64,000 nucleotides of DNA from Yuukianura sp. NJ FZ-2021 (Eukaryota): positions 868,001-932,000 of the forward strand of contig CM102286.1 in NCBI GenBank assembly GCA_046563655.1, in the 5' to 3' direction. Made by a program: the position numbers and the translations under genes. The notes under the pieces were generated by a model, which saw only the letters and a program-made list of their open reading frames with translations, had not been told where the DNA came from and made no database searches. Within the stretch, counting starts at the first letter, position 1. The number at the start of each line of letters is the position of its first letter. Shown in pieces: positions 1 to 64,000 of this stretch.

Positions 1-3000
1 ACTTCTTCGACTTCATCTTGAGAGGAAGTCGTTGTCGTTGTGGTAGTCGTCTTCGATGAACCTGTTCCATCTCTCGCACCACTATTTGAAGTTCCGCTTT
101 GACCTAAAATGACAGAATTCAATGAACTTCCTGATTCACCGGTTGAAGTTGAGCTTACAACAATGCTTTTAAGCTTACCCTCATCCGCTGACTCAGAAGC
201 TGTTGAATTCGAAGCCTCCTCTTCCTCAAATGCACCTCCATTGCCAAACTCGCCAGTATTATTTTTTGAGACTTTTTTCGAACTCCAAGTTTTCTTTCCG
301 CCGCTCCGTTTCCACCCTTTCTTTCCGCCAGAGGTCGTAGTAGTTTTCGTTGTTTTTCGAGTTTTACTGACACCGTTTGGCGAGTCATTTTGAAGCGTTT
401 CGGTGGTGACATTTTTTTGTGTAGAATTAGTTCCATTCCCGTCGTCAGTAGTTTCAACACCAAGGGCTCGTTTCTTCCGCCGTTTGGTAGGTGGCGCCTG
501 TGTAGTGCCGGCACCGGTTTCGTTTGTTCCGTTTGATTTGTTCACCAGGCCAGAAACTCCTCTTCCCAAATTACTAACCACAGATACAATTGGCTTTTCT
601 TCTTTTGTATTTGGCTGTTCATCTTCATCATGACTGTGGACGTGGTCAGGATGTCCATGTCGATACTTTCGTGTTTTAGATTTTGACTTATGCTTCCAAT
701 TTTTCTTCCCGTTTCCACGGCTTTCTGCATCTTCTTCCTCTTGAGAGTAGTATGCGTCATCATCGTCATCATTAGCAGTGGTGTCTTTATTTTTGTGGCC
801 AAACTTCCCGCCCTTACCCCAACCTTTGCCATGAGTTTTGGAGTTACTACCACCTTTTCCGCCACCGGTTTTGGTTGTTGTGGTGTTCGTTATGGTCACT
901 TCCTCAAAATCTTCCTCTTCAATTTCCGTTTCAGTTGTTTTTGTTCCAACCTTCTTTTTTAAATTACTTCCACTTGTTTCTTTACCATCTTCAGTTGCGG
1001 ATTCTGTATTAGTAATTCCGGTTTTCTTTGTTTTACTTTGACTGTTTCCGCTGGAATTCCCGCTGTCGTCCGCACCTTGGGTACTAGAACCGCTTTGTCC
1101 TTTTTTGGTTTTTGATGATCTGCTAATCTGTGTTGACTCAGATTCTTCCTCCTCTTCTACGTTAGTTGTACTTTTTCGTTTGGATTTGCTTAGGTTGGCC
1201 TGGTTATCTTCGGCCTCTCCTCCATCTGCAGATGTAGGCTTTGAGCCCTTGCCACTGTCACTTCCTGACTTACCTTTCGTGGTCGAGGAAGAGGATTTCC
1301 TCACAGAAGTTTCGGATTCTTCTTCCTCTTCTGTTCTAACTTCAGTTAATTTAGATTTTAATGTCGAAGTGTCCTTGCCCCCGTCATTTGGATTAAACTT
1401 CCCTTTTTTAGTTGATGATGTCGTGTTCGTTACCGAAGTTGATTCCTCCTCTTCCTGAACAACTACCTCCGTGATTTTTTTTGGCTTTGGTGTGGGCTTT
1501 CTGCCGTCATCTGGACCTGACTTTCCTTTCTTTGTGGACGAGGTAGTGTTTGTTACTGAAGTCGATTCCTCCGCTTCCTCAACAATGACCTCATTGACCT
1601 TTTTAGGCTTTGTAGTTGGTTTCTTGCCGTCATCAGGACCTGGCTTCCCTTTTTTAGTTGATGATGTCGTGTTCGTTACTGAAGTTGATTCCTCTTCTTC
1701 CTCAACAACGACCTCAGTAACTTTTTTAGGCTTCGGTGTGGGTTTTGTTGCGTCATCAGGACCTGACTTTCCTTTCTTAGTGGATGAAGTCGAGTTTGTT
1801 ACCGAAATGAATTCCTCTTCCTCAAGAACGACCTCACTGACTTTTTTAGGCTTTGTGGTGGGTTTTGTGCCGTCATCAGGACGTGACTTTCCTTTCTTAG
1901 TGGATGATGTCGAGTTTGTTACTGAAGTTGATTCCTCCTCTTCCTGAACGACGACTTCAGTGACTTTTTTAGGCTTTGGCGTGGGCTTTGTGCCGTCATC
2001 TGGACCTGACTTTCCTTTCTTTGTGGACGATGTCGTGTTTGTTACCGAAGTTGATTCCTCCTCTTCCTCAACAATGACCTCGGTGACCTTTTTAGGTTTT
2101 GTGGTGGGTTTGGTGCCGTCATCTGGACCTGACTTTCCTTTCTTAGTAGATGATGTCGTGTTTGTTACGGAAGTCGATTCCTCCTCCTCAACCGCGACCT
2201 CAGTGACTTGTTTAGGCTTTGGCGTAGGTTTTGTGGCATCATCTGGACCTGACTTTCCTTTCTTAGTAGATGATGTCGTGTTTGTTACGGAAGTCGATTC
2301 CTCCGCTTCTTCAACAATGACCTCGGTGACCTTTTTAGGTTTTGTGGTGGGTTTGGCGCCGTCATCTGGACCTGACTTTCCTTTCCTAGTAGATGATGTC
2401 GTGTTTGTGACCGAAGTTGATTCCTCCTCTTCCTCAACAACGACCTCAGTGACTTGTTTAGGCTTTGACGTAGGTTTTGTGCCGTCATCTGGACCTGACT
2501 TTCCTTTCTTAGTTGATGATGTCGTGTTTGTTACGGAAGTCGATTCCTCCTCTTCCTCAACCGCGACCTCAGTGACTTGTTTAGGCTTTGACGTAGGGCT
2601 TGTGCCGTTATCTGGACCTGACTTTCCTTTCTTAGTAGATGATGTCGTGTTTGTTACGGAAGTCGATTCCTCCTCTTCTTCCTCAACCACGACCTCAGTG
2701 ACTTGTTTAGGCTTTGGCGTAGGTTTTGTGCCGTCATCTGGACCTGACTTTCCTTTCTTAGTAGATGATGTCGTGTTTGTTACGGAAGTCGATTCCTCCT
2801 CCTCAACCGCGACCTCAGTGACTTGTTTAGGCTTTGGCGTAGGTTTTGTGCCGTCATCTGGACCTGACTTTCCTTTCTTAGTAGATGATGTCGTGTTTGT
2901 TACGGAAGTCGATTCCTCCTCTTCTTCCTCAACAACGACCTCAGTGACTTGTTTAGGCTTTGGCGTAGGTTTTGTGCCGTCATCTGGACCTGACTTTCCT

Positions 3001-6000
3001 TTCGTTGTGGACGATGTCGTGTTTGTTACTGAAGTCGATTCCTCTGCTTCCTCAACAACGACTTCAGTGACTTGTTTAGGCTTTGACGTTTGTTTTGTGC
3101 CGTCATCTGGACCTGACTTTCCTTTCTTAGTAGATGATGTCGTGTTTGTGAACGAAGTTGATTCCTCCTCTTCCTCAACAACGACCTCAGTGACTTGTTT
3201 AGGTTTTGACGTAGGTTTTGTGCCGTCATCTGGACCTGACTTTCCTTTCTTAGTAGATGATGTCGTGTTTGTTACGGAAGTCGATTCCTCCTCCTCAACC
3301 GCGACCTCAGTGACTTGTTTAGGCTTTGGCGTAGGTTTTGTGCCGTCATCTGGACCTGACTTTCCTTTCTTAGTAGATGATGTCGTGTTTGTTACGGAAG
3401 TCGATTCCTCCTCCTCAACCGCGACCTCAGTGACTTGTTTAGGCTTTGGCGTAGGTTTTGTGGCATCATCTGGACCTGACTTTCCTTTCTTAGTAGATGA
3501 TGTCGTGTTTGTTACGGAAGTCGATTCCTCCGCTTCCTCAACAATTACCTCAGTGACCTTTTTAGGCTTCGTGGTGGGTTTCGTACCGTCATCAGGACCT
3601 GACTTCCCTTTCTTAGTTGACGTGGAGTTGGTTACAATGGTAAGGGATTCCTCCTCAGTTGCGACTTCAGTAGCCTTGCTTTTGGGTTTAGCAGTTGGCT
3701 TACCGCCGTTTTCATCATCGGATTTCCCCTTTTTTCGGGAGGATGTGGAGTTTGTTAACATAACAAATTGCTCTTCTTCCTCTTCCACGACTTCGGTCAA
3801 TTTAGTTTCGGAATTTGAACCTGGTTTTCCGACAGCTCCGCTCTTGCTAGAAGACGTTTTTGAGCTTGAGCTGGATTCCTCTTCAACTGTTTCTTCCGTT
3901 GTCGTGGCGGTGCCTGTTTTGCGAGTTTTGCCACTTCCGGTAGCTCCGCCCTTGCTCGAAGAAGTTTTAGAACTTGAGCTTGACTCTTCTTCGACTACCT
4001 CTTCAGTTTTCGTTACGGATCCTGCTTTGCCAGTTTGGCCACCTTTACTGCTTCCGGTAGCTCCGCCCTTGCTCGAGGATGTTTTTGAACTGGAACTTGA
4101 CTCTTCAACTACTTCTTCTTCTGTTGTTTTCGTTACGGTACCAGCTTTACCGTTTCCAGATGTTTTGTCGGTTTTGCCGCCTCCGGTAGCTCCGCTCTTG
4201 CTAGAAGACGTTTTTGAGCTTGAGCTGAATTCCTCTTCAACTATTTCTTCCGTTGTCGTGGCGGTGCCAGTTTTGCGGTTTTTGCCGCCTCCGGTAGCTC
4301 CGCTCTTGCTAGAAGACGTTTTTGAGCTTGAGCTGGATTCCTCTTCAACTATTTCTTCCGTTGTCGTGGCGGTGCCTGTTTTGCGGGTTTTGCCACTTCC
4401 TGTAGCTCCGCCTTTGCTTGAAGAAGTTTTAGAACTTGAGCTTGACTCTTCTTCGACTACCTCTTCAGTTTTCGTTACGGATCCTGCTTTGCCAGTTTGG
4501 CCACCTTTACTGCTTCCGGTAGCTCCGCCCTTGCTCGAGGATGTTTTTGAACTGGAACTTGACTCTTCAACTACTTCTTCTTCTGTTGTTTTCGTTACGG
4601 TACCAGCTTTACCGTTTCCAGATGTTTTGTCGGTTTTGCCGCCTCCGGTAGCTCCGCTCTTGCTAGAAGACGTTTTTGAGCTTGAGCTGGATTCCTCTTC
4701 AACTATTTCTTCCGTTGTCGTGGCAGTGCCAGTTTTGCGGTTTTTGCCGCCTCCGGTAGCTCCGCTCTTGCTAGAAGACGTTTTTGAGCTTGAGCTGGAT
4801 TCCTCTTCAACTGTTTCTTCCGTTGTCGTGGCGGTGCCTGTTTTGCGAGTTTTGCCACTTCCGGTAGCTCCGCCCTTGCTCGAAGAAGTTTTAGAACTTG
4901 AGCTTGACTCTTCTTCGACTACCTCTTCAGTTTTCGTTACGGATCCTGCTTTGCCAGTTTGGCCACCTTTACTGCTTCCGGTAGCTCCGCCCTTGCTCGA
5001 GGATGTTTTTGAACTGGAACTTGACTCTTCAACTACTTCTTCTTCTGTTGTTTTCGTTACGGTACCAGCTTTACCGTTTCCAGATGTTTTGTCGGTTTTG
5101 CCGCCTCCGGTAGCTCCGCTCTTGCTAGAAGACGTTTTTGAGCTTGAGCTGAATTCCTCTTCAACTATTTCTTCCGTTGTCGTGGCGGTGCCAGTTTTGC
5201 GGTTTTTGCCGCCTCCGGTAGCTCCGCTCTTGCTAGAAGACGTTTTTGAGCTTGAGCTGGATTCCTCTTCAACTATTTCTTCCGTTGTCGTGGCGGTGCC
5301 TGTTTTGCGGGTTTTGCCACTTCCTGTAGCTCCGCCTTTGCTTGAAGAAGTTTTAGAACTTGAGCTTGACTCTTCTTCGACTACCTCTTCAGTTTTCGTT
5401 ACGGATCCTGCTTTGCCAGTTTGGCCACCTTTACTGCTTCCGGTAGCTCCGCCCTTGCTCGAGGATGTTTTTGAACTGGAACTTGACTCTTCAACTACTT
5501 CTTCTTCTGTTGTTTTCGTTACGGTACCAGCTTTACCGTTTCCAGATGTTTTGTCGGTTTTGCCGCCTCCGGTAGCTCCGCTCTTGCTAGAAGACGTTTT
5601 TGAGCTTGAGCTGGATTCCTCTTCAACTATTTCTTCCGTTGTCGTGGCAGTGCCAGTTTTGCGGTTTTTGCCGCCTCCGGTAGCTCCGCTCTTGCTAGAA
5701 GACGTTTTTGAGCTTGAGCTGGATTCCTCTTCAACTGTTTCTTCCGTTGTCGTGGCGGTGCCTGTTTTGCGGGTTTTGCCACTTCCGGTAGCTCCGCCCT
5801 TGCTCGAAGAAGTTTTAGAACTTGAGCTTGACTCTTCTTCGACTACCTCTTCAGTTTTCGTTACGGATCCTGCTTTGCCAGTTTGGCCACCTTTGCTGCT
5901 TCCGGTAGCTCCGCCCTTGCTCGAGGATGTTTTTGAACTGGAAGTTGACTCTTCAACTACTTCTTCTTCTGTTGTTTTCGTTAGGGTACCAGCTTTACCG

Positions 6001-6814
6001 TTTCCAGATGTTTTGTCGGTTTTGCCGCCTCCGGTAGCTCCGCTCTTGCTAGAAGACGTTTTTGAGCTTGAGCTGGATTCCTCTTCAACTATTTCTTCCG
6101 TTGTCGTGGCGGTGCCAGTTTTGCGGGTTTTGCCACTTCCTGTAGCTCCGCCTTTGCTCGAAGAAGTTTTAGAACTTGAGCTTGACTCTTGTTCGACTAC
6201 ATCTTCTGTTGTCGTTACGGATCCTGCTTTGCCGGTCTGGCTACCTTTACCGCTTCCGGTAGCTCCGCCCTTGCTCGAAGACGTTTTTGAACTGGAACTT
6301 GACTGTTCAACTACTTCTTCAGTTGTGGTGACGGAGCCAGTTTTGCCAGGTTTGCCACTTCCGGTACCGCCTCTCTTGCTCGACGAAGTTTTCGAGCTTG
6401 AACTTGACTCTTCCTCAACTTCCTCTTCAGTAGTCGTCGTTGTAGTCGTTTTCTTCGAACCAGTTCCGCTTCCACCTTCTTCTTTATCGGTTGCAGCGCC
6501 ATCTGATGCTGATGACCCAGAACCACTCTTCTGTCCAGATTTTTTTTTCCCAGTCTTTCCGGATCCCGATTTCTTGCTGCTGTGGCTACTGCTGCTCTCT
6601 TCGATTTCCTCTTCCTCAACTACGGTTGTCTCCGTTTCTGTTACATTTGTACGTTTCCCACCTCCTGCTTTATCGTTAGTACGGTTTCCAAGTACAACTA
6701 TCTCTACTGCTTGAATAAATCTGCCAGCCATTTTGTTTGAAAAATTCCCAACTTTTGGCTGGGGCTTTGGCTTGTTCGTTTCAGCCTTTTCGACCCCTTT
6801 GCCTTTTTTCTTTT
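1..6814 (-). CDS. Exon 2 (3'-incomplete) of a giant secreted mucin/glue-like repetitive protein, total length at least 2295 aa
   Basis: Acceptor tttcag| at 6815/6814 joins exon 1 in phase 1, giving EKKKGKGVEKAETNKPKPQPKVGNFSNKMAGRFIQAVEIVVLGNRT... The same frame reads ...SSKTTTTTTTTSSQDEVEE at the window edge. The ORF track lists no terminated ORF in this frame, consistent with no stop. Composition is dominated by S/T/E/K/G. Confidence 0.9.
1390..3720 (-). repeat. Coding tandem array A, about 19 units of 120-126 bp
   Basis: A unit translates as TEVAVEEEESTSVTNTTSSTKKGKSGPDDGTKPTPKPKQV. Length differences are in-frame changes in the Glu run, and units degenerate at both ends. Confidence 0.93.
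3834..6430 (-). repeat. Coding tandem array B, about 23 units of 108-129 bp in 462-bp tetramers and a 924-bp octamer
   Basis: Units such as TGSGKTRKTGTATTTEETVEEESSSSSKTSSSKSGA. Diagnostic variants recur at 924-bp spacing (gaattc at 4227 and 5151; tggcag at 4721 and 5645; cttcaactgt at 3881 and 4805). Confidence 0.93.
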
Positions 6815-6931
6815 CTGAAATTTATATTCAAATTAATTCCATTAAAACCTTCCTAATAAAGAGAGCTTAAGTTGCCCATTTTGATTTCTAAAATTTGAGA
6901 ATTTTTGCAACGAAAATTTTGAATATCTTAC
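6815..6931 (-). other. 117-nt GT-AG intron (phase 1)
   Basis: Donor gtaaga at 6931, acceptor tttcag at 6815, AT-rich interior; removal keeps the reading frame. Confidence 0.85.
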
Positions 6932-7004
6932 CAGATCCAGGACCTGCAGCAATTGTCCAAGTCGCCAATAAAATTACACAAGAAATTGCAAATTTCCAGT
7001 GCAT
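6932..7004 (-). CDS. Exon 1: signal peptide of the repetitive secreted protein
   Basis: ATG at 7004 gives MHWKFAISCVILLATWTIAAGPGS (basic n-region, hydrophobic core, small-residue cleavage region), ending G|gtaaga. Confidence 0.88.
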
Positions 7005-7097
7005 CTTACTGCCCAAAAGCTCTACCTTGTTTGCAAAAACCAGAAATTTTTTTTCAAAAATTCCCAAAGACTACAAGTTGTGCACAAAGCTTCACAG

Positions 7098-7280
7098 GAA
7101 TGAACGCCAAACCATCAGCCGATTACTTCAATCGTAATTTCTAATTACACTTTTGTCCTTTAGAAATAACAATAGACTTTAGAACAAACGTTTTGTTTAA
7201 AAGGGCATAAAAATTATTGACCTTGGTATATGACGTTAGAGATTTATTACGTAAGTTTCTAAATTCCTAAAGTGACCTTA
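7098..7280 (-). promoter_or_regulatory. Putative promoter of the repetitive-protein gene
   Basis: Inr-like TCATTC (7103-7098) about 100 nt upstream of the ATG; CCAAGGTCA FTZ-F1-type site (7226-7218); TTACGTAA bZIP palindrome (7247-7254); TAAGGTCA (7280-7273). Motif-level evidence only. Confidence 0.35.
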
Positions 7281-10200
7281 AAACAGAATTGCATTTCAAG
7301 AAATAATTCTGCTTCTTTTGAGAAAAAAATTATGTATGGAAGATTTTTAAAACTGCTGCCCATCAATAGTTTACTTCCCGTTTTTTGGCTAATCATGAAG
7401 TTCAAAATTTTAAAAATGTTTGAAGTCTTGTACTACTAAATTATCTATTGTTTCCGGGCACTGTGGGGAGCATTGAAAGGTTTTGAAATGAAAGTGATGG
7501 AAATCCAAAGGGAGTCTTTTACATCATTCATCTTCCTATCACTCTTCGAAAAATCAAAATTAACTTTTCCCGCTCTTCCAAGTACTGCATCTGTGTTAAC
7601 TTTAAAAGTTCCCTCTTCAAACAAAATTACAAGGCCAGTTTTCTCTTGATTTAGTTAATTATTAATTGCTTTCTCATGCTGAGTCTATCTGCATAGGATT
7701 GATTGGAATTTCGGTGTAAATTAAACACTTCAAAGTGTTTGAAAAATCATCACGACTCTCCTTCCTAATTCAAAACAAACCTTAAGGCTAAACTTCACGC
7801 TTCTCAAGGCCGCTAAAATTTTGTATAACAAAACTTGTTCTCATTTTTGAAATTGAAATTTTCATAAAACAGAATAAGTAGATCTTACAAAATGGGCTTT
7901 TGGTTATGCGAAGAAGAAGAAAAAACTTAAAGACTAAAGTTTTGTTGAAAGGAGCTAGATGGCGGGAATTCACTCGTTTGAATTCTGCGGACTTTCACTT
8001 TCGTGTTCAGTTCATCTACTCTTAAATTTTGAAATTGCCCTGGTCTGCAGGCCATATGGAAGTTAAATTTGAAACTTATTTTCAAAAATTGGAAAAAGAG
8101 CATTTAGCGGCATTTTTGAAAAAGTAGAAACCGATCTCAAATGATTAGATTGAGGGTTAAGTTCAAGCTCAAATTTCGTTTTAAAAGCAAAATCTGGAAG
8201 AAATTTCCATCTGCTTGGTCCTTAAGGGTTTGAAAATGGTTTGAACTGAGGGTGCGGATCTTACTGAAGCACAGAAAAATGTTAAGGGTCCCCCAGACAA
8301 TAGCGTCCCATGTCAGGAGTTGAGTTAATTCAAGTCATGAGCCCTTGTCCCTTGTGTATAGGAATTTTCCCTTTGAGAAAATAATGTTTATGACATGGAA
8401 AGAGCTTACAAAGTTTTTTTTTCTTTTGTCCATTTTCAAAATCTCCCTCTTGCCTTATTTCTTTGCATCTGAAGAGATTCTATGAAAGTCGTAAAGCAAA
8501 AAGGGCAGCGCCCCCTTCGGCAGGGGCGCTGACAGGAAATGACCGTCATTAGAACACGCTGCATTTGAACGCAAGTCAACATTAAGCAAACAACAAAAAC
8601 CAAAAAGTCAATGGAAATTTTCTTTTTGGAAAAAAAAAAACTTCAAGATTTTGGAACGAATCTTGGTGCTGCTGGGTTCCCCATTTGGGCGCTAACTTTT
8701 GAAAGTTTTCTTCCCCTCTGCTACAAGTTCCTTTACATTGTTCAGTGGAAGAGTTGCGCCTAACATTCATTTTCTTTTCTATTATGAGAACCGTAAATTT
8801 TCAAAAAGTAAGTTCAAAGTTCCCTCTACAAAAACGAAAAGGAAATTATGAACTTCGGCGTGCCTAAATCAAGGACTCGTACTCTCACACATTTCGTCCG
8901 TAACGAATCACTTCCACTTTACTTTATTTTTCACCTGTTCCTAAATGCAATTTATTAAGTTCAGAACTAAACTAAACTTTTGACAAAAAAGTTAGCCTAA
9001 CGTTGTTTTCGAAAATCGACTTTCAAATTTTGAAACTTCGGAATCAAGCCTGCTAGCTTAGGTTAGTCATGTTGCTTTTCCCATTTTTGAAAAACCACTT
9101 TTAAAAATTGCTTCCGTTTCCACTTGACTTTTTTCAAAGTTTCCGCTCAAGGTGATATTTCAACAACTTTCATAGCTTATTGGTTCACGCGTTTAAATCC
9201 GCTCCAGAAAACTATCATCTCACTTTGCCCCAACTTTAAAAAACACTTTTTAACAATAGTTAGTAATAATCATTTTAGTTTACTTAGCTTAGTTACGTTT
9301 TAGCAACAACGTAGGACTTGGCATGAAAACTAAACTTTTTTTTTTAAAAGTATAGTTATCCAGGAAAGTTTTTACCTTTAGCCTTAGTTCAAGCTGTCGC
9401 AAACGTAATGGGTCACTGGGGAATTTTGTAAACTGAAAAGCGCGGGTGAAAAGAGGCACAAAAGTACAATGTGTTAACACTTTCTCCCGCTTTTACTTTT
9501 ACTGGAGCCAAGGTTCATTGCCTTCCAGGAAAAAGCGATAATGTCAAATGACCTTTTCCACTTTCAATAAAGTTAAACTTCAGCAGGTCAACTTTTGACT
9601 TTTACTTTGACATTTGACCTCACATGGAGACTCCAGCTGGTTCTCCCGCCTTTTTATTTTTATCTTGACATGAAATTTACATGAAAATCTTAATTGAGAA
9701 TGGCTTTTTGGTTCAAATAGGTTAAGTGTAGGTATAGTCGTTTTCAAAATTTTTAGATTACGACGTCCACGAAAGTGCATTCCGTCGTTTTCGAGCTTCA
9801 CTTTTACGATTTTCCATATATTTTATGTGTAATTTTAAAAACAAAGGTTAAAAGCACGAAAAGAGATAAAAGAAAGAGAAAATAAGTAATGTCTTCATCG
9901 AGGGTGGCGCGCACGAGCAGAAGCAGGAAATTCAAAATTTCATTTTTTGTGTGCTTTCTTTTAAATGCTAGTGAAAAACAAATTTTTAGATACGGTTAAT
10001 GCCAGAGTCGAATTTCTAAACGCCTGTCACCGGAATTTCCTTGTGACATATACGACAGGAAACAAAATTAAAAGTTTTTCTTTGAGATTAGAAAGGTTTC
10101 GACGTTGTTCAAACAATTTTATGCGCTTTTCATTTAGAAAAGCGTGAAATTTTGAGAAAAAAGCGCCGTCTGGTGGCACTGGATTTGACTGATAAGATAA

Positions 10201-10625
10201 AAAAGACCGAAACTGGACGGTAGAGAAAGTTTTTGTTTTGTGTTTGCTCAAATGAGGCCACACAGAATAGAAGTTTCTTGAAAAACGAAAGAGACCCGGC
10301 TTTTTATTTTATGCCTAATTCATGTCTAATGAAGGCTCTCTCCTAAAACATGATCAAAACTAGACACAGCGAGTGTACATTAGCTCATCCCACTTGAGTT
10401 GTCAAAAAATCTCGACACAATTGGTGTCGAAAATTGTCAATTTTAAGAGGAATTACATCTTTTGAAATTCTTAACACTTTGTTAATTAAACATGATGTGT
10501 TAAAATTAACAACATTCATTTTACTGACAAATGCTACGGGTAGTGAATTAACTATAAAAAGGGGTTGTAAGGAATCTAATTTTAGAATTACTCAAAAATG
10601 AAACGTTCCCGAGAGTTTAGGTTAG

Positions 10626-10869
10626 GTAAAGTCTGAGCAAAATCGCAATGACGAGACGGATATTGGAAATGGAGTTATGCTGAAAAAGGAATTCTTGCTC
10701 ACAGTGAAAGCAACATCCGGCAGCACAAATATTTTTGGAAGATGCTTATTCAAAAAACTATTTGAGTGTCATGAAGTTATTGGCTACTCGCTGATGGGTA
10801 AAGGATGTGCTGCTAACAAAGCAGAAAAACTTCCGTCAATTGATCCAAGGAAGAGAGATGCATTGATCG
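10626..10869 (+). CDS. BEN-domain protein, first visible exon (possibly 5'-truncated; internal ATG at 10677)
   Basis: Reads VKSEQNRNDETDIGNGVMLKKEFLLTVKATSGSTNIFGRCLFKKLFECHEVIGYSLMGKGCAANKAEKLPSIDPRKRDALI. The L..LF...E...SLxG......p.(I/L)DP.k..AI pattern is BEN-like. Preceded by ttag|, ends G|gtaact. Confidence 0.7.
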
Positions 10870-10962
10870 GTAACTGGTTTCGCACATTTCTTAGTAGTTA
10901 TTTAAATTTTGAAGTTATTAACTGATTAACTCTTTTGCTTAGTCAAATAATTGTGTATTTAG

Positions 10963-11114
10963 ATTACACTATTCGACAGTATGGATCTGAGCCTGGCACT
11001 AAGCAATACCATCTCGAAAAGCAAAATTTAAAGAACAGTCTTGCTTCATTTATGCTGGAAATGAACAAAAACGCACAAGAAACAGAAGTACTGCTCAATA
11101 CTACTACTGATTGA
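10963..11114 (+). CDS. BEN-domain protein, last exon
   Basis: A 93-nt intron (10870-10962, gtaact...tatttag) continues the frame as DYTIRQYGSEPGTKQYHLEKQNLKNSLASFMLEMNKNAQETEVLLNTTTD*, supplying the final helices. AATAAA at 11235-11240. Confidence 0.7.
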
Positions 11115-11208
11115 ACGATTTTAGAGAAGGACTCGCTACATTTAACATAATGCTACATATGTTAGGAAATAGATCGAGTTTCACATCAGTTAACCAAAAA
11201 CAAGTGTG

Positions 11209-11292
11209 TGGTGAAATGGATAGTGTGGTCAATTAATAAAGTTACAAAGGACTAGGGAGTGAGTTCGAGTCTCAGCTGAAGTGTTTTTTTTT
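11209..11292 (+). repeat. tRNA-derived remnant (Pol III A box, B box, T-run)
   Basis: TGGTGAAATGG (11209-11219), GAGTTCGAGTC (11261-11271), then a T9 run. No intact cloverleaf seen. Confidence 0.45.
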
Positions 11293-11992
11293 CTCTTTTT
11301 TTCATGGAGTGTCTACTCCAGTAGACACAGAAAAGCATCAAGTTTGGGGGTAGAACTTTCAACATAACACTGTACACAGGCTCTACCCAATTTCATTCAC
11401 CGGGGAGCTGAAGGGAGAAATTTGAAAAAGCGTTGCATGACTTATCGCCATCTTCATTAGATTTAGCTTCTTATCAAATCCAAAGAACAAGGAAATTACA
11501 TTATGAAATGAAATTAACAAACCCAAAAAACCGCCAACTTCCAAATAAAACCATTCATTTTCCCACTCAAACTGCAATTGAAACACAGAAACCTTGGTCC
11601 CACTTTTCAAAGTTTCACAAACAAAGCAAAAAAAAATTTAAAACCTTAAAAAGATTTTTTTTTCTCCAGATTTTTTTACTTTCTGTTTTTCATATTCGAG
11701 TGTAGCCAATTTGTCAAAAGCTCCACTTTTGCAAAATTTGGATCACGTTGCAAAAAAAAATTGTAAACAATTTTTTTTTGAAAACGAAAAGAAAAGGAAT
11801 CTTTCAAAACTGACAGATGAGTGACAAGCTTTGAATCTTTTTAGTTTCACTTTTTTCCTTTTCCTGCTTTACTCTTACGCTGTTTACATCAAAAATGGAC
11901 CAAACAAAGCGTCAAAATGGACCATGACGAACCCCATTGTTCCAGTTTCACATTTTGGTAGTCCTTGTCATGTTTATGAAAAATGACTCGAC

Positions 11993-12005
11993 AGGTCAAA
12001 GGTCA
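11993..12005 (+). promoter_or_regulatory. Perfect nuclear-receptor DR1 (AGGTCAAAGGTCA)
   Basis: Exact motif; identical copies at 40039 and 62246 (reverse). Confidence 0.4.
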
Positions 12006-13064
12006 CAACTAATAGACTCCCGGCACATGCTCCGATTCTAGGATGAGATCACTTTGCAACTTAAACAAAAACGGAGATGAATGAATATCAAAAATGATTT
12101 TTTAAACAAAGTGCTTCTAAAAGTGGCGTCTGTCAAATGGATTTTCATTTCAAATTTAGTTCCAGCGGCAAAATTAAAATGAAACCTCAGCCACATTTTC
12201 CTGACAAATTGTTTTCTTCGTTTCAAAATGATGTCCTGATTCAGCAATTTTTGTTGTGACCGCACCGAAATGTTAAAATGTTTGAAACGGGATGACTCAA
12301 ATGGTTTGGGTTTAATAAATGTTCAATTTCAACCTAGCTTAGGCATCAAATTTTGAAATTTTGACCTTAGTCAGGACATTGTTCATCGAATTACACAAAA
12401 GGAGGAGGATACATACAAGTTAAGCGAGTAGTTTAAATTTCTAAAGTCACAGATCACCAGTCCGAGTCCACTTAAGTATCATTTACACTTGTAAAATGAA
12501 TTATGTACTGCGTATAGAAGAGACGGCGGAATGGAAATTATTGCTGCAAGTCAAAGTAGAAATCATAAATTGCTTACACAACTTTTTTTGAAAGACCTCA
12601 TTTGTTTAGTTTCTTTTTTTCAAATTAAAAATTTTTTGTACCTCCGTTTTTATAATGTATTATACACGAACCAAAAGAGTAAGATGATCTTAGAGTTAAA
12701 TTACAACAAAAAGTGCGGATGATGCACAACTTAATGTTTTACTAACTGCCATAAAAGTGAAACCGTGATGTGCCCATGCCACTCGCTCAACGACAATGAA
12801 AAAAAAAGTTAATTGACACGGTAGGCCCGAAAATTTGAAAAATTTGCATTTTTGGAAAAAATTTCAAAACTACTTTGAGCTATTGACTGTTGACATGATC
12901 ACATAGTGAACGAAAAAGTGCTATCAACCTCAAGCATCTCAAAAGTACACTAATCAAGCTTCAAAATATTTGGCAGGAAGTTTTTAAGGGTCCCTTTTTG
13001 AGGGAGCCCTTAACAATAGGCACTAAATTTGAAAAGAGAATGCGGATTTGGTGGCTGGAAAGGG

Positions 13065-13262
13065 TTAGGAAACATGTATTGTTGCAGGATGTGAAGAATT
13101 TTCAGTTGACACTTCTCTACTGATTGCGTCTGTAAGTGTGAGAAGACATGCGCACTGATGAGTTGCTTCTTTCAGCATTGCGTGTCCTTGTAAGGACCGA
13201 GTAGGAATTGAACGCGGTCCACCAAAATCAACTCCGATTGTTAGCACCACCAAGCCACTTAC
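13065..13262 (-). mobile_element. tRNA-headed SINE-like element
   Basis: Minus strand: A box TGGCTTGGTGG (13257-13247) and B box CGTTCAATTCC (13214-13204) about 32 nt apart, then a ~140-nt body richer in GC than the flanks. The 3' boundary is uncertain. Confidence 0.45.
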
Positions 13263-14812
13263 CAATTTAAACAACACTCCAAAACTTCTACATTCATTTC
13301 ATTTTATATAAATCAAAAATAAATAATTTAAAAACAAACTTTATAAAGCGAAGCCTTGAGCCATTTTCGGAATTTTTTCTAAAAAGTAGAACTTTTGTTG
13401 TTGGTTTTATTTGAAATGCTTAGCAACTCGAGAAACTTTTTTGATTTTTTAGTTAAAAAAGTTGTATTCAGGAGAAAGTTTAATTAGAAACACATGTTGA
13501 ATCTCACAGGTAAGAGAAGGGATTCAAGAGATTTTTTGAAAAGCTCTGAAAAGAAAAGTTTTGAAACTAGATTTTTTGTTCATTGTGTATAGGGCTTGGA
13601 AAGCAGTTAAGTTTTTGAACTCACGTTTAATTTCCGTGTGACGCTTTTATTATAGTCAGTCCACAAGGTTCTCACAACGATTACTTTCCAATTTAAAAAT
13701 CGAAGGCCAATTCCTGCAATTATTGGAAACGAAACAAAACATGCACAACAACAGCTTGCAACTGCACAGAACCAAATTGGTTCCATTTTCATAAAAAATT
13801 ACTACTTCAAAAAACATCAACCCAGGAAGTAACTGCATTACAAATTGCAAAATTTCAAATCAAAAACCAACTGTATCAACATCTCAAAAAATTGCCCAAA
13901 TTTGGAAAGCAGTTGCAAAATTTAATTTACATGAAAATGGGCTAAACTCTGCAATTTGAATAATATGTGTGTTACTTTTTACCAGAAAATTTGGAATTGT
14001 TGTACTACGCAACACTAATTTTTGTGATTAATAGTTGTGAAAGTTGTCGCCTGCTGCCGCCTGGTGACATAAACCACATTATTCAAAAGAGAAATACAGA
14101 AAAGCATTTTGCGTAGGAGAACCCCCCATACTCGTATAACTTTTCTTGTTTCCGACAAAAGTTTGAAAGTTTTGAACTTTCCCCCCAGAAGAGAGATTAT
14201 TTGAGGTCGGAGTTTGAACCGGGAGAGAGTTGTGGCGCTTAAGTTTGAAAGTTACACTTGTTTTAGTATGGAAGTGGAGACATTCATGTGAGAGGGGACC
14301 TTTGAAATTATGACAATGGGCTTTATGATCCTGATATGCCAAGGAGGTCTGGTGTTCCTCTGTCAAAATTATTTCACCCTAATTTATAACTTCCCGCTCT
14401 GCCTCTCCTAAAAGTTACACAATTTGTAACAGATTCAAACTTTTACAAACTCGCTTCTGCACAATTCGGAAACTAAAGTTTTAAAAAATTTGGGGCAATG
14501 TGGTTCAAACAAACCTGGAAACATATTCAACTGCCAGTTGACCTGAAATGTAAACTAGTCATTTCAAAATCAAAATTTTTAACACAACTTTAAACATTTT
14601 AAAATTCAAAATCAGCCTAGACGTGCTTCCCGCACCTTCCACCTGTCTTTAAAAATTTACCGCTCGAGGCTAAATTTACATTGTTGTAATAGGAAGCTGG
14701 AGGAAGATGAATTGTTGTCGAGTGTGTATTTTGTAACAATGGAATAATTTAAACAATCAGCAGGGAGGATGCATCTTCGCTTCTAATCTTAGCTTCCAAT
14801 CACACATGCGTT

Positions 14813-14899
14813 ATAGTTACTCCCTCCAGTGCTTCTTAACACAACATAGTTACTCCCTCCATCATTTCTCAGCACACATAAGCATAGTTACTCACTCTA
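14813..14899. repeat. Three spaced copies of ATAGTTACTCCCTCCA
   Basis: Copies at 14813, 14846 and a degenerate one at 14884; exact reverse complement at 29696-29711. Confidence 0.75.
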
Positions 14900-17800
14900 A
14901 CTAACTGAACTTCTTAAATTTTAAAGCTATTAATTATGATTTGACACTTCATAGCTTCAAAAGGTCAACTTCCAAGGTCTCTCATTACCCCAGTTCTCAA
15001 GTTTTTTTTTACAGTCTCTCATTGCCCCAAATTTTAATGTTTCAAAAACAACTTTTAAGGCCCGTGAGGTCTGGAATTGCAGTAAATCCACATTTTGAAA
15101 ATTAAAATCCACTTTTTAGTTGATTTTTTTTTTGTGGTCCAAGATGATTCTTTTGTGAATCTGATTTTATAACCACCTACTACATTCATTTTTCTCAGAA
15201 AGTAGACCTGCCTAATTTACTTTGAAAAGTGAAACTTGAATGAAAACTGTCTTGGGAAGAAACCGCGCAGTGACATAATTGGCAATTGCCTTTTAATTGT
15301 TGCCTGGGAAAGAGTCATAATTCAGAAGATGCTTTGACAAGCCCAACTTAAAAGTGAAATGATATCAAATGAAACAAGGAGAAACAGGAGCAGTTTGGAG
15401 TTGCTAATGAAGATTCCGAGATGTAAATGCGTAAAACCAGATTCCAAGTCTCTGACTTCATTTGACTGTTGCACTGATTTGTGTTAATCAACAAAAGAGT
15501 CCAATTTAAACGGGAGCTTCTGTGACTCTGCGTGGGACTGTGACCGTGACATAGTCATTGACCCCGTGGAGGCTCCAAAGTGACCAATGATGGACTTGTC
15601 TGATAAGTCAGGAGACTTGTCACTGCTTGTCAGGAAAACAACTTATCATGAACCATCCCAGGTTAGAATAACATCCCAAATGACAATCGGATGCGCAGAG
15701 GATCTGCGCAGTGGAGGCCAAAATGAAGCAAAGTTTGAGCAACATTGGTAGCGAGAGTGATGGATCTCCAAATCCACCATGATTTTACACTGATGCAAAT
15801 AAAAATTTAAAAAGAAAACACCGTGAGTACTAGTCATCAAGCAGAAATTTGGAAATTTACACGAAAACTAAAAAAAAAGTTTTAAAAAAATCTGTTGTAT
15901 TTTTTGACGTATTGTGTTCGCTTTATTATGCGGTTTCTTTTAAAATATGAAATCCAAAAATAAACTTAGTTTCTTTTCACATATTTTTTTATTGATGTAC
16001 TCATTTTCTCCCCCCATAGCCTCACTTATGTAGAGAGTCTGTGTGAAAAACAATATTTCAAAATTTCGTTGTTTCTCACCCCTCCATAGTGACAGTTTTT
16101 CAAATCCAAATGAGCTCATACTTTTTTTAAACACCGAAGCTCATCCAGCATCTTTAGCTTCACGGAGGCTCTAAGCTCGTTAGCATTTACCGCTCCTGCG
16201 CCTAACTCTTGTCTCCCTGCCCTTAGTTAATGGTGGGAGACTTGAAAATTAATGGACCTCGTTTTCAAAATGACTTTTTTTGACGTGTTGAAAACGTAAA
16301 AATGGCAACTTAAGATTTCCCGGGAGATAGAAGTAGGAGTTGAAATTTAAAAGAGAGGGAGAGGGTGTGTGCTTTTGTTTATTTACACTTAAGGGGGTTG
16401 AAGGGTTGAAGGGCTCCGGTTTTACTGCAGAGCAGATGCCTACTTAAGTACAAGGACAAGGCTGAGGCCTTCAAAAGTTCCACTGGATTTGTTTAAAAAA
16501 AGTTTCAAAAAAAGTTGTTCAGAACAACCATCGAGAAACGCAGAGCTCCAGCATCCCCCTCCGCCTCAGAAATAGTAAAATGCGGTCTTGATTGTCTCAG
16601 AGAAGCCACGATGGTCGTTTTTATTACAACAAAAAATGAAGTTTTTTCTTCCGTTTATGAACACAAATTTCCTTACGTTTTAATTTCTATTTGAAGTTGA
16701 AGGAGCCAAAATTTAAAATTTAAAAAAAGTTAAGGCGGGGTGTTTGAGTCCATTTGAAAATAGAGTAGACCCACCCAGACAGTCACGACATGCTACTCAC
16801 TCTCTCCTTTTCCTTACAAGATTTGATTTTTCCTTGGCACAAAGATTTAAAAACATAATGATATAATTCAGCAGGAAGCAAAAGGAATTTTGTAGAGTTG
16901 AAATTTTAATTCATCCCTCCCAGATCATCTTCATGTCTCTCTCCTCCTTACTACCAACTTTGTAATTATCTTCGGCGGGAAACCATTACAACTTTTTAAA
17001 ACGTCAAAATCTCTTGGCATTTCATCAAAAGACCTTGACCTTTGCCCTTCAGCTTCTGACAAGACGACCTACTGCTATCCAGCAACATGCAACTTGCAAC
17101 ACATTTCAGTTGCATGTTGCAGCTACTAAGAATTTACCTGGATTTGATAACAAAATTTGTGCTGCTTTTGAAACAAAAAATTTGCATTTCGCAAATTGCA
17201 AATCAGGAAATTCTTACTACCTGGCATGCACGATCACTTTTAGTGACTCACTGCTGTGCAAATTGGTTTTCTTGTGCGTATGTGTAAGGGTTAACTCGAA
17301 AACATTTTTGAATTCTAAGAAATTGAGGTAAAAAACTAGTTTTCAGGGATTTCAAACCATTAAAATATTTTGAATTTACCGCCGTTGGCCTTCTGCCACG
17401 CAATTGAAACAAAGATTTTTCTTTTTCATAAAAAAAGTACTAGAAGAAGAAGGTACAGGTGCGAAAACCAATCAAAATTTTTTGTTCGTCTTGTCGTTTG
17501 TTTTTGTGGCGCACAACTCACTTTTTAGTAGTCGGGAATCTTATGTTGACCATTAGAGTTTGAGGTGGGACAACAATGAGCGGGTAAGTTTAAAATTTAA
17601 AATTTTGAACTTGGAAACACCCTGACTGCACTTGGGTTGTTATCATAGACTTGATTACTCCAGTCCTAGTCTGTTCCACATTTAAACTTTTCACCCCCAT
17701 TGTTTATTTGATAGTCACGGACCACCCTGTTGGGCAACAAAAAGTTACCACAAGTGGCAACTTGTAATCCAAACGTCTCGTCTGGCTTTTCTTGTCGTAA

Positions 17801-20651
17801 TTTTAAATTTCCCGCCATTTAAAATAGTAATTTCAAAATCTCCCGCCATTCTCTCGGCTCATCATCGACTGCTCAGGGTCAGCTTAACATCGCTCAAGAT
17901 AGACAAAATTAAACAAACAAAATCTGAAAGCCAACTTTGCGGCAACGAGAGCCAAAAAAAAGAATTTTGGATATGAAGAAGTTTCGGGAAAAAATTTTTT
18001 GTGCCAATTTTCTGTTGCAAAATTTTGAGTTTTGCGTAACTTTTGGGGGGATTGGAGGCTCAATTGCCAGATCCAAAGTCAAACACAGAAGTTTGGGAAT
18101 ATTCAGGCAGATTTGGGAGCAAAAAGCCTCTTTCCAGTTCGATTCCACCTCGGCTGAGAAGTTTTTAGATTGATTCCATTCCAAAAAAAGAGAAAGTGGA
18201 ACTTTTCCGTAGCTTTTGTGGAGAAATAGGGTGAAAATTGATGGAAAAGTCTTTGGAAGGAAAGTTAAATCCTTGTAACGGACCAACAGGGAGAGAAAGT
18301 TGTACTCAAAATAAAATAAAAGTGGAGACATAAGCCTTTACTTCTGCTGAGGAGGAGGAGGAGGGAGGAGGAGGGAGGAGGAAAAGTGGAATTCCTTGGG
18401 CTTTAAACTAAAGTGAAAACGGAACATTCCCCAAGAGAAAGCAGAGGAGAAAGCTCAGGTGTGATTTAAAGAAAAGAGAAAAGCGGCTAAAACGCTTCAC
18501 TTTTTTTCAAAGATGAATTTCTCAGACGATTGCTTCCGTTTCTCGTTCAAAGCTTCGTTTTCTGTTCTAAAAAGTTTGTTCCAATGGGCTTTGTCACAGT
18601 CAGGGGTCTAACAAACTACAAACTCCCAACGAAAGCTTTAAGCAATTCGTCACAAACTTTCAAAAAAATTTTTTTCAACTTTCCGACGCACAGAAGGAAA
18701 AAAAGTGACAAACCCAAAGAAGAAAAAGTAGTGTCATCCACACACTTTCTTTGAAACATCGAAACCATGTCAAACGTGGCGAATTTTTAGCTGTTCTCTA
18801 AATTTACACACTTTTTGAATTTTTACACAAAACAACACCAGCGCTTAGTATTTCCTAGAAAGCACACCCTATTAAATGTGTTTCCGCCAAAAATTTCGCA
18901 GGTTGCGTCTTTTTCTTGATTATTTTTTTGGTAGTGAGATTTTTTGTGATAAGACGACTTTTGCGTGTGTTTTTTCCTTCAAAACATGAGCTTTGTAGCT
19001 TCCTACACAGATTGCACATGAGATGTGAAGCAGGAAATTTGAAATTGGGAATTGACAAGAGTTGGAAAATTTACATAAATTGACAATTTGAAGACGAGAA
19101 GAAATGTCCATGCATGATTTCACGGAATGCCCATTTCTGATTTCTGTTGTCAAGAAATGCCCATGTTTGCTCAGCCAATTCCAGTAGCTTTAGAAACCTC
19201 GTGTCTCCTTCGGCATTTCTCTGTTAAGTGCTCCAATGTTCCCTCCAGGCTTAATTAAAAGTTGACTTTCAAGTTCGTCAAGGTTCAAAGGACTTCGAAT
19301 GTTCAAGTTCAAATGCGGTACGGCGGGAATATTGGTAGGATTTCAAAATGGGATTTTAATTTGAGTGGAGAGGGAGGAACCTCCCGGGCAGTTCGAAAGC
19401 GAGACTCTTTTTCCCCCGCTATATTTGAAATTTGATTTGCGACATTTCATCTTTGAGGTTACTTTCAAACCGTTATCGAATTTTTTTCAAATCTCCCGCT
19501 CAAAAGTGTTCGGATTTTGGGGAAGACGGGTAAATGAAGTGAAAGAAAAAACGCATCTTCGGTGCATTTCTCATTAACTTTTTGAATTTTCCCTCCAGAC
19601 AGAAAGTGCATCTGAGATCATCACTTTCTGAGCTCCCCTTTTAAGCCGGTTATTTATAAATATTACGCTAACGTAAAAACTTTACCTAACATAAAACAGA
19701 TCAACAACATTGTCCTCAACAGCAATTTAGTCAAAATTTAACTTTTGGCAAGTGTTAAAATTCAAAGTTACGAAAAATTAGCTTATGACGTAGGCTTTGG
19801 GTAGTTGAACAGATTGATGTTGGGGTATTTACTGTTGAACGATTTGCTCATTTTCTTAAGATCCCGTTTCCACCTATGTCTTTTTCTTAATCACTTGTGT
19901 ACTTCCGGAGTTAAGAATCCAATTTGTGGAGAGGGGGAAAATTCAAAAGTTGGAGCGGAATGTGGCACATGATTTTGAAACGCCGTTTCTCCCTGCTTGC
20001 CAGTCACTCAAAGCCACTGGAGCGTACGGAGACAAAACAATTCTACCCGCACAAATCAAGCGTATCAACACGAGAATCGAACCTAAAATAACATTGACAC
20101 AAAACCAAACAAAAGCTCATCTGTGAAGAAACATCCAATTTAAAAAAAAATATTCAAAAACTTGAAAAACTCACATTGTGTAGAGCAGAACACAAAAAAA
20201 ATTGAATAAATTCATTTATTCCCTCAACAAAAAAAAGTTTTCTGCTCAAGCAGCAAAATGAAAAAAAAATCAGTTTAATAAAATGGAAACGAGATGTGAA
20301 GAGATACGAAGTGCGGGAATTTTTGAATAATTTTGTTGAAAGTTTGACATTATAGAAGTAATTTTGTTTCCATTTTGTTGACACGGAATTTTTAAAAATC
20401 GGGAAGAAATTTTCGTTTAAAACTGTTTACAATGAATAGCGACTTTTTCAAAAAGTGAAAGTGACTTTTTTTCAAAAAGAGAAAGCAGATCGATTGTTAG
20501 TTTTGGTGTGATTGAAGATTCGGATGGTGTGTGTTTGAATCTCGAGTGGCGGGTTTTTAGCACTCCCGAGTGTCCACTTCGCAGGTCACTGTCACCGTGT
20601 CACGGTTGAGGAAGACACTTAAGGAATGTTGACCTCGTTTTGAACTGAGGA

Positions 20652-20693
20652 GCATGTGGCATGTGGCATGTTCCATGTGGCATGTGGCATATG
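20652..20693. repeat. 7-bp microsatellite (CATGTGG)n forming an E-box cluster
   Basis: gcatgtggcatgtggcatgttccatgtggcatgtggcatatg. Confidence 0.7.
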
Positions 20694-22363
20694 AGGCAAT
20701 AACATCCACTGCCCCTGTCTCTCACACGCTCCATGATTTATGACCTCTGATTAATTTCTTGACCACGAAAACTGCGTCTGCGCATCCAAATTGTCACCAA
20801 AATGAAAATATTGCTCAGTTGAAATGACTTCTACACGACCTGAGATGATTTATTTTAGTACAAAAGTGAAACAATCTATCAAACATTCTATTAATTTTTT
20901 CATTTTCGAATTCCTGAGCACGGCAGAATTGAAAATTTGAATGTTAGTTAAAAATCCTGAAATTGGCACAACATTTCTCCGGTTTTTGAACTTCGAAAGC
21001 CAATTAAGGTCATGCTGGCCTTAAGTTTGTGCTTGGAATACGAAACAATTTTTTTTCCATTGGATTCTCCAGAGATCAGTTCTTATTTGACTCCAAGGTT
21101 CAATTGATTAGACTCTGGAAGGAGCCATAACAAAAAAGAGGAGACTTGGACCTACTTTGCATTCCGGGAAGATTCAAATTGAGCCTGGTTTTGCCACTGC
21201 TCCTGCCAGAGACAGCCAAACTACTGCACCCAATCCACCCTGGAAGAAACAGACTCCTTAGAGATGTGCACCCACCCTTAATTCTGTAATTGATTTGTAA
21301 GTTAAGAGGTTCTCATGCCCATTTCAACGTTGGAAATGGACTTTTACATGCATTTAGAAAGCAGTTTCAACGAAATTGAAATTACCGCACAAGGAGACCC
21401 CGATCAAAACGCTTTTAACATCCAAAGGAATGTTGGAGGTGTTCGTCCAGATTCTATCACGGTTGGAACATTTCAAAATTTCAAAATTTCCCTCGCCCTT
21501 GATTCAAAATCAATCAGAGCTGCGTGAGGTCAATTGTGTGAAATTCAAAAATAAAGCTTAAGGAATTAAGAAATTCAAAAATTTTAAGTTCAATTGAAGT
21601 GTTTTATTATCAGACGAGCCTAAATTAATGAAGTCTGGATTAGGTTAGTTTGCAAATTTGAACTTCGTTTTAGATTACGTTTGGTTAACAATAAAGTTTT
21701 TAATGGACTTCGTAATTAAGAGTTAGTCATTTAATCACACTTTGGCAAATGAGGTCCGTTGGAATCGTAACTTCAATTTATAGCCTAATTCTCCAGAGAC
21801 TAAAGGCATAGTGTCCAGAAAGTAATGAAAATCCGTCGCGTTCCGAGGTTTTCACTCGCCCATCTCTTCCATACTCATTTTCTACCATTGACCATAAAAT
21901 TAGAACACTAAATCTCTGAATTCTCGGACTCCATTTTTTTCTCACTCTTTTAATTACTCGACAACCTCATAAAACAAAAATTCAAACACTTTCACACTTG
22001 CAACCGAATGGTTAAAAAAAAAATTTCACATGATTTTTTGAAAATGATTTTCTGTTCAATAGCTTTCTCCTTTAGCCGATATGCAGCAGTACTTTGTCCA
22101 ATCATGGTCGAATTCCTGTTGAGAATGTGACGAAATTCAAACAGTTTTTACTCAATAGCCAGTCGCCTCAATCATTTTTTCATTTTCAATACCTCGCGCC
22201 TTGCGCGCGGAAAAAGAGTTTGACAGCACCCTTCCTTTTCCAGGCGTTTGAAGGCGTTTAGGAAAGTGACACTGGAACTGGAGGTCAGCTGCCTCCGATG
22301 CATCACTCGTTTGACATTTCCAGACGACCAGCATTCGAAGGAGAGGCGTTTTATGCTTTTTTC

Positions 22364-22451
22364 AAGTGTAAAAGGGGGGGGGGGGTTCATGGTTTTCAAG
22401 TGTGAGAGGGGGGGGGGGTTAAAGTGTAAGAGGGGGGGTTCATGTGTGGGG
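22364..22451 (+). repeat. G-run tandem repeat (aagtgt...Gn-tt), potential G-quadruplex
   Basis: G12, G11, G7 and G4 runs at 22374, 22408, 22432 and 22448. Confidence 0.7.
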
Positions 22452-25400
22452 TTCAGGACCTAAACAGAGCAGGAATGTTGAAGCGATCAATCAATTCCCT
22501 TGGCTTTTCCATCATGCCCAACTAATAAGCCCTAAAAGCCCCACCGCCGTTCAAATCCCTTCAACTTTCTCCTCAATCTATCTTCACCTTCACAAATGTG
22601 GAGCACAACTCCAGCTAAATAACAAATTTCCAACATTTGGACCAAAACGGTACAAGGAATTTTCAAATTTAAGAAATTTGCAAAAACTTGGATTGGGTTT
22701 AAAATTTGGATTTACGATTATTTTGAAACTGAAAAGCGTAGAGGGAGGTTTTAAGCGGGAGGGAGATTTAAAGTGACAAGGCGCTAAAATCCCTGTCACT
22801 ACTCCAAAACCTCCAATAAATTCAATTAGGCAAACAAGCTTTCCCCTGGGCCTAACCTAACCAGAAACGCCAAAACCTAACCTATGGAACTCAAAAGCAT
22901 TTAAAGCCAACGTATTCAATTAGTGAACAGAGAGAATTAAAGTGTCAGTCCCACATTTTCTAAAAACCGACCAGATTTTCTAGATTTTCTAAAATCTACA
23001 ACAGAGTTCTAGAATTAATCTCACAATTTAATTCTTTGTAGGTGACCAACCACTGGGATTAATCAAAGTCAGTTCCACTTTCGATCCTGAAAACTGAGAA
23101 TTTCCTTGTTCAAAAAACCGAATGTTTTCGTTTTTCAAAATTTCGAGCATTTTCTAGTTCAAATTGAACCATTAACAATTAATCCCAAAGATTTAACCCC
23201 AAGTTCCACTTAAAAAGTCAATTAATTACTTACGTGTTAATTATTTTCAGACATGAATCTTTTTTAGCTTTTCAAAAACTTGAACAAGAAAAACCTTTTA
23301 ATCTTCTCACCGCAACCGAAATAACATAAAAGGATTTTGGGATTTCAGATTTCAAAAGTTTTTTTTAAATTTTTTGAAAGTTGTACAACACAAAGTGGTT
23401 CAGAATTCAATTAGTTTTAACTGTTATGTGTCTCTTCCTGCCAAGAGTCACTTCCACTGCTCACCTTTATTTGCTCTTTACTTTTTTCCAGAACATAAAC
23501 TATTGTACTAAGCAGGGTTTTACGACTCCAAGACTTCTCCGGATGCTGAATGCTGGATACTGGATGCTGGAGGATGCTGGGAAGATCCCTGGAAAGTGTC
23601 ATCTGAGGAATCTCATTAAGGGCCCACTTCCGCTGTCTTATGATATGCAATAAAAACCTTCTGAGCGGCAAATGATGAGGTAATAAAGCCCTTGTTTCCA
23701 GCTGCCACGGGAAACCAGAGTTCACGGGGTCATGCCTAAAAGACAGACTCGCAGAAACAGACACTTTCACCCGCGTGTCACTTTTTTCACTCTCAAAGTG
23801 TATTGGGGTCATCATTCCTCTGAAAAGGCGGATAGGAAGACACGGGTCAGCAGATCAAAAGGCTATTAGCTTTCTCCTGATCTTTTCTTGCTCAAGGTGA
23901 CAGAGCAAGTGAAAGTGCTGACAGAGTGGAAATCCAGTTCCCAATTACAAGCACCTTAAGTGTTAGCACAGGAATTGAAAAAGTACTAAGAAAAATTTCG
24001 AAAAAAAAAAACAATTTTTCAATTTTCAAAACTTTCCAAAAACGGAAAAATAGTTAAAAGAGAAAGTGATTTATGGTTGGTTTTTACAAGTGAAGCTGAG
24101 GATACGTGCGAATATTTAAATTTTGGATAGTTGGACAGACAATTAGTACTTTTTGCCCAAAGTGTCACAGTTTTGGAGTGTTTAAACAGTTTTTCAAAAT
24201 TTCGAGAATAATTTTTGACTGATTTATGCGTTTGTTGGCACATATATTTTATTTGAAAGTGACAAGGTAAGACAAACTTTGTGCAAATTGGATAACATTT
24301 GAGTGTGAAATTAAACGGTTCCAACTGTCATATAAACGTGTGTAACCGTAGGCTAATAAATACACGCCATTTAGCACAGTTTTACTTGGCGGTAATACTC
24401 AAATTTCATAAAAGTTTGAAACTCAAAAAAAAAACTACTTACGAAAACGGCTTTTGCGATTACGGAATAAGGTTATCTCAATTTTAAATTTATGGGTGCG
24501 CCTTGTTTAATTAAACTAAAACTCATAAAATTAGACCCAGAGACTATAAACTATCATATCAAAATTTTAGTTACTCCCACCAAAGCCAAACTGCCAAAAA
24601 TCTCATCATCTCTTTGAAGTGATCTTCATCAAAAGTTGAGGTAAAATAAAGTTTAGACTTTCCGTTTTATCGTTTTCACAATTCAAATCTCCTACAATCT
24701 AGTGCTTAAAATTCCATCAAAAAGGCAAAAGAGATTTTCTTTAGTTTTTTGAAGTTTCTAGGGAAAAGACACTAAAAATGTAAAGTTTTTAGAGTGATTC
24801 CAAATCTTCTTTTGATGACTCACTCAAAATAATTTACAAATTAAAATTGAAATGGAAAACCAAAATTACTGTTTTTAGAGTTCAAAGGCATTCCTCCTTT
24901 GGCCTTCAGGGGCTCCGAATATCAAAAATTTCAGAAAAAGACTTTGAAAACAATTTTTTTTTCAAAATTTTTGTCTTGTCAGTGTAAAACTACCACCTTA
25001 ATTGTTCAAACTTTTTAAAAAAATGATTGTGTCAGAGAATGCTGTTCGTGTCATATGTCAACTTTTTCATCTCGTAATTGGCATGAACAAGAAAAAGATG
25101 ACAGGGAAAGAGCGGGAAAAGTTTAGTTTTGTGTAAAACCGTTTTTGGGGTGGGTTTGGGAGACATAAAGTGAAAGTTTCTTAAAATTTTGAAATCGTGC
25201 GCGTTTTCGAACGAGGACTTTCTCTCTCTCTGTTGCAAAATATTATTTCGATATGAAACGTGACTAGTTTAAGATTCAGAAGTGTGAGACACTTTCTATT
25301 GTTCTTTAGAGTCTCCAATTCCATTAGGTCTCCACACAAAACTTCGTCTCCGTCTGCCCAACTAATATTTTACGACAGTTGCCCAGCTCTGAAATGTCTT

Positions 25401-27899
25401 CATTTGACCTCTGACCTCTCCCAAACAAAACCACAATTTTTTGTCCCAAATTAAAACCACAAAAACCTCTTTTTTGTTACCTAAAATTCAGTTGCCGAAT
25501 GCCACAAAAAAATTCTTTGCGGATGTGACATTCTTTTGAAAAAATTGAGACATTGAAAACAAAATTTGAATTGATGACTTTTGAGTTGAAGCATTTAATC
25601 ATTTCAAGCCAGAAGACAGACACGCGCATGCGAGACAGAAAAGTTGACTTTTTTTTTTAAATTTTTTGGTATAGAAATCCAGTTTTTTGGTTTTGGAAAG
25701 GCAATTTGTAGATGTACAAAATGAAAAGAAAGTGAGTTGGAAACTATGCGAAAAGTGATGGTTGACAATTGAGCAAATAAATCTTCCATGTCAAAGTTGA
25801 CGAGTAAAAAGGCAGGGAAAAAGCTAGTTCGATTTGGTCGTTTCTCTACATCCATTTCATGAGCTCCAATAAACTCATCTTCCTTTTTGGAAATCGGTTT
25901 TTCTGCTTCTCCTTTTTCAAAAAGTAAAAAAGTCTGGGAAAATGTATTTTATTTTTGGTTGATAGATCCATCAATTTCAAAAACCAAAAAAGTCACTTCT
26001 GCGCCTTCCAAAGTTTAAACTGCTTGATGCTCCATCACCTTCTGCGTGGCGGGAAACTTCAAATCCTTGATCCATTTTCCATTTCCCCAGAGATTCGTTT
26101 GTCTTGTACTTTTGGTTGTGTTACATAACTTTCTGTTCTCTTTTTAAGTTGACAAATTGCTTCAACTTTAACTTTTGGAATGAAAAGCTGATCTGGAGAA
26201 TTCACACTTTTCTGACTTTTAGTCACCTCAGCATAAATCAAAGTTCAAATAAAGTTCGTCAATCCTGCAAATCGCAACTGTCACAAATTTTCTTGGTTTA
26301 CGAATTCCGAGCTAACAAAGTTTTGTGAAAATTTGACTCTACTTTTATTAAATTTTGAACAGCTTGCATTTGTGTTCTACTTTTTGAAATTTTTTGTTCA
26401 AAAAATATTTTGTTAGCATTTGGTTTATGTTGATTCTCAAAGTAATTCCACATGGTTTGAACTTAAATTTTTCAACGCCATAATTAATTTTCAAAAAATT
26501 CGACAAGAGGAGAATGACCTGCTTAGGAAATTTATGACCTCTGCACAGCCTTCCGGCTTTTTGTGAAAACTGTTATTATTCGAGTGAAAAGTGTGCGCAG
26601 ACTCAGAAAAGTAGACCGTTAAGTCCAGTTAATGCAGTGATAATGACTACGCAATTAACATTAGTTTAAGAATGTCAGGAAACGTAGGTTTTTCAAGTCT
26701 AATCACTAGGAAGTAAATCACTTCCACAGACAGTGTCGCTAAGAAGATACTTTAGAGTCGTGCACCTCCTTCTCTCGGACTCCAAAGTTTGAAAAGTTCA
26801 AAGTTGCGCTTTGGTGTAATAGACAGTTGAAGTCCAAAGTCCATCCAGAGACGTTTTCTACCTATCCAGAATCCTAATGACTTTGGCGGAGGAGGGAGAT
26901 TTTGAAAGTTGTCAGTGACAGGACGAAAGTTGTTTCCTAAAGGCCCTTTACCCGCCACATGAATAAAGTATGAGGAGCAGTTTATGTCATTTCAACGTCT
27001 TTTTGACCAACGTCCCTCAACAAGACGAAGGATATTGCAATTTGAACGGGATTCAACGAAAACTGTTGACAGAAAAGTAAGGATTTCAAATCATCAAACG
27101 AAAAATATCAACACAAAAATCTAGTCTCCGCTCATGGTTCTTTTTTGGGCGACAAAAAAAAAGAAGAAAAAAAGTTGAGCGTGCTGTAAAAAATTTTCAC
27201 ACGGAAAGCGGCACACTTTCAAAAATTTCAAAAAATCATCCGCTGAGTGGCGGTGTTGCAAATTTTTCTCAGACGTTGACACATTTTTGAAAAAATTGTC
27301 AGAACGTAGTCTATCTTTAGCAAACTTCAAAGTTACAAGTGGCTGAATGCGGCAAAGCAGCAGGGAGTTGCGTCATAAGTAATTTTTTTCAATTCAGTTT
27401 CGCAATTTGAAATTTTTTCGAAACGTGAAATGTGCCGTTTCAGTCGTTTTGGGATTCAATTGACAAGAATTGCTACAAAAGCGGATTCACTCATGCATGA
27501 TCTTTATTTGCACACTATGCGCAATTGTTGTAAAAATATAAAAGCGTCAATTTCAAATTAGCACAACGGAAACTGAGCCGTGCAATTTCGATTCAAAAAA
27601 CTTTTTTAGATTTTGAACATCCTCCCATCATGATTTCATCCTTTGCCGCCTACTTAAATTTAAACAAACTTTCAAAATTTTATAAGCACAGACGCTGACG
27701 TAAGTAAAATTTTGAAAATTGCGCTTTTTAAATATAAAAAAACAGTGGTCATTTCAAAGCGTGCCGCTCAGCTTGTGCTGTAACTCACTTTGGACTTATC
27801 ACAGTCACTGCAGTTGTGTAAACATTTTGTAAAAATTACATGACTCACTTGTAGCATTGACACAATTACAAACAATGAAAAGCTTATGTCTAACTCAAT

Positions 27900-28240
27900 C
27901 TAATGTCGCTTAACCTAACAACATAACCTAATGTTAAACAACCTAACTTAATCTTGAAAAAGATACTGACATGCATAACCTAATCTTAGAAGATGCTGAC
28001 TTACTTCCTCAACATTAGTTGAAACCATTTCAGATTAGACCGAAAGACTTTTGGTCATTGTTAAATTTTAAAAAAAAGTTCCATTCATTGCGTCGCGACA
28101 GTTTGGACTTTGAGCGTCGCTTGACTGCACAAAGTCCACAGACGATGACCAAGACAAGATTAGGTTTATGTTAGGTTAGGCTATGATTAGGTTAGTTAGG
28201 TTATGCTTCCTGGTGCTGAATAAGTGCATGGGATTAGGTT
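27900..28240. repeat. Imperfect fold-back of CCTAA and TTAGG patches (MITE-like)
   Basis: gcataacctaatctt near 27973 is the inverse of aagattaggtttatg (28157) and ttaggttatgc (28196). Confidence 0.4.
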
Positions 28241-29994
28241 TAATTGCTTATTGCTTCTGTAGTTTTAGCTTCCTTATCTTTTCGAGATGTCACCGAAAGA
28301 TGTGATTTGTGTCTCCAGTTAATTTTGGACACAGAAGATCAAGTGGAATTAGTCAGGCTAGAGTACTTTTAGTCTAATTGGAGAAACCAACTTGATTTTC
28401 ATCTTTTTCAAAAACTCCCTCCAGAAATTGTAATAAAACAAAAAGAAGACATGTTTTCAGTAAGTTGTTTCAAAGTCAGATGACTCCGAGCTAAGTTTTA
28501 ACACAAGAAGAAGATGATGATAATGTCGGAGTTTGTAAAGTTTGTCTTTTCCCGCCTCCAAGCCCCGGGCGACATGCGCAGCAGTGAGTTATGATCGCAA
28601 TGTTCCTGTCATGACAATCTCCAACACGTTCAATTCAAAGTGAACATTCAAATTGAAATTTTGAAATTGAAATTTCAAAATTGACATTGAAGGTTCAGCA
28701 TCTTACTAAACATGAAAACATGTGACACATCAAATTTCATTAGTTAGAAAAAGTGAAACTGGGGTGATTTGCGACTCGGTGCGACGCATGTGCAGTGTCG
28801 AAGGTCAGGGAGCTGCAAATTGGTCTTCTGTTGGGATTTAGTGTCTCATAAAACCTAAAGTTCGTTTGGATTTTGATGATTGTGGAGAAGAAGAAGATGG
28901 TGGAGATTAATTGTAAGATTATCGCAGGAGTCTCATCTTCCAAACTTCAAAGAAAGTCTTTGGAGGGAGATCAGATAGACTTAAGGAATTCAAAATAAAT
29001 GGAAAAGCGCGGGAGATTCAAAAGGTGCAACAAAACTAAGTTAAAAGCGGCCTAAGGTAAAATGCGAAGTTTAAATTTCCCTCCCGGGGAATCCGAGATT
29101 CAAGAGCTTACAGTTCAACAACTCCAATAATTAATTTCCGCTTTTGTATAAAACCTAAGTGTCAACAGAGTCATCACTCTTCTGCCCATTGTTAGAAGTG
29201 CGAAATGTTAAGTTTCAAAATTTCAAGCTTCGAAATTTTTGTTTTTACAGTTTCAGATTCACAGATTTTGATTGTTTGCAAAACCAGTATTTCGGTTTTC
29301 TGGGAGTTTGTTGTCGAATTTTGCTAAATTGGGGCAATATGAGACGTTTTTGTTTTGTTGGTGTAAAAGTGAAATCTCATTTCACTTTTAATGCTAAAGA
29401 AGAACAAGACGACCATAATTCTGTATGCAAATTTGAGTCTGAATCCACTTCGGGGGCCAAAAGGAGAACTTCATCTTAAAGATGCTTTCTCCGCACAAAG
29501 TCGTTTTTGTTGCTCCGAGGAGAAACGCAGAGATGAAAGGCAGAAAAAGCTTGAAAATGGTTTGGAGAGGCCCAGCTATTTCCATTGTGTTGCAGGTGAA
29601 CTCCCGGGAGATGATGAAGTATAATTATGATCATCATGAATATTAGAGTCTCATGTTTTATTAATATGTCCATCACACTGCCCACTTCTTTTGCATGGAG
29701 GGAGTAACTATCCGTTTTCTAGATTTAGCTCCTAGCTAAAGATTAAGAAGTTAAAGCGTCAAGGGACGGATTTAGTCAATACAAATTCAAAAAATTAAGA
29801 ATTCTGCAGGGCACGGGAGTCATTAGCCCTTCACACTTCCTGTCTAACACAAATTTATTATGTAGCGTCCGCCAAAATTTGGCAATTTTTTTGGCAAAAT
29901 ATTTTTTTTTTTATAAAAAATCGTAATGAATCATTTCTTTTGATTCCGGTCGATTCGAAACAAAAACCGGTAAAAGTTTGATTTTTGTGTGCAA

Positions 29995-30007
29995 AGGTCA
30001 TTGACCT
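29995..30007. promoter_or_regulatory. Perfect IR1 palindrome AGGTCAtTGACCT (EcR/USP consensus element)
   Basis: Exact consensus, with the palindrome extending to aaAGGTCAtTGACCTtt; CAAGGTCA at 30054. Confidence 0.55.
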
Positions 30008-32394
30008 TTCGGAAGTGAGTTGTGCACAGAAAGTGTCGACTTTTTGATTGAAGCAAGGTCACAGAGGGCGGGAAATTGTAAATTAAATTTCATTAATCGT
30101 TAAACCGGAATAATAAACTTCAAGTCCAGTTTCAACCTAGTGGAAAATCGACTTCAAAAGTATTTAACGCCTCAAAGGCTTTCATTCAACGTGCAGCTTA
30201 ACGTCAAACAGAAAATAAATCTCGTCATCCAAATTCAAAATTTTGAATTTTGACCAACCACTTCTGCTCCCGCGTCCACAAAAACATCAAAAGCAAAACT
30301 ATTTGTCTCCAACTTCTTTACGGCTAACTTTCAAAAACAAACTTTGTTAAACGGAATTTCAATCAAATTCTTGTTTTTTGAAAATCAGGATTAGTTCTGC
30401 ACATGCTCACTTCATACATAAGCTTTGCTTAATCCTACTATAAGTCCAGTGATAAAGTCATCAAATGTAAGCGAAAGTCAATTTGCTCTGCGCATGCCCA
30501 CTTGCATAGTTTTTGGTTAAATGAAAATGAGGACTTTGGGTTTTAAGCTTTTTTGAAACACGAATATTAGCTTTTCCGTGACATTGAATTTGTGATAGGC
30601 GGAGGCGCGATAGAAAATGGAGGGAAATTTTGAATTTTCCTTCGGCCTTTGGCATGTCCTTTCCGTTTGACTAAATTCAAAAAGCTTAAGCTTTGCTGCT
30701 TGTCGTGTGCCCGACTTCTGCTTAAAGATGGCACGCGACCGACTAAAGTAGCGGAAGAGTCACTCCCTGTTAACAGGCGCTTTCGTTTTTTCTTTAAATG
30801 CGCGCCTAAAAGTGAGACGTTTTTAGCACTTTATTATTTCCATGACACACTTTTGCATTGATAAGGGTGAAAACGAGAAAAATGACACGGACGAAAAGTT
30901 AACGTTCAAATTCGGACTGACCGTATAATGATGTCTATGTTTTTTCAAAAGATTAGAAAAGCTTGCGCCCATAAAATTCAATTTCACTGCGCATGCCGAA
31001 TGTCTTTTCCGCAATCTGATCAAAATTAATCAAAAATCTTGTAGAACTTGCAGCAGTTCCATGTACTAAAAGAAAACGTTTTTTTTTTGTTGAAAGATTT
31101 TGGTTTTGACTTTGACAAAACTGGAATTGAAAAACAATTTCAGTTTTTATGTTTTGAAAACTGCATTTTTGCCCTAAAGATTGAAGAAAAACAGCTTCTG
31201 TTTTGCATAGTTTTCAACCGATCAGGAATTGAAAAGTCGTTTTTTTGTGTCGTACGACAGTGGTGCGTGGTGACTACTCTTCTGGTTTTCGATATGCCCA
31301 GCTATGGAATATTCTAATATGTCTAAATACGGGTTTAAGACCTTGTCAAATGTCAAACGCATAAACCTTCGAGTGACCCATCCAATGTTGACATTTCTAA
31401 CAATTTCTTGTTTCTGCAAAAGGAATGTGGACGAACTACCTTAGAAAGGAAAGGCATTAATCGAATCCAAATATTGTGATGGCGGGAATCCATACTTTAT
31501 TCCATAATTAACTATTGATATTGTTACCAACTCCTACACACTTTATTGGAAGAGTCATCGATTTCAAATTTAAGTGCCAAAACTATTCCCACACCTACAA
31601 CCATTACAGTTGCCATTTTGATTTAATAAGTATGTACAATTCCACCCACGATTCACCTTACCCCAGTTTGCCAAGGTCATGTGATTCGTTTTCCATTAGG
31701 TATAAATGTCAGTTAACACTTTAAGCCTACTTAACTAATATTTAACGTAATTAAAACGTTTAATGAAATCATAGTGGCGGTAATTTCTTAAATATTTAAT
31801 TCATAGTCTCAGCTTGCCTCAATTAACAAAATCAAAGTTCGCGGGAATGGGAGAATTGAGAATTTGAAATTTTCATCGTTGCGTCAGCGGTTCGCCCTCT
31901 TCTTTGTTCGCTATCTTCTCACAGATTCGACTCAACGTTAAATTAAAGTTAATCAGTTTAATTTTAATTACAATTAACTAACTTTTGAAGACGAAAATGA
32001 ATCTGAACTCGGTTTTTGTGTGCAGTCGCAGTTAAACCCACATGAGTTCATCTTGTCTTCTCGCCGGTCATAATAGTAGTACCTCATACGCACACTCCGG
32101 GCCGGCGTCCGGGCTCTGCCAGGTTTGAGATGTTATTTTTACTAATTGAAGTTAATTAGTTTAGTTTAAACAACAATTGACTAAGTTTTTCAGATGAATA
32201 TGTATCCGAATTCGGTTTTTACACCTAGTCATCGTTATTCTCTGCTCAGTTCTCTCTTATTCTTGTTTCTGGTTTGGTTTCAGGAGGGGGCCGTGGCGGA
32301 AGGAGGATTGGAGGGTAGAGGATCGTCTCTGTACAGCAGTCGTCCCATTCTACCGTTGACAGTACGCCAAGTAACATCTCAGCCGAACATCGTT

Positions 32395-32522
32395 AGTCGT
32401 ACTCGAGTCCTTGTGCCAATAACATACACGGTAACGCCAAAAAGAAAGGTTACAAGCCAACTAACATTCATTCATCGCCCAATTCATTGCCCATATATCT
32501 CCATTTACAAACACTCTCTCAG
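32395..32522 (+). other. Candidate non-coding first exon
   Basis: Inr-like TTAGTC at 32393-32398 after a GC-richer stretch; ends CAG|gtaaac. Confidence 0.3.
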
Positions 32523-32662
32523 GTAAACACGCGACACGGCAGTTGTGGTGTGGACTCAGCGATTACTACGCAGGGACTAACGTTCTGATTCTTATCAAAC
32601 TTCGAATTGGACTCAATTTTGGACTGGAGTGAAGAAAGGAACATAAACTAAACCGAAAGCTC

Positions 32663-32766
32663 AGTAGTTAGTGCAAGTCCTTCGCCCTACGAACACCGTG
32701 TCAGTGGCCAAGTTCTGCAAAGTCGACGTTGTAACATCAAAGTGGAGGGGAAACGGAACAGCCAAA
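32663..32766 (+). other. Candidate non-coding first exon
   Basis: Inr-like TCAGTA at 32661; ends AAA|gtaagg. Confidence 0.35.
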
Positions 32767-32864
32767 GTAAGGTGTCATGACAAGTGTTGCTAAATCACGT
32801 TAAATGGTTAGGAACATTAACTGTCTTGAGTCACCGAGTTGTTGGTTTTGTAAGAATCTTCCAG

Positions 32865-33210
32865 GAAGAGGACAACGTTTCACGGAGTGTCGGCTGAGAG
32901 TGGATCTTGTGAAAGTTAAGATCTAAACTATTGTTCCATCGAGAAGAGCAAAATCTGGTTGGTTTAAGGTGAAAGTGAGTGACAGAGGAATAGACTCCAG
33001 TGAAATATTGCCCGACTGCTCCCAATCTCTCCAGCATTCTCCACCACCATCTTGCAAACAAGATTTGGGCGAAAAACAAGCGACTTTGAAGAATCGAGCC
33101 ACTTTCTTCTCCTTGCTGGAAACCTTATGCTTTTCCTTTGATTCAAGCTCAACATTTTATAAAAACGGAATTGTAAACTCAACCGAAAAACGAGTGTCAC
33201 ATCCCAGACC
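32865..33210 (+). other. Candidate 5'-UTR exon
   Basis: Acceptor tcttccag| at 32864, donor ACC|gtaagt at 33211; UTR-like composition. Confidence 0.4.
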
Positions 33211-33414
33211 GTAAGTTTCTTGTTCAACTTTTACTAAGCCCCAGTAGTATTTTGGCTTTTTAATAACTTTAACCCAAATCAAATTAAGACGAGGCTTATT
33301 TAATTACTTATTAAAGGACCTTCCACAATTTCCGTGCGCACTCCAATCTGGTTCCAGCTTCTCTCTTACTACGCTGGAACACTTTCTACCAACTAATTCA
33401 AGACGGTGCATAGT

Positions 33415-34082
33415 ACACAGTTCCAGCATCGCCAGTGTTAAGCCTCTCCAGATTTAAGTCATCGATCCAGCAGCTTCCAGCTAAAAAGGGAAGGCGTTCT
33501 GGAGAACTAAAGTTTCAACTTACTGACTCAAGTTTCATTCTAAAACTTGTAATCTCTGTTCCAACTTTAACCAGTCACTACCACACTTCCCAAAGATAAA
33601 CCACTCCAGAAGACCAACAACTTCCAAAGGAACTGCAGCATATCGGAAGTCCAAGTTTGTAGAAGTGACAACTCCAGTGCAGCGAGAGACAGAGTTCAAG
33701 GAGTGCCAAAGTCGCCTCTCTCTGACAAACGAACTGCGAGGTCAACGGGTCAAGGTTTCCCAGAAACACTTTACAGTGTGTGACACGTTTTGTGAAAGTT
33801 TGTTTACTAATTTGTGCTGCAATTGTTTACAAGTTGTGCTCAGAACGCACCCCAAAGCGGAACAGAAACAAAGGAATAGTCACACCCTCATCATAACTTA
33901 AATTGCACCTTATCATCTTCCCAAATCAACTTAAAAAGTCATCCTCCCTTGTGCTAACTCAATTTGGCACTTCTGCACATCACTTCACGTTCGCATCATC
34001 TCATCTTCACATCAATATTTGTTCACATCATCCTCTTCATTGTGTCACACTCAATTGTCTTCTATCTTCAATCTTCAATCGG
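33415..34082 (+). other. Candidate alternative 5'-UTR exon (start uncertain)
   Basis: C-rich UTR-like tract ending CGG|gtaagt at 34083, followed by an abrupt switch to T-rich intron-like DNA. Confidence 0.3.
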
Positions 34083-35152
34083 GTAAGTTTCTCTTTTTGA
34101 GCAACTTTTAATTTTTAAGCAATTTTTAATTTTGAGAAACTTTTATCATGGCAATTATTTCTTTACGTTCGTTCAGAATCTCGAATCCACTGAAAACGAA
34201 AAATGCAAAAATTTAGACAAAGTTGCAACAACGATTGAATTTTTAAGTTTTAAAAGACTCGTAAACTTTTTTGTCTGCAGTGCGTTATACTTTTGAAGCC
34301 TTCATTATATTTCAAAAAACAAGGAAATGAAAAAGAAAATGTTTTTAAACTTTTAGCAATTGAAAATTCATGTTCCAATTTAGAGGTGTATGATTACACC
34401 GCTTGGAATGAAATAAGGAACGCGTGCAGTTTGAAAAATTCAACTTTTTTCGTCTACTTTTTCACAACGTTTGGCGCTGGTTTATAAATTATCCAAAACG
34501 TTCTCGAATAACATAGGTTTAGGCACACTTCTTCCAATTGTGTTTAAAAGGATGAAAGTTTCTAGACCAAAATAGTTCTAAAAAATTCTAAATTCTGAAA
34601 AATTTCATACTTCTTCTTAACCACATGCAATTGGATTTTGATTTGAAAATTTTTGCTAAAAATTTCTTCCGTTTTCTTCCTCTTACCTCCGTGATTGTCA
34701 TCGTCATGATTGCAATTTTCCCAGGAGAGCAGTAAAATGGTTATGGTAACTGTTAGTTATTTTGGAGGGACAAATCGACCAATTTCAAAATCCGAAATTG
34801 CCTTGTTATTTCAAAATTTCTTTAAAAAAAAGTTTACGACGAAATTCCACCAGGAGAGCAATTTTGCGGAAATGATTCCTGTTGGTGGAGGGTAGTTCAA
34901 ATGTCTATATTTACTTTCAGTGTCATTACCTTTCAGTTTTTGTATGATAAAAGGCACTTGCAAAAAAGTTTGCTTTTCAGGGATGCTAAAAAGTACGGGT
35001 TTGAGGTCTATAAAAAAGTAAAAGTCTAAAAGTGGTGGATTTTGGAATTGTTTGGCTTGGATTCCACTCCAGAATTTTGAGTGGGAGGAATAATAGAGTA
35101 GAAGGCGAGGAATGGCTGTTGGCAAAATCAATTAGAGTAATTGCAAGGTAAG

Positions 35153-35252
35153 NNNNNNNNNNNNNNNNNNNNNNNNNNNNNNNNNNNNNNNNNNNNNNNN
35201 NNNNNNNNNNNNNNNNNNNNNNNNNNNNNNNNNNNNNNNNNNNNNNNNNNNN
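35153..35252. other. Assembly gap (100 N)
   Basis: Run of exactly 100 N, typical of an unsized scaffold join. Confidence 0.99.
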
Positions 35253-38200
35253 GAAAAACTTTTTCAAAAAAGCGGATCCTGCATTATACAATTTATAGTC
35301 AACAAGAGAGACAAGACAGGAGGGCGGGCCCATTTAGGTAATACATACCAAATTAGACTTGTTTTTAGAAAGAAAAAAGTTGTTGGAATTTCACAGTTTA
35401 TCCGATTCTATCAAAATTTCTCTCAATTTTGAAAAGTCTGAGGAACGACTCCGTTTTATGTTGTTTTTGAACAATTTTTGCTAAAAATAGCTCTTTTTAT
35501 GTTGCTGTCCTTTTGGTATCTGAAAAAACTTATTTTTTACATGCAAAAATTGAAGGAGAACAGAAAAGTGAGGATTTTGTGCTTTTTGAATCTTTTGGCA
35601 TTTTGAAAAGTCTGCTCAACGTTAATTTTTTTCTTTTTGAGAGCTTATGTTAAGTGGTTTGGATTAATCATGAAGCCGAGGTTTTTTTTTGAAAGAGCTC
35701 AAGTGTGTAATTTAAGTATCGTTGAATTGTGTGGGCGGAAAATTACTCAATTTCAAAACATTTGAAACTGGGAGGATGAAGTTGCAACTCTCAAAAAATT
35801 TTTGGCAATAATATGCAGAGTCTGTACTACAGTGTTCTCATTTTTTAAATTTAAAAAACACCGCGCCCTCTCCTCTTTGAACTTACATTTTTGAACGTTG
35901 CTTTAAAACGGGAATGAGAACAACTGAAATTTATTGCAAAACGAAGTGGTGTTTAGTCTCTCAAAAAAATTTGGCTCCGTTTTCCTGTTTATCATTCCAA
36001 AAACTTCAAAATATCAAAATAGAAATTAAAAGCGGAATTGACAAATTTAGACCATAAATTTCAAAAATTTGCAACAATTTATCATTTTTTTGAATTCGTA
36101 CAAATTGCCAATAGTCGTAAATCAATTTCATATCCTGTATTTTCGAGGTTACACTTAAAAACTCAACTTTTTGGCTAACATTGAACTAAAAACATAACTT
36201 TTTGGTGAACATTACATTATGTAAGGTACACAATTTGTGTCTTTTGTATTCCACGTTACATGAAATTAGTGGTGAGCCTTGGGAAATGATGAGAGAGGTC
36301 AACAAATTGGGTTATGCTTTTGACAATGTTAGTGTATGTTTCTGTAATTTGTTACTTTTTGGGTTCCCGCGGGCATTTGTAATTCATAATTTTGAAATTT
36401 CCCGCTAAAGCTTCTCTCTTGCCTCGGAATAAGTAAGGACAGGTGGAAAATTATGAGTACTAGTAGTGTTATGTTTTTGTGGTTTGTAGTGTAGGTTGTT
36501 AGGCTATTCAAACAGGAGGAATAATCAGAACTTGTGGAATAATGCAACAGAGAGATAACATAAACTTTACCTTCACTATTACTGTTTCTTCTGCCCATTT
36601 TCAAAAAAAAAGACGATTGAATTAGAAAAAGGTGGTTTCCTCTGCTCCACCTTTGCACTAAAAACTACTACGGTCCGTGTAACATTCAAAATTTATTTTA
36701 TTGAAGGCCAGTTTTACAAATGTTTTAACCAAAATCTACACTGGCCTGCCCATTTTTCAAAAAAGTATCAGTTTTAGCGTGGAAAAGTCCACTTTTCAAA
36801 ATTTTGAACTTGGTATGGTCATTTTTGAGGTCAGCTACAATTGTTTTAAAAATCAATTCCTTGGATTGATTTTTTTTGAAATCAATGGAAAAAATTGACT
36901 TTTTAATTTGAAGTTCAATTAAATTGAATCCATTTGACTTTCAAATTTTGGTGTCTAAAGCAAATATCGGGAGTGTCTAATAATAGACATTTTTTCGGAC
37001 AAATGTAGAAATTGGCACTTTTTTCACATTTCAGTGACGCTCGAATTGAAGTGACGACAGGATCGAAATTTTGAAAATAAATGTCGAGTTCCATTTTTAG
37101 AAAAAAACGAAAAAATAGACAAGAATCAATAAGTTCAATTTCCGTTGATTTCACCAGGAAAAGTGAAACTTCAAATGCTTTTCCTCCTGCTGTGTAAAGC
37201 CCATTGAACAAGGGGCAATATAAAGTGGCGCCATTTTTTGAACTTTTTTTTTTGAAATGGAGGAGTATTTTTTTTCGAAAGTCTTTTGAGGTAAATTTGT
37301 GATTTTGAATTCCCGTGCGTTTCCCTTGTGCTCTGTTGGTGATGATTGAGAATGAATAAATGGCGGAATGATTTGACGTTTTCTTTCTTTCCCTTTCACT
37401 CTCCTCACTTTCACTTCCGCTTTTCTCCTGATTCCCCCCGATATTCCCAGTTTTTAGCTCCCTTTGAGACGCGGAAGACGTGCCTATGTTAGCAGATGAG
37501 CCAACATTCGACCCGCCTATTTTGAAACCGAAACGAATCTTCTTCTCCCGCGTCTTGATCTGTCCAAAGAGACTCAGATCAAAATTGGAGGGTATTAATA
37601 TTAAGGAGTTGTTCCCTACGTTAGGCTAGGCGGTTAGGTTAGTCTGCAATGGTTAGGTTAGTGGAATTGCCCTTGTGGGGAAACTAACTGTGGAGAGACA
37701 TAATAAGGCGGGAATCGGAACATGATGATGATGATAGCAGGAGAAAGCAGACTTTCACTTTTGTAGCCTCAGGCAAAAGGAAAAAGCGGCAGAAAGTTCT
37801 TTTCCTTTTCCGTAAATCCACGACTTTTCTATTTTTGCACGAATTGAGCAAAATTTTGAAAGGCTACTGCGATTTTTTGCAAAAAAAAAATCAATTTTTC
37901 TGGGTTTTTGTCCTTTCATTTTCTACTTTTTTAAATAGTGGGAGTGTTTTGTTATGGTTTTTTGGGCTTGTTTGTTTTGGCGTTTTTTTTCTCTCTCTCT
38001 TTTGAAACGTTAAGATTAGGTTAAGTAAGAGTTTGTTTTTGAAAGTTTTTTTGCGAGTTAAACTGAAAATGTAGGTTATTATTCTTTGAACTGCTGACAA
38101 GTTGAGTGATTGTTTAGCTCACACCCACGCACACTTTAGAAAATATTCTGGAAATGTAAACTTTATGTAACTACGGTGGAGGAAGTATGCACTTAGCAAG

Positions 38201-40038
38201 TTAATTGTTGGCTTAAATTAAAATTTAATAGACGAAAATAATATGGTGTGAAGCAGGTAATTTTATTTTGGAACATGAAAATTTTATTCTATTAAAATTT
38301 AACAAATAATTGTTGCGTTGAGTGGACATCACAACTAATTCTTTTTTAAATTAGCGGTTCTGAGTTTTTTTTATTGCTTTGAATTAGAAAGAAGTAAAAG
38401 CGGATTTTGTTTAGGAAATTGTTGATTTGAGTTGAAAATTTTTTGACATTCGTCGTAAATTTGAATTTGATTCGAAGTTGGCGGGCTAAAATTTGACAGG
38501 GGTGATGGGTAATTAGGGGCTTCCTGAAAACTGTCAGGAAGAACCCAGACGAACTTAATTACCAACTACACGCATTTAAACTCCAATTTTCTCCTAAATT
38601 ACTACATTTTGAAAATCTAGGCGGCAACATTCAAAATTTCATCAAAATTTTAGTTCAGGAGCAACAAACTCACGAGTTTCAGTGAAAGTAGTCTGCGTGT
38701 AGCAAAATGGAAAGTGATATGATTTCGGCGTGTCAAAGTGCTTTTCGTGTTTGGCGTATTTTGGAGGACTTAAGGCCTCTGGGCTGCTCCGTCTGTCAGA
38801 TTTCTTGTACAAATAAGTTGGAAAGGGAGCCCTTAAGGGTCCCTATTATATTTTATATATTTTATTTTATGTTTTTCAATGCATGGAGGCAAGGTTGTTC
38901 GTAATGGGGGTAATTGAAGGTCGAGGGTTTAGCCCATTTCTTGTTCCTGCTCAAACCCCTTGTACTTTGGAGCTAATTCACGATCATTTTGAATCCTACT
39001 GAATTTCCCTCCAAATTTCAAAATTATACTCTATGTAATATACGCACTTTTCGAAATTCTTAACTCAAGTTATCTTTGTGTGGATTTTGACTTTTGAATC
39101 AATATTTGAACATGGAATATTCCAGTGAAACCTTGCTTTTGTCCAGAAAAGTGGAGGAATTGGATGGTTTTAGGTGGGAGGGAAACTTCAAATTCAGGTA
39201 TTTACCACAAACCTGTTTTCTAGCAGTGGAAAAACCTGAAATCGTCATAAGACTTTGACTTTTGTGTTTCTTGAAGCTATGACTTTTAGGTGAAGGTTTT
39301 ATCATAGGGAAGGAAAATTGCAGAGAAGCTGCCTTGCACGCAATGAACTGGAAATCTAATTCTTAGGTGCATCACTAAAAGAGAGGAAAAAGAAAAGTAA
39401 TTAGTCCAAATTGGAAATTTTTGGGACATGGTAGGAAAATCCCGAAATTCCAAGAAATTTAGTCAAAGTCAAGTGAATCACTAAAATTCGAATTCGAAAT
39501 TCAGAACGTCGATTCGCCTTTTCCACATTGGCTAATAAATTCCAAAGTTTTTGTTTAGGCTGAATATTTTTTCTTTGGAGTGAAGGAGAAAGCAATAAAG
39601 GCGGAAGAAGAGAAAGTTTTGGCAGCAGGAGATGGGAGATATGAACTGTTATTGATTTTGAATGATGCAAATTTGCACATAAGTTTTCCCCTGATTCCCC
39701 TCCATCTCCACCAGATCTCTTGGCTAAAAGAAAGTTCAAGACGCTGCATGGAGAAAGTTCTCCAAATCCCAAGTTGGCACGAGGCCATCTTAGGCGATAA
39801 CAAAAGTCAATGCCAACAGCTCTAAAAAGGGCGCCAAATTGAATTAAACTTGAATTCTCAAAAGTGATAGTCAAAGTCGTTCCTCAATTTTTGTTTTCCA
39901 AATTACCAAACTTTTGTCAAAATTTATTGTCACTGAAAACAAAAGGAAATTCCAATTTCCTAAAACGGCCTTAGCATTTTCGTAAGATTAATTTTCCGAT
40001 CTGAGTTTCGACTTTGGCGCGAGTTTTCAAATTGGCAG

Positions 40039-40051
40039 AGGTCAAAGGTCA
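40039..40051 (+). promoter_or_regulatory. Perfect DR1 (AGGTCAAAGGTCA)
   Basis: Exact motif. Confidence 0.4.
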
Positions 40052-43000
40052 CGAAGTTGCATAAATTGAAACAGGAATTGGTGTTTTGGCCAATGTCAGA
40101 AGTGGAATTGCGAATTGTGTAACAGTCAATCAATCATTGCTCGTTGAGTTAACAATTGTTTGTCAGTTGAAAACGAGTTTTGTGTCAATCCAACCATAAC
40201 CAGAGATGGGCGAATCAAAATCTTGAATGTTAAGCCATATATGGGCAAACAATGTTTTCTCTATTTTCGTAAGTGTATCGACTCTGACTAACCTTTTTCG
40301 TGTGGATCACTTGTCAATGTCAGAAATTTGAGATGAAGGAAAAGCTTCAGGATCTGCCCAACTCTGAATCACTTCCGACCTCTTAATTGCAAAAATGCGT
40401 TCTTTGTTCCTTGTTATACTCTGATTTTTCCTAAAAAAGTATTTTTTTTTGTTTAGTTGAGGATTGGATATCCGTTTGCTCATGCAAGCATTTTTTTTGG
40501 GTGTTTTTCTCAAGTTTCCTTTGCGTGATTATAAAAATCAAAACCAAAATTGTGGCAAGAAAAAGAATTTTCTAGGTGAATTCTAGTTTTTCTTAGAAAA
40601 ACAAAAGTCGTAACGTTTTGTGTCCTCGAGTTTGAGTTTTGCGAAAAAAAAATTATGTGATATAGTGCAGAATTTTTTTTCATGCTGTGACCTTTTCATT
40701 TTTAGTGTGATTGAAAACACCAATTTTTTAGCCATGATTGCAATAAAGTGACACTTTTGTCTACCCAACTTTGGCTTCAGTTTTGAAAATTTTGGTTATG
40801 CAACTAACTAAGTTTTCGTTTTTGAAATTTTTGATCCATTTTTGTTAAGTAAATTAAAGTTTAGGAAAGTTAGTACTAATCAGATTACAGTTTGTAAGAG
40901 ATTACTGCTGTTTTTGTTTCGGGTGTTGCGGGAAGTAACTATTTTGTACTTTCCCACCATTATGAGAGTCCCTAGGAGACTTTTAGATTGTGTTTTTGGA
41001 TCAAAATGGAACGTGGTAGGAACTTAGAAGCTAATGGGAAAGTTAGTGTCAAAGCCTCCCTTTTTTGTGACATTTTAGAAAAAGTTGGAGCGGAGCACAA
41101 CTCTAAGCACAGCAGTGGTTAGACTTGTGCGCTCCTCATTGGTATGGAAGAGGCAGAGTGGCTCAGGGAACGTTTGAAATTAATCGCTGTGCTACCTTCC
41201 TTCGTGTTTTTTGAAGAAGAGAATGGGAGAAAAATTAATTGAAAAATTGGATATCCAAGGCAACATTTCCGTGTGTAAGTTGATGTGGATGTCTTGATTT
41301 GTAACTCTCACTTTCTTGTTTCCTTGGATTCGGATTAAGGAAAGGAGTGAGACTGGAGCGTGGAGGGAATGCAAGGTGCTTAATGAGAACCAGCAACCAA
41401 AAACCTTCCATTTTCTGCAGGGAGTAACTAACAACTGAAAAAGAAGAGAAAAAAAAAGAGAGTTGCACAGAGAAAGTTGGAGTTTGAGAAAATAATTTCT
41501 GAGAGAAAAAAAAAACAGACTTTTTCTCAAACTTTTTTTTTCTACGACTAAAATTCCAATTCGAACTTTTGCTTTTCTGTGAAGCAAAAGCTATGATGGG
41601 TGGTGCGTCTCTTACGCACAAATCGATTCCCAAAATGTGAAGTTTTTAGCCAACAAAAAGTAAAAGTCAAAGTTAAAACGAAATTCTGCTGTACACTATG
41701 TTTAAAGCCAAAAAGGGAAATTATACCACAAGAAAACTGTGACTTTTTTTTTCAATGACTTGAACGATTTGGAAATTTTTTGAACAGGTCTCAATTTTGA
41801 CAAAAAGGTAACATTTGAGAGCTAAAAGTCATGTTTTGTGGGATTTCCTTTTTCGAAATTGTTTAATTACTAGTTTGCTGTAATTTGCACTAAACGGTTA
41901 GAGTTTTGCGTTTTTTTTCTTGGAGTATAGTTTTATAACGAAGAAATTTTCTTGGAAGCAGATGGTGGTGCAGAGGTCTAATTTTTTTTTGCAATTTCAG
42001 AGCAGTATACTCAGAGATTAAAAATTTGTAAAAATATTTTTTTGTGATATGAAGTGAAGTTTTGTATCGAAATTTGTTATGTTTTGGCCTTGTTTCGTTC
42101 ATTCTTATACTAAAGCAGGGAGCCATTGTTACAGAACACACATTCCAAGAGGTCAAGTGAAGTTTTTATTCCACACAAAGGTTGTTGCCTCTGTTCATTT
42201 TTTTGGAAAGAAGAAAAGATGAAGATGAAAAAGAGGTTTTGATCTGTTCGACGTTCCTACTTTTTTTTCTACTGCAATTGCATGTTTCACCTGTCTTGGA
42301 CAAACGAAGGTGAAGCCAAGAGGTTGCTTAGGAACAACCATTTTGAAGCAGTACAAACAAGGAGGGAATTTTTGAATTTTGCATTTGGAAAATGGCTGGA
42401 GGAAATGGATGATGATGCTGTGAACTTGGAGGAATCTGTGCATTTGGATTGTAGAAGATGAAACTTTTTTGTGTTTGGCTCCAAAGATCCTTGCTCATCA
42501 GCAGATCAAAAAGACAGGTTGAACCTGTTTGGTAGGAAACCTGGGAAAGACTCATTTCAAATCCAAAGGGACAGACGTGCACGGTCAGGTTCAAAAATTT
42601 AACACACAAAAACTAGTTTTGTCGGTTCTGGAAGGCTCCTCTGTCAATTTTTAACTACGGTTTGTGCAGTTCCATCCTTCTTAAAAACTGTTCGTAGGTA
42701 GCTTTTTAACATTAAACTTATGGCGAAAATTTAAAAACTTTTGTTACGCAGGAGATTAGTTAGGTAGCTTTTGTAATCCGAAGTTTTACAAAATGCAAAA
42801 CTTTTTTCTTCTTTTTACAATTTATGATTGTCGTTTTTTGGAAAAAAATAATTAAAGTTTCCAGGAAATCAATCTTGAGATGAAAGGTTCTCAAAATTTT
42901 CATTTTTTTTAAGTTTTTGAAAAAAAAATTTCCATACTGACACTGGAGAGAAGATGCACCCTGCATACAAAGTTGACTTTTAGTTGATGTAGTGAGATTT

Positions 43001-46000
43001 AATTGAGGCGTACATTTACCTAACCTCTGTCAGAACAAGTGGAAAATATTGAACATTCGGCGGCATTTTTTCATTTTTTGAAAAAAAAATTTTTTTTTTG
43101 AAAAAGCCTTTTGAAGAAGGTACATTAAGGTCTGAGATTGGCCAATAAATAATTGTTTAGAAGGAAATTTTGAGAAAAGAAAAGTAATTAAACAAAAGTG
43201 TCTGTTTTTTTCTGAAGTGCGGGAAGTTAATTTAAACCGGTTTGAAGAATTTTCTTAGCTTTTGGATGCGTTAATGACCTGAATTTTTTGAAAGATTTTG
43301 TTTTTGAGTTTAAAAGTGGAGCTACAGCATAATCGATGAGTCGTGCTGGCAGTAAGAAGCTGATTTTGAGGAGGTTAATGGGGATGAGCGGGAGATTATA
43401 AGTTTGGAGGTGATTATTAAGGAGTTTATTTCATTTTTTTAAATTTTGGTGCAGTTTAAGTGTTGTAATGAAGTGGTAGATGAAACATGATTTGAAATTT
43501 TGGTCAGCCCTCCACTCTAGGCCACTTGATTAGGGAAATGGTCTGCAGCAGAGATGAGCTAATCTTCGTTTGTTTCCACTTTCGTTAAATATGGGCCGCT
43601 TTTTACATCAAAATGATCATCTAATTACAACTTACTTCGATTTCTCACAAATTTCTACTCAAAATGATTAGAATTTTAATTTTTATGTCACAGTTTTCAA
43701 AATCTACAAAGCTTTCTCTTCAATTTTCAAAACCCAAAACGTTTGTTTTTGTAATGGGAAAATTCCAACTTGGTGAAAAAGTTTACACGGATTTAAAAAA
43801 AAATTTTTTTTTGACATTTTTTTTGTTTTTGTGGCCTCCCCAAACACAATGGATGCTCTGGCTAAATGTCAACAAATTCTATTTGTTGTGGTGGGTTGAA
43901 ATTTTGAAAATGTCAGGAATCTCGGGATTTGGCGGGTCTTTTGTCTCGCTAAAAGTTTTAGAATAGTAAAATCTTGCAACTAAAATTTTCTCTGGTAGAA
44001 CCTTAATGGAAAACTTATTTGGCGGGTCACTTTTAGCGTTTTCTCTTTTTCAAAAAAAATTGAGGCTTCTCGTTAGGTTTTTCTGGTGTTGATGAATCTC
44101 TTGTTGGACCTCTGGATCGACTCAAGTTGTGCTCATTCTGTTGCGTCCCGCGGGAATTTTAGAAGCAAAGGCTTGATTAAGGAGACTTTCAAACTTTGGC
44201 GCTCTTTTCTGTCGTTGCTCTTGTTAGGAGAAAGTAAGAGAGAAAGTGTTGAGGACTGATGAATACGTTTCTGTCTCGAGAGGCACCGAGTTGGCAATTT
44301 GGACGGAAAAACCAAAAATTCTAAAGTTTTCGTTTCCCATTGATTTCGAAAGTCCCCCATCAGGGGTACTCAAGGCCCCGGTCCCTTAAGGGGTAGTGAA
44401 GGGTTTGAGTAGTTCCCTTCGGAACGGAAAAGATCTCTAAAGATTTTGAGTGTGAGAGTCGTTAATCTTAATTACGAAGAAGAAAAGTCTCTCTTTTTGG
44501 AGGGAAAAGATGAAAGGAAATCAAGAAAAAGTTTGGAAGCAGGAAGAAATAGGAAGTTTTTGAGCACACTTCAACTTTTAAGTTCAAAAGTGGAACATTT
44601 TCAAACTCATAATTTCCACTAACTAAAAAGTTTGAATGCAATTTTTTGACTTTTTCTGTCCCTTAACTTTGAACAGTTTCACTCTTTTGAAGAAATTTTA
44701 GACAGCTTGGTTTTAATTTTTCAAAAACTGGTTTTGAGTTATTTTGAAGTGAAAATGAGGAAGAAAATGTTTTAAATTTTTTGTGCGAAAGTTTTTGTGG
44801 AAATGCTAATTTTTGGCGAAGAAGAATTAATTGTGACAGTTTTGTGAAAAAGTGCCAGTGACCTTTTGCAACTTTTTTTCTTTTTGCACTTGATCGACTT
44901 TGAAACTACATCCTGTCAGTTTTTTTGTGAGACCACAAATTAAACTCAAATCCCAATTCGTAATTGTACTTTTGCGAACAAATTTTAGTGTCATCCGTTA
45001 AAACAAGTTCAAAACATGTTCAAAGTGCAAAGTGAGAAGAACATACTTTTTAGTTTTTTGAAATCAAGACAAACTGGATTTTTTGGTCAACCTTTTGGGT
45101 GGGAGGATATTAAAATTTGCAAAAGAAAATCAGGCGATGATCCGTTACATTTCAGAGATAATTTTTTTATAGCGTGGTTTTTGAAAGTTGAGAACAGAGA
45201 ACAATGTGTCATCCATCAAAGTCAATATGTTGGGCACTTAATGAAAAAACAACTTTTGGAACGCGTGTGGAAGTGTTTTTGTGGATCAAACTGAATTTGA
45301 TCCTTCATCATTTAAACTTGAATCATAAACCAAGTCAATCAAAATCTCAAATTATTTTCAAATTGCAAAAATCAGAGATTTGCTCATTTTTTGCAAATTC
45401 GGGTTTTGCCTAAACCTGAATTTTCCCTTTGGCGTGTTTTATTGCTCTCAAATCAAGTTGAGCATAGTTTTTTTTTTAAATTTTTGTAGCCAATGCGCTT
45501 TTGAAATCAAAATTGAAGGTTTTATGTTCACAAAAATGTTACAAAATTACAAATTTCAATTCGTACAAAGTTCTGCCGAATTGAGGGAGGGAAGTTTGAT
45601 TTTTTTTTAAAAAGAAAGCTCAACTTTCAAGGTTTGTGTTGCAGAGAAAGCATCTTCAACGCATCATCTTTTCCTTCCGACTTTCTTAATGGTCCATAAA
45701 TCGCTTTTTTTTTAAAAAGTGCGGGAAAATGAAAAACGAGGGCGGAGATTTCTTGAGACGCAGGAAAACTGTTTATTTCCAGTCATGTTTTGGACCGATT
45801 TCAAAAATTGTACAGAGAAAGTTTTCGTGTGGACAAAAGACCTTTGACAACAAACGAAATCAGTTAAGGGGGCTTTCTTCCCCCCTTCTCCTTCCACCAA
45901 TTTTCAGAAAAATGAAAGTCAAATGAAGAAAATTTTGAAAAGAAAGTGATTTTCTTTTGAATCAGAAAATCAAAATGGCATCAGTTGAATCAAAAACTCA

Positions 46001-46131
46001 TTGAATCAAATCAACAAGAAAACTCAAACACTTTCTCCAAATCATCTCCCTTTTTGTTTGGATTTTCTAACATGAAAAATTTCCTAGAAGCAAACAAAAA
46101 TTATTGATTTTTTTTCTCTTTTGAATTTCAG

Positions 46132-46194
46132 ATTTGTCAAAACACTTTTTTCGCCAACAAGCTGCTTTTGAGAAACTGGATTTCTCCTGAAAAT
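46132..46194 (+). other. Candidate 63-nt micro-exon
   Basis: Long polypyrimidine tract plus tttcag| acceptor; AAT|gtaagc donor; phase-0 frame open (ICQNTFFANKLLLRNWISPEN). Confidence 0.35.
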
Positions 46195-47224
46195 GTAAGC
46201 CAAAAATTTATTTTCTGACATCGCGATTTATAATGTTTGAGTAATTTCGAAATTCGACAAAAAAAATTGTTTCTCATTTTAATTTTTTGAAAACTATTCA
46301 TGTTTTATTTGTGAAAGGACAAAATACTTTTTTATGCAACTTTTTCTTTGTTAGTATGGAAAGCTCTTGAGTTGAAAAGAAGATTTTGGTTTCACAAATT
46401 TTATTTTTGTGGTTTAAATTTAAAAAAAGAAGCTTTTTTTTGCTCATGCATCCTTCTATCCATTTTGAAAACCACTTCAATTCACCCGCCACTACCAAGC
46501 CCACCACAGTTCCACCAAGTTGAAGAGCCACTCCATTTTTTCTACTCTATTTCACCACAACCACTTTCTGCTCCACCAACAAAATCGCCCCACCAACTGC
46601 CGCCCCACCAAAAAGTTACAATAGACTTCAACTTAATTTTTAGAGAAAGCAAAAGTGGATCCGAATTTGTCAGCAGTTGGAGAGATGCGACTCTCCGATT
46701 TTTTATTTTTCGGAGAAAGATAGAAAGAAAGTGCTTCACTTTTTGACATTTTGTAAAAAAAATGGAACTTTTTTCTCTTTTTGCAAAAAAATGTTTTATG
46801 TGTTGCTGACTGGGTTAGGAAGCTTTCTCGGTGGAACTGGAACAACCAATTAGTTTTGGTGCTCAATTTCAAACTCCCTTCGTGTCTCACTGTCACAGTT
46901 GTTGGCTTTCTTGCCAAAGAAAAAGTTTTAGTTTTTTGTAGTGACAGAAAATAAGTTTGTTGTGGTGGTGGGTTTGGTGGAGTGAAAACAAAAAGTGCGG
47001 GGAGGTTTGAAAATAATAATGATGATGGATGGGAGATGATCCTTGGGAGTCAGTTCTGCGTCTTCTGCGTTGACATTTTATTTGTCAAAGTGAAAGAGGC
47101 TCACGAGAGGCTCCTTTACTAATAAAAACGTGAACAACAATTACGCAACTGCTAAAAAAAATGAAAGTGACGGAGGACCCTGTCACTTTCTTGACGCTGC
47201 AAAAGTGATCATTTTTGACGTGCG

Positions 47225-47513
47225 CGGAGAACTGTCCGTGGAGGAATTCTGCACGGTAAAACCAGTTCCAGGCCTATATGTTCTTCCGCTGGCCGTAATA
47301 TTTTTTTTTTGCTAAAATTTTGCCTAGGAGAACGTTTGAAAGTTGAAATTACCAAGATAATAATATTGTTGTCTCGGAGAGTTGTCCGCGGAGGAATTCT
47401 GCGTGGTAAAACCAGTTCCGTACTTATTTTATGCAACTTTTGCACCACGCAACAAAGTTGCACAAAATAATTTTGGTAATATTTTGGCTGGAAATACGTT
47501 TAAAAGTTGAAAA
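47225..47513. repeat. Diverged tandem duplication, period about 150-165 bp
   Basis: cggaga(ac/gt)tgtccg(t/c)ggaggaattctgc..ggtaaaaccagttcc at 47225 and 47375; gttt(g/a)aaagttgaaa at 47334 and 47499. Confidence 0.75.
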
Positions 47514-47833
47514 GTACTTTAAAAATTTGTTTGTGATTTTGTTTGTACTTATTTTTGGTCCAACTTTTAGTACATGACAGAAGTTTTTTGAAGTGTGAAG
47601 GCGGGAAAAAGTGGAAATTTTGAAAGTTGATTGGTAAAGTGGTGCGTTAGGAAAGTGGATGAAGATGGAAAGCGTTTGCTGTCGTTTCCGTTTTCTCCTT
47701 GGTTTCCTTTGATGTTAAAAAAGAAAAAAAATCAATGAGGAAGAGTATATTTTATTTCCCTGGAGATGAGGCGTGAAGGATTCGGTTGTGGCTGGTGTGT
47801 GCTCCCCAACATATCAAAATATGGTTCACTCTC

Positions 47834-47901
47834 AACATATATAAAAACCTAACATATAAAAGGTCTTAACATATAAAAACCTAAGTTCTAACATATAAAA
47901 A
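47834..47901. repeat. Short tandem repeat of aacatataaaa(acct)
   Basis: Four spaced copies. Confidence 0.7.
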
Positions 47902-50900
47902 TATGATTCTTTTCTTCTCCAATGCCCATATTCTTCTTCCTAAGGTCATTGAAGGCACAAAAGCCAATTCCTATTGCCAGTTCCACTGTGTGATATGCTT
48001 GTAAGGGCTCCTTGCGCGTGTAAAGTTCTGTTCAGTGGTAAACCACACGAGAGAAACCAAGTCCCTGGTGACTTTTCGTTCTAAGGGACTGGAGCCCTTG
48101 GAACTTTTCAATTTTTGTTTGAACTTTTGGAAGTTCAATGAGGTCAGTGGAGCGGAGCATGGAGACTCACTTGTCAAGTCAATTTGGCAGTCAAACTTCA
48201 TTTTAGACTACGTCTGACCTTTCAAACTAATTTTTTGTCATGGGAAAAGTGAGACACAGTTTACACAGGCAGAAACTAATCAAAGTGATTTTTTGAAAAA
48301 AACTAAAAATTAATTTTGAACAAAATACACTTTTTGTAATTTGGAAATCATCTCATGTGGTCAGTTTAGAAAATTAAAAACGGGAATTCCTGCTGCTTTT
48401 GTGGTTAAATTTATGTTTTTTTAAAAAATTTTAGACAAGAAATGAGAGGCTTTTAGGCTAATTTTTGAATTTTCTACTTTGCTGTTTTTTTAAACATAAA
48501 GTGATCATTGGGGAGTTTTTTTTTCTGGATGCTTTTACGTTATTGTCATTGCGTTTTTTTCTGCTCTTGCAACTTTTGTTGCCTTGTGCTTATGTAATGC
48601 AATTTCATCTAATTTTGTCTCCAAGGTTCAAGAACTTCTTTTCATATTTACTTTTTGACTTGAAACTTTTGGAGAAGATGCGAGAGTTTTTGAGAAGCAG
48701 AAGAAACATGCTTTCTCACTTTTTCCCACCCGGGGAGACTGGAAATCGCTTTTTCAACTCAGGATAATTTGGTTTGGGAGTCCTAAGGAATCTACTTGAT
48801 GGAAATAGGATGGGAGGATGACTAAAACTCAGAATAGACATGGGGAGGCCTAAAACTCGGAATAGCGGACATGCAAGAGGTTGGCTAAAAGTGGGAACTG
48901 AGTTAATAGGAAGAGAAAGCTCCAAGAGATGGAAAAAGCAAAGAAGAAAATATTGGCACTAAGCCCTCTTATTCAAAAAATAAATTGTTCCTAATGCACT
49001 TTCTTCAAAAGCAGAAAAAAGAGGCAGATTTTTTGTTGAATCTCAAAGATTCCCGTACTTTTAAGTTTGAACATTTCGAATTTCATAACAATGGATTTTT
49101 TTTAGTATTAGGCAAAAGGGGAAGAAGATTTTGAAGGATAATGAGGTTAGTTCAAAGTTTTTTCACCCCATTGACTTAACTTTTTTGAATTTTTTTTTGT
49201 TCTTGGGGAAAGCACGCTTTCACCCTCCAATTTTAAATTCCTATTTACATTGTATTTCACTCGAAGAAAGTATTAGAGTTAAGCTTGTTTCAAATTTTGC
49301 CGCTTTCACCCTCCGCTTTCTCTTTTTAAGCCGCTTTTCGACGCTTTCATCCCCTTCCGCTTTTTAGTAAGAACCGCATGGTTCGAACGTGACTTTCTTG
49401 GAAAAGGGGGGATGAAACGGCGGTAAATTTTGGAATTTGAATTTTCAAATTTCCTAATTTTGAGTTTTCACTTCGAAACTACTGTTTTCTTTTGTGTTTT
49501 TGGGAGAACATGGATTTACAATTAGAAAGTGGAGGATTTGGAGTGTTTTTGTGTTTGGTTGTGTTGAGGAGACGATGAATAATCGGCCTGTAATTATCAC
49601 AGTGGTTTGAACTCCAAGCTTTTCCATTGTTTTGAGCAAAAGAGAAAGCAGAAGCTGTACAACCTAACGTAAACCTAAGTTAGGGTTTTGTTGTTAAAGA
49701 GGAGAATCATGTTGAGGGTATGGATTTAGTTCAAAGGAGATTTTGAGTCGATTGAAATTGAAGGGACAAAGGGCCCATGCACCCTTTGATGAAGTTTTGG
49801 GAAGCTGGAAGAGTAGATTTTTTGGAAATTTGTTTGTGGTTCGTTTGGTTCTGTGCTTGTTGGAGTGCCGGAGCTAGGGTTTCCTTAATATGAAAACGAA
49901 CTTGGGAATGCGGAGGGAGATAAAAGGAGTTTCAAAAAGTATTTTGAAAAAGTAGTTTTTCATGATGATAGTGAAACTATGGGGGCAACGGCTGGTGCAT
50001 TACTTTGGAATTCAGAAGAGGTTTAGATTTTAATATAGACATAAAACAGTGGAGAAAGTGGAAGATGGGATTTTGGCCACTGATAACTTCTTCTTAAAAG
50101 GGAGGAGGACATTAAAACAAAGTTTTTAGGAGCGCCAACATTCAAAAAGTTCAAAAACTTAGTCTGCCGATAGTCCATTTTGAGGTGCAAGCGGATTAGT
50201 ATATTCGAAAATCAGAGATCACCTTCAAAGCTTCTTATTAGTATTCAGCAAAGACGTTCAAATTAATTGAGAAGGTGCGAGGAATGCATGCATCCAGGTG
50301 GAATTGATGTAAATATTACTAAAATTTTGAATTCAAATTGGCGCGCGACTCAAAATCAATTAATAATCGACGTGTCAAACATGTTTTGATTGGAGAACTT
50401 TTGGTTTCAAACTTTAACGGAATTGAACTTGAGCTTCAGTGACTATGGGGAGGTAACACTGGCGAAGTGCGAGAGAAATTTTTGACAAAAAAATTTACTT
50501 AAAAATTTTGATTTTAATGTGAGTTGACATAAAAATTAATGGAACTGTGTTGACTGTTTTGGAATGTTAGAGTAAAAAAGAGTACTTCGTGGGGGAACTT
50601 AGTTTGTAAAAGTAGTATAAAAAAGATGAATAATTTGAAGTGTCAATAAATATTTAAAAGTTGGCGGGAAAACCGGATTGGCCAGTTTTTAAAATTCTGC
50701 AAGATTACACACTGGGTGTGCATTAGGGGATTGGTGTGTATAGGATTTTGATCTAGCTAGTGTATCTCTGCACAGTACTATTACTTACGCAATAGTAAAA
50801 AATTTGAAACATTAAAATGTAAATTTTGTCTCTTTTTCATTGTTTTACTTTGGTTAAATTTCATTATTCGATTCAGATAAACACATTACGTTTGGCACGA

Positions 50901-53900
50901 GAGTTGAAGTGCAGTGTAACGTTAAAGAGGAGTTGTTTAATGTTATTGACAATTGATAAAGATTTTCGTGTTCAACGAGCCATGTTTTGTACTAATGCGA
51001 ATTTCTTGTTCTTGTGCAAAAATTCCTTGTGTCTCCTTCCTCGTCTTGCTTTTGCAAAAAAAAAGTAATCACAGTAGTTCACGAACGACACGGGTAAAGT
51101 GACACCTTAAAAAAAATTTTTTTTACCAAAAATGCAAATACCGTTTTACATTTTTTGACAACAATAAAAATCCCGTTTTGAAATTTTCAGATCGTAAACT
51201 TCCAAACTCAAAAGTGATTTTTGAAACGCAAGAAAGAAACTCAAGCTTCTCAAAAGTGATTTTTAATTTATTTGGACACAAATTGTTTTTATCCAACTTT
51301 TGCTACTTTTCTGCCCCCATAATTTTGCGTAGGCACACATTTCCAAAATACAATGATAATTTTTGAAATATTATTTGTCAAAAGTTAAAAATTTCGAACT
51401 TTTGCTACTTTATTCATACGGAAAGTAGGAAATCAGTACTTGGATTGTTTGACAATGCGTTAAGAATTCTTTTGGTATGAAATAGTAGCGTGATTTCTGT
51501 AGTGTATGGTGCATAATGGTTTGCCTGCTGGTGTGAAGGGAGTTTGGTGTTAATCACACTGCAGATCCTTTTGTATTTTGCCACTCTAACATGAAATAAC
51601 ATCCAATTAACATAACAAAAGTCAAAAGCAAGGAGAAGAAGCCCACTTGGCATGATTTACACAGAGATGGTTTGACTTCTCAAAATCATTTAAGCACAAC
51701 TCTGGTTCATTGAACAGAGGAATGTGCACAAGGTGCTTCTGCTGCCATTGTTTGTGTTTGTGGCAATGAGACTGCAAAATGATCAAGGATGAGCTATGGA
51801 CTTGCTTTTACAATTTCTAATGTTCGAGTGCTAAAGAGCCAGAAAAAAGCACTTGAAATCATATTTTAAATATTTAGATTTTCAAAAACATATTTTTAGA
51901 ACACAAACAGTCTAAAAAGCAATTTTGGGCATAGGGCATGCACTAATTTAGTGTTTGGCGGTAGTATGCAAATTTATGCTTTCACAAATTTTATGAGCTC
52001 GAGCTGTAACTAGCGTGTGTTAATTGAATTTTTTTTTTCGTTTAACATAAAAACCCTAAATTAAAATTTTATGCTCCAATTTAATTTTCAAATTTTCCGT
52101 TTTATGTAATTTTGTCAAAGTTTGGTTTATAATTTTAGGCATGCACAAGCTATAATTTGTTTGTCAAATTTTAGACAGGCTAAAAATTTTCTGTTTTGGA
52201 CAGAGACTAAAATTTTTCTGTCGAATTTTAGGCAACTTCTCGTTTTATTTTTGTGTGTCAATATTTAAGTTTTAGGTTTTGGTGTCAGAAAATTTCGAAG
52301 TGGTTTCGTATTTTTTTTTTGTGGTTTTGCGGTTATGAGTGGTGGTTTTTTGAAACTTTTTTTTTCTCAATTTTTCTACCTCATAGTGTTTCACCCGTCT
52401 AAACTGCAGCGGGTAAATTTGAAAAACTGAACAATGACTGAAGTTTTGTGTATGCTGCTTGATGTGATTTTGAACATTTTGAATTTTGAATTGTAAGTCG
52501 GTTGTGTGGTGGTGCTGTTTAAGGATGAATTGCTTTTTTGTACTTTTATTATATAAAATTAAATTACATTTTCCAAACACAGAAGAAGTGTAGTCAAAGG
52601 ACACACAAAAGGAAAAAGAAGTTGAATTGACGCTTTAAAAAGAAGCTTCTGATGGCAACCTCCCACTCCGCTGTGCTTTGCCTTTTGAATTACTTTTTTT
52701 AACTTTGTCTTTTGATTTTTTCCAAAGCGTGAATTTTCAATGAAGGTGACGCAGCTTTTTTACGCGCTCCGTTGCTCCTTGAATTTTAACCACGTTAAAA
52801 AAAACTTTTCATGTACAACAAATAAAGGAGCTCAGAGGTTGGGCTTTTCTGAGAAAAGTTGAAAAAAATGTGAGGAGATTCTCAGATCATCAGAGAGGAA
52901 GATCAGTCTCATCCCATCGGAATCCATTGTCATCCGAAATTGCAAATTTGCATTTTGCAAATAAAGAAAAACAAGGTAGACTTGTTTGTGCTGCCGTTAG
53001 GTCACCCTGTGACTCTTCTGAAGTTGACTTTTGTTAAAAAGTTTTTCAGGTTAAGGTGCAGAGTTATGCGCCGACACAGTTGTTGTTTCTGAAAAAAGTA
53101 ATGAGATGTGGATGTTCAAAAAATGTTGATCTGTGTTACTTTTGCTTCTGCATATAGTTAGGTTAGGTGCCTATGTTGAAGTTAGGATTAGAGATGCATG
53201 CGTTCCTTGTGTCATCTGAAGAGTCTTGACGTTTTTGAAGGGCCCTTGAGCCCTTATCCGTCCTTTCAATCTTTACTTCTCTCCATTGTTCCTCTATCTC
53301 TGCTTTTTTGAAATTCAAAATCATTTGGATGCACCAAGGTTAGGTTAGTTTGTTGTACTGTGAGTTCAAATTTTGGCAAAAACAATTGGCGCCATTGTAA
53401 AAAAAAAGTGAATTGAGATTTCAAAAGTACCTAACTGCATCAGGATCCTAATCAAAATTTCGAAAAAATTGAAGGTAGGCGGGGAATTTCAACATCTTTA
53501 ACAACACAAAGTGTAAAAAACAGAAGTTGATTTTTGTTCATGCGATGATGTCATTTGATTGAAGAGCTTTCGTCTGCGCCTGCCTACCTTCCTGATTTGA
53601 TCTAAATTTTATTCAAAAATTATTCAAAGAGGTTCAGGTTTTTAGCGTATGGCGAGATTTGAAATTTTGAGATGAGACTTTTTACTTTTTTGAGTTGCGC
53701 AGAGAGGCTTAATCCGGAGATGGAAGTTGCCAATGGCAACGCAGTCGTCTAACAAGATTTTTGCCATTTTTTTCCTTTTTTGGAAAAGTCGAAAAGTGCC
53801 AGAAGGAGGTGAAATTCGGAGTTTTGTGCTGGTTTCTGTTTACCTTTTCCCGTATTTTTCTAAATCCTTTTCTATTTGTTTAGATCAGTTCTCTGGAAAC

Positions 53901-56588
53901 TGGAAAAGTAAAAAGAGTTAACGTGCCTCGGAGCAACGCTTTTGTTTTTATCGTCTACACGATTGTTCCATTAGAACTAAACAGGCTCTGCCACTCCTCA
54001 GTAGCTCTGCTCCATTTTTGAAAACACGAGTTTCAAAATTTAGTAACAAACAATTTCAAATTTACTCTCCTCTGTTTTTCCCGTGTTCAAGTCTAAAAGC
54101 TGATAAAGGTTGCAGCACGTATCAATTTTTAAAACAAAACTGAAAGTTTAAAAAACAGGGTTTTTTGAAGTGCTACATTTTGAAACTGGATAATAAAGTG
54201 TGAAGATTTTGACAGAATAAAAGCGAGGATTTTTTTTCATACGCTAAGGATGAATAGACTTTTCAGAATTTTTGAATGCGAAAAGATTCTCTGGAGAAGA
54301 AGCAGAAATTGTCGTCGCGTTTGGTTGAATGCTTCCCTTCTTGTAATGTTCGCTGAAAGCTGGAAAATCATTTCTGTGAAATTCATGAAAGCTCAAAATG
54401 TGCATAAATGTGTCGACTTTTGAAAAAAAAACAAAGGTTAGGTTCATATGTTAGGCTAACGTTAGGTTATGTTGCTACGGATGGATTGTGCTTAAGGGGG
54501 TTTTCCCGCTTCCAGGATTCGAAAGTATCGTCAAGTGGGCTTCAGTTGAGCAGGGTAAACACTGGACACATTCTAAAATATTCACTAACGTCCTGGACAT
54601 GATTTGCCATCGTCCATCCACAACTTTCCGCTCATAGTTTTGCATTTTTAACCTTATGTTTTTACTTCTATTTTTAACCTCCGGGTCACTTTTCAGCAGA
54701 ATTGCAGATTTCACAGAATTTAAAATTAGGAGAAAAAGTGGCTGGATTTTGAAAAAAAAACGTGAATTTTTGTAAGTTTTGCCTGGATTTTTTTGTCCCA
54801 TTTTTTTTTCTTAAATTGTTCCTTTTAATCTGTTGGGAATTCGAAATTTTTTGTTAAGGCTAGGTTTGTGTTCTGAAAAACTTCTTTTTTAAAAGTTTTT
54901 TTTAGAACATGAAGCCATAACTTTAAAAAAAGATGGAAGTTCTTTGTACTAAAGAAGCTTTACACTTCCTATTCTCCTTAGGTTGGGTTTAGACTGAAGC
55001 ACGTGGACTCTGCAAATCCAAGATGAATGTTGATCTCTTTGATCCGATTGACTCGCAGAATGGTTTTTAGGAGCTAAAGAAGTAGCAGCAGTGGCTCTGT
55101 TCTTTGGATGTTCAATGAATATCAAAATGGACTTTTGTATAAAAGCTCATTCACCACCAGAAGTCATGACGATAACCTTTGGCACGACCTTTTCAGGCTC
55201 CAGAAGTTCAGTGACTTCGAACTTGACTTTTTCATGCCAGGGGTCAGTTGGTCTGGACACTAACAGTTAGACTTAAGGTTAGGCTAAACCCTAACCTAAC
55301 AACTTGGCTACAACTCCAGTTAGCAATATTTCACGTTACTAAGTCTCTCGGCTTTTCAGTTAGCCGATAAGCACCCATTGTGCCAAGACTTTTGGTCTTA
55401 ACACGGCGCAGACCAATTCAATTCATCCACTTCTTACCTCCAACTCACCTTACAGGAAAATTTATTGAGTAGAAACTCAATTATGCTTTTCACCTTTTCA
55501 CTTTTTTTGGTGCTAAAGTTTAACATTTGGATTTTGAATTCGGTTTGGAGTTAAAAGTTGCTCATGCTCTGAATTCGGCTCCACTTTTAAATTTTTTTGC
55601 GACTTCCCCGCTTAACTTTTTTGTTTGAATTTCTCCCCCTCTTGTTCTACTTGTGCTGGGTGCTACCAAAATCCTTTTAATCTAAATGCTAATGTTATTG
55701 TCAATTGCTAAGAATGGCAACAACACCATAATTTCCTCACTATGCAAAACTTTTAGTCTTTTTTAGGTCTTCTGGTCTAGACTATTTTTGTAATATAGTT
55801 CCAACCTAGGGAGATTTATGGTTGGGAGTAAGGCATCTCCATTGTCTTGTTGTGCTGGCGCTGCAGGGAGGTTGTGTGAAATGTGAAATTTAAGTTAGTA
55901 AGCTCCCGACTTCCAAATTCGGCACGGATTGACGGCGGGAATCAGTGCGGAAGATGAAAAAAGTAAGGCTAAATTAGCATATCACTTGTCGCTGGGACGT
56001 GCGGAGAGTGACATGGAGGTTAATAATGCCAAAGTCTCTTCCTTTTTTCTGCACTAAAATACTAAAACACGAGAGCGTCCGTCTGGAACAAACTATCTTT
56101 TGGAGAAAGTACAAAAACGTAAAAAAGAGAAAGCACAAACAGGAATTGTTGCAAGATTTTCTGTTTTTTTGGAACAGCCGAGATGACTTTTTGTAAAAGA
56201 AAAAAGTCATAGGAATTTTGATACTTTACAAAAATTTGTTTTTTAGAGAGAGTTTTTTGGCAACTGCGCATGATCGAGTGGCAGAAATATTGGAAATGCT
56301 GCCGGGAATTTTGATTTTGGATTTTCATATTTGCAAAAGTTCTGCAACTTGTGTGTGTGTCAAATGTTGAAAGTTTTTGGGAAATGTGCGGAGGTGGAGT
56401 GATTGAGTGATTGTGTAAAAGTAAAAGTTTTTTGGCCAACCTTGTACCATGTGGCATGATGAACAAAATACTGGGCTGGAAGTTTGAAAATTTCGGAGTC
56501 AATTGAACGATTGAACCATCTTGTACAAACGTGGTACTTTTTAAGGTGAAGATGTTTGATTGTCAGCTTGTTCCAAGTTTAACACCGG

Positions 56589-56604
56589 AGGTCAATTGAG
56601 GTCA
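56589..56604 (+). promoter_or_regulatory. Perfect DR4 (AGGTCAattgAGGTCA)
   Basis: Two exact half-sites with a 4-nt spacer. Confidence 0.35.
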
Positions 56605-58885
56605 AACTTATTTTTAGTAAAGTTGAGAACACGTTGTTACACGAAAGTTTTTGAATTTGAGCGCCGAGAGCTTAGCTCAGCAGGGGGCTGTTCTAGAAAG
56701 GCTTGTTGCTGCAGCGTTGAGTTACAGGTTTTAGATTTTGAAAATTTTGCAAAACAATATATTTCTCTTGAGCTGACAGGCTATGATTTTTGGCCTGCTA
56801 CCATTAATAAGCGGGAATCAAAAAAATTTGAAATTTTGCACGATATGCATTCCATTTTCGGTGACCTTATTAAAGAAAAAAATCAGCAAGTTTGATTGCG
56901 GTTTTGATTTTGAGCTCGCCAAATGTCAAGAAAATCAATCACAAACTCATCGACCAAAAAACTCAAATTTTTTGATTTTTTTAAACTTGTAGCATAGCCT
57001 CCTATGATGTTTAAAAAGTTGTTTACTTCTGTTCCGTCAACTTTGAAAATTGAATTCAAATTCAATCAAAGGAAATATTCCAATTTTGACTGCTGGCGGT
57101 TAGCAACATATTGCGAACATTGAACTTTGGCCCCTTTTCCGTTTCGCTGAACCTGAAAGATGCGTTCTGAAAATTTTAAATTTTGAACGCCACAAATGAA
57201 TGAAACGCAAATTTTTTCCCGCGTTTCTTTTCAATTCAATTTATTCAATTTGGTAATAAGCAAAGGCAAGGATCCAGAACGTATTTGCAAAATTTCAATT
57301 TTCAAAATGGGAGAAGTAGAAAAAAGTGAAGCAAGGTTTTATAACTTTTTATTTGCCAGGTTAGTCAATTACGCTATTCAAAATATTTGAATATGGCGCT
57401 ATGATTTTTCTACCTAGGGACTAACTAGGCTAATGTCAAAGGTGAAAGTTGATTTCCCATGACTTTCATAAAGAAATGACGCTTTGCTAAAAATGCAAAA
57501 AGCAAAGAGGATCATCTGTCTTGCACAAGGAAGATTTAATTTCACAAAATTTCAAACTGGCGCCGCGAGAGATACTACTTACTGCTTAGAAGGAAAAAAA
57601 ATGGAAATGAAAAGACAATGAAAGTGGGACTCGAACCCCCTCCCCCCTTTTCCTTAAGTATCATCTTCTCCACTTCTCCGACTGCAGAAATGACTCTAGG
57701 AAGAGAAAGAGAGGGGAAGAAGCCCAGAGGAAAGAGAAAAAGTCTTTTGGTCATTAACATGATAATGTAATCCCTTAATAAAGTGCGGAATTAACCCGGG
57801 TATTTGCATTTTACCCGGTTCTGGCCTAACTTTTGGGTCAACCCTTCTCCCGCCATTTCTCTTTCTTAAGGGTTCATCTTCATTTGCCCCTGAGACGATG
57901 CGTAAAAGCTCAACGACTTTGGAGATTAAAGTCTACCCGGGTAACGGGCGCTCGGAGAAAACCGAAAAAAGTTTTTTCGGGTTCTTTAGTCCCTGCTTGC
58001 CTGCTTCATCCGAATACATAAAACAACAGTTGTCTCCGGTTGTAGCAGAAACAATGGCGGGGAAGTTGAGGAGTCCAAGTTAGATTCAAAAGTTTTTCAA
58101 AAGTTTTTAGTATCTTCCCTTTAGAATTTGTGTTTTCTCTTAAGCCTAACTTTTGCTAAAGATGGGCGGGAAGAAGACAATGTTGTCTCTATTTCGAAAC
58201 AAAACAATTGTATATTATTGTATTTGTTTGACGTGTTTACAGCTAAACTTTTATTTGAACACAATTTTAGAACACGGATCGTGCGTAATGTTTTTGGAAA
58301 AAGTTTCGCCCTAAAAGCGCGTGAGTTAATAGCCAATTCCCAATGCAGAAACAATTCATTTGATTTTAAACGATGGGAAAACCATAGCGCACGAAGGAAT
58401 TTTTATTTTTAAACTTTTCCCTTTTTTTTTTAATTCTTCGTTTTTTTAAAAGGTTTGCATTAGGAAACGGTGCATTTTGATTGGAATGGAGCAGTGAACA
58501 GTTTCATTTTCAAATGCTCTTGTGTTCAAACGTGTTCAAATGACTTCCATTTGGAAGGCTTAAGTTTTTCCTGTGTTCGTGTGTTCTCGAAGAGCCTTTT
58601 AAACAGCACTTCTTAAGATTAGAGACATGAAGATCTTCGTTTGCATTGCAATGACCCTGTTTAACTTTGTTCTAAACTTGTTTAGAAATTGGAAACTTTT
58701 AGAACAACATACTTTTTGCCAGAGTTTTAGCTTGAAAAGAAAGAAAACGCTTGATTTGACTCTGAATTGAGCACTTTTTGTTTAAAATTGGATAGACAAC
58801 GAGCTTTACAAAAATTCCAAATTCTCACAAACAAATCTCATAAATTGAACAATCAGTTTTAAAAAGTGTTTTCATTTTGTTTCAG

Positions 58886-58936
58886 ATTTGAATTTGGTGG
58901 GAAATTCTGATTGGCTTAGCGAAGTCTTCAAAGAAG
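58886..58936 (+). other. Candidate 51-nt micro-exon, symmetric phase 1
   Basis: ttttgtttcag| acceptor and AAG|gtaaga donor; the only open frame is xLNLVGNSDWLSEVFKE. Confidence 0.4.
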
Positions 58937-59474
58937 GTAAGAGTCCATCTTTAACTTTTGAAATCATGTGACTTTTACCACCTAAAAGTCAATACTTTCC
59001 CTTAGACTTGATTGGAAAATGTTGAGAAACAAAAGTTAGGCTAATGTTAAGCTAAGGAACGACCTAACGTTAGGCTAACTAGTTAGGCTAACAATAAGCT
59101 TCCATTACGAAAACTGTGTGGTATTTGGTTGGAATGGGCTTAGGTTTTAATTAATTTCGGGAGACTACTGAAGATGAAGTTTTTGGGTTGATTAAGATGA
59201 GTCTGTGCCGAATTAATTTTTGTCTTATTGATTATGTGTTGTGGCTAAGAAAGTAGGCTAAAAATTCATAACGTTGATGAAGAAATGCTCATCATGTCTT
59301 TCATTTCGAGTTTGGAAGATTCGAAAATGGCGGGAGAGTATTATTGTGTCGTCCTAAATCCTCATGATCATCTTCATCTTGTGTCCTTTGTAAGTAGGTT
59401 TCCAGTGGGAGTGGACTAGGATGACTTGACCTCGGGTTCTAATTAATTTCACTTGTTCCGAGACATGAGTCATG

Positions 59475-59519
59475 TACAGAGTGGTCCACAATAAGGGATA
59501 TGTACAGGGTGTCCCATAA
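59475..59519 (+). mobile_element. Two adjacent Tc1/mariner-type terminus remnants
   Basis: TA|CAGAGTGGTCCAC at 59475 and TA|CAGGGTGTCCCATAA at 59503 resemble TA-flanked CAGGGTG termini. No nearby partner TIR or transposase. Confidence 0.35.
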
Positions 59520-62245
59520 ACCAATTATGACCATCCTTCATTTACTCTTCCTAATTGAATCTCCCACTTATCTTCCAGAATCCATCCGAGGGATATCCAC
59601 TCTCGCTAATTCCCAATTTCCTCCCTCTTTCACTCTCAGCCTAGCCTAAATTTTGCCTAACCTAACTTTAGCCTAACGTGATCTTGATGAAACATAACCT
59701 AATCACAACCTACAGCAAATGTGCTATGAAGTCCATCAACAGATTAATGTGAAATGATACTTTTGTTAGGGTAGGTTTTCAATTTGAGGATATCCTCAAT
59801 CGGTTGAGGACTGGACAGTGAGGGCTTGGATTTAATTTGAGTAACTAGGAGAAAGTTAAGAGTGAAACTTTTTTTTTCATTTCATTTTAAAGTGTAAACT
59901 GTGAGATGTAATTAGGACTTTCTTTTAGGCTAATTGCTGCTATCAGGTTAGGTTTAGATTAGGTTATTGACCTGTTGTTAGGCTAGGGTGTGTGTGGGCT
60001 AAAGTGATTAAAACCTATAGATTTTAGTAGCCACTGCTCATGCTGGTTGTGGCTTGTGTCTCCCGTAATCCAATTTATTGAAACGCACCAGGAACTTTCT
60101 CTGCGGTTTGCTTTCACTCTGCGCTGCTTTCTTTTTGGAAATAAAAAATTACATGCGTGTTTCCATTTACTTTTGCACACGCACCGTTCACACTTGTCAT
60201 TTCTTTTGCTCGTAGATTTTTATTTACTCCAGTCAAAATTTTTAGATTTTTTTCAAAATTGGTTTTTATAATTTTGTCAAAGATATTACAGGTGGAATAT
60301 GATGAGCTGTAAAAAATGTTTGAGAAATTTTTTTTTCAATTTTATTGTGAAGTTGTACGTAGTTGGAGAGATTTTGATTTTGAAATTATGAAAACAGAGA
60401 TTGGGCGTCAATATTTTTGGAAATGTGGGAAAACTGCATTCCTTTGAATCTGGATTTTTAAAACTTGCATCTCTAATGTTAGTTTGAATGTGCGTTCCAA
60501 ATCTGGTTTTGTCTGGAACAGGGCCAGTTAGCATTGCAAGAAAGTTTGAAACGAATAATTAACTCAATTTTGAATATTTCCTACAAAAAAAATTCTGATC
60601 TTGAGGAGATGAATTTTAAGATCTGTTTTTTGGAAGAAATATTTTCAGGAGCTAGATTGTACAACCCAGTAGTTTTTAAAGTTTTATAGACTGAAGAATT
60701 TTTTGATTGGATTTTTTACATTACTTTTGCTAAAAACCCGCCAAGGAAAAAAGTTGTACTCTGCTAATCCCCCTTCTGAACCCGTATTTAATTTGTATGG
60801 TGTTCTTAATATCTACTTTGTAACAACACGTTATATTTCTTTTTATTTCATTTTTGAGTTGAATGTTCGTGAGCCTTTTGCCGTCATTTAATTATATGCC
60901 CAGCTCCGATTTGAACAGATTCCTCTGCCCAAATGTGAAACTGGACTAACCACCTTTTGCAGGCGATTGTACAAAAAAGTGACCGTATAGCGGCAAATTT
61001 TGAAATTGGAAAGAAAGAGTTTGACTTTTGCATGGAACTAGGAAGCCATTTTGGCCATTTGAGATTCGTATCTTTGGCAGGGCCCGAATTCAACTTGTAG
61101 AAAAAAGGAGAGTTGTAAATCTGGGCAGGGAAAACTAAAAGTAGCGCCGTTTTTGAAATAATAGAGACGTATTAATAGGCAATTATCATTGGTTTTTAAT
61201 GTTGTCAAAAGAACTTAACTAACACACATTATAACAAACGAGGACACACGCAACGTGGTGTGTGCCTTATTGACTTTTTCCTGACACCGGGAAATTTCAA
61301 ATGCTCAAATAAGGCTAATCATGGTTGGTTTTAGTCACACGGTCGCAAAAAATTGAAATTTTAACAATTTGGTCAAAAAGTGAAAAAGCTAAAAAGTGAG
61401 AAGATCAGGCATCGGAAAATCTAGCCTAAAAGATAGCCTATTCTTGATAACGATTGACATTTTCGAATTTTGACTATTTCACTTTTCATCAATTTAGTTT
61501 TTGACCATTTCACCTGCCACAAAAAATTTCCCGCTAAAAGTTTTTGTTTATAAATTGGCTCAATTTTGGTTTCAAATCCGTTTTAATTTTTTTTTTTTTG
61601 AAAATCATTATCTCGTCAAAAGTTTCCTTTAAAAAATCCATCTTCAGTTGTTTTTTAGTTACACGTGAATTTTTTTCTTTGTGTTCTTTGAAATTTCCAA
61701 GGTTTTCAAATTCCATTTTCAGTTTTAGTTGTTCCTGTTGAAGTTTTTGTGAAAATTGTAAATGGTGGGAACTTTTGAGCCGAGAAAGTAGTGATTTTGG
61801 TTGAAAAGGAACTTGGTTGAAGTAAGGAAAGGGAAATAATGTTGTTGATTTATGATCTCGAGATGTCAACATGCTAAGGAGGCTGAACCAGATGTAAAAT
61901 TTCCTTGGTTTACGAGATCATGGTTTCCTCTTGTCCAATATTCCCCAAAGGATGAGACACACAAACCGCTCTCAGACAAGAACACAAATCCCCTTCAACT
62001 GCTTTCTCCACTTCTCTCAACAAAAAAACTAAAATCTGCTCAAGTTACTCAAATCTGACAGTGGGAATCAGTCTTACTCTGCAATTGTAATAACCCTTGA
62101 CCTCTCGAGGATTCGAACTCGCGGCCTTTGTCAAATGTTCTTGTCTCTTGAAATCGGGTGTGACACGTTCCTTGAAATATGCAAACGAGTTCCAGCTCCC
62201 TCGGGAGTCTTCGTTTATGGCTCCAAAACTAGGAAAAATAAAGAT

Positions 62246-62258
62246 TGACCTTTGACCT
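62246..62258 (-). promoter_or_regulatory. Perfect DR1 (AGGTCAAAGGTCA on the minus strand)
   Basis: TGACCTTTGACCT exact. Confidence 0.4.
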
Positions 62259-62287
62259 GTCATGGAACATGTACATTTACAACTTTA

Positions 62288-62360
62288 AAATGAATTGCAT
62301 TTGGACCAGCCTGTACATTTAGAACTGAAATGAATTGCATTTGGACCAGCCTGTACATTT
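62288..62360. repeat. Exact 33-bp direct repeat (period 40)
   Basis: aaatgaattgcatttggaccagcctgtacattt at 62288 and 62328; each copy contains ggaccagcctg|TA, a Tc1/mariner-like end. Confidence 0.85.
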
Positions 62361-64000
62361 TGATTGTTTAGGTTAATTTACTGGTGTAAAACGAAGTTTA
62401 TAAGGAGCAGGAACTTAAGAGAGACACCGTTAGCATCCCAGCATGTGCAAATTCACATTTCCATATACGGAACCGCCTTCCAAGTTCAAAATCATGTTGG
62501 AGATGTAACGAGATAGGATTGGGTTACACTGCTGTAAAAACAAATTTTCAAAAAAACATAAACTACCGAGAAGTTTTTTCGTCATGAGCTAAACTCAATT
62601 TTTTGTGTTCAAAATGTGCGCCGTCCGAAAAGTTCCAAAAAAGTTAATTTTCTCCCAGAAAATTATTTCTAAGGTTTTGTATTCGCTGGGATTTGCGAGA
62701 ATACACAAATTATGAAAAATTTGTGTGTTTTCGAAAACTTAAATTTGGAAAATTTTGATTTTGATGAAAATCCCATATTTTTTGTTTAGTATACTTTGAT
62801 TGAGTGCGTAATTGCAGTCCAATCAACCAGATTCCTCTGACTGCTACTCCTTTTGTTTCTATTCTTCTGGGAGAAGGAGATGCAAAGAGCTTCATTAAAC
62901 TTTTTTGTGCTTCTGATCATTAAAATGGTTGAAGTCAGGAAGATTAAAAACGGTTGAAGTAAAGAAGAAGTTGTACGATGTAACCACGGCAGTAGTGCAT
63001 TTGGTTGAAGATGAAGGTGATTAAAAGGCATCGTCTCTTCCTCATCTCCTGCCCTTGGCCTCTTCCTTCTTCGTACATCAATTAAATCCAGTCATTCGCG
63101 TGACTAGTTGTGTTTTTTTTTGCGTACAAGGCATAAGATGACCTCTGCCGTGAGGGCATTTTAGCAAAAACAACCAAACGAGATCACTTCATGCGGGTGG
63201 AATTTTTCTTGAATCTGGTTTTGAGCAATTAAAAAAACGAAAACTTCCTGGTTCATCAAAAAACAATTTCTGTCAAAATAATTTTGACTTTTTGAAAAGT
63301 AGGAATGGAGTGAGAGAAATTAGTGGGATTGTCTCGTATGAAATCAAATTGCAAATTTTTTTGTCTTTGCAATTTACACTTTTGGGAATTAACTTTCAGA
63401 AGACTGCACATTTTGCATACTGCAATTTTGAGAAAAGTGTGGCTCGTCTGCTAAGGATTTTGAAAATTTTATGATTTTGGAGAATATGAAAATTTTGAAA
63501 GTTTTTGGAGAACTTTCTCTTCTAAGCTGCTGCTTGACTGACTCTAACATGAGAAACTTTTATTCCCTAGTTTCCATGGCTTCATTTTCGTTTTTATGAA
63601 TAATGATGAAATAATTGAAGTTATGAACCCTCGTGCTCTTTTTCGAAAAAAAGTTTTCTCGTGTGCTAATCGCATCGGATTACTTTTAGTACTAAAAACT
63701 TTTTCATTAGAAAAGCACAAATTTTCATACTTTTCACTTTTTTCTCCTAAAGTTTTCTAAAAACCAGTTATGAGTTTCCTGTAGAAGGGAGTGACTAAAA
63801 GTTGAAATTATTTTCGAAATGAAGATTTTCCAATTTCAAAATTCCTAGAAACTGCTCCTCTTAGCTTAAGTTTTAATCTAACATTTTCCGTTATGTTAGT
63901 TAGGTTGGGCTCTCCATTGTTTTAATCAATAGGTTAGAAATGTTAATCGCTTTTCTCTGCAGCTAAGATTCCTATTTCCCAAAGAAAGCTTTTTGGGGAT

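Follow-up and report, generated by a model that had tools for sequence, protein, structure and literature searches.

Sericins are glue proteins that coat silk. In Lepidoptera such as Bombyx mori and Actias luna, their genes place the signal peptide on one or more small 5' exons and nearly all the coding sequence on one giant exon (more than 70 % of the CDS), which encodes long, hydrophilic, Ser-rich or Ser/Thr-rich repeat arrays with acidic and/or basic residues; two repeat types can occur in one exon, and the repeats turn over quickly and are handled poorly by automatic annotation (PMC12962854). In Drosophila, the glue proteins Sgs1 and Sgs3, together with related insect mucin-type proteins, combine (i) a signal peptide; (ii) a nearby phase-1 intron; and (iii) a single exon of disordered Thr/Ser-rich repeats with scattered Lys/Arg or Asp/Glu (Lys being regularly spaced), whose number and sequence diverge fast, in proteins of up to ~2,245 aa (PMC6352337). 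The heavy-chain fibroin genes of caddisflies and moths begin with a short exon (36-48 bp in caddisflies), followed by just one short intron (61-1,656 bp) and by a second exon that is giant and repetitive (PMC10387566). Velvet-worm slime proteins, in turn, are disordered, charged, high-molecular-weight secreted materials of panarthropods, in which alternating positive and negative patches have been proposed to drive assembly (PMC9218773).

The window analysed in this work (64,000 nt; GenBank assembly GCA_046563655.1, contig CM102286.1, positions 868,001 to 932,000) comes from Yuukianura sp. NJ FZ-2021 and contains, at its beginning, a real minus-strand protein-coding gene with at least two exons, a small signal exon and a giant repeat exon, as an earlier note on this DNA had proposed. 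Exon 1 (6932..7004, minus strand; 73 nt) runs from the ATG at 7004 through a textbook signal peptide, MHWKFAISCVILLATWTIAAGPGS, plus one base, thus ending in phase 1. The intron (6815..6931, minus strand; 117 nt, phase 1) is of the GT..AG type (GTAAG...TTTCAG), with the donor G/GTAAG at 6931 and the acceptor TTTCAG/ ending at 6815. From 6814 onwards, exon 2 is open to the window edge (at least 6,814 nt), and phase 1 restores exactly the long minus-strand frame (3..6821; 2,273 open codons). A stop immediately upstream of 6821 bounds this frame, which at its other end leaves the window. Exon 1 read through into the intron meets a stop some 14 codons on, while the spliced translation meets none over at least 2,295 aa; a stop in the minus frame, which the earlier note had named as an argument against its own reading, was looked for along this length and not found. 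Only three other cases of a signal-peptide-like ATG frame with a GTRAG donor occur in the remaining 113.8 kb of the window (both strands), and the signal peptide is the sole stretch of the entire visible product whose Kyte-Doolittle mean over 19 aa exceeds 1.0; the visible part has no membrane anchor. The window shows the 5' part of the gene; its stop codon, 3' end and C-terminus lie beyond position 1, and the contigs of other sequencing runs extend past that position.

The same region has been listed differently. By default, the ORF list gives an antisense plus-strand frame (1960..6714) and lacks the minus-strand gene. The earlier note was right about this absence, but its cause is a listing rule, by which frames leaving the window are omitted, and not biology. 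That the plus strand codes, through a frame of 1,588 codons (1948..6714), is scarcely credible. Apart from its place in the list, it can claim a synonymous/replacement pattern among repeat copies equivalent to the one in the minus frame (488/301 vs 502/275), third codon positions being common to both. Nevertheless, the plus-strand frame ends inside repeats on both sides, has neither signal peptide nor start context, and yields a Phe/Val/Asp/Ser string, no more than a mirror of the minus-strand codons; moreover, over the first 1,409 bases every plus frame is interrupted by 8-24 stops. Since the third-codon-position excess fails to separate the frames of the two strands, it is the non-repeat flanks, together with the signal exon, that determine the strand assignment.

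In its architecture (73-nt exon, 117-nt intron, exon of at least 6,814 nt), the gene agrees with heavy-chain fibroin genes (PMC10387566), and the likeness to silk and glue genes drawn in the earlier note holds for the gene as read here, with further parallels in sericins (PMC12962854) and Sgs proteins (PMC6352337). In the latter the intron interrupts the signal peptide (PMC6352337), whereas in the present gene it follows immediately behind, at codon 25.

Two repeat arrays make up most of exon 2. Array A (3753..6392, minus strand) has 23 units of 35-43 aa, each reading from an acidic EE[VIT]VEEE block to SSSSSKTSSSK and then to a Gly/Thr/Lys block. These units are organised in super-repeats of 154 aa (462 nt; 5.5 copies, 96 % matches) that are 98-100 % identical to one another, an identity that could partly reflect the assembly of a hard repeat, so the unit counts may be off. 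Array B (1410..3734, minus strand; period of 123 nt, 18.1 copies, 87 % matches) has 20 units of 40-42 aa that read KKGKSGPDDGTKPTPKPKQ, VTEVxVEEEE and STSVTNTTSST. Units of both arrays share one grammar, acidic block, Ser/Thr block and Lys/Gly(/Pro) block, and the roughly 40 alternating repeats announced earlier were recovered as 23 A and 20 B units (about 45 repeats). The order is regular: with 50 acidic blocks, the Ser centre precedes the Lys/Arg centre in 45 of the 46 intervals tested (of 49, three were skipped for length), and acidic, Ser and basic parts follow one another in the degenerate N- and C-terminal units too. Aligned over 25 columns, the A and B unit profiles show 48 % identity (hhalign E 5e-4, probability 31 %), a hint that both units may derive from one ancestral unit. 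Their compositions are S+T 43.2 %, P 0.2 %, G 15.5 %, 0 Cys and 3 Phe in array A, and S+T 32.3 %, P 8.4 %, 0 Cys and 2 Phe in array B. The 1,655 repeat residues hold 0 Cys, 0 Trp, 0 Tyr and 5 Phe, in line with the previous observation of repeats free of Cys and almost free of aromatics.

The arrays are flanked by two less regular regions. At the start of exon 2 (6393..6814, minus strand), a Lys/Pro-rich stretch and a hydrophobic patch, NKMAGRFIQAVEIVVLGN, are followed by 2-3 degenerate acidic/Ser/basic units; this string, cited earlier as non-repeat, is present in the product, and the mature protein has no other hydrophobic patch. The non-repeat tail (1..1409, minus strand), with degenerate repeats, covers 469 codons open at the window edge, with 0 stops in frame vs 8-51 in the remaining five frames, and includes a His/aromatic/Gly-Lys patch (603-845, minus strand) and a single RRKKR site (468-482, minus strand). 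Single-sequence AF2 runs, which are weak evidence, revealed no folded domain in either region: for the N-terminal one a single helix was predicted with low confidence (residues 26-42 of the fragment; mean pLDDT 52.7), and for the tail no secondary structure (mean pLDDT 41.6).

No relatives or domains were found in Pfam, PDB, word-index searches or the ESM Atlas. When the non-repeat parts were searched, as had been suggested, no relative appeared for the N-terminal region, nor for the tail by phmmer against 1.84 billion proteins. With 0 matches in all the databases searched, the description of the protein as lineage-specific stands.

Across the product (at least 2,295 aa), Ser (18.2 %), Thr (17.4 %), Lys (13.6 %), Glu (12.4 %) and Gly (11.7 %) prevail, with Ala at 3.7 % and Pro at 3.4 %. 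The term block polyampholyte proves apt: the chain is balanced in charge (FCR 0.307, NCPR -0.006) and its charges are segregated (kappa 0.367 vs 0.164+-0.010 in 100 shuffles; z 19.5), separately significant in array A, array B and the tail. SCD, a long-range charge measure, does not differ from shuffles; the charge blocks are short-range only. The Glu and Lys contents are close to those of a velvet-worm slime component (13.4 % and 14.4 %, respectively), but slime proteins have Cys at their termini and assemble into disulfide-linked complexes (PMC9218773), whereas the visible mature chain has 0 Cys; besides, no sequence relation was found, and phylum and repeat design differ. Nor does the protein show sequence similarity to sericins or anything else searched, and Ser, at only 18 %, is equalled in prominence by Thr, Lys and Glu; springtails, for their part, are not known to have a silk gland. 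The sericin groups of Actias luna are mainly acidic or mainly basic (PMC12962854), while here both charges are balanced within every unit. As for Sgs proteins, Pro makes up 12-18 % and Thr 40-46 % of Sgs1, the glue taken together is cysteine-rich (10 % in Sgs4, 12-14 % in Sgs7/Sgs8), the C-terminal part is conserved, which here falls outside the window, and strong acidic blocks are not a regular element of the Sgs1/3 repeats (PMC6352337).

The mature chain contains 35.8 % S+T and 36 N-x-S/T sequons, including an N-[ST]-T sequon in every B unit, in the same register and kept through variation (16 NTT, 4 NST). Canonical mucins are recognised by S+T of at least 40 % together with at least 5 % Pro. 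None of the 2,174 windows of 100 aa passes both thresholds, so that a canonical mucin is not supported; Pro is low overall and in array A, unlike in classical mucin or Sgs repeats. A different proposal, thought unlikely, is that the visible part is the stalk of an anchored or domain-bearing mucin, whose C-terminus would bring a transmembrane segment, a chitin-binding (peritrophin) module, a Cys-knot or another known module. Ser/Thr repeats of this stalk-like kind, carrying sequons for N-glycans, would suit such proteins; the frame has not closed at the window edge, which other contigs pass, and there must be more protein beyond it, since the last visible residues begin another Thr run and acidic block. 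In contrast, neither Pfam nor PDB matches any domain in the 2,295 visible residues, the N-terminus has none of the VWD-type assemblies that characterise gel-forming mucins, and Cys is missing from the visible mature part.

The silk (fibroin) reading was not borne out, in view of the Ala and Gly contents and the absence of Gly/Ala-type crystalline repeats. Furthermore, the conserved fibroin N-terminus is unmatched in the Pfam and N-terminal searches, and the product is predicted to be disordered, hydrophilic and not fibre-forming. It is also improbable that the Ser runs are heavily phosphorylated and that phosphoserine/Glu and Lys blocks set with metal ions by complex coacervation, as in caddisfly silk or sandcastle-worm cement. 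Twenty-four runs of at least four Ser adjoin Glu blocks and are each followed by Lys blocks, in a net neutral, charge-segregated chain; the tail also has a His-rich and a Gly/Lys/aromatic patch, of kinds that occur in some adhesive proteins. The consensus of the secretory-pathway casein kinase, S-x-[DE], is nevertheless found at only 6 sites among 417 Ser, and the acidic residues precede the Ser runs instead of following them. The defining caddisfly element, (SX)nE (PMC10387566), occurs 0 times, and the phosphoserine analogy with aquatic adhesives is not supported by these motifs.

Low-complexity repeats rarely yield stops, and a young or decaying, functionless expansion in a weakly expressed or silent gene has to be weighed. 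The antisense frame, open over 1,588 codons, indicates that such repeats easily stay open; the super-repeats are very recent, the searches gave no relatives, and the tail varies among four runs (two samples, two studies), with 24 replacement changes among the 40 base differences listed. Against this, the other 16 are synonymous (40 % vs 22.6 % expected; crude pN/pS ~0.44 among the differences listed), 0 are nonsense, and both indels (+3 nt, -75 nt) keep the frame. Likewise, some 610 non-repeat codons are open with 0 stops, the signal-peptide exon is correctly phased and the block grammar is retained in diverged units, which leaves a functionless expansion with a poor prospect.

The best explanation, somewhat favoured overall, is that this real gene encodes a secreted, intrinsically disordered, charge-neutral giant acting as a gel, coating or glue. 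From the features described we infer secretion, glycosylation and gel or glue behaviour, as follows: (i) the cleaved N-terminal signal peptide would direct the product into the secretory pathway; (ii) Golgi glycosylation of the Ser/Thr blocks, and of the single N-x-T sequon that each B unit contains, would give an extended, strongly hydrated chain; and (iii) the regularly alternating Glu and Lys blocks would hold chains together, or attach them to charged surfaces, by numerous weak and reversible electrostatic contacts. A chain with these properties would therefore form a viscous gel, coating or glue. Since the visible mature part is without Cys, the chains would cohere non-covalently, unless a cross-linking domain is supplied by the C-terminus beyond the window. 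A glue/mucin/sericin-like reading is reasonable by analogy, and the nearest functional counterparts would be the sericins of moths and the Sgs glue/mucin-type proteins of flies, not fibre-forming silk. Should the protein be anchored or domain-bearing, it would join a known family, e.g., surface mucins or peritrophic-matrix mucins. In any case, the gene is of an ordinary type, and what is unusual about it is its polyampholyte form.

On the minus strand, a single open frame of 2,273 codons (stop-to-stop, standard code) extends over window positions 3..6821 and runs off the window start. About 180 bases upstream of this long frame, the same strand carries a 73-nt exon (7004-6932) that starts with an ATG at 7004 and encodes MHWKFAISCVILLATWTIAAGPGS. 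This peptide presents (i) a short basic head; (ii) a 16-residue uncharged hydrophobic core; and (iii) small residues ahead of the probable cleavage site, the combination that a secretory signal peptide shows in its textbook form. The donor G/GTAAG lies at 6931 and the acceptor TTTCAG ends at 6815, both on the minus strand, and they delimit an intron of 117 nt (6931-6815). Joining 6932 to 6814 in phase 1 restores the long frame exactly, which bears out the proposal of the earlier note that a signal-peptide exon is spliced, through a GT..AG intron, to an exon of at least 6.8 kb. Splicing is required, because intron read-through meets a stop about 14 codons on and a stop also bounds the long frame immediately upstream of 6821. 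The spliced product comprises at least 2,295 residues, and none of the stops that had been named as telling against the gene occurs in this visible part. The second exon, from 6814 past the window start, measures at least 6,814 nt; of the 6,887 coding bases in view, 6,814 belong to it. The G+C content is 42-50 % across the gene region vs 32-38 % in the following 5 kb, the mean for 7-64 kb being 36 %.

The gene had been described as hidden and absent from the ORF track. Its absence is real, but there is nothing biological in its being hidden: the giant frame is missing from the list solely because it runs off the window, and frames of this kind are omitted by the default bacterial-style list. 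Instead, the list shows a 1,584-aa plus-strand frame at 1960-6714, which is the antisense mirror of the gene and a decoy for the reader of the ORF track. The practical lesson is that a giant frame leaving the window goes unlisted while its mirror is listed.

This plus-strand antisense frame is likewise open (1948..6714; 1,588 codons). Among eleven 41-aa units of array B, one of the two repeat arrays of the second exon, the differences between copies are distributed by codon position as 174/107/619, that is, with an excess at third positions. Such an excess was rejected as strand evidence, since the antisense frame has its third codon positions in common with the minus frame and, in consequence, mimics the coding-type substitution pattern: synonymous and replacement differences amount to 488/301 in the antisense frame and 502/275 in the minus frame. 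The repeat-copy substitution test thus says "coding-like" and does not choose the strand. As repeats of biased composition stay open easily, evidence was sought outside them. In the tail (the visible C-terminal non-repeat part, window 1-1409), the 469 non-repeat codons at 3..1409 contain no stops in the minus frame, whereas the five alternative frames have 8, 24, 21, 12 and 51. Furthermore, both strands of the remaining 56.9 kb of the window were scanned for ATG-initiated frames in which a signal-like hydrophobic core precedes a GTRAG donor, and this combination occurs three times in 113.8 kb of background; at such rarity, a chance match less than 200 bases from the start of the frame, with strand and phase both correct, is improbable (roughly 0.002). 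That the plus strand should be the coding one is a negligible prospect.

Logan contigs from four public runs of DNA, which represent two samples and two studies, served to compare polymorphism over window 1..1396. Two length differences exist among the four runs, both of them in frame for the minus-strand gene: a 3-base insertion behind window position 33, shared by three runs, and a deletion of 75 bases at 101-177, present in one. Among the 40 base differences listed, out of 54, there are 16 synonymous, 24 replacement and no nonsense changes in the minus frame; for these 40, the synonymous share is 40 % vs 22.6 % expected for random changes, and the crude pN/pS is around 0.44. This pattern indicates that a coding sequence which evolves fast is under mild purifying selection. 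A young, functionless expansion of repeats would have to accommodate open non-repeat flanks, a signal exon and polymorphism that stays in frame, and it is considered quite unlikely.

After the signal peptide, the product begins with a non-repeat head of 140 residues. This head is rich in Lys and Pro along one stretch and includes NKMAGRFIQAVEIVVLGN, the mature chain's sole hydrophobic patch; for the region of this patch, single-sequence AlphaFold2 predicts one helix with low confidence (mean pLDDT 52.7). Two repeat arrays follow. Array A (3753-6392, minus strand) consists of 23 units of 35-43 aa, for instance TTTEEIVEEE-SSSSSKTSSSK-SGATGGGKNRKTGTA, and array B (1410-3734, minus strand) of 20 units of 40-42 aa, for instance KKGKSGPDDGTKPTPKPKQ-VTEVAVEEEE-STSVTNTTSST. 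The 43 clear repeats agree with the earlier count of about 40. The A units fall into super-repeats of 154 aa (462 nt), with 98-100 % identity among four of the five full ones. Identity is 100 % between super-repeats 2 and 4 and 99.1 % between 1 and 3, a pattern that suggests either a very recent duplication of 924 nt or an effect of the assembly. The B units are 87 % matched (TRF), and some identical units recur about ten units apart. When the unit profiles of A and B are compared, 25 columns align with 48 % identity (hhalign E 5e-4, probability 31 %); this no more than hints at a single ancestral unit for the two arrays.

Along the chain there are 50 acidic blocks. The centre of Ser precedes the centre of Lys/Arg in 45 of the 46 intervals tested (three of 49 were skipped for length), a count in which most intervals are recent copies and hence non-independent. 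This order amounts to one grammar, acidic > hydroxyl > basic, in both arrays and in the degenerate ends.

The tail (1-1409, minus strand) contains several degenerate units and three distinctive patches. Two of these lie at window 603-845 (minus strand), where the residues missing from the repeats are gathered: a Gly/Lys/Trp/Phe/His patch, GKGWGKGGKFGHKNK; and a run of five Asp followed by two adjacent Tyr, the only tyrosines of the chain, together with a His-rich RHGHPDHVHSH (5 His in 11 residues). This stretch could form a metal-binding or surface-binding end piece. The third, RRKKR at 468-482 (minus strand), is the sole match in 2,295 residues to R-x-[KR]-R, the furin-type consensus, and cleavage at this site could release the last part of the protein. 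The tail is still open at the window edge, where a Thr run is followed by a new acidic block. The visible product has no hydrophobic stretch beyond the signal peptide. That this visible part is a stalk, and that the C-terminus beyond the window carries an anchoring or binding domain of a known kind, is a rather improbable alternative.

The mature chain is composed mainly of Ser (18 %), Thr (17 %), Lys (14 %), Glu (12 %) and Gly (12 %), and it contains no Cys. Of its 19 aromatic residues, the tail holds 12. Among the 1,655 residues of the repeats there are 0 Cys, 0 Trp, 0 Tyr and 5 Phe, just as the earlier note had read from the units that it translated (no Cys, almost no aromatics). The fraction of charged residues (FCR) is 0.307 and the net charge per residue (NCPR) is -0.006. 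Charges are segregated beyond what is found in shuffled sequences: kappa is 0.367 vs 0.164+-0.010 in 100 shuffles (z 19.5), and it is separately significant in array A (z 10.8), array B (z 13.1) and the tail (z 11.5). SCD, a long-range charge measure, shows no difference from shuffles. The charge blocks are short and regularly alternating, and the term block polyampholyte, already proposed from the sequence, is a fair description at the scale of 5-10 residues. The protein is probably disordered: single-sequence AlphaFold2 gives the tail no secondary structure (mean pLDDT 41.6), a prediction weakly consistent with disorder. There are 36 N-x-S/T sequons in the chain, and every B unit carries one in the same register (16 NTT, 4 NST), kept even where the middle residue differs.

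Several classes of proteins were considered as possible assignments. Gel-forming mucins have N-terminal VWD/C8/TIL assemblies and a C-terminal cystine knot; this class was rejected on the visible part, the C-terminus being outside the window, as Pfam yields no families at E <= 1 and the visible mature N-terminus lacks Cys. Mucin (PTS) domains, which are densely O-glycosylated, share with this product the presence of Ser/Thr-rich tandem repeats; they are also Pro-rich, for which the threshold applied was at least 5 % Pro together with at least 40 % Ser plus Thr per 100 aa. Ser plus Thr make up 35.8 % of the mature chain and 43.2 % of array A, reaching 40 % or more in 854 of the 2,174 windows of 100 aa; Pro stands at 0.2 % in array A, against 8.4 % in array B, whose Ser plus Thr amount to only 32.3 %. 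None of the 2,174 windows combines both values. Peritrophins and invertebrate intestinal mucins carry Cys-rich domains of the chitin-binding type-2 (CBM14) kind; for the visible mature chain, which has no Pfam match and 0 Cys, this class was rejected, the C-terminus lying outside the window. Based on the general features of the respective families, an LEA-type desiccation protein and a Gly-rich springtail antifreeze protein were rejected as well (no Pfam match, Gly only 11.7 %, no helices predicted in the tail).

The silk- or glue-type architecture claimed for the gene, a small signal exon plus a huge repetitive exon, does match published descriptions of fibroin, sericin and Sgs genes (PMC10387566, PMC12962854, PMC6352337). 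Heavy-chain fibroin genes of caddisflies and moths are described as a short exon, a single intron and a giant repetitive exon 2 (PMC10387566), an architecture common to the present gene (73-nt exon, 117-nt intron, exon of at least 6,814 nt). But heavy-chain fibroins are characterised by (SX)nE motifs (caddisfly) or Gly/Ala crystalline repeats (moth), conserved termini and C-terminal Cys. Here, there are 0 (SX)nE motifs, 3.7 % Ala, 11.7 % Gly and no relative of the N-terminal 161 aa, and a heavy-chain fibroin was rejected on the visible part, the C-terminus being outside the window. The analogy with the phosphoserine-based adhesives of aquatic animals (caddisfly silk, sandcastle-worm cement), which carry Ser in dense kinase-consensus motifs, (SX)nE or S-x-E, does not hold up: (SX)nE is absent, and the 417 Ser yield no more than 6 S-x-[DE] sites. 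A phosphoserine cement is weakened by these counts and is considered quite unlikely.

In sericins, the signal peptide is encoded by small exons, a single exon contains more than 70 % of the CDS, and the repeats are rich in Ser (PMC12962854). Sericin-like glue proteins are grouped by function and not by homology; they are produced in a silk or glue gland and enter the secreted material. They have the signal exon and the dominant large exon in common with this gene, and they contain Ser-rich repeats in large numbers. The present product has 43 clear repeats, and its overall Ser content (18.2 %) is nearly matched by Thr, Lys and Glu. The fly Sgs glue genes encode a signal peptide, have a phase-1 intron and contain disordered Thr-rich repeats of fast-changing number (PMC6352337). 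In Sgs1/3/7/8/Eig71Ee, the intron interrupts the signal peptide at a conserved position. The present gene also has a phase-1 intron, which falls at codon 25, directly behind the predicted signal peptide; positional homology would need sequence similarity to be recognised. That family is retrieved by its conserved C-terminal part, which in the present product would lie beyond the window. By composition and probable behaviour, the product is closest to glue or coating proteins of the sericin or Sgs type, from which it differs in (i) the strict balance of acidic and basic blocks within each unit; (ii) low Pro; and (iii) no Cys in the visible mature chain. Velvet-worm slime, with charged patches and a Glu/Lys-rich component (PMC9218773), offers a conceptual parallel; however, it is disulfide-dependent, and here no Cys is visible.

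Regarding homologues, nothing was found for (i) the whole 2,273-aa frame in Pfam (0 families at E <= 1); (ii) the whole frame and tail residues 1980-2273 in word-index searches among candidates of 1,250-3,978 aa; (iii) the N-terminal 161 aa in a word-index search against proteins of 283-2,000 aa; (iv) the 469-aa tail in phmmer against 1.84 billion representatives (0 at E <= 0.001); (v) two look-ups in the ESM Atlas (no usable match, recognition 713 and 686); and (vi) the PDB sequence search. The "lineage-specific" of the earlier note agrees with these searches, which cover the visible part (the C-terminus is outside the window) and in which low-complexity and composition filters may mask repeat-only relatives. 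Within the window (7,100-64,000), blastn finds no paralogue and tblastn only matches of E >= 0.61 at 30,125-30,466; a candidate paralogue at 30,000-30,600 was rejected, since one translated minus-strand frame contains stops. The roughly 57 kb upstream of the gene (7100-64000) hold no recognisable coding feature: there are 56 frames (stop-to-stop, 90 aa or longer) at 7,000-64,000, and Pfam has 0 matches in the 54 that were scanned (the two omitted frames span the N run, an assembly gap of 100 N at 35,153-35,252), and Rfam and tRNA scans of the window yield nothing. G+C-richer islands (0.43-0.51) occur at about 22.1-22.5, 23.5-23.8, 32.1-32.9 and 33.4-33.8 kb, and they might be small exons or repeats.

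Taken as a whole, this is a spliced secretory-type gene with a giant, repeat-built, charge-balanced and Ser/Thr-rich product without detectable relatives; of the initial interpretation, the secretory repeat gene and the polyampholyte stand, and the phosphoserine cement and the fibroin are not supported. On balance, it is somewhat probable that the product is exported, glycosylated and forms a hydrated gel, coat or glue. After export, the protein would be glycosylated on its Ser/Thr blocks and N-x-T sequons, and the chains would then be joined by many reversible contacts between Glu blocks and Lys blocks. Cohesion would be non-covalent, because the visible part is without Cys. A bolder and rather unlikely proposal is that the protein is the principal constituent of a springtail extracellular material not yet described (e.g., spermatophore stalk or droplet, egg coat, body-surface glue), held together without Cys or phosphoserine motifs, and with almost no aromatics, purely by around 50 alternating Glu/Lys micro-blocks between glycosylated Ser/Thr spacers. 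If true, it would be a natural single-chain "self-complexing" polyampholyte glue, with the acidic > hydroxyl > basic grammar kept across two diverged repeat families.

Arthropod genomes contain many fast-evolving secreted repeat proteins, often missed by automatic annotation, and, on present evidence, this protein is an orphan, fast-evolving and lineage-specific member of that familiar kind. Among the papers listed in literature searches, none was specific to springtail mucins, adhesives or spermatophore proteomes, an absence that is not proof. The polyampholyte design would interest materials scientists if the protein proves to be an abundant secretion. If expressed in a secretory gland, it would supply a clean natural example of a charge-balanced, Cys-free repeat polymer for bio-inspired gels and glues and, for springtails themselves, a first molecular handle on one of their secretions.
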